NCBI GenBank assembly: GCA_030592635.1
Contig: JAUVIS010000003.1
Span: 1-46,353, forward strand
From: Candidatus Fermentibacteraceae bacterium
GTDB taxonomy: Bacteria; Fermentibacterota; Fermentibacteria; Fermentibacterales; JCC-6
Direction of reading: 5' to 3'
DNA: 46,353 bases
Shown here: piece after piece, positions 1-46,353 of the stretch
How the letters are laid out: every line of letters begins with the position of its first letter
How positions within the stretch are numbered: position 1 is the first letter of the stretch
The notes under the pieces: generated by a model
The model's input: only the letters and a program-made list of their open reading frames with translations
Told to the model about the DNA's origin: nothing
The model's database searches: none
Program-made: the position numbers and the translations under genes

Positions 1-19
1 GCTGCAATACTGTATTTCG

Positions 20-1513
20 TTACGGCAACCTGTGATGAATCCGAACAAGTTTCTCTGTCGCGCTCCTGTAAGCAGACCTGGCATACAGCAGGTAAACACC
101 GCCCGCTACCGGAGATCCACTGCTGTCGCAACCGTTCCACACAACACTGTGGTCACCTTCAGGCTGCACGCCGTCAATCAGAGAACAGACCATTCTTCCG
201 GTTATATCGTAGATCTCCAGAGATACGGGAAAACAACTCTCGTCCGCAGCAACAGAGAAACTGATCAGGGCCGTGGAAAGCATAGGATTCGGCGCAAAAG
301 ACAAGGGGATTGACCCCGTATCAGGGTTTTCAAGGGCATTCTCCGCTATACCGGCAGTTCCAAGAAGACCATCAATTATCCAGATGGTTGAAGAGGTTGA
401 GCAGAGCACTCCCACTTTGTTGTCAGGACCCAGAACCGTGAGGTAATTGGGTTGAGCATCCACAGGATAACGGGGCATGAACTGCTGCCCTGTGGACACA
501 TCGAAAGTGTAGATGTAATTACCGGGGTAGATCGCTGGAAACGCAGCTCTGCTGCCATCAGCGCTGAACGCGACTGTGGCACTTCCCTGCGGAGCAACTG
601 TTTCGCCAAAATTCGCATTCGAGATTAATGTCATCTGCGTCGGATCACTGACATCTATAAAACTCAACCCGCGGGAGTAGAGACAGGAAACGCTATTTCC
701 GCAGATAGCAACAGTGCCGCCAAGCTGCTGAGTTCCAAATACAATTCCGTCTGGATCAAGCAGCTCAAGATCTATGACATCAAAGGAATACAGAACGCGT
801 TCATTCGTTGAGATGAAACCGGTTCTACAGTCGTCCGCGAAAACAATATTGTTGTTTGATGAGAAGGTAAATGGTTGCGGCAGCGGAATACTCCCTGCTA
901 TGAGCATATTGGCCGGGTCGGAAACATCCACCACCATAATAGCATCATCACTGCATCCGGCAATGGCAATACGATCACCGGCAATAGCAATCTCATACGG
1001 GTTCGCAGGAAGACAAAGGCCATCCGGATCAACAAGACCCGTGGTCTGCACACTGAAGGAATGCAATTTATCATCGGTGAAAGATGTAATGTAACCGGTC
1101 TCCCCATCTGAATCCATAGCAACATTCTGACCTGAAATACAGCTGTTTGAATCCAGCGGAATCAGAACAACCTCCTGAAGCTGAGCGGGATCTGTAATAT
1201 CCACAATCAGAATTCCCCAGTACGAGTCCTCCGACTCGAAGTTACCCGGTATTGCCATAAGTGAATCAGTAAAAATGTAGAGATCCGAACACGGCCCGGG
1301 CACAACCAGTCCGTCCGGGTCAATCAAATCTCCGCTGGCAGGATCGAATGACCAGAGAATACAATCGTCGAAGCTTGCCACAAAACCTGTCGCCCCGCTT
1401 ATTATGAATGTGGAATTCTGATAGAAATAAGATGGTGGAGGCGGATCAAATACCACCGCAGTCTGGGCGGAGGCGAGGGAAAGACTCAAAAGAACAGTTG
1501 TTACCTGCTTCAT
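20..1513 (-). CDS. Secreted beta-propeller-like repeat protein with C-terminal FlgD-Ig/T9SS-like sorting domain
   Basis: Signal peptide MKQVTTVLLSLSLASA/Q; internal repeats (SF....L.DPDG x3, VD.SDP x3); C-terminal FAPNP...SLEIYDITGRMV..L.....G.H.VVWNG.D..G..V..GVY signature. Confidence 0.75.
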   Translation of the reverse strand: MKQVTTVLLSLSLASAQTAVVFDPPPPSYFYQNSTFIISGATGFVASFDDCILWSFDPASGDLIDPDGLVVPGPCSDLYIFTDSLMAIPGNFESEDSYWGILIVDITDPAQLQEVVLIPLDSNSCISGQNVAMDSDGETGYITSFTDDKLHSFSVQTTGLVDPDGLCLPANPYEIAIAGDRIAIAGCSDDAIMVVDVSDPANMLIAGSIPLPQPFTFSSNNNIVFADDCRTGFISTNERVLYSFDVIDLELLDPDGIVFGTQQLGGTVAICGNSVSCLYSRGLSFIDVSDPTQMTLISNANFGETVAPQGSATVAFSADGSRAAFPAIYPGNYIYTFDVSTGQQFMPRYPVDAQPNYLTVLGPDNKVGVLCSTSSTIWIIDGLLGTAGIAENALENPDTGSIPLSFAPNPMLSTALISFSVAADESCFPVSLEIYDITGRMVCSLIDGVQPEGDHSVVWNGCDSSGSPVAGGVYLLYARSAYRSATEKLVRIHHRLP

Positions 1514-1746
1514 TCTGCCACTCCTTTTCTCGTTCAGTGCTGTTTACCTGTCATAGCCTACCTGAACCTCATAAAACCCTTCATATTTTGCCCTCAGTAA
1601 GTTCCTATCATGCAGAGATTCACCCGGCAGTCAATACATGCCGGATTCTCCTGTTTCAGAGACGGAGTGCCGTACAGCCTGATCTGCAGTACATTGAGCC
1701 AGCGGGTCGCGCAGCAGAATGATTGCGAACTTGAAGAGAACTTGCT

Positions 1747-1950
1747 CTGAGTATGAGTCTTCCCGGGCTGACCACGCTTCTATGGTTCTGGAGATATTCA
1801 GGGAAGCTCACAAAAATGGTATTTCCACCACAGTAAACAGCACCGTAACAGCACTGAACGCTCATGAGCTGAGAAATACGCTTTCTGCGGCGCTTCTGGC
1901 GGGAGCCGGACAATTGCTGATGAACAGATTTCTTCCGGACGGCAGGGAAA
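1747..1950 (+). pseudogene. Radical SAM protein remnant (frameshifted, truncated)
   Basis: LSMSLPGL at 1747-1770, then in another frame VLEIFREAHKNGISTTVNSTVTALNAHELRNTLSAALLAGAGQLLMNRFLPDGR, resembling the radical SAM core C-terminal half; no CxxxCxxC or start seen. Confidence 0.5.
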
Positions 1951-1979
1951 CCCTGGTACGGAAATTCCTCTTTGTCTGG

Positions 1980-2283
1980 TTGTGGAGAAAGAGATTTCTT
2001 TGCCTGCTCCCTTTGATATAGTCGCGAGAACCTGATCAAATTCCCTCTGCAGCTCCGGTCTGTATCCCGGAAACACCGCCAGAGCCGCATCCCCTTCAAA
2101 TTCGGCTATAAAGCCCCCCTTGTTCTTAATGAATTCAGTAAAGGGGGAAAATGCCGCGCTGAGAGTGTCTGATATCCACTCGGCACCTCTCACTCCCTGA
2201 CGCATGGCTTTGTCTGTCAGGCTGGTAAACCCGCTGTTGAGATTATCCAGAATAAAGCTGGAGATAAGACTCTTTTCAGTCAT
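1980..2283 (-). pseudogene. Class III adenylate/guanylate cyclase N-terminal remnant
   Basis: SGFTSLTDKAM..G..GAE.I...L...F...I...GG.IAEFEGDAALAVF; the strand carrying the first Asp (xDISGFT) is missing and the frame decays after about 100 aa. Confidence 0.65.
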
Positions 2284-2767
2284 TCTCCGCCTTCAAAAGA
2301 AAGTTTTTCATCATGGTTCCCCCCTGATAAGAACCAGTAGATCCGTCTGCCCTTACAACCCTGTGGCAGGGAATAATAAGTGGAAGTGGATTGGAAGACA
2401 GTACATTGCCCACAGCTCGAGCTGCACGGGGAAAGCCTGCTTTCCGGGCAAGTCCTCCGTATGAAATGGTTTGTCCTCGTGGAATGTCATGCATAGTATT
2501 GAGAACAATCTTTTTAAATTGAGAAGTGTTTCCAAGATCAAGAAACTCGCGAGAAACTTCACAGGGAATCCCGCTGGCCAGACCGGTGAGCTTCGCTGCC
2601 GTTTCTTCTGCAAAGCTGTTGTTGTTCCTCGCGGCGCCGGGAAAGCTTTTTTTTGCCTTTTGTTCTGCTGAAGTATCCAGCGAAGAAAGAAAAACACGAT
2701 AGATAAGATCTCTATCCCAGACAACACAGCCGGATCCAAAGGGAGTATCAAACTTGCAGAAATTCAT
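2276..2767 (-). CDS. ogt: Methylated-DNA--protein-cysteine methyltransferase
   Basis: IPRGQTISYG, AARAVG, NPLPLIIPCHRVV active-site motif. Confidence 0.95.
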   Translation of the reverse strand: MNFCKFDTPFGSGCVVWDRDLIYRVFLSSLDTSAEQKAKKSFPGAARNNNSFAEETAAKLTGLASGIPCEVSREFLDLGNTSQFKKIVLNTMHDIPRGQTISYGGLARKAGFPRAARAVGNVLSSNPLPLIIPCHRVVRADGSTGSYQGGTMMKNFLLKAEND

Positions 2768-3267
2768 CTGATCGATTTGTTACTGAATATGAGGGCCTGT
2801 CCAGTCCAGTCCTCTGTTTCCGCTTCCAGCTTCCTGTACTGCCCGCGGGTTATCTCCGAAATTACCTTCTCCCAGAATTCCATGGACGGTATGTTCTCCG
2901 GATGCTGAACAACCTCCCATTTGCCTGGGAACATTTCAAAGACAGCCCTCGCTGCGGTTTCTCCGACTCCCATTCTCCGGTACTTCTTCATCACAAAGAA
3001 TTCCGAGATGGATCTGGCCTCCCCGGACTCACACATGTAGCAGAAATCACTCACCAGAACGAAACCTGCAAGGGAATCGTCCGCTGTTATGAAAAATGGA
3101 TGCCTGCCGGGTTCAGTCCAGTAATGATCGAGGTACCTGTACCCGTACAGCCCGTGACTGTTAACATCACCCTTATCAAATTCGCTGAAATCATACTGGT
3201 AAAGCTCAAGAAGATTCCTGAGAACCTGCTTGTCCTCAATCGCGACTTTTTTCAGAAGAACGTTCAT
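2764..3267 (-). CDS. GNAT family N-acetyltransferase
   Basis: EFFVMKKYRRMGVG acetyl-CoA binding motif A. Confidence 0.9.
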   Translation of the reverse strand: MNVLLKKVAIEDKQVLRNLLELYQYDFSEFDKGDVNSHGLYGYRYLDHYWTEPGRHPFFITADDSLAGFVLVSDFCYMCESGEARSISEFFVMKKYRRMGVGETAARAVFEMFPGKWEVVQHPENIPSMEFWEKVISEITRGQYRKLEAETEDWTGQALIFSNKSIR

Positions 3268-3386
3268 CGCAACTCCTCTGCATTTATTTCAGACTCACAT
3301 CTTCATCGAAGATATTCTTTTGTACAGAGCAAAGATAAAACTTTGTCAGCGAAAGCGGGCGGCACATCGAAAACCTGGCCCTGCGG

Positions 3387-3905
3387 TCAGCAAAGCAGTT
3401 CATAGGTCAGTCTGCCTCTGTCTCCTTCAACCGTGCAGCCACCGAGCTTGTCCCAGATTCCTCTTGAATGAACATTGTCTTCCGCTATTGTGCTGGTCAG
3501 CTTTGTTATTCCTCGATTAACAGCTTCATTTATCACAAGTTGAAATGCTCTGGTACAATACCCCTTTGAACGATACCGGCTGCCTATCCAGTAACCTATT
3601 CTCGCTGTCTTTTGCTCTTTATTGATATGGCTCAGAGAGATGATTCCTACCACCGTCATGCTGTTCAGAAGTACAATATAGGTTACGGCGTTTCTGCTCC
3701 TGCACCAGCCTTTTAACTTCTCCAGTAAATCATCAGCCGTCGGCTTATCACTGTCTCCGAACTTGAGATCTTCTCTGAGAATATTGTCATTGCAAAGCAT
3801 TGATGACAGTTGTGTCGCATCCTTGTATGACGGTCTTCGGATAGTAATCAATTCCTGAACATCCCCATCAAAAATACAAAGATTTTCCGGCGAAGAGCTT
3901 TTCAA
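3387..3905 (-). CDS. GNAT N-acetyltransferase, RimJ/RimL type
   Basis: ARIGYWIGSRYRSKGYCT and N..S..I.DKLG motifs; start uncertain (TTG). Confidence 0.85.
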   Translation of the reverse strand: MKSSSPENLCIFDGDVQELITIRRPSYKDATQLSSMLCNDNILREDLKFGDSDKPTADDLLEKLKGWCRSRNAVTYIVLLNSMTVVGIISLSHINKEQKTARIGYWIGSRYRSKGYCTRAFQLVINEAVNRGITKLTSTIAEDNVHSRGIWDKLGGCTVEGDRGRLTYELLC

Positions 3906-3927
3906 ACCAGGATTAAATTTCGATTCT

Positions 3928-4029
3928 TCAGCTTTTAGCTTTCTTGGCTTTTTTCTCTCTGCGCTTCTCTTTCAGCGTTTTTTCAGGCTTTTTCTTTACA
4001 TTCTTCTGAGCATCTCTTCCCTTAGCCAT
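3928..4029 (-). CDS. 33-aa Lys-rich small protein MAKGRDAQKNVKKKPEKTLKEKRREKKAKKAKS
   Basis: Read manually, below the ORF track cut-off; AAAGGAGA RBS immediately upstream of the ATG; TGA stop at 3928-3930. Confidence 0.75.
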   Translation of the reverse strand: MAKGRDAQKNVKKKPEKTLKEKRREKKAKKAKS

Positions 4030-4185
4030 GGATCTCTCCTTTGTTTGAGTCAGTCAAATATAATAATTGATTCACCTGTGTTTTTGTATTACAGGTTTGC
4101 AGGTGATCAAATACTGCTTTTTCTTAACAAAATCAGTTTACATATTTGCATTACTGCCATATATATTTTGTTAGTGCTATTGCAG

Positions 4186-5400
4186 TTATTGAGATTTTTT
4201 GTCAAGTTTCCCGACGACCCTGAGACTTTTTATTCTCAGTGGGGGCATCTTTTTTGCGCCGAGCATGGAAATCGGGTAGAAGTTGTCCTGCCAGTGGTAG
4301 TCGGTGTCGTTGCCGGTAAGAGAGATTGAGAGAAGATAGTTACCGGGCTCAACTATTTCCGGGGTGATGGAAATTGATGCTTCCCCTGAGCCTGCAATGG
4401 TAAGAAGAGGTTCACCATTCTCCAGATTATTTGAAGCTAGAACTGTTTCACCGTCCGGACGGTGGATTGAAAAACCGAGAATGATGTTTTTTACTTCTTC
4501 AGCCTCCCGGGTTTCGATCAAAGCATTTACTTTAAGTGTATCGCCCTGTCTGAAAGTTCTGGATGGTACTCCGCTGCCGTTGGTAAGTGTAACGCGACTG
4601 AAGAATACCTCGCGGTTTCCCCACTCTCGCGGAGCGGCAGAGGCGGCTGTATTTATCAGTCTGCCAGTATTGGCATCAAGGTAGGCTCCCATAACATCAT
4701 CAACCGGCCCGTCCATTCGTACCCTGCCTGAATCAAGCCAGATTGCACGGGTGCAGAGTCTGCGCACCGCCTCCGGGTCATGACTGACGAAAACAATTGT
4801 TTTACCTGATTCGCGGAATCCGAATATCCTGTCATAACATTTTGCCTGGAAAGCCGCGTCTCCTACAGCGAGAACCTCGTCAATGAGAAGAATATCCGGG
4901 TTAACACTGGTTGCGAGAGCGAATCCCAGCCGCATGAACATTCCTGAAGAGTAGTACTTTACCGGTGTATCCATGAACCGTTCAAGCATGGAGAATTCAG
5001 CAATGCCGGGAATCAGTTCAACCATCCGCTTCTGATCAAAGCCCAGAAGAGCTCCGTTGAGAAAAACATTTTCCGCGCCTGTAAGCTCGGGGTGAAATCC
5101 CACGCCGAGATCAAGCAGAGAAGCAATTCTTCCGGAAGTTCTGACTTTGCCTGAAGTGGGGCTGTAAATACCCGCCAGAAGCTTCAGTGTGGTGGATTTA
5201 CCTGCGCCGTTGGATCCGACAAGGGCAACAGACTCTCCCGGCGATATCTGAAATGAGGCGTGATCCAGAGCTCTGAACCAGTCACGGCTGGTTCCTCTGC
5301 CGAAAACATTCATGAGGGTTTCCATAATGCTCACAGAACGATCACGGTAAAGCCTGTAATCAAGGCAGACATCAGAGAACTGAATCAGACCTTTCCGCAT
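4186..5400 (-). CDS. wzt: Polysaccharide ABC exporter ATP-binding protein with Wzt C-terminal domain
   Basis: Walker A GSNGAGKST, YSSGMFMRLGF, LLIDEVLAVGDAAF, C-terminal Ig-like extension. Confidence 0.9.
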   Translation of the reverse strand: MRKGLIQFSDVCLDYRLYRDRSVSIMETLMNVFGRGTSRDWFRALDHASFQISPGESVALVGSNGAGKSTTLKLLAGIYSPTSGKVRTSGRIASLLDLGVGFHPELTGAENVFLNGALLGFDQKRMVELIPGIAEFSMLERFMDTPVKYYSSGMFMRLGFALATSVNPDILLIDEVLAVGDAAFQAKCYDRIFGFRESGKTIVFVSHDPEAVRRLCTRAIWLDSGRVRMDGPVDDVMGAYLDANTGRLINTAASAAPREWGNREVFFSRVTLTNGSGVPSRTFRQGDTLKVNALIETREAEEVKNIILGFSIHRPDGETVLASNNLENGEPLLTIAGSGEASISITPEIVEPGNYLLSISLTGNDTDYHWQDNFYPISMLGAKKMPPLRIKSLRVVGKLDKKSQ

Positions 5401-5401
5401 C

Positions 5402-6169
5402 CTACAGCTCCTTCACTACCGAGGGTTCCATGCGCTTGAAAACCAGGAGACCGGCAGCCAGGATAACCGCTGTCCATGTCACCAGTGAAACCCACGCCCA
5501 GAGTTCAGGCCAGGTGCCGTAATACATGGTGGAGTGAAAAATCTCCATGGCTCCGGCGACAGGATTGAATTTGATCACAGCTTCCATTCTCGCCGGGATG
5601 AGCCCCGCTCCCAGGGGGTATATAATCGGGCTTGCATAGAACCAGGCAAGAAGAATCACCTCAAGGAACTGTGATACATCTCTGTAATAAACATTACCTA
5701 CGGAGATCATCATCGCAAAGCCGCTTGTCATCGCGGCCAGCAGAACAATTGCAACAGGCAGAGTAATGATGGAAAGACCCGGGATATGCCCGAAAGCAGT
5801 CAGAAGAACTTCAAGAACCACCATAGCCATCAGCATGTGAACGGCATTGGCGATAACCGACGAAATCGGCAGAGCAACTCTGGGAAAGTAAATTGACCTG
5901 ATAAGTTTCTGATTATCAAGAAGGGTTTTAGCGGAAGCGGAGAGCGATGCAGCGAAGAAGTTCCACGGCAGAAGACCTGTTAAAAGAAAAAGTGAAAAGT
6001 GTTCAATAGCACCGCCGAAGCGGATAATCTTCGTGAACACAATTGTATAGACAACCATGCTGAAAAGAGGTTTGAGGAGAAACCAGAGGAAACCAAGAAA
6101 GCTTCTTTTATACCGAACCTTCAAATCCTTTTCAACAAGGCTCTTCATCAGAAGCATTCCGCCGGTCAT
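5402..6169 (-). CDS. wzm: Polysaccharide ABC-2 exporter permease
   Basis: DLKVRYKRSFLGFLW, IYFPR, YRDV, WFYASPIIYP. Confidence 0.9.
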   Translation of the reverse strand: MTGGMLLMKSLVEKDLKVRYKRSFLGFLWFLLKPLFSMVVYTIVFTKIIRFGGAIEHFSLFLLTGLLPWNFFAASLSASAKTLLDNQKLIRSIYFPRVALPISSVIANAVHMLMAMVVLEVLLTAFGHIPGLSIITLPVAIVLLAAMTSGFAMMISVGNVYYRDVSQFLEVILLAWFYASPIIYPLGAGLIPARMEAVIKFNPVAGAMEIFHSTMYYGTWPELWAWVSLVTWTAVILAAGLLVFKRMEPSVVKEL

Positions 6170-6753
6170 TTTTTACCGATCTTCCTTTCGGTGCCACTTA
6201 AAATCCTCTTGATATTGGCAGTGTGAGTCACAAGAATTGCAAAAGCTATTATGCCGAGAACTATTTCAGGATATATCAGTTCATGGAACAGGATTCCGAA
6301 AAACGGCAGGGATATCCCGGCGATGACACTGCCAAGAGAAACCATTTTAAACAGAGCAAGGAGCAGAATGAACAGCCCCAATGCGCACAAAACCGGGTAT
6401 GTGGAAAGAACCAGTAGAGCCCCAAGTGCGGTAGCGACACCCTTGCCACCCTTAAACCCGAACCACGGCATGAATACATGGCCGCACACCACTGCTACAG
6501 CAACAGCGCTTGGCAGCCATGCTGCAGGAGATGCATAGAAAGTAACTGCCAGCACCGGAGCGGCACCCTTTGCAGCATCAAGCAGCAGACCCGCGACGCC
6601 CATAGCTGTCCCGCTTGTTCTAAGAAGGTTGGTGGCACCGGGATTGCCGGAACCATGTTCACGGAGGTCAACACCTTTGAGCTTACCCAGAAGCCAGGAG
6701 AATGGTATCGAACCGGCCAGAAATCCGGCGAAGATGTACAGGGCGGCATTCAT
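6166..6753 (-). CDS. plsY: Glycerol-3-phosphate acyltransferase PlsY
   Basis: GSIPFS, GSGNPGATN, FKGGKGVAT, H.ANIKRI..GTE. Confidence 0.95.
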   Translation of the reverse strand: MNAALYIFAGFLAGSIPFSWLLGKLKGVDLREHGSGNPGATNLLRTSGTAMGVAGLLLDAAKGAAPVLAVTFYASPAAWLPSAVAVAVVCGHVFMPWFGFKGGKGVATALGALLVLSTYPVLCALGLFILLLALFKMVSLGSVIAGISLPFFGILFHELIYPEIVLGIIAFAILVTHTANIKRILSGTERKIGKK

Positions 6754-8051
6754 CAGTGCTCACGCTTTCTGTAGACGATCTTCAGCGGAACTCCGTTCAT
6801 GTTCAATTCCTCGTGCATCTTGTTCTCGAAGTAGCTTTTATAGTTATCCGGGATAAGGTCTGCCCGGGAGACAAAAGCAACGAGAATCGGGGGCGTATCT
6901 TTTACCTGAGTTATATAGAAAAACTTCAGCATCTTCCCCTTGGGGGACGGAGGCTGGATAGTATTCACAATATTTCTCATGATCTTGTTGAGCCTGCTTG
7001 TTGAAATAACAGTCCTGCGCCTGTCAGCCACCGACTGCACCATCGGAAGAAGCCTTCCCATTCCTTTGCCCTCCAGAGCACTTGTGAAGAAAATGGGTAT
7101 CCATCTGGCAAGGGGAAATCTCTGGATCACACTTCGTATCCACAGATGCCTGTCCAGCCCGAGGTCAACCTTGTTCACACAGATCAGTACACCCTTGCCC
7201 ATTTCCCAGGCCTTTGTAGCCAGCCTCAAGTCCTGGGTTGTGGGATACTCATTTCCGTCGAGAACCACTACAACCACATCAGCGCTGCCAACACTTTTCC
7301 AGGAACGGAGGGTGCTGTAGAACTCGATATCTTCCATCTTTTTAGACTTCCTGCGAAGACCAGCTGTGTCTATCAGACGAAAATTGGTATCCTTCCAGGT
7401 GAGATAGGAATCAATGGAATCTCTGGTGGTTCCGGCAACGGGGGTTACAATGTTGCGCTCATCATCAAGAAGCCGGTTCACGATGGAACTTTTGCCCACA
7501 TTTGGTCTGCCTATGACAGCCACGGATATTCCGTCAAAATCGGGATTCTCCACCGTCGGCAGATCACGGATAACCTCATCGAGAAGGTCTCCCACGCCCA
7601 GACCGTGGGCAGCGCTGACCGGCCATGGTTTTCCAAGACCCAGAGCTGCGAATTCGTGTTCCATACCCAGTCGACCCTGGGAGTCTATCTTGTTAACTGC
7701 GAGCAGGCATGGAAGGCCACTCTTTCTTACAAGCTCAACAGCGGCTTCATCAAAAGGGTGAATACCCTCAGTACCATCCACAAGAAGGATGATGATCTGC
7801 GCCTCCTGCATTGCGAGGTGTACCTGCTTTACGATAGCATCCTGAAAAGGATCGTCGCTGCCGGGAGAAAGACCCCCTGTATCAACAGCAATGAAATTAA
7901 CACCACCCCATTCCCCGGTACCGATCTTACGATCGCGGGTAACACCGGCTTCGTTATCAACAATGGCGGTTCTTCCACCGATAAATCTATTGAAAAGCGA
8001 AGACTTGCCCACATTCACACGGCCAACAATGGCCACTACCGGCAGATCCAT
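6753..8051 (-). CDS. der: Ribosome biogenesis GTPase Der (EngA)
   Basis: Two tandem G domains (GRVNVGKS/GRPNVGKS, DTGG/DTAG, NKID/NKVD) plus KH-like tail. Confidence 0.97.
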   Translation of the reverse strand: MDLPVVAIVGRVNVGKSSLFNRFIGGRTAIVDNEAGVTRDRKIGTGEWGGVNFIAVDTGGLSPGSDDPFQDAIVKQVHLAMQEAQIIILLVDGTEGIHPFDEAAVELVRKSGLPCLLAVNKIDSQGRLGMEHEFAALGLGKPWPVSAAHGLGVGDLLDEVIRDLPTVENPDFDGISVAVIGRPNVGKSSIVNRLLDDERNIVTPVAGTTRDSIDSYLTWKDTNFRLIDTAGLRRKSKKMEDIEFYSTLRSWKSVGSADVVVVVLDGNEYPTTQDLRLATKAWEMGKGVLICVNKVDLGLDRHLWIRSVIQRFPLARWIPIFFTSALEGKGMGRLLPMVQSVADRRRTVISTSRLNKIMRNIVNTIQPPSPKGKMLKFFYITQVKDTPPILVAFVSRADLIPDNYKSYFENKMHEELNMNGVPLKIVYRKREH

Positions 8052-8143
8052 CTCGCAGCACCTCCTGATTCTTCTTAATATTGGACTGGAATATACTTTC
8101 AGTACTCTGTTCCGTGTTAACTGCGGGGTTATATTAAGGAATC

Positions 8144-10189
8144 ATGAAAAAACCTATATTCATTATTGCCGGTATATCCACTCTGCTTTCAATGGCACTC
8201 ACACTCAGCAGCTTTGACCAGGGGCTTGAGCATCTCACTCTGGATCTCAGGTTCAACCTTTTTCCGGATACTCATTCCGTAAATGACAGCATAATAATTA
8301 TAAGTGTGGATAACGCATCTCTGGAATCCATGGACTGGCTGGGATGGCCGTGGCCCAGGCAGATATGGTCCGACATGACAACCTTCCTCTATGATGCCGG
8401 TGTGAAAGTCGTCTACTTTGATATTACCTTTTCCACAAGTTCAACCTTCTCCGCAAGCGAAGACAGCGTATTCGGCGCAGTGGCAGGAAGCGGCAGTACA
8501 GTTTTTATCACCGGACTGGGTCACGACGAAGGCCAGCCAATACCGGAGAACGCAGTTATTAATCTTCAACTGCCACCCGGAAGAACTGCTCCATTCAGAT
8601 TTGCTTCACCCCCGGTGTCTCATATAGCGGCAGGAGCCAGTTATCTTGCTTCACCGTATGCTTTCCCCGACCCGGATGGAATGTTCAGGCAGACCCCTCT
8701 GTTTTTTCCCTCGGAAACCGGTACAGTTCCCTCACCGGCACTGGCCATAGCAATGCTCTTCAGGGATAATCATTCTGTTTCACTCGAAGATGGAACACTG
8801 CTCTGGAACAGCACCAGGATACCCCTTACAGAAGACTATGAAATGCAGGTCAGATTCGCAGGTCCGACAGGCAGCTACAGAACAATCAGCGTTGCGGATG
8901 TTTTTTCAGCAATGACCGGTGACACAACAGCTCTTCAACCGTCATCCCTGGCTGGAAAAATCGCAATGATCGGCTACACGGCATCGGATCTAATGGATCT
9001 GAAACCAATGCCCTACTCCGCCAGATGCCCCGGTGTTGAAGTAATCGCAAACACTCTTGGCAATATCCTTCAGGGCAGACATCTGGCAACTCATGGCTTG
9101 ATGACAACACTGTTTCTTACAGTTTTCCTCAGTCTTGCAGTGGCCTCAGCCCTGGTCTTCATTCCCAGGGTAATACCGGCATCGCTTACAGGATTGTCTG
9201 CAATTCTCGCCTATGCGGCAGTTTGTCTCGTCGCTTTCAACTACCGGGATCTGTGGCTCACAGCAGTGCCGCCTCTTACCTCCGGCATGCTTACTCTGCT
9301 TGGCGGTTCGGTAATCGCTTATCAGTTCGCCACAAAAGATAAAAAGTTTTTAAAAGCCGCCTTTTCACAATACCTCTCTCCCGCTATCGTATCTCTGGTG
9401 GCAAAAAACCCCGAGTTGCTGAAACTCGGCGGCGAGAAAAAAGTAATGACTGCCTTCTTCAGCGATGTAGCGGGATTTACCACCATAAGCGAACAGCTTG
9501 ATCCTCAAGATCTTGTGAAGCTTCTCAACATCTATCTTACGGAAATGACTGACATTATCCTTGAATCCGGCGGAACCGTGGACAAGTTCGAGGGAGACGC
9601 GATAATTGCCTTCTGGGGTGCTCCTGTAGAGCTTGAAGATCATGCGCTGAGGGCAGTAACCTCCGCCCTTGAATGTCAAAAGATACACAGGGAACTCAAC
9701 ACGCGACTCAAGGAAATGAATTTCCCGGCACTCAGCACAAGAATTGGTCTTGCCAGCGGCTCTATGGTAGTTGGAAACATGGGCAGCAGCAAACGGTTCG
9801 ACTACACAATGATGGGCACTGATGTAAATCTGGCAAGCCGTCTTGAGGGAGTCAACAAAGTCTATGGAACACCAATCCTCATATCGAACAGCACCCGGGA
9901 ATTCCTTCCCGCAAGTGTTATCTGCCGGGAAATTGACACTGTTATGGTTATGGGTCAGAAAACACCGGTTACCATCTGGGAACCGGTGCTGAAACTGCCG
10001 GTATTCGCAGAGCAGTACAGCAAAGCGTTGAAACTCTACAGAAACGGAAATTTCCAGTCTGCTCTGAAATTGTTCATGGAAATTCCAGAGGATCCACCAT
10101 CCGGAACCATGGCAGCAAGATGCAGAGGGTTCATCGATAAAGGAACTCCACTGAATTGGAGAGGAACCTGGGTTCTGACATCCAAGTAG
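8144..10189 (+). CDS. CHASE2-domain membrane class III adenylate cyclase
   Basis: WPWPR and PGVE CHASE2 motifs, 3 TM helices, FSDVAGFT / DKFEGDA / YTMMGTDVNLASRLE catalytic motifs (Lys/Thr indicate ATP specificity). Confidence 0.93.
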   Translation: MKKPIFIIAGISTLLSMALTLSSFDQGLEHLTLDLRFNLFPDTHSVNDSIIIISVDNASLESMDWLGWPWPRQIWSDMTTFLYDAGVKVVYFDITFSTSSTFSASEDSVFGAVAGSGSTVFITGLGHDEGQPIPENAVINLQLPPGRTAPFRFASPPVSHIAAGASYLASPYAFPDPDGMFRQTPLFFPSETGTVPSPALAIAMLFRDNHSVSLEDGTLLWNSTRIPLTEDYEMQVRFAGPTGSYRTISVADVFSAMTGDTTALQPSSLAGKIAMIGYTASDLMDLKPMPYSARCPGVEVIANTLGNILQGRHLATHGLMTTLFLTVFLSLAVASALVFIPRVIPASLTGLSAILAYAAVCLVAFNYRDLWLTAVPPLTSGMLTLLGGSVIAYQFATKDKKFLKAAFSQYLSPAIVSLVAKNPELLKLGGEKKVMTAFFSDVAGFTTISEQLDPQDLVKLLNIYLTEMTDIILESGGTVDKFEGDAIIAFWGAPVELEDHALRAVTSALECQKIHRELNTRLKEMNFPALSTRIGLASGSMVVGNMGSSKRFDYTMMGTDVNLASRLEGVNKVYGTPILISNSTREFLPASVICREIDTVMVMGQKTPVTIWEPVLKLPVFAEQYSKALKLYRNGNFQSALKLFMEIPEDPPSGTMAARCRGFIDKGTPLNWRGTWVLTSK

Positions 10190-10243
10190 CATCTTTACTT
10201 ATATTTACACATGCTTTGAATTGTGAATAAACAAGGAGGAACG

Positions 10244-10732
10244 ATGAGATTTTTAATTGTCCTCGTGACGATTCTTGCGGGAAGCGCAGTCGCCGGGGAT
10301 ACAGATATTGAAGTTGGTGGAAACGCCACTGTAAAGATCCGCGAGCAGCACATTTTTCCTACTCCGGTTTTCTATGCTCAGCCGGTTGGAGAACTTGCTT
10401 TCGGCTCTGTTGTAGAGATTACCGGAGAACAGGGTGACTGGTACAGCATTGAGGCCGATAATGGAATTAATGGCTGGGTTCATACAACCGCGTTAACCGG
10501 AGCTGTCCTTTCACAGGGCTCTCAAGGCACCGATGACAGCGACTTGATAATGCTTGCCGGTCGAGGGTTCAATGATGATGTTGAGAGCTCATATGCTGAA
10601 GGTAAGACTCTCCCCTGGGATGAAGTTGATGCCATAGAAGATATTACTGTGGAACCGGCAGTTCTTGAGGTTTTCCTGGTTGAAGGTCTTCTTCTCAAGA
10701 ACCTTCCTCCCGAAGAAGGAGGAAGACGATGA
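10244..10732 (+). CDS. Secreted SH3-domain protein
   Basis: Signal peptide; GDWY.I....G..GWVH bacterial SH3; LAGRGFN motif; AGGAGG RBS before ATG 10244. Confidence 0.8.
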   Translation: MRFLIVLVTILAGSAVAGDTDIEVGGNATVKIREQHIFPTPVFYAQPVGELAFGSVVEITGEQGDWYSIEADNGINGWVHTTALTGAVLSQGSQGTDDSDLIMLAGRGFNDDVESSYAEGKTLPWDEVDAIEDITVEPAVLEVFLVEGLLLKNLPPEEGGRR

Positions 10733-11688
10733 TCGCAATTCTGCTGATCACAATGACTGCTTTCGGTCTTGGAGACATTACGGATGTTCTGGGAAGCGAT
10801 GAGCTTGAAAGCGCTGTTACTGTCTACCAGGCTTTTGACGAAGCCAACCGCGAGATTACTGAAACGGAAGAATACTACATAGGCAGGGCTGTAGCAGCCA
10901 ACATACTTGCTTCATCAACACCCATGTTCGACTGGGATGCCGTGTTCTATGTAAACGAAGTGGGAGCGGTTATTGCCGGTTTTTCTCCAAAACCCTTCAC
11001 CTACGGTGGGTGGCACTTCATGATTCTTGACGATCAGGGCATCAATGCTCTGTCGTGCCCCGGTGGAATAGTTCTTCTCAACAAAGGTCTCTGTGATCTT
11101 GCGGTAAATGAGGATGAACTGGCGGCAATACTGGCCCACGAAGCTGCCCACATTGCCCTGAGTCATGGAATTCAATCTGTCGAAAAAGCAAAGTTTTCAT
11201 CAGCCTGGACAACGCTTGGCCATGAAGGCGCACAGCACCTGGGCAGCGACGATGTACAGGAGCTTTCTGAAAACTACGGCGATGTTGTAGACGACATCAC
11301 AATGAACCTTGTCACACGAGGTTACAGCCGCGATTCCGAGCAGCAGGCCGACAGCCTCGCTGTCCATATTCTGGCCAGTGCAGGATACGATCCAATGGCA
11401 CTTGTAACGCTGCTGAACAGAATGGATGAACTTACAGAAACGAGCGGGCCGGGCTTCTGGCAGACACACCCTGCTCCTTCCGACAGAGTCCAGTGGATCA
11501 TGGATGAAATTGAGAACAGCTCTCTGGCTTCGCCCCCCTCAGGAGAAATTGCTGTAAGAACAGCGAGGTTCGCTGAAAGATACACAAACGCAGACATAAC
11601 CCAGCCCACCGAAACATCCCGCAGAACAAGCTCCGGAAGTACCGATACAGAATCCGGTGGCCGAGCATCTTCAGGAGGCAGACGGTAA
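10729..11688 (+). CDS. M48 family metallopeptidase
   Basis: INALSCPGG, LAHEAAH zinc motif, YSRDSE..AD, THP....R. Confidence 0.92.
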   Translation: MIAILLITMTAFGLGDITDVLGSDELESAVTVYQAFDEANREITETEEYYIGRAVAANILASSTPMFDWDAVFYVNEVGAVIAGFSPKPFTYGGWHFMILDDQGINALSCPGGIVLLNKGLCDLAVNEDELAAILAHEAAHIALSHGIQSVEKAKFSSAWTTLGHEGAQHLGSDDVQELSENYGDVVDDITMNLVTRGYSRDSEQQADSLAVHILASAGYDPMALVTLLNRMDELTETSGPGFWQTHPAPSDRVQWIMDEIENSSLASPPSGEIAVRTARFAERYTNADITQPTETSRRTSSGSTDTESGGRASSGGRR

Positions 11689-11735
11689 TCTTTCCTCTGC
11701 TTCTTCTGCTTTCAGCCGCGCCCGGTGTCACGGGG

Positions 11736-12380
11736 ATGGTTCCCCACGACCCGGGCGCTTTTACTCAGGGGCTTGAAATCAGATGCGGCTTTCTCTGGGA
11801 AAGCACCGGCACTTACGGTCGATCCACATTCAGGAAAACCGATATGGAGACCGGAGAGGTTCTGGATTTACTCCGGCTTCCAGACACCGTTTTCGCGGAA
11901 GGATTTACCTTTCTGGACGACTCCACAGTATGCCTTCTAACCTGGAAAGAGCATACAGCATTCCTGCTGAATCCCTGGACAATGGAGATAGAGGATGAAT
12001 TCTATCTGAATACAGAGGGCTGGGGTATCTGCCGCACGGGTGAGTTTCTTGCACAAAGTGACGGCACAGCTGTCCTGCGTTTCAGAGACACAGGTGATTT
12101 CTCAATTCGTGATTCCATATCCGTCACCCTCAACGGCGAACCTCAGTTCTTTCTTAACGAGCTGGAATACCTTAACGGACAGATACTTGCAAATCAGTGG
12201 CGCACAGGCAGGATTCTTTTCATAAATCCGGAAAACGGTCATGTAGAGCGGGTTCTCAATCTCCGTGATGTAATTCCCCGATCCGGTGGTGTCCTTAACG
12301 GAATTGCAGCAGGTGAAGATGAAACTCTCTACTGCACAGGGAAGAACTGGCCGATTACTCTGATTCTGGATAACCTGTAG
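11736..12380 (+). CDS. Glutaminyl-peptide cyclotransferase (type I, beta-propeller)
   Basis: PHDP.AFTQGL, ESTG.YG.S, FAEG, LTWK, EGWG, LNELE, VLNGIA, TGKNW; true start probably upstream of 11736. Confidence 0.9.
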   Translation: MVPHDPGAFTQGLEIRCGFLWESTGTYGRSTFRKTDMETGEVLDLLRLPDTVFAEGFTFLDDSTVCLLTWKEHTAFLLNPWTMEIEDEFYLNTEGWGICRTGEFLAQSDGTAVLRFRDTGDFSIRDSISVTLNGEPQFFLNELEYLNGQILANQWRTGRILFINPENGHVERVLNLRDVIPRSGGVLNGIAAGEDETLYCTGKNWPITLILDNL

Positions 12381-12428
12381 GAACATCTGTATTGCTCTGC
12401 CTGATACACTATGTTATACCTTAAGTTT

Positions 12429-12440
12429 GTTTCCAGAAAC
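12429..12440. promoter_or_regulatory. Palindromic operator candidate GTTTC-CA-GAAAC
   Basis: Extends to TTGTTTC-CA-GAAACAA (12427-12442); same motif at 13588 upstream of paralog 2. Confidence 0.5.
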
Positions 12441-12480
12441 AACAATTCTGAATACATATCAGAACGAAAGGAAACTCATA

Positions 12481-13458
12481 ATGCCTAAACTACTGTTTGT
12501 TCTGCTTATCATTGCAACCGCTGCTTCAGCAAAATGGATTACCTCAACAATCGACTCCCCTGACGGAGATATATCAGGTCTCGCCTGGGGTGATGGTCAT
12601 CTGTGGGCAATGGATTCTGTTTCAGACAGCGTCTACAAGCTTGACCCGGCAACTGGCGACATTATCAGCAGTTTCTACTTCAACCATGCTGCAACAACGG
12701 TTCCTACCGGGCTTGCCTACTCCGAGAATCACAATATGGTGCTGTGCGGCGGCTGGTACATCTCCAACGGCTATGTATACAAATACTCTCCCACCGGTTC
12801 ATATCTGGGCATGGTGAACATGTGCGGCGGTTGAGGAAACCCTGTCTCGTCGGTGACGGGACTAAGCGTCAGCGGAAACTATCTCTTTCTTTCCTCCAGA
12901 TCACAGAAAAGAGTTTACCGGTACACACTTCCAGGTATAACCGGCAGACAGCTCCTTCTGTACATGCCTGCTTTCAATAAAACATGTGATATTGCCTTTA
13001 ATGCCGAAGACTCTCTTACATGGGCAGCCTCGGAAACCAGTGACCCTGCTGTCAAATGCTTTAATACTGAAAACGAAATGGTTGACTACATCAATATCAG
13101 CCTTATTCCAAATGCAAGAGGAATGACTCTTGATCCGGCGGGATTCCTCTGGATAAGCGACATTGATGCAGACAAAATTTATCAAGTCGATCTCTCTAAT
13201 GGTATCGAGGATGGCAACCAGCCCCCGGCAGGGCTGAATGTTATTCCCTCTTCAAATCCTTTCAGTGGCGCAGTTACCATTCAGGCACCGGGAATCCACG
13301 CTGAAATAACGGTGATTGATATGTATGGACGCCAGATAGAACATGACACTTTCCAGGAAAGCTGGACCTGGAATTCTTCAGCCCCGGCCGGCAACTACCT
13401 CTTTATCATCAAAGATGATCAGGGAGTATCTGCGATTCTGGACATGGTAAAGATTTAA
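12481..13458 (+). CDS. Putative secreted beta-propeller selenoprotein, paralog 1 (325 aa, CGGU, Sec118), C-terminal FlgD/T9SS-like domain
   Basis: ORFs 12481-12834 and 12853-13458 are in the same frame across TGA 12832-12834 (..MCGG*GNPVSSVTGL..); signal peptide only in the first part, sorting-like domain (NPF....I.......VIDMYGR) only in the second; SECIS-like hairpin follows. Confidence 0.8.
12844..12862 (+). promoter_or_regulatory. Bacterial SECIS-like hairpin 1
   Basis: Stem GTCTCGTC/GACGGGAC (8 bp, one G-U) with GGT loop starting 17 nt after the TGA. Confidence 0.7.
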
Positions 13459-13472
13459 CTGACTTCCCTCGG

Positions 13473-13507
13473 GAAACACCGGAGTATCTGCCCCGGTGTT
13501 TCTTTTT
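13473..13507 (+). terminator. Intrinsic terminator after paralog 1
   Basis: GAAACACCGG/CCGGTGTTTC stem followed by TTTTT. Confidence 0.85.
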
Positions 13508-13580
13508 GCGGTATTCTACATCCTTATTCCGGATTTCCGCGTTTCTGGTAACGAAGTCCCTGAAACGGGGCACACTGGCC

Positions 13581-13609
13581 TTGCCGCGTTTCTGGAAACT
13601 CTGTATCTT
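13581..13609 (+). promoter_or_regulatory. Sigma70-like promoter of paralog 2 with a palindrome in its spacer
   Basis: TTGCCG-17 nt-TATCTT; the spacer contains GTTTC-TG-GAAAC (13588-13599). Confidence 0.5.
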
Positions 13610-13661
13610 TCAAGTATCTTTCCCGCAATTGAGAATTTAATCGAATTCAAGGAGGTGCGCT

Positions 13662-14639
13662 GTGCGCAAAGTACTGCTGGTACTGCTTGTTATAGCAGCC
13701 GCAGCATCGGCCAAGGCAATAATAGCAACCCTGGATGCCCCTGATACCAACATATCCGGTCTTGCATGGGGTGAAGGTTCCCTTTGGGCTATGGATGCTG
13801 TTACTGATTATGTGTATGAACTTGATCCTGCGACAGGTGATGTGATCAACAGTTTCTACTTCGATCATATCACCACGATAGTTCCCACCGGCCTCGCCTA
13901 CTCCGAGAACCACAACATGGTTCTCTGCGGTGGCTGGTATAGTACTACCGGCTATGTTTTCAAGTACAGTCCCACCGGCTCATATCTGGGCATGGTGAAC
14001 ATGTGCGGCGGTTGAGGAAACCCTGTCTCGTCGGTGACGGGACTAAGCGCAAGCGGCAACTATGTTTTCCTCGGCTCAAGAAACCAGAATAGAGTTTACT
14101 ACTACACCCTTCCGGGAGTTAGCACAAGAAAAGACTTCACTTACATGACCGGGTTCGGTGCTACATGCGACATTGCAATGAATGCGGCAGACAGCCTTGT
14201 CTGGGTCGCTTCCGAAAATACAGGCCTGGCGGTAAAGTGCTATGATACCAACAATACAATGGTCGATTACATCAATGTGAGCCTGATACCAAACGCCAGG
14301 GGAATGGCTCTTGATCCCAGCGGCTATCTCTGGATCAGTGATATTGATGCCGACAAGATCTATCAGGTCGATCTTTCTGAAGGCATAGAGGAGGGCGATC
14401 AGGGCACTGAAGGATTCTCCGTTGTCCCCTCCGCCAACCCCTTCAGCGGTGCTGTTACATTCCAGGCACCCGGCGTGAATGCAACTGTTACCGTATTCGA
14501 TATGTATGGCCGTCAGGTTGAAAACGACAACTTCCAGGAATCCTGGACATGGAACTCTTCCGCCCCTGCGGGAAGCTACATATTCGTCATCACAGATGAT
14601 CAGGGAGAGTCAACAACCCTTGAATTGATGAAGATCTAG
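13662..14639 (+). CDS. Putative secreted beta-propeller selenoprotein, paralog 2 (325 aa, CGGU, Sec118), C-terminal FlgD/T9SS-like domain
   Basis: ORFs 13662-14015 and 14034-14639 are in frame across TGA 14013-14015; AAGGAGG RBS and GTG start; colinear with paralog 1. Confidence 0.8.
14025..14043 (+). promoter_or_regulatory. Bacterial SECIS-like hairpin 2
   Basis: Identical to hairpin 1 at the same spacing from the TGA. Confidence 0.7.
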
Positions 14640-14657
14640 ACGGTTTCAAAACACAAT

Positions 14658-14687
14658 GAAAACCCGGAGTTCAATCTCCGGGTTTTC
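14658..14687 (+). terminator. Intrinsic terminator after paralog 2
   Basis: GAAAACCCGGAG-TTCAAT-CTCCGGGTTTTC perfect 12-bp stem. Confidence 0.85.
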
Positions 14688-14734
14688 TATTGACAAACCT
14701 TAACAGGATTCCGATATTACCGCCTCGGCGCAGT

Positions 14735-14810
14735 GCCTCGATAGCTCAGTTGGCAGAGCGGGTGGCTGTTAACCACTAGGTCGGAGGTTCAAGTCCTCCT
14801 CGAGGCGCCA
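14735..14810 (+). tRNA. tRNA-Asn(GTT)
   Basis: 76-nt cloverleaf: acceptor GCCTCGA/TCGAGGC, D arm GCTC/GAGC, anticodon loop CT-GTT-AA, T loop TTCAAGT, encoded CCA; TTGACA at 14690 upstream. Confidence 0.97.
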
Positions 14811-14839
14811 AAGCCCCTTGACTTGTTTCAGGGGGCTTT
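14811..14839 (+). terminator. Hairpin/terminator after the tRNA
   Basis: AAGCCCCTTGA...TCAGGGGGCTTT inverted repeat. Confidence 0.7.
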
Positions 14840-14980
14840 CATTCAGCAACCGCAAAAGCTCTGAAACTCTCTTGTTTTTCCAAATAATTAGAATAAGAGC
14901 TACTTTGGGGAAATGAAATCGATGCCTTTTTCCTTCCTCAGTGACAGCAGGTGGGTTTTCATACTTCATGGAGCATTTTT

Positions 14981-15259
14981 TCATGTTGCCTTCATCAGCC
15001 CGAGTTCAGAATCCAATCTTTCAGCAAGATACACCTTCAATAATGATTGATACGGAATATCCTTCTTGTTTGCCAGGAGCTTCAGCTCTTCGATCATGGA
15101 CTCCGGCAATCTGAGGGAAATTGTTTTTGTTGAAGGTTTGAGTTTAGAGAGGGTTACTCGCTCTGCACTCTTCCAGTCCAGATATTCTGCTGAATCGTGG
15201 GTCTGCCAGAACTGTCGTTCCTCTTCTTCTGTCTTAAAGCCGGGTATTTCTTTTTTCAT
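14981..15259 (-). CDS. BrnA-family (CopG/RHH-like) antitoxin
   Basis: IP.FKTEEEER.FW.THDS.EY, ISLRLP...I..LK..A....IPYQSLLK. Confidence 0.88.
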   Translation of the reverse strand: MKKEIPGFKTEEEERQFWQTHDSAEYLDWKSAERVTLSKLKPSTKTISLRLPESMIEELKLLANKKDIPYQSLLKVYLAERLDSELGLMKAT

Positions 15260-15558
15260 TATTGAAACCTTCGTTCTTCTGTTTGTGTCATGTCCCTTGC
15301 CGATATGATCCTGATCAGCTGGCTTCTGATAACGAAGACAACAAAAAGCATCCTGTTCATATCGGTCTGTCCCAGCACATAAAACCGAGGTTCATGTTCC
15401 GAATGTGAGCTATCCCTTTGCAGAACAAACGGACGGTTAAAGAACACCTGCTCACATTCTGACCGGGTAACACAATGCTTTTTCCAGTTCTTCACTGCAT
15501 TGCCTTCATCCCGTTCGAATCCAATACAATCCCTGAGCATATCTCTTGGTTTAACCAT
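15259..15558 (-). CDS. BrnT-family ribonuclease toxin
   Basis: FExDEGN..KN..KH.V...E.EQVF, HS..E.R..VLG, IRIISAR; stop overlaps the antitoxin start. Confidence 0.9.
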   Translation of the reverse strand: MVKPRDMLRDCIGFERDEGNAVKNWKKHCVTRSECEQVFFNRPFVLQRDSSHSEHEPRFYVLGQTDMNRMLFVVFVIRSQLIRIISARDMTQTEERRFQ

Positions 15559-15565
15559 ACTTAAT

Positions 15566-15593
15566 GTATATTACTATCATATACTTCTGTCAA
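15566..15593 (-). promoter_or_regulatory. TA promoter with probable autoregulatory inverted repeat
   Basis: TTGACA on the minus strand at 15588-15593; GTATAT-N7-ATATAC at 15566-15584. Confidence 0.5.
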
Positions 15594-15895
15594 GGTAACA
15601 TCCTGCGATCAACAGTCCTGCGCAGCATTCTCTCCGTCACCAGCCTTCTCTCCCAGTAATCCCCCATCCTTTCAATCTCATCTTTCAATTCGTTCGGCAG
15701 CTTCAACAGATTCAGGAACTGAGTAACTCTTGCTCTAGAAATGCCGAGTTTTCTTGCAAGTCAGCCTTCGTCAGATTGTTCAACTCCATCTCCAGTTTCA
15801 TCTCTTTTGCCTGTATTATGGGGTTCCTGAAGATCTTTTTTGACTTTGGGATGAGCTTGTTACCGATGGTTGTATTGAACCGGAAAATAGTTCGC
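15590..15895 (-). pseudogene. ParB/KorB-like HTH protein remnant, copy 1
   Basis: ..KIFRNPIIQAKEMKLEMELNNLTKADL / frameshift near 15760 / ARKLGISRARVTQFLNLLKLPNELKDEIERMGDYWERRLVTERMLR. Confidence 0.7.
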
Positions 15896-16011
15896 TGGGA
15901 GACACGGTCAAGGCGCCAAAGGCACCATGATTAGCTCATGGGGCCTTTTTCAGTCATCTTGTTTGTATTGCAATGTGGTATGTTGCATATTTTGCGGTAT
16001 GAAAACTTCTT

Positions 16012-17436
16012 CTACAACTTCACTACCATGGTCGTAGCAATTGCTCCCGCGCATGAACCACTAATGTTGTAGCCACCCGCAGGAAGTTCATTGCCTTCAG
16101 AGTCACAACCATCCCAGAGAAAAGTATTACCACTGCTGCTGGAAATAGTCCTGACAATTCGCCCTGAAAAATCGTAGACCTCCAGTTGAGCTGGTACAAC
16201 AACTCCCTGAACGGCGATAGTTACGCTCTCAGAAAAAGGATTAGCAGAACTCTGAAGAACAAAAGGGTCAGTGTCAACAGGGGATGTACTTGATTCCTCA
16301 ACCTCGACCCAGTCGTGGTCGAACCAGCCCATGACTATCCAGTACCCGCTGACTTCTACATCTCCCTGGCTCCAGATAGCAAAAACATCACCATCATCAT
16401 TCGTAGCAGCTTCAAGACTGGCAATCTGCTGAACTTCCTCATCACTGTAGTCATAGGCTGCGTATGGTTCTTCAATGAAGTTGCCATTCTTATCTATTAT
16501 GGCAAAATAGACATAGTGATCACTCTGGAAATAAGCCAGCCACATCAGGTACAGAGTGTCTCCATCAGGTCCAGGGAGAATATTCATATACCAAGCACCA
16601 AGATTGGGCATCTCAACCTCTTTTATAACCAGTACATCACCAGTTTCAGAATCAACCTTGACTAAAGAAAGAACACTATAGGGGATTCCTTCTCTCGAAT
16701 AATAAAAGAAACACCAAAAATTGCCATCAACATCGACAGTAACAGATGTAGTCGGACGAAAGAAATCAAGTCCCTGAACCAGTTCAACAGGTGGTATCAC
16801 GATGTTACCTTCAAGATCATACTGAATGTAGGCGGGAAGAGCAAAACCGGCAAGGTAAACCACATGCACCCTGTTACCATCAACACAGATATTTGAGATA
16901 TCATCCAGGCTACCTGGAACTGTGTCTCTGAATACCTCACCAACTCCAGGCTCGAACACTGCGTAGCAGACCCCACCGGAAATCTCAAAGGAAGCATGTA
17001 TACGCCCAAGACTGTCACTGGAAGCTTCCACTCTTGGGCGACTCACATAGGAATCGGGGATCAGAAGGCTGGTGGGTACAAGTTCTGCACCAGAGCTGTC
17101 CCGAATAGTGTGCCAGGCGGGAGCCCCTTCTCTCCAGAACAAAGCAACACTATCCTCATTCACCAAACAGCTGGTGGTATAGCCTGACCATACCTGATTG
17201 GAAATCATAGTCTCCGGAAAAATAACTGTGCCGTCTGAGAGATAAACCTTGTAACCTACCCTTGTCTCCTGATTGAGATATCCCCATACCTGATGCAGCG
17301 TGTCAGTACCTGTAACTTGAATGGATTTGTGCTGCTGGCTGCTGTATGACCAAAGATCCTCAGTGATTATAGGATCGCTCCACCCTGGGGCATGGGTCAT
17401 CAGAAACAAGCCGGACAAAATCATCGACGGTAACAT
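16012..17436 (-). CDS. Secreted protein with C-terminal FlgD/T9SS-like domain
   Basis: Hydrophobic N-terminus, beta-rich repeats, ANPFSE.V.I.......LEVYDFSGRIVRT......WDG.D..G..LPAG.Y. Confidence 0.75.
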   Translation of the reverse strand: MLPSMILSGLFLMTHAPGWSDPIITEDLWSYSSQQHKSIQVTGTDTLHQVWGYLNQETRVGYKVYLSDGTVIFPETMISNQVWSGYTTSCLVNEDSVALFWREGAPAWHTIRDSSGAELVPTSLLIPDSYVSRPRVEASSDSLGRIHASFEISGGVCYAVFEPGVGEVFRDTVPGSLDDISNICVDGNRVHVVYLAGFALPAYIQYDLEGNIVIPPVELVQGLDFFRPTTSVTVDVDGNFWCFFYYSREGIPYSVLSLVKVDSETGDVLVIKEVEMPNLGAWYMNILPGPDGDTLYLMWLAYFQSDHYVYFAIIDKNGNFIEEPYAAYDYSDEEVQQIASLEAATNDDGDVFAIWSQGDVEVSGYWIVMGWFDHDWVEVEESSTSPVDTDPFVLQSSANPFSESVTIAVQGVVVPAQLEVYDFSGRIVRTISSSSGNTFLWDGCDSEGNELPAGGYNISGSCAGAIATTMVVKL

Positions 17437-20400
17437 TAATCCTCCTCCAGAACTCCTGTTCTTGCAGCGTCATGCTGACACTGGGGCCATGGAGCATAAC
17501 CCGGTATACATCTGCCAAGTTCCCAGATATGAATGTAATTGTCCATGGTTCCAAAGACAACCTCTACCCTGCCGTCATTATCAATGTCGGCTATTACAAA
17601 ACCGCCCTGAACTGATGCAGGGAGGGTGTAGGGGAAACCAAGATTAGCCAGTGGTTCACTTGAACTGGAAATTCCAAAAACTACACCCTCTCGACTGGCT
17701 GTGATTACATCCGCATGTTCAAACAAATCATGATCATCCAGTTCACCAAGTGCGGGGAAGGGGGGCTTGCCTTCACCGGCAGAAGAATATTCAAAAGGAT
17801 AATTGTCCATATGAAACCCACCCTCATCCCACGCAAAGCACTGGTTTTCAGTATTGGCGATAATTCTGTCGGGACCTGGTGTCAGTGCTTCCCAGTCAGC
17901 CACAATGCAGTATGGAACATGGTTGGAGTTAAGACCGGGGTTGCTCTGACAGCTGGCAGTTGTTGTCAGATCTCCGGGATCAAGCAGTAACGCAGGAGAA
18001 TGGGTTGAAGTTGCCTGATCTGTGGGCATTGAAATTAGCTGCCCCTGAGGCAGAGTTCCAACTGCGGGAACAGTTCTCCAGGGAACACCTGACCAGTCCC
18101 TCTCTGAAGGGAACGAATCGGCATCGTAATCATACACAAAGCACTTTGAATTCTGTTGCATGAATTCATTCCAGTGGAGATTTACAATAATCTCCAAGCT
18201 GCCGGCACCGTTCAGATCCTCAAGTAATGGCCAGCTTGAGATCGTATTTGCATTTGCCGGGATGCCTGGTAATTGGACTGTTCTAATTGGTACAAGGGCA
18301 TCATTAACTATGTCGAAGACATAGATATCCCTACCGCGGGAAAGCACTATCTCATCCCTCTGTTCAAAACCTGCCTCATCCACAAAATCAGCCAGCGCAA
18401 CAGTATGATTCCCTTGCCAGAACCATTCGCCGGAATGTGTGTAACTGCAGATCGGCTCAGTCGAAGTTCTATCAAAGATCATCAGTTCATCCCGACCATC
18501 AACGATTATCTCTGAAAGACCGTTCCCTGCCACATTCCCGGTAACAGGTATGCTCGGATAGATATCTATTCCCTGGGGGGTGTAGAAGAACGGGTAAGGA
18601 TCGGATCCCCATACAGGTGCTCCCGGGGAATCACTCCGGAAAACACATATCTGACTTTCTGTAGCAATAACAATCTCCAGATACCCATCACCATCAAAAT
18701 CAAAAAGAACCGGCGGTACTATTATGGAATGTGCCGTTTGAGTTGGCCAGCCTGATTCATTGGGATAAAAGTCCAGTATATCCAGACTCGTTGCTGCTGA
18801 ATTGTTCGACATCCACGAATCAGGAGCAAGACCGCCGGGATCTACTGCGGATGCTGTCAGAAACAATGTTCCCGGAGGTGTGAACCAAGTGTTATTCCAC
18901 CGAAACTCCAGTGTTGTTTCATCACCTGCTGAAAGCCCTGAGCATTGCGCTGTGATAATATCGGGGATACTGTTGCCATCTGTCACCTCCATAGTAACCA
19001 CAAAGGGACCTGCGTCCTGCCAGCCTGCATTCCTGACAGTTACATAAATGACTGCCTGTCTTGATCCATTATTACTTATTGTGGGATAACTGTTTGTCTC
19101 AATGTCTGCAGAACTGATGATCAGATCGCAGCAGTTCCGGAACTTCATTCTGTCACCAATGTCTGCTGCAGGGTCTCCCAGCAGGTTAAACTGGGCTAAT
19201 CCCCTCAGTCCATAATTGGTGGATGTGAAAACATCAAGATGTTGAAGTCTCGCTGAAAGAATGGCATCTCCCATTCTTGTAATACCTCTTTCAAATACGG
19301 CAGTCAGTATCCCCTTTCCATAGTATTTGTAGATGTAAATGTATGAGGAGTTAGATCCGGCGAACACACCAATGGCTCCACACTCTGTGTGCTTTATGAA
19401 ATCTTCCGCAAGACAGTCAGTGGAAAAATCGTATGGAGGTGAAGCATTGTTATCGTAGCACAGGCACTGCCAGGTATTTATGCTCTCATGCTCAACTGCG
19501 GTGTGATTGAATGTTCCAGCAGTACAGCACAACATAAGTACAAATGGTGTCCAGTGATCCGGGTCAGGAGTAAGTGCCAGTACATCAAGGTTATTAAATG
19601 TAGAGTCCGGTACACCAAAGTTTTCTTCCTGCCAGTTCAGACCTGCTGAAAACATGTGGAAATCTCCATGATCGGAATAGAACGCGATCTGCGACCCTCG
19701 TTCAAATACGGTGTTGCAGGCATTCACCCAGTCTGCACTGGTCATGCTGCTGCCATCCGGATTTGGAGGATCAGTGTTGAATGTGTTCTCGCCGTCACCG
19801 CAGTAATAATTATCCCACTCATAACCCATCCATGTGCGGAGGGAGTCGATCCAGCCAGCTGAAGGTTTCCAATCGTCGTATGTAAATGCACCACTGTGAT
19901 CTGTACCGGCAAGCCGTGTGATTCGCCTGCGGTTAATCAGATTTCCCGGGTAGGGAGGTACTGCCTCTGACTCATATGACTCAATCAGATTGAACATGTT
20001 CTGGAGAGTCTCGATCTCTGTTACCGGGAGTCTGCCGACTATCATGTCTGGGAGACCGGAGATAACCTCTCTCGGTTCGTCGAAAAGAACAAACCACTCG
20101 TCGTTGCCGTACCCGTAATGTGAAAGGTATTCCATTGTAGGCAGGCAGTAGGTGTATGTGGTACAGCCTGGATCATCATGATCACCAATCAGAAGAAGGT
20201 AAGTTGGTCTGTCACCCGGACTACCCCAACTCCAGAGAGCTTCCGTGTAGTCTCGAATGATATCGGGACTTATAAAATAGTAATCAGAAGTTCCGTACCC
20301 CTCTATAATATCTGCAATATTTGCTATCAGTACATCGAAGCCGTTCAGAGAAGCCCGGTACGCTGCGAAATCGTCTACAAAGGTTCCATCAAGCCCCGGA

Positions 20401-21191
20401 GCGACAATTATCACATAGTCCGGTACAAAGGGTGGCGGATCCAGAGTGTCCTCGTGCCTGAACACACTTCCTGCGGGTAGCCCCATTGGAATCGGATCCG
20501 GGTCGGGTTCATACCCGATCAGCCTGTCATCAATGATCTGATCGTAATAGCCAAGCCCAGCCTGGTTCCAGACCGGATCTGTACCCTGGAAATTGACTTT
20601 TACTTCAATATCACTCCACACCCTCAACCTGTTTTCAGAAGCAAGGAACTGAACCGGGTACACATCAACTATCGCAACCCGCTGATCACGGAGTCTGAAC
20701 TCTCCTGATATTTCAGCGGTTACAGAAGGATACCATTCTAAAGAGGAATATGCTGCTGGATTCTTCTCGAAGAATTCATCTATGTATGTGATTCCCTGCT
20801 CATGAACCAGACTGTCATAAGGAGCCGGGCAGACTGGAAGACATGCAATCGTTTCTTCACAGGATGCGGAAAAAGAAAGATCAAGATCAACTCCATCAGG
20901 CACCGCGACGAAACAGGTTACAAACGGTACTTCAGGATAACCTGTTACATCCATGGGTACCGTTCCAGGACTTTGATTAAATCTGAGATATTGGGTACTG
21001 TCATGTGTCAGTGTCTCGGACAGAAGACCTTGCAGTTCAACATCAAAGGAGATGTAATCCGGTGCGGTTATCCCGTGTCTGACCAATGGAGAAGCCCCGG
21101 AAGGGCAGCCTGCATTAAATTCAAGCCAGTCGGCATAACACAATCCTGCAAACACCAGCAGAACTATCAGGAGCAATCCGAACTTCCTCAT
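17436..21191 (-). CDS. C25 (gingipain-like) cysteine peptidase with propeptide, CARDB-like and FG-GAP-like domains
   Basis: G.PEVP propeptide, DYVII, YLLLIGD, VGRLPV, catalytic SDHG and CCTAGTF, FNLLGDP; DFDGDG/DIDNDG repeats. Confidence 0.85.
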   Translation of the reverse strand: MRKFGLLLIVLLVFAGLCYADWLEFNAGCPSGASPLVRHGITAPDYISFDVELQGLLSETLTHDSTQYLRFNQSPGTVPMDVTGYPEVPFVTCFVAVPDGVDLDLSFSASCEETIACLPVCPAPYDSLVHEQGITYIDEFFEKNPAAYSSLEWYPSVTAEISGEFRLRDQRVAIVDVYPVQFLASENRLRVWSDIEVKVNFQGTDPVWNQAGLGYYDQIIDDRLIGYEPDPDPIPMGLPAGSVFRHEDTLDPPPFVPDYVIIVAPGLDGTFVDDFAAYRASLNGFDVLIANIADIIEGYGTSDYYFISPDIIRDYTEALWSWGSPGDRPTYLLLIGDHDDPGCTTYTYCLPTMEYLSHYGYGNDEWFVLFDEPREVISGLPDMIVGRLPVTEIETLQNMFNLIESYESEAVPPYPGNLINRRRITRLAGTDHSGAFTYDDWKPSAGWIDSLRTWMGYEWDNYYCGDGENTFNTDPPNPDGSSMTSADWVNACNTVFERGSQIAFYSDHGDFHMFSAGLNWQEENFGVPDSTFNNLDVLALTPDPDHWTPFVLMLCCTAGTFNHTAVEHESINTWQCLCYDNNASPPYDFSTDCLAEDFIKHTECGAIGVFAGSNSSYIYIYKYYGKGILTAVFERGITRMGDAILSARLQHLDVFTSTNYGLRGLAQFNLLGDPAADIGDRMKFRNCCDLIISSADIETNSYPTISNNGSRQAVIYVTVRNAGWQDAGPFVVTMEVTDGNSIPDIITAQCSGLSAGDETTLEFRWNNTWFTPPGTLFLTASAVDPGGLAPDSWMSNNSAATSLDILDFYPNESGWPTQTAHSIIVPPVLFDFDGDGYLEIVIATESQICVFRSDSPGAPVWGSDPYPFFYTPQGIDIYPSIPVTGNVAGNGLSEIIVDGRDELMIFDRTSTEPICSYTHSGEWFWQGNHTVALADFVDEAGFEQRDEIVLSRGRDIYVFDIVNDALVPIRTVQLPGIPANANTISSWPLLEDLNGAGSLEIIVNLHWNEFMQQNSKCFVYDYDADSFPSERDWSGVPWRTVPAVGTLPQGQLISMPTDQATSTHSPALLLDPGDLTTTASCQSNPGLNSNHVPYCIVADWEALTPGPDRIIANTENQCFAWDEGGFHMDNYPFEYSSAGEGKPPFPALGELDDHDLFEHADVITASREGVVFGISSSSEPLANLGFPYTLPASVQGGFVIADIDNDGRVEVVFGTMDNYIHIWELGRCIPGYAPWPQCQHDAARTGVLEED

Positions 21192-21327
21192 GATATTTCT
21201 CCCTTTGATCTGATTCTACCACAAACTAACTTCTCTCTCAAGACCCGTCAGCAGTAGTAACCTCCACTTTCAACCAAAATACAAGGGGGTTACTTCTGTG
21301 TACCAATGATGACAATAAGGCAAGAAG

Positions 21328-21475
21328 TTAAAAGTTCTCTTTTCTTGTCCTCAATGCTCTCTCTGTTACTAATTTCCTCCCCCGGTAATCCCACATTGCT
21401 TCAATCTCTTCCCTAAGTTCCTCCGGAAGTCTCAGTTTGCCTGTATGATGGGGTTCCTGAAATACTCTGTGAAGC
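21328..21475 (-). pseudogene. ParB/KorB-like HTH protein remnant, copy 2 (HTH deleted)
   Basis: FRNPIIQA joined out of frame to LRLPEELREEIEAMWDYRGRKLVTERALR; 21436-21461 matches 15806-15831 at 25/26 nt. Confidence 0.65.
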
Positions 21476-21648
21476 CGATGTGAACAAAAGGATGTTGTCA
21501 GCTGGACTGTGTCGGTCATATTATTGACCGAAGAAACTTCAGCGAGTATTGTTGCTTTCGGGCAGGAGACGGGTAATGTCAGGGAGGGAAGGAAACGCTG
21601 TGAGTAATATTTGTGAAACACTTGAAAGCCGGTTTCCTGTAATTCTCT

Positions 21649-22686
21649 ATGACTGAGAAACCGGTAAAACATACACGCCGGGTTCGCTATGCCGGAACCC
21701 ATCCCCGGAAATTCAGCGAGAAATACAAAGAACTTGATCCGGAAAAGTATCCGGGTGATGTGAAAAAAGTTAAAGAGCGGGGACAAACCCCGGCCGGGAT
21801 GCATCTGCCGATCTGTGTACATGAGATTTGTGAAGCTCTTAAACTGAAACAGGGTATGAGCGGAATAGACTGTACTCTCGGATACGGCGGACACAGCAGT
21901 AAAATACTGCCGCGTATCCTGCCTGGTGGCTTACTGATCGGGATTGATATTGATTCCACTGAGCTGGCAAAAACTGAGAAACGCATTCGTAATCATGGAT
22001 ACGATGAATCCATGTTTTTCACTCGGCACATGAATTTCTCACAGATAAGAGACTGTCTTGATGTGCGCCCTGAAGGATTTGATTTCATACTTGCGGATCT
22101 GGGTGTATCTTCAATGCAACTGGATACTCCCGGCAGAGGATTCTCTTTCAAGAACTCCGCTCCGCTGGATTTGCGGCTTGATAACTCTTCAGGAAAGACT
22201 GCGGCTCAATTGATCCTTCGCGTTACAGAGGATTCTCTTACAGATCTTTTAGCGGAAAACGCGGATGAGCCATACGCGGAGCTTCTTGGCAGGGCCATAC
22301 TCTCGAAAAAAATGGAATGTCAGACAACCACTGGTCTTGCGTCTGTCATTACCGGGATACTGCAGAGTAAAGGGCTTGAACCCGCAGAATGCAAACCGTC
22401 AATTCAGCGGGTATTTCAGGCACTTCGCATAGAAGTAAACAATGAATTTGAAGCTCTCGATCAACTGCTTCATTCGATTCCGGAATGCCTGAAAAGCGGC
22501 GGCAGAGTCGCAATTCTTTCATTTCACTCAGGTGAAGATCGCCGTGTAAAGAAAAGCTTCAAGGGATTTGTCGAACAGGGAATTTATTCTGAATGCGTGC
22601 GCCGCCCGGTTCGTCCCTCTTTTCAGGAAAAATACGACAATCCGCGTTCATCCAGCGCAAAACTGCGCTGGGCTGTAAGAAAATAG
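21649..22686 (+). CDS. rsmH: 16S rRNA m4C1402 methyltransferase RsmH family
   Basis: DCTLGYGGHS, DLGVSSMQLD...RGFSF....PLDLR, FQALRIEVN.E, SFHSGEDRRVK, NPRSSSAKLR. Confidence 0.92.
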   Translation: MTEKPVKHTRRVRYAGTHPRKFSEKYKELDPEKYPGDVKKVKERGQTPAGMHLPICVHEICEALKLKQGMSGIDCTLGYGGHSSKILPRILPGGLLIGIDIDSTELAKTEKRIRNHGYDESMFFTRHMNFSQIRDCLDVRPEGFDFILADLGVSSMQLDTPGRGFSFKNSAPLDLRLDNSSGKTAAQLILRVTEDSLTDLLAENADEPYAELLGRAILSKKMECQTTTGLASVITGILQSKGLEPAECKPSIQRVFQALRIEVNNEFEALDQLLHSIPECLKSGGRVAILSFHSGEDRRVKKSFKGFVEQGIYSECVRRPVRPSFQEKYDNPRSSSAKLRWAVRK

Positions 22687-22829
22687 CATATTCGTTTGCT
22701 GGAAGACCCGCACGGGACATCGGGTATTGCATTCACAGTTCACAACTGAAGGCCGTGTGGCCTTGCCATCGGCGCTAATGCTTTTAATATTAGGGGAGAG
22801 ATTTCCGGAGGGGTCTGGAAAGGCTGGTT

Positions 22830-23615
22830 GTGTTTAAAAATATCCCGGATTCTTTTACGGAAACTGTTCTCTGCTCTATTTCAGAGCCTGCTTTAATCTT
22901 TGACAGCGATATCAGGGTGATCTGGGCAAATCCTTCTGCCGAATTGTTCTTCGGCCACAGTTCGGAATTTATGGCCGAAAAGAAATGCATGGAGCTTTTC
23001 GGAGGCGTACTGGAATGCTTCGATAACTGCCCTGTAAAAAAAGCCTTGACAACCGGAACAGATGAAGTGCTTGTGGTTGACGGTGTGGTTTGCCCGCACA
23101 AACTCATAGAGGCTATTCCGTACAGCAGAGGCCGGGAAACACTTATTCTGGCAATCGTTCACTCAGTACCGGAGGTGGACAGAAACAAAGCCCTTCGAAG
23201 GGATTTTGCCGCAAGGATGAACCTCTCAGTAACCCTGGAAGAAGCAGCGCCGGATATAGTTAACGCAATAAAGAGTCTCACTTCAGTACCAACCTGCGGC
23301 ATCTATGTAAAGCAGAATGACCAGTTTGATCTGCTTTACGGCGGAGGAGTTCCCAATGCCATTCCCTGCCGTTCCTCTGAATTTGACTTCAGCTCTCCCC
23401 TCTACCTGCCATCCGACAGGCTTCCCTTCACCTCTGACGATGAATTCCCCGATGGCGCTGCCATTGTTCCTGTTGCCGCTCCGGGCGGAGAAACCGGCGT
23501 CCTGCTTTTAGCCGGCAGAGGAACCATGAGTACAACAGCCAGAAACAGGCTGGAAATGATAGCCAGTGTACTCGGAAGCTGTATTATCAGACTTACTTCC
23601 GCGCCGGCATCGTAG
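22830..23615 (+). CDS. PAS plus GAF-like sensory protein with no output domain
   Basis: IFD.D.RVIWAN.SA..FFG, KKC.E.FG....C...CPV.KAL.TG PAS pattern. Confidence 0.6.
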   Translation: MFKNIPDSFTETVLCSISEPALIFDSDIRVIWANPSAELFFGHSSEFMAEKKCMELFGGVLECFDNCPVKKALTTGTDEVLVVDGVVCPHKLIEAIPYSRGRETLILAIVHSVPEVDRNKALRRDFAARMNLSVTLEEAAPDIVNAIKSLTSVPTCGIYVKQNDQFDLLYGGGVPNAIPCRSSEFDFSSPLYLPSDRLPFTSDDEFPDGAAIVPVAAPGGETGVLLLAGRGTMSTTARNRLEMIASVLGSCIIRLTSAPAS

Positions 23616-24750
23616 ACACTGTAAAAAAAGTTATCACGGCGACAAAACCTGCCATGGCAAAGACAGCCCATGGCCCGACCTTTACCCAGAGAACCCCGCC
23701 AAGCACAGGCACAGCCATTGATACTATGTGATCAATTGTTCCTCCCAGACCGATAGTGGGAACCATTTCAGAATCCTTCCTGATTATTCCGGACAGGTAT
23801 GTGGTTCTGGCCATGGACAGACTGAAAAGAAGCTCATCAAGAACGAAGAAACAGTAAAGAAGCGCAAGAGCAGTGCCGGGACCTGCCAGACTGGGAACCA
23901 CAGCATACGCGGCACTGAGTAACGCAATTAATGCCGCGTCAGCCATAAGGATGGTTCTTTCACCAAGCCTGTCAATAAGTTTACCGAACACCGGTTTTAG
24001 AAATATTCCGATAAGAGCGCTTGCCCCCATGGCAAGAGCAAGCTGCGGAGCCTTCTGGCCATAGACAGATACCAGAAGCCAGGGCGCGAATGTCAGAAAT
24101 ATCTGCTTTCTGGCACCGAAGAGCATGCACAACGCATAAAACAACCGGTATTTTTTTCTAAAAACAAATCTTCTGGCCGTGGCTCGCCCTGCTTCACCAA
24201 TGGAAGACGGAAGACTCATGGATATCAATATCCCGGGAACCAGAAGAACTGCTCCGACGATCCAGGTAATTTTGTAATCCGTCTTCAACTGACTCATCAG
24301 AAACCAGACAACTGCCGTGCCCAGTATTAAGCCGATTGACCTGTAAGCCCCGACCCGGCCAAGCACCCAGCCTCTTTTACCTGAACCGGCAAGCTCGATT
24401 GCCGTACTGTCTCTGAGAGGAATGAAAGCGTGCATGGCGGACGACCATACTACCATGATAAGAACAAATCGGAAGAGTGAATCGGCGAAGAAGGCAAACC
24501 CGAGAAATGCAGCGACTCCCACCACGAAAACCATGGTTACAGCTTTCCTCCGTTGAACCCTCACAAGGAATCCGGCGATGAACACCAGGAGGAATCCGGG
24601 AAGCTCTCTGGGAACTTCCAGGGCTCCGCGCACTTCACCGTCGATACCCAGCTCATTGCTGAGATAGTCAGGCATCACACTCATAAAAACTGTACTTGCC
24701 GCACCGAGTAGAATGACTGTTGCAAGCAATTTCACAAGTGGTGTTTTCAT
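23593..24750 (-). CDS. MFS transporter
   Basis: About 12 TM segments, LE.PRELPG, GARKQIF.TFAPW.L, GKLIDRLGER; ATG 24750 with GGGGGAG RBS preferred over 24861. Confidence 0.85.
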   Translation of the reverse strand: MKTPLVKLLATVILLGAASTVFMSVMPDYLSNELGIDGEVRGALEVPRELPGFLLVFIAGFLVRVQRRKAVTMVFVVGVAAFLGFAFFADSLFRFVLIMVVWSSAMHAFIPLRDSTAIELAGSGKRGWVLGRVGAYRSIGLILGTAVVWFLMSQLKTDYKITWIVGAVLLVPGILISMSLPSSIGEAGRATARRFVFRKKYRLFYALCMLFGARKQIFLTFAPWLLVSVYGQKAPQLALAMGASALIGIFLKPVFGKLIDRLGERTILMADAALIALLSAAYAVVPSLAGPGTALALLYCFFVLDELLFSLSMARTTYLSGIIRKDSEMVPTIGLGGTIDHIVSMAVPVLGGVLWVKVGPWAVFAMAGFVAVITFFTVSTMPARK

Positions 24751-24870
24751 TCGACTTCTCCCCCCTTGAATCACGGAAGATAAACAATAGAGTGTATCGT
24801 TGCAAAACATGGCGATCAGATAACTATCGGCATATACTACTATAGTTTTCCCGCCAGCCAACCAGCCGAA

Positions 24871-26700
24871 ATGAATGGACGGACAATGATAAAAGAGCCT
24901 GTAAAAAGAGCCGATGTTCTCCGGGAAGATACATGGGATCTTACCGCAATGTACAAAACTGCGGAAGACTGGAATAAAGACCTGGAAGAAGCCTCAGAGA
25001 TACCGGAAAAGCTTGCGGCATACAGGGACGAAGCCATGAAGTCCCCGGAATCTCTTCTTGAAGTCATTGAGGCTATCCTTCACGCAAGTCGCAGGGCGGA
25101 GAAAATTTCAACTTACGCGCACATGATTCAGGATCAGGATCTCTCTGACCCCGGAGGCAGTGAGATGAACCAGAAGGCAATGGATCTTCTTACCAGGCTG
25201 GCGACATCTTTGAGCTGGTTCAATCCCGAGGTACTTTCCGTACCGGAGGAAATCATGGTCAAATGGATCAATGAAACTCCTCTTTCAACATACAGAGTAT
25301 GGCTGAAAAACATTCTCCGGAACAGGCCCTTCATTCTGTCCGCCGCTGAGGAAAAGATCATGGTTCTTGCCTCGGATGCCACAAGAGGGTTCAGCGGAAC
25401 CTTCGGCAAACTGAATAATGTTGAAATACCTGCCAGACTGCCTGAAATCGCGGGAGAGAGCGGGAAAAAGATAAAAATCTCACACGGAAACTTCGTCCCC
25501 CTTCTTCAGAGTCCCAACCGGGAAGTGAGAAAAAGCGCATTCACCGGTTTCTACAAAGAAATCCAGGGAAACACGGAAACCATGGCCTCACTGCTGGATG
25601 GCCAGGTAAGGACAAACATCTTTCAGGCGAAAGCCCGGAACCATCCATCCGCTCTTGAAGCATCTCTTTTTCATGACAGAGTAAACACGACTGTCTACGA
25701 ATCTCTTATCAGCTCGGTTCATGAGAGTCTTCCTGTGCTGCACAGGTACTACCGGATGAAAAAAAGAGTAATGGGACTGGAGAAGATGCACATCTACGAT
25801 GTTTACACCCCCACTGTACACGGTATCGATGTAAAGTACACTGTAAGCCAGGCTGAGGAACTGACTCTGGGAGCCGTTAAACCCCTCGGAAAGCTGTATG
25901 AAAATACCCTTCGTCAGGGCTTCAGGGATCGCTGGACAGATAAATATGAGAACATTGGAAAGCGGAGCGGCGCATACTCGGGCGGATGCTACGACAGTCC
26001 TCCGTACATGCTTTTGAACTTCGCGGGTACTCTGAATTCTGTATTCACCCTCGCGCATGAGGCCGGACATTCCATGCACAGCTGGTTCTCAAGAAAAAAT
26101 CAGCCTTACCACACATCCGACTACAGAATACTTGTGGCGGAAGTGGCCAGTATCACCAATGAAATGCTTCTGGCAAATCATCTCAGAGGCAGAACAGAGG
26201 ATCGTGATATTGTTGCATACCTGATAGACAGCCAGATAAATGACTTTAGAACAACACTGTTCAGACAGACCATGTTCGCCGAGTTTGAGTTGCTGATCCA
26301 CCGGCAGGTTGAGCAGGGCGGATCTCTTTCCGCAGACTGGCTGAACAAATCATACCTGAATCTCGTAGAACTCTACCATGGAGATGCCTTTGAGTTTGAT
26401 GCTGAAGACTCTCTGATTGAGACTGAATGGGCCAGAATACCACACTTCTACTACAACTTCTATGTGTACAAGTATGCCACAGGTCTGGCATCGGCAGCCT
26501 CGATCAGCAGTAGAATTCTGAATGGTGATGAAGGGATTGTTGAAGGTTATCTCAACTTCCTCTCCTCCGGCGGATCAAAGCCGCCCCTTGAGCTTCTTAA
26601 GAACACAGGAGTTGATCTTGAAACCCCTGTACCTGTTGGGGATGCCATGAAAAGACTGAGTGGTCTCGTGTCAGATCTGGAGAATCTGCTTGAAGAATAA
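24871..26700 (+). CDS. pepF: Oligoendopeptidase F (M3B)
   Basis: GKRSGAYS, TLAHEAGHSMH, AEVAS..NE, EWARIPHFY. Confidence 0.95.
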   Translation: MNGRTMIKEPVKRADVLREDTWDLTAMYKTAEDWNKDLEEASEIPEKLAAYRDEAMKSPESLLEVIEAILHASRRAEKISTYAHMIQDQDLSDPGGSEMNQKAMDLLTRLATSLSWFNPEVLSVPEEIMVKWINETPLSTYRVWLKNILRNRPFILSAAEEKIMVLASDATRGFSGTFGKLNNVEIPARLPEIAGESGKKIKISHGNFVPLLQSPNREVRKSAFTGFYKEIQGNTETMASLLDGQVRTNIFQAKARNHPSALEASLFHDRVNTTVYESLISSVHESLPVLHRYYRMKKRVMGLEKMHIYDVYTPTVHGIDVKYTVSQAEELTLGAVKPLGKLYENTLRQGFRDRWTDKYENIGKRSGAYSGGCYDSPPYMLLNFAGTLNSVFTLAHEAGHSMHSWFSRKNQPYHTSDYRILVAEVASITNEMLLANHLRGRTEDRDIVAYLIDSQINDFRTTLFRQTMFAEFELLIHRQVEQGGSLSADWLNKSYLNLVELYHGDAFEFDAEDSLIETEWARIPHFYYNFYVYKYATGLASAASISSRILNGDEGIVEGYLNFLSSGGSKPPLELLKNTGVDLETPVPVGDAMKRLSGLVSDLENLLEE

Positions 26701-28459
26701 AGAAGATCATCTGAGCCGGTATCTGGAGCTTGCCTTCAATCAGGCAAAGGAACTTGTCTATGTCAAAGACAGCAAACTGCGGTTCCTCACCTGCAACTGG
26801 TCTTTTGCTGATTTCTTCGGCATGGATACTCCGGAAAAAATCCACGGGTTGTGCTCAGGAGATATCATGCCCCCCCTGGCGGCCGAGGAAGACACCAGAA
26901 CTGACAAACTGGCGATGGAAAACAGTTTTTCACTGCGGACAGTGCTTTCTTTTGAAGAGGGTGATGGTAAAACCAGAGTTTTCAGCTGCCTGAAGGTACC
27001 CCTTATCGAGCTGGATCTGCCCATTGGCACTTTCTGCATTATGCGGGACATCTCCAGCGAAGAAGATCAGATGGAAGAGTACCGCAGTCGTGAAGCGGTC
27101 AACTCCGCGATAATACGCAATGCCCCTGTTGGCATTTCCGTCCGTGATTCCGTTGGCAATCTCCTCTCCTACAACAAAGCCTGGCAGAGAATATGGAACA
27201 ACAGTGCTGAAGATGTCAAAGCTGACATGAATCATACTCGAACTGAACTCCAGCTGGATAGCTCCGACTCTTACCTGGCCAATTATCATGACAAGCTCAT
27301 TGATGTGTACACTTCCGGAGAGGAATTTTTCGTTCCGGAAGTAAAAACGAGCAAGAAAAGAGACGGTCTGGATGTCTGGGTTTCACAGCACTTTTATGCG
27401 ATACTGAACCCGGATGACTCCGTGCAGCGGGTGGTGGTACTCACCGTTGATATCTCCGACCAGGTGTACAGCAGAAAAGCCCTGAAAACTACACAGCAGA
27501 ACTACAGGAAACTCTCTGAGACCATCCCGGTGGGGGTATTCAGGAGCGAGATCAGAGAAAACGGTCTGATCCTTTCTATGAATCCCGCCCTGAGAAGAAT
27601 GTTTGGATTTTCTGAACACAGAAGCCAGAATGTAAGAATCAGCGACCTCCCGGCAGACCCTTCGGAAGCGGGTAACATTATCAGTCTCCTGCAGCGTAAG
27701 GGAAGAATTGATGACCGCGAGATTCTCCTGAAAAAAACTGACGGTTCCACCTTCTGGGCATCATTTACAATGAGCACACTTACGGAAGCTTCTGTTTCCA
27801 TTGCCGAGAGCGTTGTTACTGATATAACAAGTAGAATGAACGCGTTCCAGCAGCTTCAGAAAACCATAGACGGTGTTGTTCTTGCAATGAGTCGACTGGT
27901 GGATATGAAAGACCCGTATACTTCCGGACACCAGAAAAGAGTGGCGGATCTTGCCTGCGCAATCGGAGAAGAACTTGGAATGAAGCGCCACATGATTGAT
28001 GGTCTTAGAATCGCGGGGATACTTCATGATATTGGCAAGATGGCAGTGCCTACTGAAATTCTCACAAAGCCGGGCTCTATCACAAGAAGTGAGATGCTCC
28101 TGCTCAGAGAACACGCGGAAGACGGATATGATATTCTCAAATCCATTGACTTTCCATGGCCTGTGGCAGACATAGTTCTTCAGCATCACGAAAGAATTGA
28201 CGGCAGCGGCTACCCGCTGGGTATCAAGGGAGCTGACACTCGACTTGAATCGAAGATACTTGCCGTGGCCGATGTTGTTGAAGCCATGGCCACAATGAGA
28301 CCATACAGGGCAAGTCTGGGGCTTCATGAGGCTCTTCAGACTATTACCGCAGGCTCGGGAATCTACTTTGACAGACAGGTTGTTGAAGCCTGTATGCGGC
28401 TCTTCATGGAAAAAAACTACCAGCTCTCCGAAGAAGATTCTCTGGTTTCAATCAGGTAG
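26660..28459 (+). CDS. Multi-PAS HD-GYP c-di-GMP phosphodiesterase
   Basis: Three PAS-like domains; DPYTSGHQ.RV, LHDIGK, HHERIDGSGYP, ADVVEAM...RPYR; start uncertain. Confidence 0.92.
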   Translation: MVSCQIWRICLKNKEDHLSRYLELAFNQAKELVYVKDSKLRFLTCNWSFADFFGMDTPEKIHGLCSGDIMPPLAAEEDTRTDKLAMENSFSLRTVLSFEEGDGKTRVFSCLKVPLIELDLPIGTFCIMRDISSEEDQMEEYRSREAVNSAIIRNAPVGISVRDSVGNLLSYNKAWQRIWNNSAEDVKADMNHTRTELQLDSSDSYLANYHDKLIDVYTSGEEFFVPEVKTSKKRDGLDVWVSQHFYAILNPDDSVQRVVVLTVDISDQVYSRKALKTTQQNYRKLSETIPVGVFRSEIRENGLILSMNPALRRMFGFSEHRSQNVRISDLPADPSEAGNIISLLQRKGRIDDREILLKKTDGSTFWASFTMSTLTEASVSIAESVVTDITSRMNAFQQLQKTIDGVVLAMSRLVDMKDPYTSGHQKRVADLACAIGEELGMKRHMIDGLRIAGILHDIGKMAVPTEILTKPGSITRSEMLLLREHAEDGYDILKSIDFPWPVADIVLQHHERIDGSGYPLGIKGADTRLESKILAVADVVEAMATMRPYRASLGLHEALQTITAGSGIYFDRQVVEACMRLFMEKNYQLSEEDSLVSIR

Positions 28460-29114
28460 CGGATGTAAGTCGGCTTATAGTTTCTTCCACCGTGAGTATA
28501 TCTACCTGAGTATCCAGACAATCTCCTGCCGGTCTGGTGTTTTCCACACCCGCAACAGGAACCGGACGGGCATCCAGCATTCCCTGACCAAGATCTCTGG
28601 GGCAGGCCACCGCGACAACAGCAAGAGGTCTCAGCTCCCTGATGTGGCGTCTTGCCAGTGTTCCACCGGTTGCTATGGCGATCTTCACACCTGTACGGTC
28701 GGCCAGATCAAGCAGCGATCCCACAGGACACCCGCCGCACCTGATACAGTTGTATGGATTGAACGTTATTCTGCGATCGCAGTCGTGCCTCTGAAGACAA
28801 TGTGGAAGAAGAAGAAGAATTCTACCGGCAGGAACTGAGCCGCCAAGCTTTCGAAGTGTTTTATCCGATCCCAGAGAAATAACCATTTCCTCTGCCGCGA
28901 ACCCCTCCCCGCCGAGAATGCCGGCCATGGGTTTGAGAACATGAAAGGAAATAGCGAGAAACATGCCGGTTCTGAATAAGCCAAGAATGTTAACAAGAAC
29001 AACTGTTGCCGCAGCCCAGTACCACTGATGGGTTGTGAGGAAAACAATAACCGCCGGAAAAAAGGAAAAGACCGTTAACCCCAGATGATAATGAAAAATG
29101 TTGTTACTTCTCAC
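28452..29114 (-). CDS. DUF116 family protein
   Basis: LLLPHCLQ...C, C.RCG.C, IATGGTLAR, VAVAC.RDL, N.RP.G.C.DT; typical neighbour of fmt. Confidence 0.85.
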   Translation of the reverse strand: MRSNNIFHYHLGLTVFSFFPAVIVFLTTHQWYWAAATVVLVNILGLFRTGMFLAISFHVLKPMAGILGGEGFAAEEMVISLGSDKTLRKLGGSVPAGRILLLLPHCLQRHDCDRRITFNPYNCIRCGGCPVGSLLDLADRTGVKIAIATGGTLARRHIRELRPLAVVAVACPRDLGQGMLDARPVPVAGVENTRPAGDCLDTQVDILTVEETISRLTSAT

Positions 29115-30021
29115 CCAGATGATCCCCCCTCTCTATCCTGTAGCCTCTCACATATTCATCAGCACTCATTCTGCGTTTCCCCTGTGGTTGCACTTCCTTA
29201 ATGGTAATGGAACCAGTGCCGCATCCGATAACAAGAGGCCTGGTCTCAAGCACCTTTCCCGGTGCGCCATGGAGCGTGGAGGGTTCCGCGGAATATATTT
29301 TTAGAATCTTTGGCCCGTTCATTGTTCTCGCTCCGGGAACAGGATTGAAGGCGAGGATCGTTCTTCCAACTTCTTCAGCGGGGCTCTGCCAGTTGATTAC
29401 CGATTCCTCCGGTGTAACCTTTTCCGCATAGCTTTCTGCTCCCGTCTGCGGTACAGGCTTCAATGTGCCGGCGGAGTATCCGGCAAGAACCTCGGGAAGA
29501 GCCAGAGCCGCAGCTTCCGCCAGGGATTTCTCCAGCTCACCGGCAGTTTCAGTGCCACCGATTTCCCGGTAGACTGTATAAAGAATATCGCCGGTGTCCC
29601 AGCCCTCATCCGTAAGCATGAAGCAGACACCGGTTGCTTTATCTCCTTCGAGAATGGTTCTGATAACAGGGGCAGCGCCTCTGTGTCCGGGTAGCAGTGA
29701 GGGATGAATGTTTACCACTCCAAGTGGCGCTATACCCAGAAGCCACCCGGGAAGCCAGCCTCCGTAGGATGCGCTGACCATCACATCAGGTGAAATCTCT
29801 CTGAGTACATCCCTTATATCCTTCAGCTTCTCGGGTTGCAGAAGGTTTATTCCCAGTTCATCCGCAAGAGCGGCCACTGGAGGTTTTGAGAATTTTCTTC
29901 CCCGCCCGGATCGTCTGTCCGGACGGGAAATAACAAGCGCGACCTCAATATTTTCAGAACTTTGAAGAGATCTTAAAGCCGGCAGCGCGAACACCGATGT
30001 ACCGAGAAAGATCAGTTTCAA
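29104..30021 (-). CDS. fmt: Methionyl-tRNA formyltransferase
   Basis: IFLGT..FA, PDR..GRG, NIHPSLLP..RGAAP, DTGDI, VQPQGKR.M. Confidence 0.96.
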   Translation of the reverse strand: MKLIFLGTSVFALPALRSLQSSENIEVALVISRPDRRSGRGRKFSKPPVAALADELGINLLQPEKLKDIRDVLREISPDVMVSASYGGWLPGWLLGIAPLGVVNIHPSLLPGHRGAAPVIRTILEGDKATGVCFMLTDEGWDTGDILYTVYREIGGTETAGELEKSLAEAAALALPEVLAGYSAGTLKPVPQTGAESYAEKVTPEESVINWQSPAEEVGRTILAFNPVPGARTMNGPKILKIYSAEPSTLHGAPGKVLETRPLVIGCGTGSITIKEVQPQGKRRMSADEYVRGYRIERGDHLGEK

Positions 30022-30545
30022 TACACCCGCCCGCCCTCTCTCAGTTTTCTGAGTCTTCCCTTGAGAAGCTTTCGTTTGATCGGGCTCAGCTTATCCACAA
30101 ACAGAATCCCGTCAAGGTGATCAACCTCGTGAAGTATCAGCCTGGCTGCAAGTCCGCCGACATCAAGAGAAAAAATGTTTCCGCGTATATCCGCAGCCTT
30201 GATATTCACTCTGGATGACCGTGAAAGCATCTCATAAATACCGGGCACACTTAAACATCCCTCTTCTCTCTTTTCCATATCTCCGTAGGGATGTATTTCC
30301 GGATTGATGAACACCACATGTCCGTTCAGCTCATCAAGGTAATCCGGAATGGCTATAAACAGCCTGACGGATTCTCCCACCTGCGGAGCGGCAAGACCCA
30401 GCCCTTCAGCGGCTTCCAGAGTCTTTTCCATAGTTCCGACCAGGCTGACTATGTACGGCATATCATCAGGAAAGACCAGCGGTCTGCTTTTCCGCCTCAG
30501 TACAGGATCACCTATTATCCGAACTTTATTCAGCAGGTTTTGCAT
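30018..30545 (-). CDS. def: Peptide deformylase
   Basis: GLGLAAPQVG, EGCLSVPG, HEVDHLDG. Confidence 0.97.
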   Translation of the reverse strand: MQNLLNKVRIIGDPVLRRKSRPLVFPDDMPYIVSLVGTMEKTLEAAEGLGLAAPQVGESVRLFIAIPDYLDELNGHVVFINPEIHPYGDMEKREEGCLSVPGIYEMLSRSSRVNIKAADIRGNIFSLDVGGLAARLILHEVDHLDGILFVDKLSPIKRKLLKGRLRKLREGGRVY

Positions 30546-30925
30546 TTGGAAGACACTTCTTCCCCGAGAATGGTCAAAGCAGTACGGTCAACATCGATTT
30601 TTACGGAATCAGCAATCCTGATTGTAACAACATCTCCCTTGAGATTGGTAATTACACCGTGGATTCCGCCGTTTGTTACAACATTGTTTCCCTTCTGCAT
30701 GGATTCACGCATTTCAGCCATCCTCTTTGACTGCTTCTGCTGTGGTCTGATGATCAGGAAGTAGAAGATACCCACCATGGCAACTATGGGAAGAAGACCC
30801 ATGATTCCACCTCCGCCAAGACAGCTCGCGGGCGAGGCGGCCTCTTCCGCGCCTCCGGCTGTTTCCTGGGCCATGGCTGACACCGCGAGAAAAACCGGGA
30901 TTGTAACAATATTTCTGATTTTCAT
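30530..30925 (-). CDS. yajC: Preprotein translocase subunit YajC
   Basis: FYFLIIRPQQKQ, G..VVTNGGIHG. Confidence 0.93.
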   Translation of the reverse strand: MKIRNIVTIPVFLAVSAMAQETAGGAEEAASPASCLGGGGIMGLLPIVAMVGIFYFLIIRPQQKQSKRMAEMRESMQKGNNVVTNGGIHGVITNLKGDVVTIRIADSVKIDVDRTALTILGEEVSSKCKTC

Positions 30926-30927
30926 TT

Positions 30928-31788
30928 TTACCTTTCCTTTTCATATGAACCGGCAAGGGCACCAACAGTTCCGGTAACCGCGCCGAGTAAGATTACAAGA
31001 GTCATCCAGGACAGGGGCATAAACCTGTGAGTCACAGCACCGGAAAGTACTTCTGACAAAACAGCCGTCAGGGCAAGTCCGCAGGCGGAACCGGTCATCC
31101 CCATAAATACTCCCTCAACAACAAAGGGAACTCTGATGAACCACCATGGCGCGCCAACTGTTCTCATAATATTGACAGTGAGCGATCTGCGCACAACCGA
31201 CAATCTCACAGTATAGAAAACTACAAGAGAGATGCTTGATACAAGAACAATACCCAGAAGAATAACAAGTCGCCGGATTGTTATTACAGTTTTAATAAGG
31301 CCCGGAAGGTAATTCTCGCCGTATACCGCATCCTTCACTCCTTCAATGGCACCAATAGTCCGGGAAAGTTCCGACATTCTTTCCTGGCTCATGGCTTCCG
31401 TCTCAAAAGCGATCTGAAGAGACGCGGGAAGCCTGAAATCGCTGCCCATCACATCCAGAAGATCCGTCCTGCCGGGAAGTTCTGCTCTGAAGAGTGCCTC
31501 AGCCTCCTGCGGAGAAACATAGTAAACTGATTTGATGCCCGGCAGACTGCTTATAAGATCACCGACAACTCTGCCCTCTCCCGGTGAAATATCTCTCTGG
31601 AGAAATACTTCCATTCCCACAAGGTTTTCTTCTCTGTCCATTATGCTTTGAAGATTCCATGAAATGATCAGAAATGTGTTAAACACTACGAATGCCAGCG
31701 CCACCATAAGCAGTGTGATCAGGCGGGCGCCTGGTCTGAAATGCAGATTAAGGGTGATTTCCCGGACAGCAGATCGGATAAAGCTCAT
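30928..31788 (-). CDS. ftsX: Cell division permease FtsX
   Basis: TM1, periplasmic loop, then 3 TM; M..VGA..WFIR.PF..EG; follows ftsE with ATGA overlap. Confidence 0.88.
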   Translation of the reverse strand: MSFIRSAVREITLNLHFRPGARLITLLMVALAFVVFNTFLIISWNLQSIMDREENLVGMEVFLQRDISPGEGRVVGDLISSLPGIKSVYYVSPQEAEALFRAELPGRTDLLDVMGSDFRLPASLQIAFETEAMSQERMSELSRTIGAIEGVKDAVYGENYLPGLIKTVITIRRLVILLGIVLVSSISLVVFYTVRLSVVRRSLTVNIMRTVGAPWWFIRVPFVVEGVFMGMTGSACGLALTAVLSEVLSGAVTHRFMPLSWMTLVILLGAVTGTVGALAGSYEKER

Positions 31789-32471
31789 GAGTCCTGATCC
31801 AGTTCTGTCCATCTGTCCGCTCCGCGGAGGACACCTCTATCGAGGAAAAGGAAGCGGCCTTTGCCTGCGGGAACCTGCCGGGGATCGTGTGTAGCCATAA
31901 CCACAGTGGTTCCACCCCGGTTGATTTCAAGAAGAAGCTCAACAACCTCCCTGGAAACTTCAGGGTCAAGGTTACCGGTGGGCTCATCGGCAAGGAGTAA
32001 CACCGGATGCGCGACCATAGCCCTGGCAATAGCCACCCTCTGCTGCTCGCCGCCGCTGAGTTCATGGGGAAATGAGTTTCTTCTGTGACTTAAGCCCATC
32101 CTTGCCAGAAGGGAAATCACTCTCTTCTGTACTGTTCTGTTCCGGGTTCCGGATACCTGCAAGGGCAAAGCCACATTATCGAACACAGTTCTGGTGTGCA
32201 GAAGCCTGAAATCCTGAAACACTATGCCGATCTTTCTTCTGAGCTGAGGAAGTTCTCTCCTCCGTATCCTGTCGGATCGGAATCCACCAACCTCAACAAA
32301 ACCCGAATCAGGCTTGTCTCCCATCCATATGAGTCTCAGCAGAGTTGTCTTCCCGGCGCCGCTGGCACCGGAGATAACAAGGAACTCGCCCCGCGTGATT
32401 TCCATATCAATTTTATCCAGAGCCGGCCATCTGCCGTAGCTTAACCGAACACCACTCATGGTTACCAGCAA
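31785..32471 (-). CDS. ftsE: Cell division ATP-binding protein FtsE
   Basis: GASGAGKT, LRRKIGIVFQDFRLL, LSGGEQQR, ADEPTGNLD. Confidence 0.95.
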   Translation of the reverse strand: MLVTMSGVRLSYGRWPALDKIDMEITRGEFLVISGASGAGKTTLLRLIWMGDKPDSGFVEVGGFRSDRIRRRELPQLRRKIGIVFQDFRLLHTRTVFDNVALPLQVSGTRNRTVQKRVISLLARMGLSHRRNSFPHELSGGEQQRVAIARAMVAHPVLLLADEPTGNLDPEVSREVVELLLEINRGGTTVVMATHDPRQVPAGKGRFLFLDRGVLRGADRWTELDQDS

Positions 32472-32731
32472 GGCGCCTCCTCATTAATCACTGAGTAAAG
32501 AGAGCTTCTGTCCTTTCTGGACACATTCTTCCCCGCAGGAACAACAAGCACCTTTATAGTAGTTCTGCTTCCGTCGGGTTTAATAAGGCTGATTACAGAA
32601 CCGGTTTCCACTGCGGATGACGCTTTCGCCCGGGAGCCATTCAATTCAACCGCACCCGCCCCAATTGCCTTCGAGGCGATAGACCGCGTTTTCAGCAGCC
32701 CGGTCACCTTAAGAAACAGATCAATTCTCAT
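32462..32731 (-). CDS. S4 RNA-binding protein (HslR/YabO-like)
   Basis: MRID.FL....L.KTRS.A...I..G.V.LNG..AK.S. Confidence 0.88.
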   Translation of the reverse strand: MRIDLFLKVTGLLKTRSIASKAIGAGAVELNGSRAKASSAVETGSVISLIKPDGSRTTIKVLVVPAGKNVSRKDRSSLYSVINEEAPCW

Positions 32732-33987
32732 TATAAATTAATCACGACTGGGATGTCGGCTCTGAGAGATTCCACCATTTCCGAGTAGTATGTCTTCCAG
32801 TAAACAGATTGCAGCATGGAAGTGAGTTCGTCACTGGTAAAGACCGTCCAGTCAATATTCTGATCCTCGCCGGTTTTGAAAACAGCAACAGCCATATCCT
32901 GTTCAATGGCTACAGGTCGGGAAACTTCACCGGGGCTCAGATTAATAACAGCCTCCCTCATCTCACCTTCCCAGGCGCCGGCGTTCACTGTGCCCAGAAA
33001 GCCATCCGTATTATGCGGATCGGGATCAAAGCTGAATTCAGCCACTGCGTCGGCAAAGGCCATTCCGGCTTCCAAATCCTCAACCAGTTCCTCTGCCTGC
33101 TGAAAGGTTCTCTCCAGATCTGCCGGTGTAAGCTGAGCAATGATAATAATGTGACTTGCGCGGACACGCTCATCATCGCGGTCCGTCAGTTTGATCAGAT
33201 GAACACCGAAAGGAGTCAGGAAGGGACCGGCAATCTCGCCGGGTTCAAGGGCGTATGCCACACCTTCAAAAGTAGCGGTCATATCTCCCCGCTCGAACCA
33301 GCCCAGATCTCCCCCGACTGAGGCGGAGCCATCCTGCGAATAGGCTGCTGCCGCGGCGGAAAAGGTAATCTCGCCCGTCTCAATGAGAGTTCTTACTTCA
33401 GACAGCAGAACTTCAGCTTCCTCTGTGTCTGAAGGCAGAACAGGAAGGTATATCCAGCTGAGGTTTGTCGGAGCAAGCGCCTCCTGAACAATCTCCGGAT
33501 TGTCAGTAAAAAATGCCGCCGCGTCAGATGGCATGGTGGTCATAGCCCTTCCTGCCTTCAGGCGGACATAATTCTCGCTGGCGATCTTGTCTCCCATTAT
33601 GGAGTAGTAACTGTTTCTCAAGGTGGCTACGGTCATTCCTGTGGAAGCAAGAAATTCCATGAACTCCTGCTCGGAGTAGAATCCACTTCTTATTTCGGCC
33701 ATGACATTGTCCACAGAACTCTCAATTTCCACTCTTTCCGGATAGATACCTTCGCGTCTGGCGGCCTCCACTAGAAGTTTCTCTTCAATGAGCTGCTCCA
33801 CAGCAAGCTGATAGGAAGGACTGGACTGATCAATCCCGTAAGCTGTTTCCTCATCAATACCCGACTCAATCAACAATGATACCGCATCAGAGTGCAGTAC
33901 AGGTTCTGACCCCACAACAGCGATTACTCTCTCCAGTGTCATGGGTACCGAAAGCATCGCAGCAACGCACAATAGGATATTTATCAA
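32731..33987 (-). CDS. SurA-like chaperone/parvulin PPIase
   Basis: RVIAVVG.EP SurA N-terminus; YSQD.S...GGDLGWF..G.M..FE; two parvulin domains. Confidence 0.88.
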   Translation of the reverse strand: MINILLCVAAMLSVPMTLERVIAVVGSEPVLHSDAVSLLIESGIDEETAYGIDQSSPSYQLAVEQLIEEKLLVEAARREGIYPERVEIESSVDNVMAEIRSGFYSEQEFMEFLASTGMTVATLRNSYYSIMGDKIASENYVRLKAGRAMTTMPSDAAAFFTDNPEIVQEALAPTNLSWIYLPVLPSDTEEAEVLLSEVRTLIETGEITFSAAAAAYSQDGSASVGGDLGWFERGDMTATFEGVAYALEPGEIAGPFLTPFGVHLIKLTDRDDERVRASHIIIIAQLTPADLERTFQQAEELVEDLEAGMAFADAVAEFSFDPDPHNTDGFLGTVNAGAWEGEMREAVINLSPGEVSRPVAIEQDMAVAVFKTGEDQNIDWTVFTSDELTSMLQSVYWKTYYSEMVESLRADIPVVINL

Positions 33988-34802
33988 TGAACTACCTCCA
34001 CGGATAATCTGTTTTCTGTCGCAAGAAGCACACTGTCAAGCGCAGCATCAATTCTGGAATTATACAAGTCCTCCGCGGCACTTCTCATGACCCGGAGAGT
34101 ATCTGTGACTGCCCGCGTCTCTGAGACCTTGAAGATATGCCATCCTATGCTGGAGTGCACAATCTCACTGAGCCCGTCAAGAAGGGCAATACCCATGGGA
34201 AGACCTTGAGCGAGCATCTCACCGCCTGTGACAAAGCCAAGATCTCCGCCTATTGCCGCTTTCTGACCAAGTGAAGAATTCTGTGCTGTTACCTGAAAAT
34301 TCTGACCCCAGCCCAGACGGGTATGCAGGGACTCGGCAATGGCGCTGTCAGCAGCGATAATCTGAAAGTAGTGCCTTTCAATAAGAAAAAGATCAGGATT
34401 CGCTATCATATAAGCCCGTACTTCCGCCTCAACTGGCGAGTTTACGGATCCAATAACATGCTCCACCATGAGATCACGAAGGTAGAGCTGCTTAGCTCTC
34501 TCCTGAACAAATCTGCTTATTGCCGGATTTTCCAGACCGGCTTCCTCCGCCGCGCAGGCAAGCAGCTGATCCTCAATCCATTCATCTGCCGCACCTTCGC
34601 CCGCCCTGACAAAGGCGGCATCAGAAGCGTAAAGAACATGTGTGCCCACGGAAGCAAGAATCTCTCTTTCCAGATTCCCGGGTTCAACAGCCGGAGGTGA
34701 ATCAGTTCTCACAGTTCCTGAATGCGAAACAAGAATAAACAGAGTAACTCCCGCAACAATGCCGGTGAGTATCCACAAAGCCAGGGGCACTGATCTTCCC
34801 AT
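33984..34802 (-). CDS. Parvulin-type PPIase, membrane anchored
   Basis: F...AQ..S......GGDLGFV, S.IGWHIFKV. Confidence 0.8.
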   Translation of the reverse strand: MGRSVPLALWILTGIVAGVTLFILVSHSGTVRTDSPPAVEPGNLEREILASVGTHVLYASDAAFVRAGEGAADEWIEDQLLACAAEEAGLENPAISRFVQERAKQLYLRDLMVEHVIGSVNSPVEAEVRAYMIANPDLFLIERHYFQIIAADSAIAESLHTRLGWGQNFQVTAQNSSLGQKAAIGGDLGFVTGGEMLAQGLPMGIALLDGLSEIVHSSIGWHIFKVSETRAVTDTLRVMRSAAEDLYNSRIDAALDSVLLATENRLSVEVVH

Positions 34803-34818
34803 TGATTTCCCCGTCCTT

Positions 34819-35634
34819 CTATATGTGATTCAGGAGACGCTCCGGCCACATGTTAACCACATGCTCCTCTCGCAGATTTTCAAGCAGATCAACCAGCAGT
34901 ATTTCCTGTTTGGCGGATACAAGTTCCATAGCGGCCAGCTCAATGATCTCGTCATCTGTGAACTGAGCGGCCATCTGCTTCTTTTCCATAAGCTGAACAA
35001 TGTGGTATCCGATCGAAGTCTCAACTACTCCGGATATCTCACCCGTAGAGAGTTGACACACAGCCTCCATGAAAGTCGGCGAGACCATGCCTCTGCTGAT
35101 CCACCCCAGGCTGCCCCCGGAGGAAGAGCTGGGATCCACAGAGAACTGGGCAGCCAGTGTAACAAAGGATTCGCCGGCATTCAGCCTGGAAAGTACAGAT
35201 GACGCCATAACTTCATCAGGCAGAAGAATGTGCCTGATGTTGTATTCAAGGGTATATGTTTCACCCCAGACATCAATGTAGTTTTCAACCTCCAGCCGCG
35301 ACACTTCAACATCCCCAAGAATATCTGTAATGTAGGCCTCAATAATTATCTGGTTTACAGTCTGCTCAATCACAGCCGCCACATCCGAGCGGGCAGCAAT
35401 GTTGCTCTCTTGTGCCGCAGTTAAAATAAGTTGCTCTCTTACCCATAGTTCAAGTACTTCGGAAGCAGCGGCTTCTGTGGTTATTCCCAGACCTGAAACA
35501 GCCTCCGGGCCTCCAACCATTCCAAGCAGATCCTCCCAGACAAGCTCACTGGAATCAACTGAAGCGAGCACATCCCCGACGGCGGTGCCGCACAGAACTG
35601 CTGTCAACATTATCATGTATACAAGGGTCTTCAT
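34819..35634 (-). CDS. Parvulin-type PPIase (PrsA-like)
   Basis: IRHILL, F..LA..FSVD..S...GGSLGW, ETSIGYHIV. Confidence 0.88.
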   Translation of the reverse strand: MKTLVYMIMLTAVLCGTAVGDVLASVDSSELVWEDLLGMVGGPEAVSGLGITTEAAASEVLELWVREQLILTAAQESNIAARSDVAAVIEQTVNQIIIEAYITDILGDVEVSRLEVENYIDVWGETYTLEYNIRHILLPDEVMASSVLSRLNAGESFVTLAAQFSVDPSSSSGGSLGWISRGMVSPTFMEAVCQLSTGEISGVVETSIGYHIVQLMEKKQMAAQFTDDEIIELAAMELVSAKQEILLVDLLENLREEHVVNMWPERLLNHI

Positions 35635-35651
35635 ATCAATTTTCCTTCCAT

Positions 35652-37250
35652 TTACCGTGTTCCGCCCCAGAGATCAATCTCCCGCACAGCGGCAGTATCT
35701 ATGGTTGCAGAGTATCTGGCATTAAGATCGTTCATCAGGCCCTCAAACCCGGAGGAAAACATCATGGAAGCAGCCATCAGCTCTGCCTGAGAATAAACAT
35801 CTTCCAGTGAAGCGATCCCCGGAGGAACAATCTCAACTACCTTGAACCATGCCGCAAGTTCCCCATCCAGTAATACCGGCCCGGAAAAGACTCCGGAATC
35901 AGCGGCGAAAATTGCGGATCCGAGTTCCCCGCCGAAAGCCCGCTCAACCTGAAGCGGTGTGGGCATCATTGTTCCACTCCGATCCTGAACAGTTTGATAA
36001 CCGGCCAGTTCATCAAAGCTCAAGGCAGTCTGAGAATCAAGAGTTGAGGAGCTGTCAGTGTAGCCGAGAAGAACAGAGCGTCTTTCCGGTAAGTGGAACA
36101 GCTCTCTGTTCTCTTCAAACCAGAGGACAACACCGGCGCTGTCAGGAATACTTGCCTCAAGCACACGACTTCTCATAACACACTCTGCTCTGGCGTAGTC
36201 AAGAGCGTTTTCCGGAAGGATAATCCCGTTTTCTACCGCCAGTTCGGCAAGTCCATACCTCTGTGCTATCGATTTGACATAAAACCAGAGGGTAGCTTCA
36301 GTGGTCATAAATATTTCAGGCGGTGAAAAAACCGCTATTTCCTCAGGCACCTCTCCGGGAAAGTTCACAGGATCCGCCATCATCATTACATCCACAATAT
36401 CCGCAACGGTAAGGGTGTCTCTGCCCAGAAGAACTACAGGCTCCCGAGTACCGGGCCCGTCTGGAACGATCCGGGTTCCACTTACTGTGCAATTGGCCGC
36501 AAGGGCGGAGATTCCTCTGGAAAGAATGGTGTCCGGTGTGATCACGGCAACAGTATTCATGAATCCCAGACTTGTAGCATTGTCCGCGGGTATCCATTCT
36601 CCCTCTGTAAGATTGAGAATGCAAACACACCACTCTCCATACATCGGCAGCACATGGGCGATTCCAGTCTCCATGGCCAGAAGAGGAAAAAAGGAAGGTG
36701 TGATTCTTTGAACCGGACCTGTAAAGCTTCTGTAGCTTGATCCATCCGGCAGGCTCCAGGGAGCAAACATAGAAGGAACGGAGACATCGTAGTTACCACT
36801 GTTCCACTTATCGTTCATCTCCAGTGCAGCAAGCGAATCATCCAGGAGAACAACACGAAGAGTAAAGTCGGAATATCCGCACGAGGCCATGGAATCAATA
36901 TAGCCCGGCTGATCGAATGCAAATCCAATGCGGTTGAACATGGAATCAGCAAGCATGGATACCCTGTAAAGATCTTCCCAGCCTTCGGAGACTGTTCTGT
37001 CCTCTTCCCAGGCGGAGAGAAGCATCCTCTTCACCATTATCCGGTTCATCAATTCCATTCTTCCGCCAGGTTCAAGAACCGCGACCTGCTCGTCTGCGGG
37101 AAGGTTGTTGAAAACAGCAAGATACTCTTCCGTGGTAACAGGAACTCCTCCCACAGAGCCCGGATCACCGGTTCTCCCGCAGGAAGAAATCAGGAAAATC
37201 ATAATCATAGCGACGAAAAGAATGTAAAGAAACACACGCATTGGTTCCAC
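35652..37250 (-). CDS. Lipoprotein, degenerate PpiD/PPIase-like
   Basis: Lipobox ISSC; FEENRELF..PERR, SGPV.......FKV...P..ASLEDV. Confidence 0.55.
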   Translation of the reverse strand: MEPMRVFLYILFVAMIMIFLISSCGRTGDPGSVGGVPVTTEEYLAVFNNLPADEQVAVLEPGGRMELMNRIMVKRMLLSAWEEDRTVSEGWEDLYRVSMLADSMFNRIGFAFDQPGYIDSMASCGYSDFTLRVVLLDDSLAALEMNDKWNSGNYDVSVPSMFAPWSLPDGSSYRSFTGPVQRITPSFFPLLAMETGIAHVLPMYGEWCVCILNLTEGEWIPADNATSLGFMNTVAVITPDTILSRGISALAANCTVSGTRIVPDGPGTREPVVLLGRDTLTVADIVDVMMMADPVNFPGEVPEEIAVFSPPEIFMTTEATLWFYVKSIAQRYGLAELAVENGIILPENALDYARAECVMRSRVLEASIPDSAGVVLWFEENRELFHLPERRSVLLGYTDSSSTLDSQTALSFDELAGYQTVQDRSGTMMPTPLQVERAFGGELGSAIFAADSGVFSGPVLLDGELAAWFKVVEIVPPGIASLEDVYSQAELMAASMMFSSGFEGLMNDLNARYSATIDTAAVREIDLWGGTR

Positions 37251-37268
37251 CTCTGCCTTAATGTAGTA

Positions 37269-40200
37269 CTAACAATCCCCAAAGTATTGGGCGAATATAC
37301 GCAAAACGGCAAGCAACGCGGACATTCTTTCTTCAGGCGAATCATCTTTAAATTTTCTTGAAAGGATCACTCTTCCGGTCTTCTCCTCCAGCACCTTCCA
37401 CTTTTCTCCGGCCATCGCTCTTACTTTTTGTACCCGGGGGGTGCTGTCCGGTAGAAACACAAGCCTGGCCATGAAAGATGTAACAACCACATCCTCAATA
37501 TTCGCTCTCATGGCAAGGCTGTTTATCCTTGCTCTGTGAGCCACTCCTCTTACCGGCTCCGGAACTGATCCGAACCTGTCTTTTACATAGTCAAGCCACT
37601 TCTCCACACCGTCTTCTGTTTTTGAGCGCCACACCCACCGATACAGATTTACTCTTTCACCTGTGTCCGGCATGTATTCCTCGGGGATGAAAGCCTTTCC
37701 CGGAAGCTCTATACGGGCCTGCGGCCTGTTTATGCCGCCCTTCTCGCCCTTGAGCATACTGACTTCCCTGGAGAGAAGCTCTTCAAACATTGAATACCCT
37801 ACTGATTCCACCTGACCACTCTGGCCCGCTCCCAGGAACTCTCCGGCACCGCGCAGCTCGAGGTCACGCATGGCGATGTGCCAGCCGCTGCCCAGTCTTG
37901 TGTAGCGCTGAATTGCCTCAAGTCTGTTCCTGCCCTCGGGTTTCAATTTGCCCGGTCCTCCGGGAGTAATCATGTAGCAGTATGCCCTGTGATGGCTTCT
38001 TCCCACGCGACCGCGGAGCTGATAGAGTTCTGCCAGACCAAAATTCTGGGCGTTGTCTATGAACATGGTATTGACCCTCGGCAGATCAATCCCGGACTCG
38101 ATAATGCTGGTGGACAAGAGCATCTGGTACTTGCCACCCATAAAAGAGTGCATTACATCCTCAAGCTGCCGGGGACTCATCTGACCATGACCTGTAACGA
38201 TATCTATGTCCAGAAAGCTTTCCAGTCTGGTTTTTATTTTTTCAATAGTACTGATGCGGTTATGAACAAAGAATATCTGACCGTCTCTCTCCAGTTCTCT
38301 GGCCACGGCTCTGGCGATGATATCGTGGTTGAAAGTTGTTATCTCGGTTTGAATGGGATATCTGTCGCGGGGCGGAGTGGCAATGATTGAAATTTCCCGG
38401 AACCCGGAAAGGGCCATGTGAAGAGTTCTTGGAATAGGTGTGGCTGTCATTGTGAGAGTATCAACCGTTGTCTTCATCTCCCTGAGGTATTCCTTCTGTC
38501 TGACACCGAACCGCTGCTCCTCATCCACCACGAGAAGACCCAGATTGTTGAACCGGACATCCTTCTGAAGAAGCCTGTGAGTACCAACAACAATTGAAAC
38601 ATCTCCCTGCGAAAGATCTGTGAGCGTTTTTTTCTGTTCCCCCCTGCTCTGAAATCTGCTGAGTACCTCAACCCGCATGGGAAACTCCGCGAGTCTGTCC
38701 CGGAATGTGTTGTAGTGCTGCTCCGCAAGAACTGTGGTAGGAGCAAGAATCGCAACCTGGACACCGGCTTCAGCAGCTCTGAATGCCGCGCGAAGAGCCA
38801 CTTCAGTCTTCCCGTAACCCACATCACCGCAGATAAGTCTCTCCATGGGAGTATCTTTATTGAAGTCCGCCATCACTGCCTTAATGGCAGCAGCCTGATC
38901 CGGAGTTTCCTCGTAAGGAAAACTCTCTTCCATAGCCTTTGATAATCTGCCCAGTGATGGAAAGGGCGGTCGCTTTCTGACAGCTCTCTCAGCGTAAAGA
39001 ATCGCCAGTCTCCCTGCAATCTCCTGAGCTCTTTTCTTTACCCTTGAAAGTCGTTTGTTCCAGGCTGTTCCGCCAATTTTGTCCAGCTGCGGGTTGCCGC
39101 CTCCGGGGGTCAGATACTTCTGAACCTGACCAATCTGTTCAAGCGGGACAAGCAGCTTATCTCCATCGCGGTAAACCACTTCAAGGCAGTCAACATCCCC
39201 GTCCGCGATTGACAACCGCTTCAGTCCGAGAAACTGACCAATTCCGTAAGACTCGTGAACGATGTAGTTTCCCGGTTGAAGCTCTTCCCATGAAGCAAGT
39301 ATCTCGCCACCGCGGAACTTTCTTACCCTTTCAGGGCGCCTTCTTGTACTGAGCAGTCTTCTCTCGCAGAGAAATGCCACCCCGCCGCCATCGTCGGATC
39401 GCAGTATAAAACCGTCGGAAATAGAGATCACTTCAAGCTCTGCATACTCAAGAATATCTTCAGGAAGAAGGTCTCTGAAAGAACTCAATTCCGCGTTGGT
39501 ATCACATGCGACAGCTATCCTGAAACCGTTGTCCCGCCAGTACCTTATCTGTCTGAACATTTCATCCCTGTGATCCATGAATCCTGTCTGGGGTTCAGTG
39601 GGCAGGTAAATGTCAACACTCTCAGACGGAACAAGAGTGTGTTCCAGAACCCGCCTGCAACCGCCCATGCTCTTCTCAATCTCTTCCCATGAAGCAAAAA
39701 CTTCCGGAAAAGCAAAAGGCAGGTTCTTCGGGAAGGCAGTTCTTCTGGAGTCAATTGTCTCCTGTATCACCGAGTTCAGCCTCTGGGGCTCAACAAGAAT
39801 CAGTGTTCCTATTTCCGCGAGATAATCAAAAATTGTGGCTGACTTCCGGAAGAAAAGAGGAAGATGATGCTCTATTCCGGGAAAATCACTGGAGCCGTAC
39901 ATGTATTCTTCAAGGGGATGCCCTTCGGGTACCCGATCGGCTGCGGTGTTCCATTCCTCCGGTGTAAGAACAACCTCTCTTGCGGGCAGTATTCTCGCGG
40001 AACCGACCCGGTTGATGGTTCTCTGGGAATGCTGGTCAAAAATACGAACCGACTCAACCTCTTCCCCGAAAAACTCAATCCTGTAAGGGTTGTCTGTGCC
40101 GTAAGTTCCTATATCAATAATACCGCCTCTTCTGGACCATCTGCCCTGTTCATAAACAGAGGCTTCCCTGCTGTATCCCGCGGAAAGGAGCCAGCTTTCA

Positions 40201-40649
40201 AGTTCATCCGGATCCAGACGCATCCCTTTGTATACCGACAGTACCCTGAAGGAATCTGAAGGCGGCAGCCTTTTCACCAGAGCGCGGGCCGGAACAACCA
40301 CAAGGGTATCAGGTCTGGCGGAGTGGAGACCCGCAAGACATTCTATCCTGTCTGCGATAACGCTCTGATGGGCAGCTTCGCCCTGAAATGGCAGCGTCTC
40401 GTAGGCGGGGAAGTAAAGCACATCCCGTCCTGTAAATGATTTCATGTCGTCTCGAATGGACTCAGCAGTTGTTACTGTCGGTGCCACCACAATAGTTGGA
40501 CCTGCAAGTCTGTGGGCTGAAACAACTGCCAGAGAGAGCGATGCTCCACCGAGACCGCCCATTGTTGTTCGCGGTTTTTCCGAAAGTCCGTCCAGCATTC
40601 CGGAGAAAATTGAATCCCAGAAAAACTCATCGATTATCCGGGAATTCAC
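37269..40649 (-). CDS. mfd: Transcription-repair coupling factor
   Basis: UvrB-homology N-terminus, VH..YGIG.F, GDVGYGKTE, DEEQRFGV, QLRGRVGRS, DLELRGAGE. Confidence 0.97.
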   Translation of the reverse strand: MNSRIIDEFFWDSIFSGMLDGLSEKPRTTMGGLGGASLSLAVVSAHRLAGPTIVVAPTVTTAESIRDDMKSFTGRDVLYFPAYETLPFQGEAAHQSVIADRIECLAGLHSARPDTLVVVPARALVKRLPPSDSFRVLSVYKGMRLDPDELESWLLSAGYSREASVYEQGRWSRRGGIIDIGTYGTDNPYRIEFFGEEVESVRIFDQHSQRTINRVGSARILPAREVVLTPEEWNTAADRVPEGHPLEEYMYGSSDFPGIEHHLPLFFRKSATIFDYLAEIGTLILVEPQRLNSVIQETIDSRRTAFPKNLPFAFPEVFASWEEIEKSMGGCRRVLEHTLVPSESVDIYLPTEPQTGFMDHRDEMFRQIRYWRDNGFRIAVACDTNAELSSFRDLLPEDILEYAELEVISISDGFILRSDDGGGVAFLCERRLLSTRRRPERVRKFRGGEILASWEELQPGNYIVHESYGIGQFLGLKRLSIADGDVDCLEVVYRDGDKLLVPLEQIGQVQKYLTPGGGNPQLDKIGGTAWNKRLSRVKKRAQEIAGRLAILYAERAVRKRPPFPSLGRLSKAMEESFPYEETPDQAAAIKAVMADFNKDTPMERLICGDVGYGKTEVALRAAFRAAEAGVQVAILAPTTVLAEQHYNTFRDRLAEFPMRVEVLSRFQSRGEQKKTLTDLSQGDVSIVVGTHRLLQKDVRFNNLGLLVVDEEQRFGVRQKEYLREMKTTVDTLTMTATPIPRTLHMALSGFREISIIATPPRDRYPIQTEITTFNHDIIARAVARELERDGQIFFVHNRISTIEKIKTRLESFLDIDIVTGHGQMSPRQLEDVMHSFMGGKYQMLLSTSIIESGIDLPRVNTMFIDNAQNFGLAELYQLRGRVGRSHHRAYCYMITPGGPGKLKPEGRNRLEAIQRYTRLGSGWHIAMRDLELRGAGEFLGAGQSGQVESVGYSMFEELLSREVSMLKGEKGGINRPQARIELPGKAFIPEEYMPDTGERVNLYRWVWRSKTEDGVEKWLDYVKDRFGSVPEPVRGVAHRARINSLAMRANIEDVVVTSFMARLVFLPDSTPRVQKVRAMAGEKWKVLEEKTGRVILSRKFKDDSPEERMSALLAVLRIFAQYFGDC

Positions 40650-42115
40650 AGGGAAGGCTCCCCGCCCGCTGCCTCCGGCTCAACTTCAGGAATCGGCAGA
40701 TCCATTCCCGCAAGCATAGACCACTGCGCCTCAATCACCGGCATTTCAGCCAGGAACCTTTCCAGCTCATCTCCGTTGAGAGGGTCGGCAGGGGGCATTA
40801 TTTCCGTGGCAGGATTTACATAGGAGCCATTTTTTTTCATTTCAAAGTGTACATGAGGGCCAGTGGACAACCCGGTGGAACCCACATACCCGATTATTTC
40901 ACCCTGCCGTACATAGCTTCCCACACTCTGCCCGGAAGCATAGCCGTTCATGTGACCGTATCCTGTTTCGTAGCCGTTGGCATGCCTTATTCGCACCATG
41001 TTGCCGTACCCGCCGAGCCATCTCCGGACTGTTATGATTCCGTCTCCCACTGCATAGATCTCCGTGCCCATTGGTGATGCGTAATCAATTCCCCGGTGAG
41101 CCCGTGTGTATCCGAGAACAGGATGCATCCGGGAGCTGGAATAGCCGGAGCTGATCCGGCCGAAGGGCACCGGCATTTTCAGGAACATTGTTCTTAGAGA
41201 GGCACCGTCACGGTGATAATGATCAAGGATGATCTCCGCGGCATCAGCCTCCTCCGGCTGATGAAAGAAAGGAAACGCTTCTGCGATCCCCCCATACGCA
41301 AACTGGTATTTTGCTGCAAGAATTCTCCTGAAACCTGTCTCTCCGTCCATGGGATAGCGGTTCTCCTCAATGAGGATCCAGAGACTGTCTCCCACTCTTA
41401 CGTCGTAATAGAAGTCAATATCGTAAACGAACAATCTGTCAGTAAGAGCCCTCTGCAATTCTGAAATGTAACCAACTGCGCGCGATGAGTCTCTGTCGGT
41501 AACCAGCAGACCGGACTCTGTAAGATCCGGAGGCAGAGCAGTGTCCCAGAGGGCAGCCCATACTGTGGTTGAGACTTCGCATGAAACAGCCCTCTGACGA
41601 ATCCATCTCTCCTGAGGTACATACTCCCAGAAAGAGGGATTACCTTCATTGTAAGCAACCCGGTAAAAACCTCTTCTGTTACCGGGATGCGCCCGAAGTT
41701 CCGTCAGCTCTCCCCGGCAGTACATTGCGGTAAGGGTATCACCACTCCTCTGAACAGTCCACCCCAGACTGTCCATGAGTACTTCACATGTGACAAGGTA
41801 TTGACCTCCTGAAATGCCCAGCTCACGCACCGCTCCACCCAGAAATCCATCACCAACAGTGGATGTACAGATATCAATGGTGTCCGCAACCACTGTGAGT
41901 ATCTCCGTGCGGCAAACCTCCATCGCCTCTATGTTCCTGTGAAAACCCCATGGTTCACCGGCATTCTCATCACTTGAACCCGTGAAAAACATTGTAGCCG
42001 CCGCGGCAGCCAAAATCATTGCGACCGCGGTTCCGTTTCGTTTGTATCGAAGCAATTTCCCTCCGCTGAGCCGGTCAGATACCGTCTGAAAAGAGTCTGT
42101 CGCCAAAGTCTCCAA
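40646..42115 (-). CDS. M23 family peptidoglycan endopeptidase
   Basis: R.HPVLG..R.HRGIDYA, YGHM, GSTGLSTGPHVHFE; true start probably downstream of 42115. Confidence 0.9.
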   Translation of the reverse strand: METLATDSFQTVSDRLSGGKLLRYKRNGTAVAMILAAAAATMFFTGSSDENAGEPWGFHRNIEAMEVCRTEILTVVADTIDICTSTVGDGFLGGAVRELGISGGQYLVTCEVLMDSLGWTVQRSGDTLTAMYCRGELTELRAHPGNRRGFYRVAYNEGNPSFWEYVPQERWIRQRAVSCEVSTTVWAALWDTALPPDLTESGLLVTDRDSSRAVGYISELQRALTDRLFVYDIDFYYDVRVGDSLWILIEENRYPMDGETGFRRILAAKYQFAYGGIAEAFPFFHQPEEADAAEIILDHYHRDGASLRTMFLKMPVPFGRISSGYSSSRMHPVLGYTRAHRGIDYASPMGTEIYAVGDGIITVRRWLGGYGNMVRIRHANGYETGYGHMNGYASGQSVGSYVRQGEIIGYVGSTGLSTGPHVHFEMKKNGSYVNPATEIMPPADPLNGDELERFLAEMPVIEAQWSMLAGMDLPIPEVEPEAAGGEPSL

Positions 42116-42695
42116 GTCCCGGTCTTATGTACCAGTTTGAATCAAGCTCTCTGTCGACACAAACGGTAATCACTGTGAGATTTTCAAATACTCTGAGTCT
42201 CGCAATCCCTTCAGGAGCTGCCACAACAGAGACAAGGATCGCCTCTGACGCTTTCTTTTCAAAGAGGTACTCCAGAACTGCCGCCGCAGTTCCACCCGTG
42301 GCCAGCATGGGGTCAAGAACTATAACCTTTCTGCCTGCCACATTGGGTATGGAAGAGTAATGCCAGACCGGCTCCGCGGTGGTCTCATTCCTGCTCATAC
42401 CTATAAATGCCACCTCAGAGTCCGGCAGCATATCCTGAAATGCTTCCAGCATCCCCAGCCCCGCCCGAAGAATTGGAACAATTATCGGAGGATCAACAAG
42501 CACCTCACCCAGTGTATTCTCAAGAGGAGTTTGTACCTCGGCGGGAACTGTGCGAAGATCCCGAGTTGCTTCAACCGCTAGCAGGTATGACAGTCGATTG
42601 GCGTAGGCTCTGAATCTGGCGGGAGAAGCGTCTTTTCTTCGCAATCTCGTAACGAAATCTCTGGCAACAGGATGCTCGAATTCTATCATTTCCAT
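42075..42695 (-). CDS. upp: Uracil phosphoribosyltransferase
   Basis: VPILRAGLGM, LDPMLATGGT, YIRPGLGDFGDRLF; start set to ATG 42695 because the longer ORF overlaps tyrS. Confidence 0.95.
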   Translation of the reverse strand: MEMIEFEHPVARDFVTRLRRKDASPARFRAYANRLSYLLAVEATRDLRTVPAEVQTPLENTLGEVLVDPPIIVPILRAGLGMLEAFQDMLPDSEVAFIGMSRNETTAEPVWHYSSIPNVAGRKVIVLDPMLATGGTAAAVLEYLFEKKASEAILVSVVAAPEGIARLRVFENLTVITVCVDRELDSNWYIRPGLGDFGDRLFSDGI

Positions 42696-42721
42696 AAAGT
42701 TTATTCCCCTTCTGTTGTTTG

Positions 42722-42750
42722 TTGACAAAATACAGAAAAACAAGTACACT
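42722..42750 (+). promoter_or_regulatory. Sigma70 promoter of tyrS
   Basis: TTGACA-17 nt-TACACT, followed by GGAGG RBS. Confidence 0.75.
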
Positions 42751-42788
42751 CGCCAGATGCGCACACTAAACCCCGGGAGGAACTGACA

Positions 42789-44027
42789 ATGGAAGTGCTT
42801 CAAAGTCTGAATGACAGAAATCTTGTTTACCAGATGACCAATGAGGAAAGACTCAACGAACTCCTTAACGCTGGTTCTCTCTCTTTCTATATAGGCTTTG
42901 ACGCAACCGCGAGCAGTCTTCATCTCGGTCATCTGGTTCCTTTGATGATTGCAAGCCACCTTCAGAAAGCCGGACACAAGCCTCACATACTCATTGGCGG
43001 CGCTACCGCTCTTGTGGGCGACCCCTCGGGCAGATCCACAGAGCGCTCACTTGAGAGTCGGGACACCATCAACAACTGGGCAGTTGAGCTCAAGGTCCAG
43101 ATGACAAGGTTTCTTGATTTCGATGATGAAAATACCAACGGAGCTGTTCTGCTGAATAATGTCGACTGGCTCAACAAACTTAATTACATCAACTTCCTCA
43201 GGGACATCGGGAAACATTTCAGCGTAAACAGAATGCTGACAGCGGAGAGTGTGAAACAACGGCTGGAGACCGGTCTCTCATTTCTGGAGTTCAACTACAT
43301 GCTCCTGCAGTCCTACGACTTCCTGCATCTCTTCAGAGAGCGGAATTGCATCCTTCAGGTGGGAGGTGCCGACCAGTGGGGTAACATAGTAGCGGGCATT
43401 GACCTTATCCGCAGGAAGGAATCTGCCGAGGTGTACGGTTTTACCTGCCCCCTTGTAACAACTTCCACCGGTGAAAAAATGAGCAAGTCACAGCCCGGAG
43501 GCGCTATCTGGCTGGATCCGAACCTTACATCACCCTACCAGTACTACCAGTTCTGGATCAATGTTGATGACAGAGATGCAGCATACTTCATGAAGCTCTA
43601 CACATACCTTCCAGTCGAAGAGATCGCTGAATTCGAAAAACTCACTGGAGCCGACACAAGAAAAACCAAAGAGAAACTTGCTTTTGAAGCAACAGCAATA
43701 GCCCATGGCCTCGAAGAGGCTGAAAAGGCGCAGAATGCAGCAAAAGCTCTATTTGCAGGAAATGGTAATCAGAAAAATGTGCCATCCACGGATATTCCTC
43801 TTTCCCGTTTAGCAGATGGTGTCTCGGCCATCGACCTGTTCACGGAAACGGGACTGTGCCCAAGTCGCGGCGAAGTAAGAAGACTGGGCAGGCAGGGTGG
43901 TCTCTACATTCAGGGCGAAAGGGTATCGACACCGGAAGACAGGATCACTGAAAACATGCTGGAAGAATCCTCCCTGCTCCTGAGAGCCGGCAAGAAACGA
44001 TATCACAGGATAAACTTTACCGGCTGA
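42789..44027 (+). CDS. tyrS: Tyrosine--tRNA ligase
   Basis: YIGFDATA.SLHLGH, Q.GG.DQWGNI, KMSKS, C-terminal S4 domain. Confidence 0.97.
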   Translation: MEVLQSLNDRNLVYQMTNEERLNELLNAGSLSFYIGFDATASSLHLGHLVPLMIASHLQKAGHKPHILIGGATALVGDPSGRSTERSLESRDTINNWAVELKVQMTRFLDFDDENTNGAVLLNNVDWLNKLNYINFLRDIGKHFSVNRMLTAESVKQRLETGLSFLEFNYMLLQSYDFLHLFRERNCILQVGGADQWGNIVAGIDLIRRKESAEVYGFTCPLVTTSTGEKMSKSQPGGAIWLDPNLTSPYQYYQFWINVDDRDAAYFMKLYTYLPVEEIAEFEKLTGADTRKTKEKLAFEATAIAHGLEEAEKAQNAAKALFAGNGNQKNVPSTDIPLSRLADGVSAIDLFTETGLCPSRGEVRRLGRQGGLYIQGERVSTPEDRITENMLEESSLLLRAGKKRYHRINFTG

Positions 44028-44039
44028 TTCCGGTTAATG

Positions 44040-44450
44040 CTACAAGTCCCTCTTGAGTTCGTCATCGAACTTCTTCCGGCAGTCCGGACATATACCGTGA
44101 GTGAATTCCACCTCTGATCTGTCGCGAATGTATGCTTCCATTTGATGCCAGTGATCATTGCCGTCTCTTATTCTTTTGCATGAGGCGCAAATGGGCAGCA
44201 ATCCCTCAAGAATCTTTACTCTTTGAAGAAGTCTTTTTGTGTAGCCGATAATCGCCGTACCAACAACAATGATGATTATGCTTTCAGAGAGGGATTCCCT
44301 CCAGTTCACAGGCGTTGGTTCAGCTCCAAGAAGCACATGAGGTATATCAATTACCTCATCAAGCCAGATGAGCGCGATAACACACAGGAAAGCTATCACC
44401 TCACAGGCGATTAACCTTCTCCTGAAACTGCGCCCCCCCAGCCACTTCAT
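44040..44450 (-). CDS. Two-TM protein with C-terminal Cys/His motif
   Basis: LEGLLPICASCKRIRD....W...E.YI.......FTHGICPDC tail as seen on many regulators and sensors. Confidence 0.75.
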   Translation of the reverse strand: MKWLGGRSFRRRLIACEVIAFLCVIALIWLDEVIDIPHVLLGAEPTPVNWRESLSESIIIIVVGTAIIGYTKRLLQRVKILEGLLPICASCKRIRDGNDHWHQMEAYIRDRSEVEFTHGICPDCRKKFDDELKRDL

Positions 44451-44612
44451 TTGTTAAACCACACCTCCTGTTCGATAATGCCGATGTTACGCCACTGTGT
44501 CAACCGCAGCAGGGTCGTTGGGCCACTTGACAAATAACTTTCGTATACTTCTGCGCAACAGGATGTTAGCAATTATCAACATATGCTGTTTGTGTGTGTC
44601 TATCTGAATTAA

Positions 44613-45782
44613 TTATCTGGCCCTCCGCCAGGCGTTCTCCGCTGGTTCCTCTATGCGGCTCCAGACTTTTTCGGGCGAGCCGTCTCCATCAATAACGGTC
44701 ATTTTGCCCTGCTTTCTGTAGTAATCCACCACAGGCAGGCAGATCTTCTCGTGCTGCTCCAGCCGGTGAACAATGGTTGAGGTCTCCATATCGTAATTCA
44801 TTCGCCGTTCGGTTTTACCCCGGGCATCCAGCCGCTTGATAAGCTCAAGTGTGGGACACTGGATATCCAGTGTAAAGGAGACCGAGGAGTTGATCTTGCG
44901 AAGCAGTCCATCAAGGATATAGGCCTGAACAAGGGTACGCGGGAAACCTTTAAAGATAAATCCGCTGGCCTCGGGATTTCGTCTGATGTGTTTTTCAATC
45001 AGCTTGATTACGATTTCATCAGGCACCAGATCACCTTTGTCGCAGATTGACTGTACGGTTCGTCCCACCTGAGACTTCTTCCTGATCTCTTCCTTAAGCA
45101 TCTCACCGGTTGAAAGGTAGACCAGATTGTACTTCTGCGCCAGCTTGCGCGCCTGGGTTCCTCGACCGGCGCCCGGATAACCGAGCAGCACAATGTTGAA
45201 GAGTACCTTGCGAAGTTCCTGATCAATTATTTCTTCCAGCTTCCGGTTGATTTCTTCAACGGAGCCGACTCCATCCACTGCGAAGAAAAGACCCTGATCC
45301 TTGTAGAACTGAGCTACCGGCGCCGTCTTTTCCTGGTATTCTTTAAGACGATTCTTTATGACAGCTTCGGTATCGTCACTGCGGCCCGAAGTTCTGGCTC
45401 GTTTCAGCAGACGCCTGAACGATTCCTCCGGTGATACATCCAGAAAAAGCAGGCAGGTCAAAGATGTGTGCATCTTCAGCAGCAACCCCTCCAGAATATA
45501 GGCCTGTACGAATGTTCGGGGAAAACCATCGAAGAGAAAGCCTGCCGCGTCGGGATTGGAGGAAATCTTCTTCTCAATTATCTGGACGATGATCTCATCA
45601 GAAACAAGACCGCCGGTCTCAATAATTGACTTTGCCGCAAGACCCAGTTCAGTACCGCTTCTAATCTCCTGGCGAAGAATATCACCGGTCGCAATATACA
45701 CAAGGTTGTGTTTCTTCATCAGCAGATCCGACTGAGTTCCTTTACCGGCGCCGGGTGCTCCAAACAACGCGATATTCAGCAT
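44613..45782 (-). CDS. adk: Tandem two-domain adenylate kinase
   Basis: Domain 1 GAPGAGKGTQ/FDGFPRT; domain 2 GYPGAGRGTQ/FKGFPRT. Confidence 0.9.
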   Translation of the reverse strand: MLNIALFGAPGAGKGTQSDLLMKKHNLVYIATGDILRQEIRSGTELGLAAKSIIETGGLVSDEIIVQIIEKKISSNPDAAGFLFDGFPRTFVQAYILEGLLLKMHTSLTCLLFLDVSPEESFRRLLKRARTSGRSDDTEAVIKNRLKEYQEKTAPVAQFYKDQGLFFAVDGVGSVEEINRKLEEIIDQELRKVLFNIVLLGYPGAGRGTQARKLAQKYNLVYLSTGEMLKEEIRKKSQVGRTVQSICDKGDLVPDEIVIKLIEKHIRRNPEASGFIFKGFPRTLVQAYILDGLLRKINSSVSFTLDIQCPTLELIKRLDARGKTERRMNYDMETSTIVHRLEQHEKICLPVVDYYRKQGKMTVIDGDGSPEKVWSRIEEPAENAWRRAR

Positions 45783-45822
45783 GGAACTATCCTCCCTCTA
45801 TTCCTGTCAGAAGTGCTCAGTT

Positions 45823-46353
45823 TTATCGCCTGGCTTCCTGTAGAAGATATTCATTCATATCACTCCAGTAGAAGAATAACTCTCCGTCGGGCTCCAGAGC
45901 TGCAGTTGCGTGAGGAAAGTTAAAATCGTAGTAAAACACAATTCCTCCGCGCCTGATTCCCAGCTGATCCAGGTTTTCCGCCGTGAAGGTGAATTCCTCT
46001 TCGATCTCGCTGCCTATCCTGTTCTGAAGCTCTGCGTTGCACATTTGAACAAGGTCCGGGATTCTGTCTTCCATGAACATATCTTCAGCAACAACTTCCT
46101 CTCCTGACTCGAGGTTAAAACAGTAGTTGAAAACCATTGAGGAGGGGTATGCACCAAGCGTTTCCACAGTGATGGTCAGATCAAAATACTCCGTGTCCAT
46201 CCAGTTAACCAGAAAATAGGCACCCACAATTCCTGAACCATGCAGTTTGTAATTTGCGCGGGTTTCCTCAAGTGTTTCTCCGGTTACATTCCGGTAATTC
46301 AGTATTTCTCTGATTCTTGCTACACCTGCAAAAGTACCGTTTACCACAGGCCA
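45823..46353 (-). CDS. DUF3298/RsiV-like protein, probably 5'-truncated by the window edge
   Basis: GAYP......FNL.SG......D.F and G.VFYY.F..PH motifs. Confidence 0.5.
   Translation of the reverse strand, partial: WPVVNGTFAGVARIREILNYRNVTGETLEETRANYKLHGSGIVGAYFLVNWMDTEYFDLTITVETLGAYPSSMVFNYCFNLESGEEVVAEDMFMEDRIPDLVQMCNAELQNRIGSEIEEEFTFTAENLDQLGIRRGGIVFYYDFNFPHATAALEPDGELFFYWSDMNEYLLQEARR

Follow-up and report, generated by a model that had tools for sequence, protein, structure and literature searches.

Two split genes of a Candidatus Fermentibacteraceae bacterium as probable members of a phylum-wide family of exported propeller selenoproteins

Introduction

On a contig of a Candidatus Fermentibacteraceae bacterium, four apparent open reading frames (ORFs) follow one another on the plus strand, at 12427/12481 to 12834, 12853 to 13458, 13662 to 14015 and 14034 to 14639 of the stretch of 46,353 nucleotides analyzed here, hereafter the window. 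Are these four genes, or are they two, each carrying an in-frame TGA that is read as selenocysteine (Sec, U)? An initial annotation made from the letters alone had favored the second answer and seen in the locus a tandem pair of secreted selenoproteins. The great majority of bacterial selenoproteins known so far are redox enzymes of the cytoplasm or periplasm; most have a thioredoxin-like fold, and a family is usually represented by one gene or a few.

Four ORFs combine into two frames of 325 codons

With TGA read as U, the four ORFs become two colinear frames of 325 residues, each ending in a normal stop and recoded at one codon only, U118, just as the initial annotation had described them:

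12481 to 13458, + strand: candidate selenoprotein gene, copy 1, 325 codons, U118; appears as two ORFs in annotation elsewhere
12832 to 12834, + strand: predicted Sec codon TGA of copy 1, codon 118
13662 to 14639, + strand: candidate selenoprotein gene, copy 2, 325 codons, U118; GTG start behind AGGAGG
14013 to 14015, + strand: predicted Sec codon TGA of copy 2, codon 118

Both copies have the codon in the same context, ..GMVNMCGG-U-GNPVSSVTGL.., and the two proteins are 72% identical, close to the roughly 70% estimated before. A block of 70 nt around the TGA is 100% identical in DNA between them (12799-12868 and 13980-14049); outside this block, dS between the copies is saturated at ∼1.8 to 2.5.

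In the public annotation, the 201-aa piece appears as a "T9SS type A sorting domain-containing protein," and the 117-aa pieces have entries of their own. Each downstream ORF nominally starts with a GTG, at 12853 and 14034, made up of the last two loop bases of the hairpin described below and the first base of its 3′ stem, which bears out the earlier placement of this codon in a hairpin loop for two of its three bases. No AGGAGG-like site precedes either GTG, and an AGGAGG is found 6 nt upstream of GTG 13662, where copy 2 starts.

The TGA codon is conserved throughout the phylum

In the window and 13 other MAG loci, TGA at codon 118 is the sole internal stop in 17/17 copies, far more than chance would give; the count leaves out the C-terminal fragment L026:1-159, which does not cover codon 118. 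The family has 245 matches in 70/70 genomes of the phylum Ca. Fermentibacteria/Sabulitectum, with up to 10 per genome. The window pair is not an isolated oddity; its two genes are members of a phylum-wide multicopy family. Among the 150 matches listed out of these 245, all but one have the in-frame TGA, the sole exception being a fragment of residues 210 to 325 that does not reach the site, and in each of the copies listed, from 14 genera, the second piece follows the first colinearly and in the same frame. On both sides of the TGA, dN/dS is 0.08 to 0.16. The argument of the initial annotation against a pseudogene or sequencing error, based on two copies, is thereby strengthened by the same codon in all site-spanning matches listed and by constraint on either side of it.

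All 55 distinct TGA contexts have a Cys at position -1 or -3. The general motif of the family is a vicinal Cys-Sec pair, ..xC-U-GS.., and CGGU is confined to the subfamily of the window. The CxxU redox motif, which had been put forward for these proteins, thus holds for this subfamily and not for the family.

Homologues with either TGA or Cys at position 118 had been anticipated; the former were found in all site-spanning matches listed, and no clear case of a Cys-for-Sec orthologue was seen. Sec-less relatives have either no pair or one Cys: the full-length homologues P0047, P0058, and P0059 lack a Cys at the Sec site, and in two paralogues of the genome itself a single Cys aligns to the U column, in an alignment that is ambiguous there. 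Such absence of Cys-for-Sec orthologues is unusual for selenoproteins. The two genomes of other phyla that we searched gave no match to the family.

A conserved hairpin follows the TGA

In bacteria, the SECIS is the element that SelB binds together with Sec-tRNA(Sec) to insert selenocysteine. Downstream of both TGAs lies the hairpin GUCUCGUC-GGU-GACGGGAC, with an 8-bp stem and a GGU loop, which starts 9 nt after the TGA and leaves 17 nt from the UGA to the loop:

12844 to 12862, + strand: candidate SECIS hairpin, copy 1, 8-bp stem, GGU loop; covariance model R1, 74.8 bits
14025 to 14043, + strand: candidate SECIS hairpin, copy 2; -9.8 kcal/mol alone, with 1/200 shuffles as stable

The bacterial SECIS (bSECIS) model set out in the Fig. 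2 legend of PMC13188914 has a loop of 3 to 9 nt with G in its first two positions, a stem of 4 to 16 bp, 16 to 37 nt from the UGA to the loop, and a minimum free energy of ≤-7.5 kcal/mol. With a 3-nt loop starting GG, 8 bp, 17 nt, and -9.8 kcal/mol, the hairpin lies within all of these published ranges.

On 31 sequences, 90.7% of the pairing cells can pair, compared with 79.3% in shuffles and 36 to 68% when the hairpin is slid along the alignment. Double changes occur in 5/8 stem pairs, and the covariation score was reached by 0/500 shuffles. The hairpin is invariant within the window's own subfamily, so that the covariation signal comes only from more distant paralogues. Each of codons 120 to 127 is a single codon in 27/27 distinct sequences, except for P121 (two codons), and synonymous entropy over these codons is 0.32 bits versus 1.25 bits elsewhere; as the hairpin sits in coding sequence, amino-acid constraint contributes to its conservation. 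In the genome itself, covariance model R1 matches four family members only, making it family specific and uninformative on other SECIS elements.

Contigs from other samples (four DNA runs, with patchy cover) span the copy 2 TGA and show no difference there among the differences listed. Many unrelated contigs in these four runs have only a core of ∼45 nt, the TGA and hairpin, in common.

A second and unrelated family of FG-GAP propellers with T9SS domains, with P0198 as a member, is likewise a candidate selenoprotein family and is present in the genome itself and in 62/70 genomes. Its members have the same GGU-loop hairpin after the TGA, with a compensatory change from G-C to A-U. This hairpin is independent support for the predicted Sec reading.

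Genes for tRNA-Sec, SelA, and SelB are present and the genetic code is unchanged

A tRNA-Sec gene is found in the assembly at 70.4 bits and called SeC with anticodon tca by ARAGORN, as are selA (496 bits) and an adjacent selB (322 bits). The machinery presupposed by the initial annotation is thus in place as far as these three genes go; selD was not found in the assembly, which is 89% complete, yet it exceeds the cut-off in 28/31 genomes searched (G000 and 30 relatives), mostly itself with a TGA. In the window, 12/32 long ORFs end in TGA, indicating no change of the genetic code.

As for other selenoproteins, no FdhA exceeded the cut-off in the 89%-complete assembly. Nor was GrdB found there, which shows little because the same search had no match in any control genome. 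A crude scan of the genome for TGA and coding potential returned 94 candidates, mostly false.

The predicted proteins resemble propellers and carry putative signals for export

Candidate signals for export lie at both ends of each predicted protein:

12481 to 12531, + strand: predicted signal peptide of copy 1, MPKLLFVLLIIATAASA, with an A-x-A cleavage site, read by eye
13662 to 13712, + strand: predicted signal peptide of copy 2, MRKVLLVLLVIAAAASA, read by eye
13255 to 13455, + strand: putative T9SS type A C-terminal sorting domain of copy 1; 19.3 to 21.7 bits, below the cut-off of 23
14436 to 14636, + strand: T9SS type A C-terminal sorting domain of copy 2; TIGR04183, 29.2 to 31.9 bits, cut-off 23

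By eye, the predicted signal peptide has a basic n-region, a hydrophobic core, and an A-S-A site; in copy 2, MRKVLLVLLVIAAAASA, the next residue is K. Copy 1 is homologous to copy 2 over the T9SS C-terminal domain (CTD), and Pfam PF18962 stays below its cut-off in both. The family profile matches the solved T9SS CTDs 5hfs, 5ag8, 7pq4, and 5m11 (gingipain RgpB, PorZ). Of the secretion machinery, SprA is over its cut-off in the genome, with 402 bits summed, and a PorU-like match (374 bits versus an NCBIfam cut-off of 420) and a PorV-like match (122 versus 250) are both below theirs; 75 CTD matches were counted in the genome itself.

Between these signals, the family profile matches Pizza6/NHL propellers with E values of 6e-16 to 4e-6, and among named NHL domains those of Brat (3.5e-6) and TRIM71 (2e-4). 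The Pfam NHL model does not match the selenoprotein; DUF6923 is the only Pfam match and stands at its cut-off (27.5 and 26.3 bits versus 27). Blades of ∼40 residues follow the pattern xxG(L/I)A...LWV(S/A)D...IY, and their arrangement in the sequence suggests that there are probably five rather than six. Neither the propeller profile nor the Sec-less homologues P0047, P0058, and P0059 break at the TGA junction; both continue through it. No thioredoxin-type family in Pfam or NCBIfam matched; instead, the motif lies inside the propeller repeats. Of the secreted propeller with a sorting tail that the initial annotation had pictured, the propeller is supported by profile and the tail by the copy 2 match over cut-off, while the copy 1 tail scores below it and the signal peptides are read by eye.

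Conserved neighbors of the gene pair

Two genes upstream of the pair recur in its subfamily:

10729 to 11688, + strand: M48 peptidase gene, conserved second upstream neighbor of the CGGU subfamily
11736 to 12380, + strand: glutamine cyclotransferase gene, conserved upstream neighbor of the CGGU subfamily; Glu_cyclase_2, 215 bits

Homology of the selenoprotein to the neighboring Glu_cyclase_2 protein was considered and rejected (hhalign probability, 1.2%). Equally rejected was an action of the cyclase on the selenoprotein N terminus, as mature proteins of the CGGU subfamily are predicted to begin with K, N, or H, not Q. We found no redox partner among the genes adjoining the window copies, and no recurrent redox or metal partner in the annotated neighborhoods of three paralogues (L102, L106, and L107), which contain genes for MutS, a heptosyltransferase, an MsbA-like ABC transporter, glycosyltransferases, an inositol monophosphatase, and a C25 peptidase.

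A model for synthesis and export, and its alternatives

Judged from the sequence evidence, each of the two genes very probably encodes one exported propeller selenoprotein of 325 residues, with Sec inserted at UGA118 by means of a bSECIS and with delivery by T9SS. The proposal of the initial annotation that two selenoprotein genes had been hidden by splitting is upheld by TGA conservation, SECIS covariation, the Sec machinery, selection that is purifying on either side of the TGA, and a propeller spanning it. Translation would start at ATG 12481 or GTG 13662, UGA118 would be decoded as selenocysteine through SelB and Sec-tRNA(Sec) acting on the hairpin 9 nt downstream, and the ribosome would continue for 207 codons in the same frame; under selenium shortage, only an N-terminal fragment of 117 residues would be made. 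Going by the domains, the N-terminal signal peptide would lead the protein through the Sec translocon, residues ∼20 to 245 would form an NHL-like beta-propeller whose blade 3 begins just after Sec, and the C-terminal type A domain would pass the protein on to the type IX secretion system, by which it would be released or attached to the surface.

Cys115 and Sec118 are expected in the loop that precedes the innermost strand of blade 3. In the general topology of propellers, the loop into the innermost strand belongs to the face around the central channel; from this topology and the blade register in the sequence, we place the Sec loop on the channel face. The pair may there form a selenenylsulfide or selenolate-thiolate site, whose task would be redox chemistry, or soft-metal or chalcogen capture, outside the cell of a strict anaerobe. 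We infer, in short, a surface function of one of these two kinds.

Could the existing annotation simply be right, with the TGA a true stop and two products per locus, a secreted one of 117 aa and one of 201 aa that bears a T9SS tail and starts at the internal GTG? Gene callers and NCBI do list the two pieces separately, and other ORFs of the window do end normally in TGA, but the downstream piece would have neither a signal peptide nor a ribosome-binding site, and its GTG would lie within a stable hairpin. Moreover, the pieces are colinear and in frame in all matches listed from 14 genera, the propeller profile and the three Sec-less homologues span the junction, and the 21 nt from TGA to GTG are kept as coding sequence, so we hold two separate genes to be highly improbable. 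Decay into pseudogenes, or a TGA created by assembly error, has nothing in its favor other than the internal stop itself; the same codon in all site-spanning matches listed from 70 independently assembled genomes, its presence without listed differences in contigs from other samples, and the low dN/dS on both sides at saturated dS make the chance of either practically negligible. Nor do we expect that UGA118 is translated as something other than Sec, be it by near-cognate Trp, Cys, or Arg insertion or in a variant code, with the hairpin merely stimulating read-through. Read-through hairpins exist in other systems, and selD is missing from the 89%-complete assembly; against this, the hairpin fits the SelB-type bSECIS model with its G-rich apical loop at the right distance, tRNA-Sec, selA, and selB are present and selD occurs in 28/31 genomes searched, and Cys always stands at -1 or -3 of the UGA, as in known redox or metal selenoproteins. 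Termination of 12/32 long ORFs by TGA speaks against the variant code in particular, and we regard decoding as another amino acid as very unlikely on the whole.

A different matter is what a selenoprotein of this kind would do. Rather than a redox center, the Cys-Sec pair could be a ligand site for Hg, Cu, As, Zn, or S/Se species in a propeller that binds or scavenges at the surface, an alternative that we take seriously even while thinking it somewhat less than probable. It would suit the habitat, a sulfidic cold-seep sediment, and the persistence of the scaffold in Sec-less paralogues, as might be expected of a platform for binding. The families for which Table 1 of PMC13188914 gives a vicinal CU motif include several whose names point to metals or organometals: the MerB-like SaoL, HgcA, CopZ-family form 2, and the metal-binding MbdU. 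On the other hand, the neighborhoods examined contain no metal-resistance or metal-transport genes, and the window's subfamily, with its CGGU, has the spacing that is classic for redox motifs.

Returning to the exported selenoproteins as proposed above, the NHL-like and FG-GAP families together account for about six matches per genome. We tentatively suggest, as a doubtful but attractive idea, that Ca. Fermentibacteria possess an extracellular, T9SS-delivered selenoproteome of at least two unrelated multicopy propeller families, each with a vicinal Cys/Sec pair on the propeller face. If so, secreted selenoenzymes or selenium-based capture proteins would here be met for the first time, acting outside the cell on sulfur or selenium species, disulfides, or soft metals. 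The propeller families might then be the main reason that the phylum keeps its Sec machinery, given that the 89%-complete assembly yielded no FdhA above the cut-off and no GrdB.

Significance and relation to known systems

A whole phylum of strictly anaerobic bacteria of sediments and digesters would thus carry many copies of two families of propeller selenoproteins, apparently directed to the cell surface via T9SS, whose genes are all split or truncated in public annotation. Confirmation would enlarge the catalogue of selenoprotein families, correct several hundred gene models, and place selenocysteine in use outside the cell in sulfidic habitats; it would also provide a defined peptide and RNA hairpin for a direct test of Sec insertion in an uncultured phylum.

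Our literature search revealed no propeller selenoprotein, and neither family is among the 119 families in Table 1 of the 2026 catalogue PMC13188914. For want of a propeller in that table, the remark in the initial annotation that such proteins had been reported in metagenome surveys was not borne out by the literature covered. The word "propeller" is absent from the text of PMC13188914, PMC12013277, and PMC13326102; Table S2 of BSepDB and Table S2 of deep-Sep might list more families. No NCBIfam selenoprotein model matches either propeller family, and searches of the literature for selenoproteins of Fermentibacter or selenocysteine in Hyd24-12, for T9SS cargo with selenocysteine, and for an NHL-repeat bacterial selenoprotein with a SECIS gave nothing relevant among the papers listed.

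The genes resemble those of the Escherichia coli fdhF type and the bSECIS consensus in their hairpin downstream of the UGA, whose small, G-first apical loop lies at 17 nt and whose energy is below -7.5 kcal/mol, and they share with bacterial genes that combine UGA and a coding-region SECIS the presence of tRNA-Sec, SelA, and SelB. They differ from known bacterial selenoprotein genes in that the protein family is new, lacks a thioredoxin fold, and has up to 10 matches per genome.

Animal thioredoxin reductase has a C-terminal Gly-Cys-Sec-Gly redox center, and such a pair can form a selenenylsulfide. Most paralogues here are alike in their vicinal Cys-Sec followed by Gly (..C-U-G-S..), whereas the window's subfamily has C-G-G-U instead; the pair is also predicted to lie within the chain, in a loop of an exported propeller protein without a flavin domain. 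To NHL propellers (Brat, TRIM71, and the PknD-derived Pizza designs), the likeness is in profile matches and blades of ∼40 residues, and the Sec-bearing loop would be an innovation. T9SS type A cargo such as gingipain RgpB and PorZ is similar by the TIGR04183 match of copy 2 and by the profile matches to solved CTDs, but the host phylum here is not Bacteroidota.

Exported or outer-membrane selenoproteins listed in Table 1 of PMC13188914 include a TonB-dependent receptor of the FCYXU type, a barrel of the MtrB/PioB family, and the ExtKL cytochrome. These share with the proteins proposed here a Sec outside the cytoplasm, and the TonB-dependent receptor also shares the CxxU motif of the window's subfamily; as listed, however, they are barrels or cytochromes without a T9SS domain, and their route of secretion presumably differs from that of the propellers.

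Two colinear reading frames each interrupted by one TGA

Under translation table 11, the region reads as four ORFs (12427/12481-12834, 12853-13458, 13662-14015 and 14034-14639). Translation of TGA as selenocysteine (Sec, U) bears out the proposal of the initial annotation that these are two colinear frames, each carrying a single recoded codon, U118, within ..GMVNMCGG-U-GNPVSSVTGL.. in both copies.

Genes in the window:
8144-10732, + strand: CHASE2-adenylate/guanylate cyclase gene and SH3-domain gene, 5' of the M48 gene and co-oriented with it
12481-13458, + strand: selenoprotein gene copy 1, colinear 325-codon frame with TGA read as U
13662-14639, + strand: selenoprotein gene copy 2, colinear 325-codon frame with TGA read as U
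14735-14810, + strand: tRNA-Asn (GTT), directly downstream of copy 2

The two proteins are 72% identical, close to the roughly 70% estimated by eye, and their synonymous sites are saturated (dS ~1.8-2.5); a 70-nt block around the TGA is perfectly identical between them (12799-12868 and 13980-14049). The annotated GTG of each downstream ORF does lie within a hairpin, where it is made up of the final two bases of the loop plus the first of the 3' stem, and no ribosome-binding site was seen upstream of either GTG. An AGGAGG sits 6 nt 5' of the true copy 2 start. Further downstream, a hairpin at 14658-14687, which a scan for terminator-like structures detected on the minus strand only, precedes tRNA-Asn. 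Two short ORFs of 92 and 99 aa that overlap each other (14981-15558, minus strand) resemble, by eye, a BrnA/BrnT-type antitoxin-toxin pair.

The TGA is conserved, with purifying selection on both sides

At codon 118, TGA is the sole internal stop in all 17 copies compared (those in the window and at 13 loci of Ca. Sabulitectum and Fermentibacteraceae MAGs, with one C-terminal fragment that falls short of the site excluded). Gene decay can be rejected with a dN/dS of 0.08-0.16 both upstream and downstream of the TGA, and the case made earlier against a pseudogene stands. A changed genetic code can likewise be dismissed, because TGA terminates 12 of the 32 long ORFs in the window. Sec insertion is the reading we retain, and both window genes are very probably genuine selenoprotein genes.

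Across the phylum, the window protein was matched in 70/70 genomes at E<=1e-8 (14 genera, 3 families), with a best E of 4e-27 or better in 67; G021, G065 and G067 gave weak matches only. The NHL-like family totals 245 matches in these genomes, and among the matches listed (150 of 245), all have the in-frame TGA but one fragment covering residues 210-325. Sec-less paralogues like the two in the window's own genome probably sit among the remaining 95 weaker matches.

The homologue search found TGA recurring at the site phylum-wide but no clean Cys-for-Sec orthologue among the Sec-less homologues and paralogues compared: three full-length homologues that lack Sec (P0047, P0058, P0059) also lack Cys at that site, and the single Cys of the two Sec-less paralogues in the window's genome (contigs C154 and C83) aligns ambiguously to the Sec column.

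A SECIS-like hairpin follows the UGA

Nine nucleotides 3' of the UGA begins a hairpin, GUCUCGUC-GGU-GACGGGAC, with a folding energy of -9.8 kcal/mol, equalled by 1 of 200 shuffles. The bacterial SECIS model, as set out in a 2026 review, asks for 3-9 nt in the loop with a G among the first two, 4-16 bp in the stem, a UGA-to-loop distance of 16-37 nt and an MFE no higher than -7.5 kcal/mol; the window hairpin, with a UGA-to-loop distance of 17 nt, lies within all these constraints (PMC13188914).

The hairpin is invariant inside the CGGU subfamily to which both window copies belong. Codons 120-127 each use one codon in 27/27 distinct sequences, except P121 with two, and their synonymous entropy (0.32 bits versus 1.25 bits at other conserved degenerate codons) ranks second lowest of 112. 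Among distant paralogues, the stem sequence varies and pairing is retained. In an alignment of 31 of the 55 distinct contexts, picked across the identity range, 90.7% of pairing cells were paired, versus 79.3% after shuffling and 36-68% with slid partners. Compensatory double changes occurred in 5/8 stem pairs, one of which appears as CG, AU, GC and UA. The covariation score was reached by 0/500 shuffles, with the caveat that the hairpin lies within coding sequence and that the aligned sequences are related; the RNAalifold consensus retains only the four innermost shared pairs.

Several contigs from other metagenome runs of the same study have unrelated flanks and match nothing beyond the ~45-nt TGA/hairpin core (12819-12863). 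Depth in X2 is 23 over this core versus ~4 alongside, consistent with an invariant SECIS core common to many paralogues or species.

Selenocysteine machinery

Our search for the machinery recovered most of it from the window's own assembly: tRNA-Sec (70.4 bits; called SeC, anticodon tca, by ARAGORN), selA (496 bits) and, next to it, selB (322 bits), but not selD, in an assembly of 235 contigs and 89% completeness. The selD gene exceeded its cut-off in 28/31 genomes (this one and 30 relatives), usually with an in-frame TGA of its own. It often occurs twice per genome in the phylum (relatives G001-G060).

Domain architecture and predicted export

The N-terminus appears by eye to be a Sec-type signal peptide (MRKVLLVLLVIAAAASA/K), followed by propeller repeats over residues ~20-245. 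On this region, Pfam gave DUF6923 alone, at its cut-off; a 39-sequence family profile hits the designed Pizza6 propellers (E 6e-16), as well as the Brat and TRIM71 NHL domains. Giant NHL-repeat proteins align over the Sec site without Cys or Sec. The TGA falls inside the propeller, between blades 2 and 3, with Sec about eight residues ahead of the xTGL strand that opens blade 3; general propeller topology would make the Sec loop a D-to-A loop on the channel face.

The C-terminal ~70 residues match TIGR04183, the T9SS type A sorting domain (copy 2 at 29.2 bits; copy 1 at 19.3, below the cut-off of 23), as well as the solved C-terminal domains (CTDs) of gingipain and PorZ. The genome encodes SprA (402 bits summed) and PorU-like and PorV-like proteins below their cut-offs (374 versus 420 and 122 versus 250); of its 75 CTD matches, 71 score above the cut-off. 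The selenoproteins are likely to be exported by the T9SS. Further likely T9SS cargo in the window (16012-21191 and 20-1513, both minus strand) comprises a gingipain-like C25 peptidase of 1251 aa that carries CARDB and FG-GAP repeats, and two other proteins ending in FlgD_ig-type domains, one with LVIVD repeats.

Subfamilies and gene neighbourhood

The CGGU form is one subfamily among several, others reading ..FTVxC-U-GSQLSSVTG.., ..FDLDC-U-GSDLDQxVTG.. or ..YC-U-GS..YSSVTG... Cys occupies position -1 or -3 of Sec in 55/55 distinct contexts. CxxU, a common redox spacing and the motif initially assigned, thus describes the CGGU subfamily, but the others read C-U. Of the four Sec copies in the window's genome, two lie in the window, one is on contig C182 and the last, a partial copy, is on C25.

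An M48 peptidase gene, a glutamine cyclotransferase gene and the CGGU selenoprotein gene directly adjoin in that order (window 10729-12380; loci L020-L062), both in same-genus loci and in loci 44-52% identical to the window protein. The cyclotransferase ORF as called begins at profile position 33, without a signal peptide.

The T9SS domain is missing from some paralogues, both Sec-containing and Sec-less; these end instead in a conserved short tail, ..[ST][WF]GxIKxxF-COOH, perhaps an alternative signal for sorting or anchoring.

Short-tail paralogues:
G000:C182:619-1422 (window's own genome; L091)
L100:223-1014, - strand
L101:245-982, - strand
P0047 and P0059 (proteins)

An independent FG-GAP selenoprotein family

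A genome scan for TGA-joined coding frames returned a second gene, G000:C48:5202-6413 on the minus strand (L108:403-1614, minus strand; relatives L109-L120). Its product, 404 residues long, combines a signal peptide with four FG-GAP repeats (87 bits) and a T9SS CTD (32 bits), carries U99 in ..LPSG-U-C-TGATNPQV.., and is unrelated to the NHL-like family. Since a hairpin with the same GGU loop also lies 3' of its UGA, with a G-C to A-U compensatory stem change (13 distinct sequences), this independent family strengthens the SECIS reading.

The FG-GAP protein had 179 matches in 62/70 genomes. Among the matches listed (150 of 179), 146 have the TGA, and two of the other four span the site, reading ET and DC there. 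NHL-type and FG-GAP-type genes stand side by side in three genomes, which may point to a shared function.

Adjoining NHL-type/FG-GAP-type pairs:
G012:C166:2803-5150
G017:C168:29715-32064
G069:C16:38217-41723

Together, the two families suggest that T9SS-sorted propeller selenoproteins are a general theme.

Proposed mechanism and comparison with known selenoproteins

We propose that the SelB-type hairpin after the UGA directs Sec insertion to give one 325-residue product, a strongly supported step. Judging from its domains, the protein would be exported by the Sec translocon and fold as a propeller, and the CTD would pass it to the T9SS, to be released or attached to the cell surface. The Cys/Sec pair could form a selenenylsulfide/selenolate-thiolate site on the propeller face, serving redox turnover or the binding of soft metals or chalcogen species; the gene neighbourhoods examined gave no further clue to this chemistry. 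The DNA comes from cold-seep metagenomes, and the hosts are strict anaerobes, described as obligate fermenters that have few defences against oxidative stress (bioRxiv 10.1101/146886).

The vicinal CU motif occurs in Table 1 of the 2026 review in MerB-like SaoL, HgcA, a CopZ-family form and MbdU; propeller, NHL, FG-GAP and T9SS-sorted families are absent from that table of 119 families and subfamilies (PMC13188914). In the literature searched, no paper links the phylum or the T9SS to selenoproteins. At NCBI, the 201-aa fragment goes under 'T9SS type A sorting domain-containing protein' or 'hypothetical protein', and no NCBIfam model besides the CTD matched the protein sequences P0001 and P0002, two distant paralogues or the FG-GAP selenoprotein P0198. 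The recoding mechanism is textbook; the novelty lies in the fold and destination of the protein, in the number of copies and in the family's spread throughout the phylum.

Follow-up and report, generated by a model that had tools for sequence, protein, structure and literature searches.

A candidate in-frame SECIS hairpin and a probable conversion tract in the 70-nt identity shared by tandem propeller genes of a Fermentibacterota genome

The prototype of the bacterial SECIS element is that of E. coli fdhF. Selenoproteins in which selenocysteine (Sec) forms a redox pair with cysteine include the CxxU and UxxC families with the thioredoxin fold, and animal thioredoxin reductase with its GCUG end. 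The bSECIS model, as summarised in a 2026 review (PMC13188914), allows an apical loop of 3–9 nt and an upper stem of 4–16 bp (Fig. 2 legend of that paper), with a G at the first or second position of the loop that is usually followed by G or U, a distance of 16–37 nt from the UGA to the apical loop, and a minimum free energy (MFE) of −7.5 kcal/mol or lower. The same summary states that nearly all selenoproteins have homologues in a Cys form (PMC13188914).

Here we analyse a pair of tandem genes, A and B, in a stretch of 46,353 nt (hereafter the window) of contig JAUVIS010000003.1 from a Candidatus Fermentibacteraceae bacterium (assembly GCA_030592635.1). The features are listed in Table 1. An earlier note on this DNA had recorded a 70-nt block shared by the two genes around an in-frame TGA, and the identity of positions 12799–12868 with 13980–14049 is indeed exact, covering 70 of 70 nt and nucleotides 319–388 of both genes. 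Over their full length the genes share 71.4% of nucleotides and 72% of amino acids, and the longest identical run besides the 70-mer is 14 nt. The synonymous differences that the note described as frequent elsewhere are found at 103 of 198 degenerate codons for identical residues outside codons 107–129, compared with 0 of 20 inside. The repeat is not an artefact of assembly, because in four sequencing runs of one study, one of them possibly the source sample, the 70-mer assembles as a unitig of its own whose depth is roughly 2.4-fold that of the flanking sequence (52.8 vs. ~21), and because a 430-nt contig from another run covers the entire B copy of the block with its B-specific flanks and zero differences; the public contigs used for this check of depth and span are DNA, and the list of public runs included no RNA data set with this sequence. 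We consider it likely that the block has two causes, an RNA-constrained 3′ core and a 5′ conversion tract, with the UGA at codon 118 read as Sec.

Table 1. Coordinates of the tandem genes, the shared block and the predicted recoding signals (positions in the window).
Feature	Position	Strand	Description	Basis
Glutamine cyclotransferase gene, directly 5′ of gene A	11736..12380	+		Pfam PF05096, E = 1.1e-63
Gene A	12481..13458	+	325 codons; ATG 12481, TAA 13456-13458	ORFs and translation
Gene A product			putative N-terminal signal peptide, NHL-like beta-propeller and C-terminal beta-sandwich of T9SS sorting type	
5′ part of identical block, gene A	12799..12828	+	codons 107-116, S-Y-L-G-M-V-N-M-C-G; variable in the family; probable conversion tract	
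Near-invariant block across the close family	12829..12863	+	GGT TGA GGn AAy CCT GTC TCG TCG GTG ACG GGA yT	
In-frame UGA, gene A codon 118	12832..12834	+	putative Sec in C115-G-G-U118-G-N-P	
SECIS hairpin (predicted), gene A	12844..12862	+	stem 12844-12851 / 12855-12862, loop GGU 12852-12854	fold, synonymous invariance, covariation
Gene B, paralogue of gene A	13662..14639	+	325 codons; GTG 13662 after AGGAGG, TAG 14637-14639	
5′ part of identical block, gene B	13980..14009	+	7/30 positions differ from the B copy in the sister genome	
In-frame UGA, gene B codon 118	14013..14015	+		
SECIS hairpin (predicted), gene B	14025..14043	+	same sequence as the gene A hairpin	

The in-frame TGA is a constant feature of the family. 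All 31 close copies, which come from 27 related loci and the window and comprise 23 different 138-nt segments, contain it, and wherever the 5′ end of the gene is complete (28 copies) it follows exactly 117 codons. The propeller family itself occurs in all 70 Fermentibacterota genomes searched. Among the phylum matches listed, 149 of 150 contain the TGA, and the lone exception spans residues 211–325 only; among diverse loci that were fetched, the TGA is at the homologous position in 60 of 60. A cysteine accompanies it in every subfamily, either three residues away (C-G-G-U) or, in sister subfamilies, directly beside it (C-U). As an ordinary stop codon, TGA ends 499 of the 1054 long open frames in the genome. 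An AlphaFold model of the gene A product with a mean pLDDT of 81.6 has a propeller at residues 19–237 and a sandwich at residues 255–325. The UGA would thus lie within the propeller, and in this model the protein domain is continuous across it. A signal-peptide-like N-terminus lies before the UGA and a predicted secretion tail after it.

With respect to the nature of the host protein, Pfam DUF6923 (cut-off 27 bits) gives 26.3 bits for gene A and 27.5 bits for gene B. Both genes are modelled with the C-terminal beta-sandwich; for the sorting domain of T9SS type A cargo (TIGR04183 / PF18962), TIGR04183 (cut-off 23) gives 29.2 bits in gene B and 19.3 bits in gene A; the Pfam family Por_Secre_tail matches gene A at 17.1 bits, below its cut-off. 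The N-terminus of gene A, judged by sequence alone, consists of M-P-K, a hydrophobic run and A-S-A-K. A SprA homologue is encoded on contig C167 (402 bits summed, cut-off 200). The PorP family had no match in the genome, and the control of that search was likewise without a match anywhere. Structural comparison by Foldseek retrieved NHL domains, YncE, PorZ and the bacterial glutaminyl cyclase 3mbr, the last with a TM of 0.76 over the target and an rmsd of 3.0. A kinship of A and B with the adjacent glutamine cyclotransferase was considered and rejected, as a profile comparison gave it a probability of 0.4%. No Cys-form homologue was found among the best 150 of 3780 representative matches; in six distant homologues without the TGA, the CxxU loop is missing altogether. 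The column aligned with Sec holds a Cys in one of 27 spanning domains, which belongs to an unrelated distant repeat protein.

The core of the block reads GGU-UGA, 9 nt, GUCUCGUC-GGU-GACGGGAC, and its stem of 8 pairs includes one U-G. The arms, the GGU loop and the distance of 17 nt from the UGA to the loop are as the earlier note gave them. Compared with the bSECIS model as summarised above, the gene A hairpin agrees in all four structural criteria (a 3-nt loop on an 8-bp stem, a GG start of the loop, 17 nt of spacing, and an MFE of −13.0 kcal/mol), and it has the expected placement inside the open reading frame, immediately 3′ of an in-frame UGA. The loop of 3 nt is at the lower limit of the model. 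Single-sequence folding energy is only marginally better than expected by chance: the UGA with the following 34 nt has a z-score of −1.98 at the MFE given above, with 5 of 200 shuffled sequences folding as well, and folding of a 75-nt stretch is not unusual (z = −0.03). For this reason the argument for a SECIS element is based on comparison between sequences and not on energy. A scan of 12400–14900 against Rfam, with E up to 10, returned no match to a SECIS family, only a tRNA-Asn and chance matches.

Positions 12829–12863, approximately 35 nt, are practically invariant in all 23 distinct close homologues, synonymous sites included. In all 21 distinct full-length homologues the same codon is used at G117 and at each position from P121 to G127, whereas outside codons 117–127 a single codon is used in only 5 of 104 columns with an invariant residue, and in none of the 62 with fourfold or higher degeneracy (p = 1e-7 by Fisher’s exact test for the difference in codon fixation). 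The nucleotides of the hairpin are identical among genomes that share only 59–72% of residues, and where contigs from other members of the community align to the window, they do so solely across 12819/12820–12863. In more divergent subfamilies, 60 distant TGA-bearing loci provided 45 distinct hairpins, in which 97.2% of cells are paired and 6 of the 8 stem pairs are altered on both sides. The covariation score of 0.569 compares with at most 0.157 in slid registers and is reached in none of 500 shuffles; the alignment was anchored on detected hairpins and is therefore biased towards structure. With the hairpins of selD and of FG-GAP and BNR genes added, all 8 pairs change on both sides and the score rises to 0.909. 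Neither G of the loop varies in any of the aligned hairpins (45 of 45 and 35 of 35). The checks that the earlier note had proposed, of covariation and of synonymous sites in homologues, thus reveal a helix kept by compensation and frozen synonymous sites, and RNA-level selection on the codon before the UGA, the UGA and the hairpin is strongly supported by these sequence comparisons.

The 3′ arm of the hairpin encodes V-T-G-L, which is conserved in TGA-free homologues too, and conservation of this arm is therefore partly at the level of the protein. A covariance model built from 35 hairpins found four matches in the genome with E < 0.05, all after an in-frame TGA, along with three weaker matches not behind a TGA; the model provides no independent validation because the four matches are members of its training set. 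The hairpins on C71 and C108 were not recovered by this search with its first-look filter.

The genome encodes much of the machinery for Sec. The genes selA (496 bits) and selB (322 bits, with domains SelB-wing_2 and SelB-wing_3) adjoin each other on contig C55, and a tRNA-Sec is present (70.4 bits, Rfam). An intact selD was not found in the assembly, which is 89% complete; what it contains of the gene is a 5′ piece on C71, which breaks off 43 codons past its own UGA. In a search of relatives, SelD was above the cut-off in 19 of 21 genomes, this genome counted, and nearly all selD genes of the relatives contain a UGA of their own and a hairpin of the same type. A weak match to TIGR00476 on C115 proved to be a ThiL-type kinase and not SelD. 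In the relatives and in the C71 fragment, selD has GGU-UGA, 22 nt to the loop, and the stem-loop CCCGGCA-GGU-UGUCGGG. The comparison with hairpins after other Sec codons, also proposed in the note, gave a positive answer: hairpins of this type also stand after the Sec codon in selD, FG-GAP and BNR genes of the lineage, and versions of the latter two with in-frame TGA and hairpin are present in this genome as well. The spacing between UGA and loop is 17 nt in the gene A hairpin, 20 nt in other subfamilies, 22 nt in selD, 23 nt in FG-GAP and 33 nt in BNR genes. Several other candidates were discarded. Matches to Fdh-alpha on C89 are without a stop and below the cut-off, and four candidates from a scan for in-frame TGA (C91:48484, C205:426, C167 and C3:18296) are apparently non-coding or on the wrong strand. 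One more locus from the same scan, C171:11885 (A-N-P-U-S-C), is kept as a possible case, with no clean hairpin on folding. GrdA had no match in the genome, and the control of that search had none anywhere.

The earlier note had attributed the identity to RNA-level selection and had named local gene conversion as an alternative. The two explanations each hold for one part of the block. Fixed synonymous sites and compensatory changes speak for RNA-level selection at 12829–12863, but at 12799–12828 there is free variation among orthologues; conversion fits these 5′ 30 nt, where a run of matches coincides with a sister pair that differs, and does not fit the GGU-UGA and the hairpin. At codons 107–116 the 21 distinct orthologues differ from one another in amino acid as well as in codon choice, and the A and B paralogues of the sister genome differ at 7 of 30 positions over the tract, yet retain the TGA and the hairpin, so that selection on RNA does not appear to explain the 5′ 30 nt. 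The longest run of A/B matches at polymorphic sites is 24 sites, which none of 10,000 permutations reached (p < 1e-4), compared with 10 sites in the pair of the sister genome (p = 0.49), and 0 of 8 degenerate codons differ within codons 107–116, compared with 52% elsewhere (p = 0.003). When limited to the sites that distinguish the sister paralogues, the test yielded a run of 7 (p = 0.008), a result that is weak when taken alone because the reciprocal comparison also gives a run of 7, just upstream. Gene A is identical between the two genomes across the tract, and is unusually similar between them. The residues of the tract are typical of B-type orthologues too, two of which (L014 and L017) share most of S-Y-L-G-M-V/I-N, and the B copy of the sister genome looks derived at 2–3 of the 7 differing sites; some of the identity may thus be inherited from an ancestral sequence. 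On balance we lean towards a short gene conversion between A and B as the cause of identity in these 30 nt.

Two simpler accounts of the block assign all of it to one cause. RNA-level selection could keep the whole 70 nt, through an extended lower helix or an upstream recoding context and without any conversion. This is consistent with the MFE fold of the 75-nt stretch, in which bases just 5′ of the UGA pair with bases 3′ of the hairpin, and with the GGU before the UGA, which is fixed; the base just before the UGA is a U in nearly all members of the family and in the selD, FG-GAP and BNR genes, and some upstream context therefore seems to be selected. However, only the last upstream codon is fixed, and the variation of codons 107–116 among orthologues and the sister paralogues that differ there while keeping TGA and hairpin make this account unlikely. 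The opposite account, in which the block is a conversion tract alone and the hairpin is incidental, could draw on the significant run of A/B matches, but is contradicted by the comparative data, because conversion within one genome cannot yield identical hairpins in genomes that share so few residues, nor compensatory changes in 60 distant loci. We give it hardly any credence.

The other alternatives concern the reading of the UGA. If the TGA were a true stop, there would be two genes (117 and 201 amino acids) or a pseudogene, and the hairpin would act in pausing or re-initiation. Public databases do hold the C-terminal part as separate proteins of 197–201 residues in 36 of 39 matches, and the GTG at 12853 could serve as a start codon for the downstream frame. 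But the two frames never differ in phase, the TGA always being preceded by exactly 117 codons, the predicted propeller continues across it, the downstream piece would carry a secretion tail without a signal peptide, and the arrangement is kept in 70 genomes with several paralogues each, unlike a pseudogene; a true stop is consequently very improbable. We regard as equally improbable that the UGA is read through with Trp, Cys, Gly or Arg by a near-cognate tRNA stimulated by the hairpin. The incomplete selD and the absence of a Cys-form homologue as a Sec/Cys anchor would fit such readthrough, whereas against it stand selA, selB with its SECIS-binding wings and the tRNA-Sec, the selD of 19 of 21 genomes, nearly all with their own UGA and hairpin of this type, and the position of the UGA three residues from or beside a conserved Cys in every subfamily, as in redox selenoproteins.

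Taken together, the sequence evidence leads us to conclude that the hairpin is very probably a bacterial SECIS and that the UGA at codon 118 is read as Sec. In the scenario that we propose, A and B lie in tandem and encode two paralogous copies of a secreted propeller protein specific to Fermentibacterota. SelB carrying Sec-tRNA(Sec) would bind the GGU apical loop while the ribosome is on the UGA and deliver Sec, giving a product of 325 residues with a Cys115-x-x-Sec118 pair on a propeller loop; both the Sec insertion and the SelB binding are what we infer from the comparisons above. The ~35 nt would be frozen in the close family because the SECIS lies inside the reading frame. The 5′ 30 nt (12799–12828 and 13980–14009) would have been homogenised by a short conversion between A and B, and the frozen SECIS, as a stretch of perfect homology, may have seeded it.

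If this is correct, recognition of the SECIS rejoins genes that are annotated as “hypothetical” or “T9SS sorting domain” proteins of 117 and 201 residues, and restores a family that none of the Fermentibacterota genomes searched lacks and that often has several copies per genome. No earlier description of a propeller selenoprotein family was found in literature on Fermentibacteria/Hyd24-12 and selenium or on T9SS and selenoproteins, although supplementary catalogue tables may list such families. The main text of PMC13188914, as distinct from any supplementary tables, makes no mention of propeller, secreted, NHL, FG-GAP, repeat, periplasm, cell surface or glutaminyl. Export to the surface and the absence of a Cys-form homologue in our search are each, to our knowledge, unusual among bacterial selenoproteins.

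These results lead us to speculate, tentatively and with slightly less than even confidence, that Fermentibacterota keep their Sec machinery largely for surface or secreted propellers that are multi-copy and spread through the phylum, namely NHL-like (C-x-x-U or C-U), FG-GAP (U-C) and BNR types, none of which was found in a Cys-only version, and thus for an extracellular selenium chemistry that is apparently missing from current catalogues of selenoproteins. Sec beside Cys on a propeller loop could then represent a surface selenenylsulfide redox site or a metal/chalcogen-capture site of anaerobes, and the family would be a test case for the role of selenium outside the cytoplasm of these organisms. 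The block would also be a clean example of an RNA signal in a coding region that freezes synonymous sites and may seed recombination between paralogues; an in-frame SECIS, frozen at the DNA level, could serve as a homology anchor that promotes conversion among them.

In comparison with known systems, the hairpin resembles the bacterial SECIS in being an in-frame stem-loop directly 3′ of a Sec-UGA with a small apical loop that starts with G, and differs in that the loop is a minimal 3 nt, GGU (GGC in some members), with no bulged U evident. With the selD element of its own lineage it shares the GGU before the UGA, a stem of 7–8 bp and the GGU triloop, whereas the stem sequence is unrelated and the spacing is different; presumably one SelB reads both. 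The fold of the protein is like that of the NHL, YncE and glutaminyl-cyclase propellers, with sequence identity of only 9–15%, and in alignments the Sec loop corresponds to the G-x-G-x-G-N-G loop of NHL-type repeats; the tail of gene B matches TIGR04183, as in T9SS cargo proteins. We know of no selenoprotein among these propellers or among T9SS cargo. Unlike the thioredoxin-fold selenoproteins with a Cys–Sec redox pair, the protein is a predicted beta-propeller, putatively exported, for which no Cys-form homologue was found in our search. What it has in common with them is a Sec near a conserved Cys (C-G-G-U, or C-U in sister subfamilies), and this analogy suggests that the two residues form a selenenylsulfide or a metal-binding pair.

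The 70-nt identity between the tandem paralogues A and B that an earlier note had described is exact (12799–12868 and 13980–14049), with both copies at nucleotides 319–388 of their genes. Overall, the two genes share 71.4% of their DNA sequence and 72% of their protein sequence, and the longest identical run apart from the block is 14 nt. Synonymous differences are indeed frequent elsewhere, with 103 of 198 degenerate codons for identical residues differing outside codons 107–129 compared to 0 of 20 inside. Raw assemblies bear the repeat out: in one run, possibly the source sample, the 70-mer appears among the contigs as a separate unitig with a depth of 52.8 compared to ~21 in its flanks, and a second run from that study has one 430-nt contig with B-specific flanks that spans the B copy without any difference.

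Coordinates of the in-frame TGA genes and of neighbouring features (C numbers, contigs of the source assembly; L numbers, fetched loci; U, selenocysteine)
Feature	Location	Strand	Remarks
Gene A	window 12481–13458	+	325 codons; in-frame TGA at codon 118
Gene B	window 13662–14639	+	325 codons; in-frame TGA at codon 118
Hairpin in gene A	window 12844–12862		GUCUCGUC-GGU-GACGGGAC; UGA-to-loop spacing 17 nt
Glutamine cyclotransferase gene	window 11736–12380		directly upstream of gene A
tRNA-Asn (GTT)	window 14735–14810		just 3′ of gene B
474-residue protein	window 16012–17436	−	C-terminus matches tail region of family profile; without in-frame TGA
C25 paralogue	C25 6189–6596		C-L-C-U-G-F-Y; cut by contig end; hairpin of same type
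C182 paralogue	C182 640–1419		L-D-C-U-G-S-D; hairpin of same type
selD 5′ fragment	C71 about 9057–9521 (L041 1058–1522)		own UGA and GGU-loop hairpin
FG-GAP propeller, T9SS tail	C48 5202–6413 (L040 503–1714)	−	404 residues; TGA in L-P-S-G-U-C, then UCCGCA-GGU-UGCGGA
BNR/Sortilin-type propeller, T9SS tail	C108 1–1476 (L042)		TGA in E-G-S-G-U-G-N; CAGACGGA-GGU-UCCGUCUG 33 nt downstream
Partial copy of the BNR propeller	C45 2323–2820		96% identical
222-codon frame	C171 11789–12454 (L043 790–1455)		signal-peptide-like start; in-frame TGA in A-N-P-U-S-C

The earlier note had preferred RNA-level selection for recoding as the explanation of the block and had offered local gene conversion as the alternative. 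Selection explains the core but not the 5′ 30 nt of the block; conversion probably applies to this 5′ flank and not to the core, which is kept across the family. When 21 distinct full-length family members are aligned by codon, G117 (GGT), P121, V122, S123, S124, V125, T126 and G127 are each encoded by one codon in all 21 sequences. Outside codons 117–127, a single codon is used in 5 of 104 degenerate columns with an invariant residue and in none of the 62 columns with fourfold or higher degeneracy (p = 1e-7 by Fisher’s exact test), and the expected conservation of synonymous sites is thereby borne out for the hairpin codons. The frozen stretch covers approximately 12829–12863, and contigs of other organisms in the community share only 12819/12820–12863 with the window. 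The sole stem change in the close family is a C to U substitution in locus L022, which turns a G-C pair into G-U. Each of the 31 copies (23 distinct 138-nt segments) in 27 related loci and the window carries its TGA at the position marked * in C-G-G-*-G-N-P-V-S-S-V-T-G-L-S, preceded by exactly 117 codons in all 28 copies with a complete 5′ end.

The 5′ flank presents a different picture. Codons 107–116, the 30 nt ahead of the frozen stretch, vary in both residue and codon among orthologues, and in the closest genome (locus L012) 7 of these 30 positions are not shared between the A and B copies, the residue changes including L to I, V to I and N to D. In a GENECONV-style permutation test on 603 polymorphic sites, the longest matching run between A and B of the window is 24 sites, a length reached by 0 of 10,000 permutations, compared to 10 sites (p = 0.49) between A and B of L012 and 20 sites (p = 0.001) between B of the window and A of L012. 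None of the 8 degenerate codons for identical residues in 107–116 differ, compared to 52% elsewhere (p = 0.003). The 5′ 30 nt are thus probably a short tract of gene conversion next to the SECIS, and the frozen SECIS may supply the perfect homology for conversion. Against conversion, most residues of the tract are common to the B-type orthologues at L014 and L017, so that part of the identity may be retained ancestry, and a restricted test yields only p = 0.008. Moreover, the tract in A is identical in both genomes yet looks typical of B, which makes the direction of transfer ambiguous. It also weighs against conversion that gene A, compared over window 12503–13402, is 93–99% identical to its L012 counterpart as opposed to 70–91% for the flanking genes and gene B, which suggests that gene A was recently exchanged between lineages.

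RNA-level selection on the core is further supported by covariation, another check proposed in the earlier note. All 60 more distant family members fetched for this purpose contain the in-frame TGA, and 56 of them have a GG-N triloop, placed in the same codon phase, that is closed by a contiguous stem of at least 5 pairs; the remaining four have a stem mismatch, beside the loop in three and four pairs from it in L067. The peptide context varies by subfamily (C-G-G-U-G-N-P, Y-C-U-G-G, D-C-U-G-S-D, L-C-U-S-S-P) and the stems vary along with it, for example ACCAGUC/GACUGGU, CUCUGGUC/GACCGGAG and GACCAGAA/UUCUGGUC. Across 45 distinct hairpins 97.2% of cells are paired and 6 of 8 pairs have changed on both sides; the covariation score of 0.569, from an alignment that is anchored on the detected loop and therefore leans towards structure, compares to at most 0.157 in slid registers and was reached by 0 of 500 shuffles. 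The 3′ arm also codes for V-[TS]-G, which is conserved in TGA-free homologues too, and the compensating changes fall mostly at synonymous positions of this arm (e.g., GGA vs GGU pairing with U vs A).

The hairpin itself is present as described, although folding energy gave a mixed result: the UGA plus 34 nt folds marginally better than shuffles (MFE −13.0 kcal/mol, z = −1.98, 5 of 200 shuffles as good), and a 75-nt stretch no better (z = −0.03). The bacterial SECIS model in the Figure 2 legend of PMC13188914 has a loop of 3–9 nt with a G within its first two positions, a stem of 4–16 bp, a spacing of 16–37 nt and an MFE at or below −7.5. The A/B hairpin lies within all four structural criteria of that legend and is predicted to be a mechanistically ordinary bacterial SECIS. 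Almost all Sec codons examined (window 12829–12834; L041, L111–L129, L049–L108) follow a GGU or UGU codon, which places a U before the UGA, and the base 3′ of the UGA is mostly G, a pattern that may reflect a context effect on recoding.

Comparison with other Sec codons agrees with this assignment. A scan of the genome for in-frame TGA followed by a GGU-loop hairpin found four further genes: the selD fragment, the FG-GAP and BNR propellers, and the C25 paralogue. The selD fragment reads GGU-UGA with CCCGGCA-GGU-UGUCGGG at a spacing of 22 nt, and three relatives carry the hairpin in a full selD gene, once with a GGC loop. In a search of relatives, source genome included, the TGA is present in 38 of 43 FG-GAP matches listed (the other 5 are partial pieces short of the site) and in 20 of 21 BNR matches listed. 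The FG-GAP stem covaries (CCGCA/UGCGG vs CCACA/UGUGG), and with the selD, FG-GAP and BNR hairpins added to the alignment, pairing is 96.1%, all 8 pairs are compensatory and the score is 0.909. The 222-codon frame on C171 has neither a clean hairpin nor a Pfam match.

The source assembly (2.35 Mb, 89% complete), in which the window is contig C225, encodes recoding machinery. On C55, selA (496 bits) adjoins selB (322 bits), whose 626-residue product has SelB-wing_2 and SelB-wing_3 domains, and C100 carries a 97-nt tRNA-Sec (70.4 bits, Rfam RF01852). An intact selD was not found in the assembly at this completeness; a weak match on C115 was rejected as ThiL-like. Only the 5′ end of selD (A-A-C-A-G-U-A-G-K-M-A-P) is present on C71, ending 43 codons past its own UGA where a minus-strand glycosyltransferase frame starts, which reflects either misassembly or real truncation. 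In the relatives search, selD is above the cut-off in 19 of 21 genomes, a count that takes in the source genome, itself below the cut-off, and nearly all have one in-frame TGA. TGA is also the commonest ordinary stop in the source genome, ending 499 of 1054 long open frames, so that decoding, if it occurs, has to be specific to the site.

What makes the case interesting is the host family: probable propeller selenoproteins, predicted to be exported, that occur in all of the phylum's genomes searched and are split in public annotation. A word-indexed protein search yielded 39 matches, from Candidatus Sabulitectum and Fermentibacteria records, with no full-length close relative among them; 36 are proteins of 197–201 residues beginning just past the TGA, indicating that public gene calls split the gene. 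By profile search the family is present in each of the 70 phylum genomes examined, with several copies per genome. The TGA is present in 149 of the 150 matches listed of a longer set (a further 202 are not among them), the exception being a C-terminal piece, residues 211–325. Four TGA-bearing members occur in the source genome (A, B, C25 and C182). No description of the family was found in the searched literature, nor does the main text of a 2026 review (PMC13188914) describe it.

Against the T9SS type A sorting domain, the tail scores above the cut-off in gene B (29.2 bits) and below it in gene A (19.3 bits), and the source genome has a SprA homologue. The 474-residue protein encoded near the pair is probably another T9SS cargo. 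A Cys lies three residues ahead of the Sec and is directly adjacent in sister subfamilies, which suggests a selenenylsulfide or metal-binding pair. Among the best 150 of 3780 matches from an exhaustive representative search, the C-x-x-U loop is wholly missing from full-length TGA-free relatives (24–34% identity). In 27 domains that span the site, Cys occupies the Sec column once, in a distant repeat protein. No Sec/Cys pair was found in these comparisons, and its absence is unusual.

An AlphaFold model based on the 21-sequence alignment (mean pLDDT 81.6) predicts an all-beta propeller at 19–237 and a beta-sandwich at 255–325, with the UGA within an inter-strand loop (114–124) in mid-propeller. 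No sequence relation was detected between the propeller and the neighbouring glutamine cyclotransferase, although Foldseek finds its most compact matches in glutaminyl cyclases of bacteria and plants (3mbr, TM 0.76 on target, rmsd 3.0), ahead of NHL domains, YncE and PorZ. The Sec loop lines up with the G-x-G-x-G-N-G loop that NHL-type repeats have.
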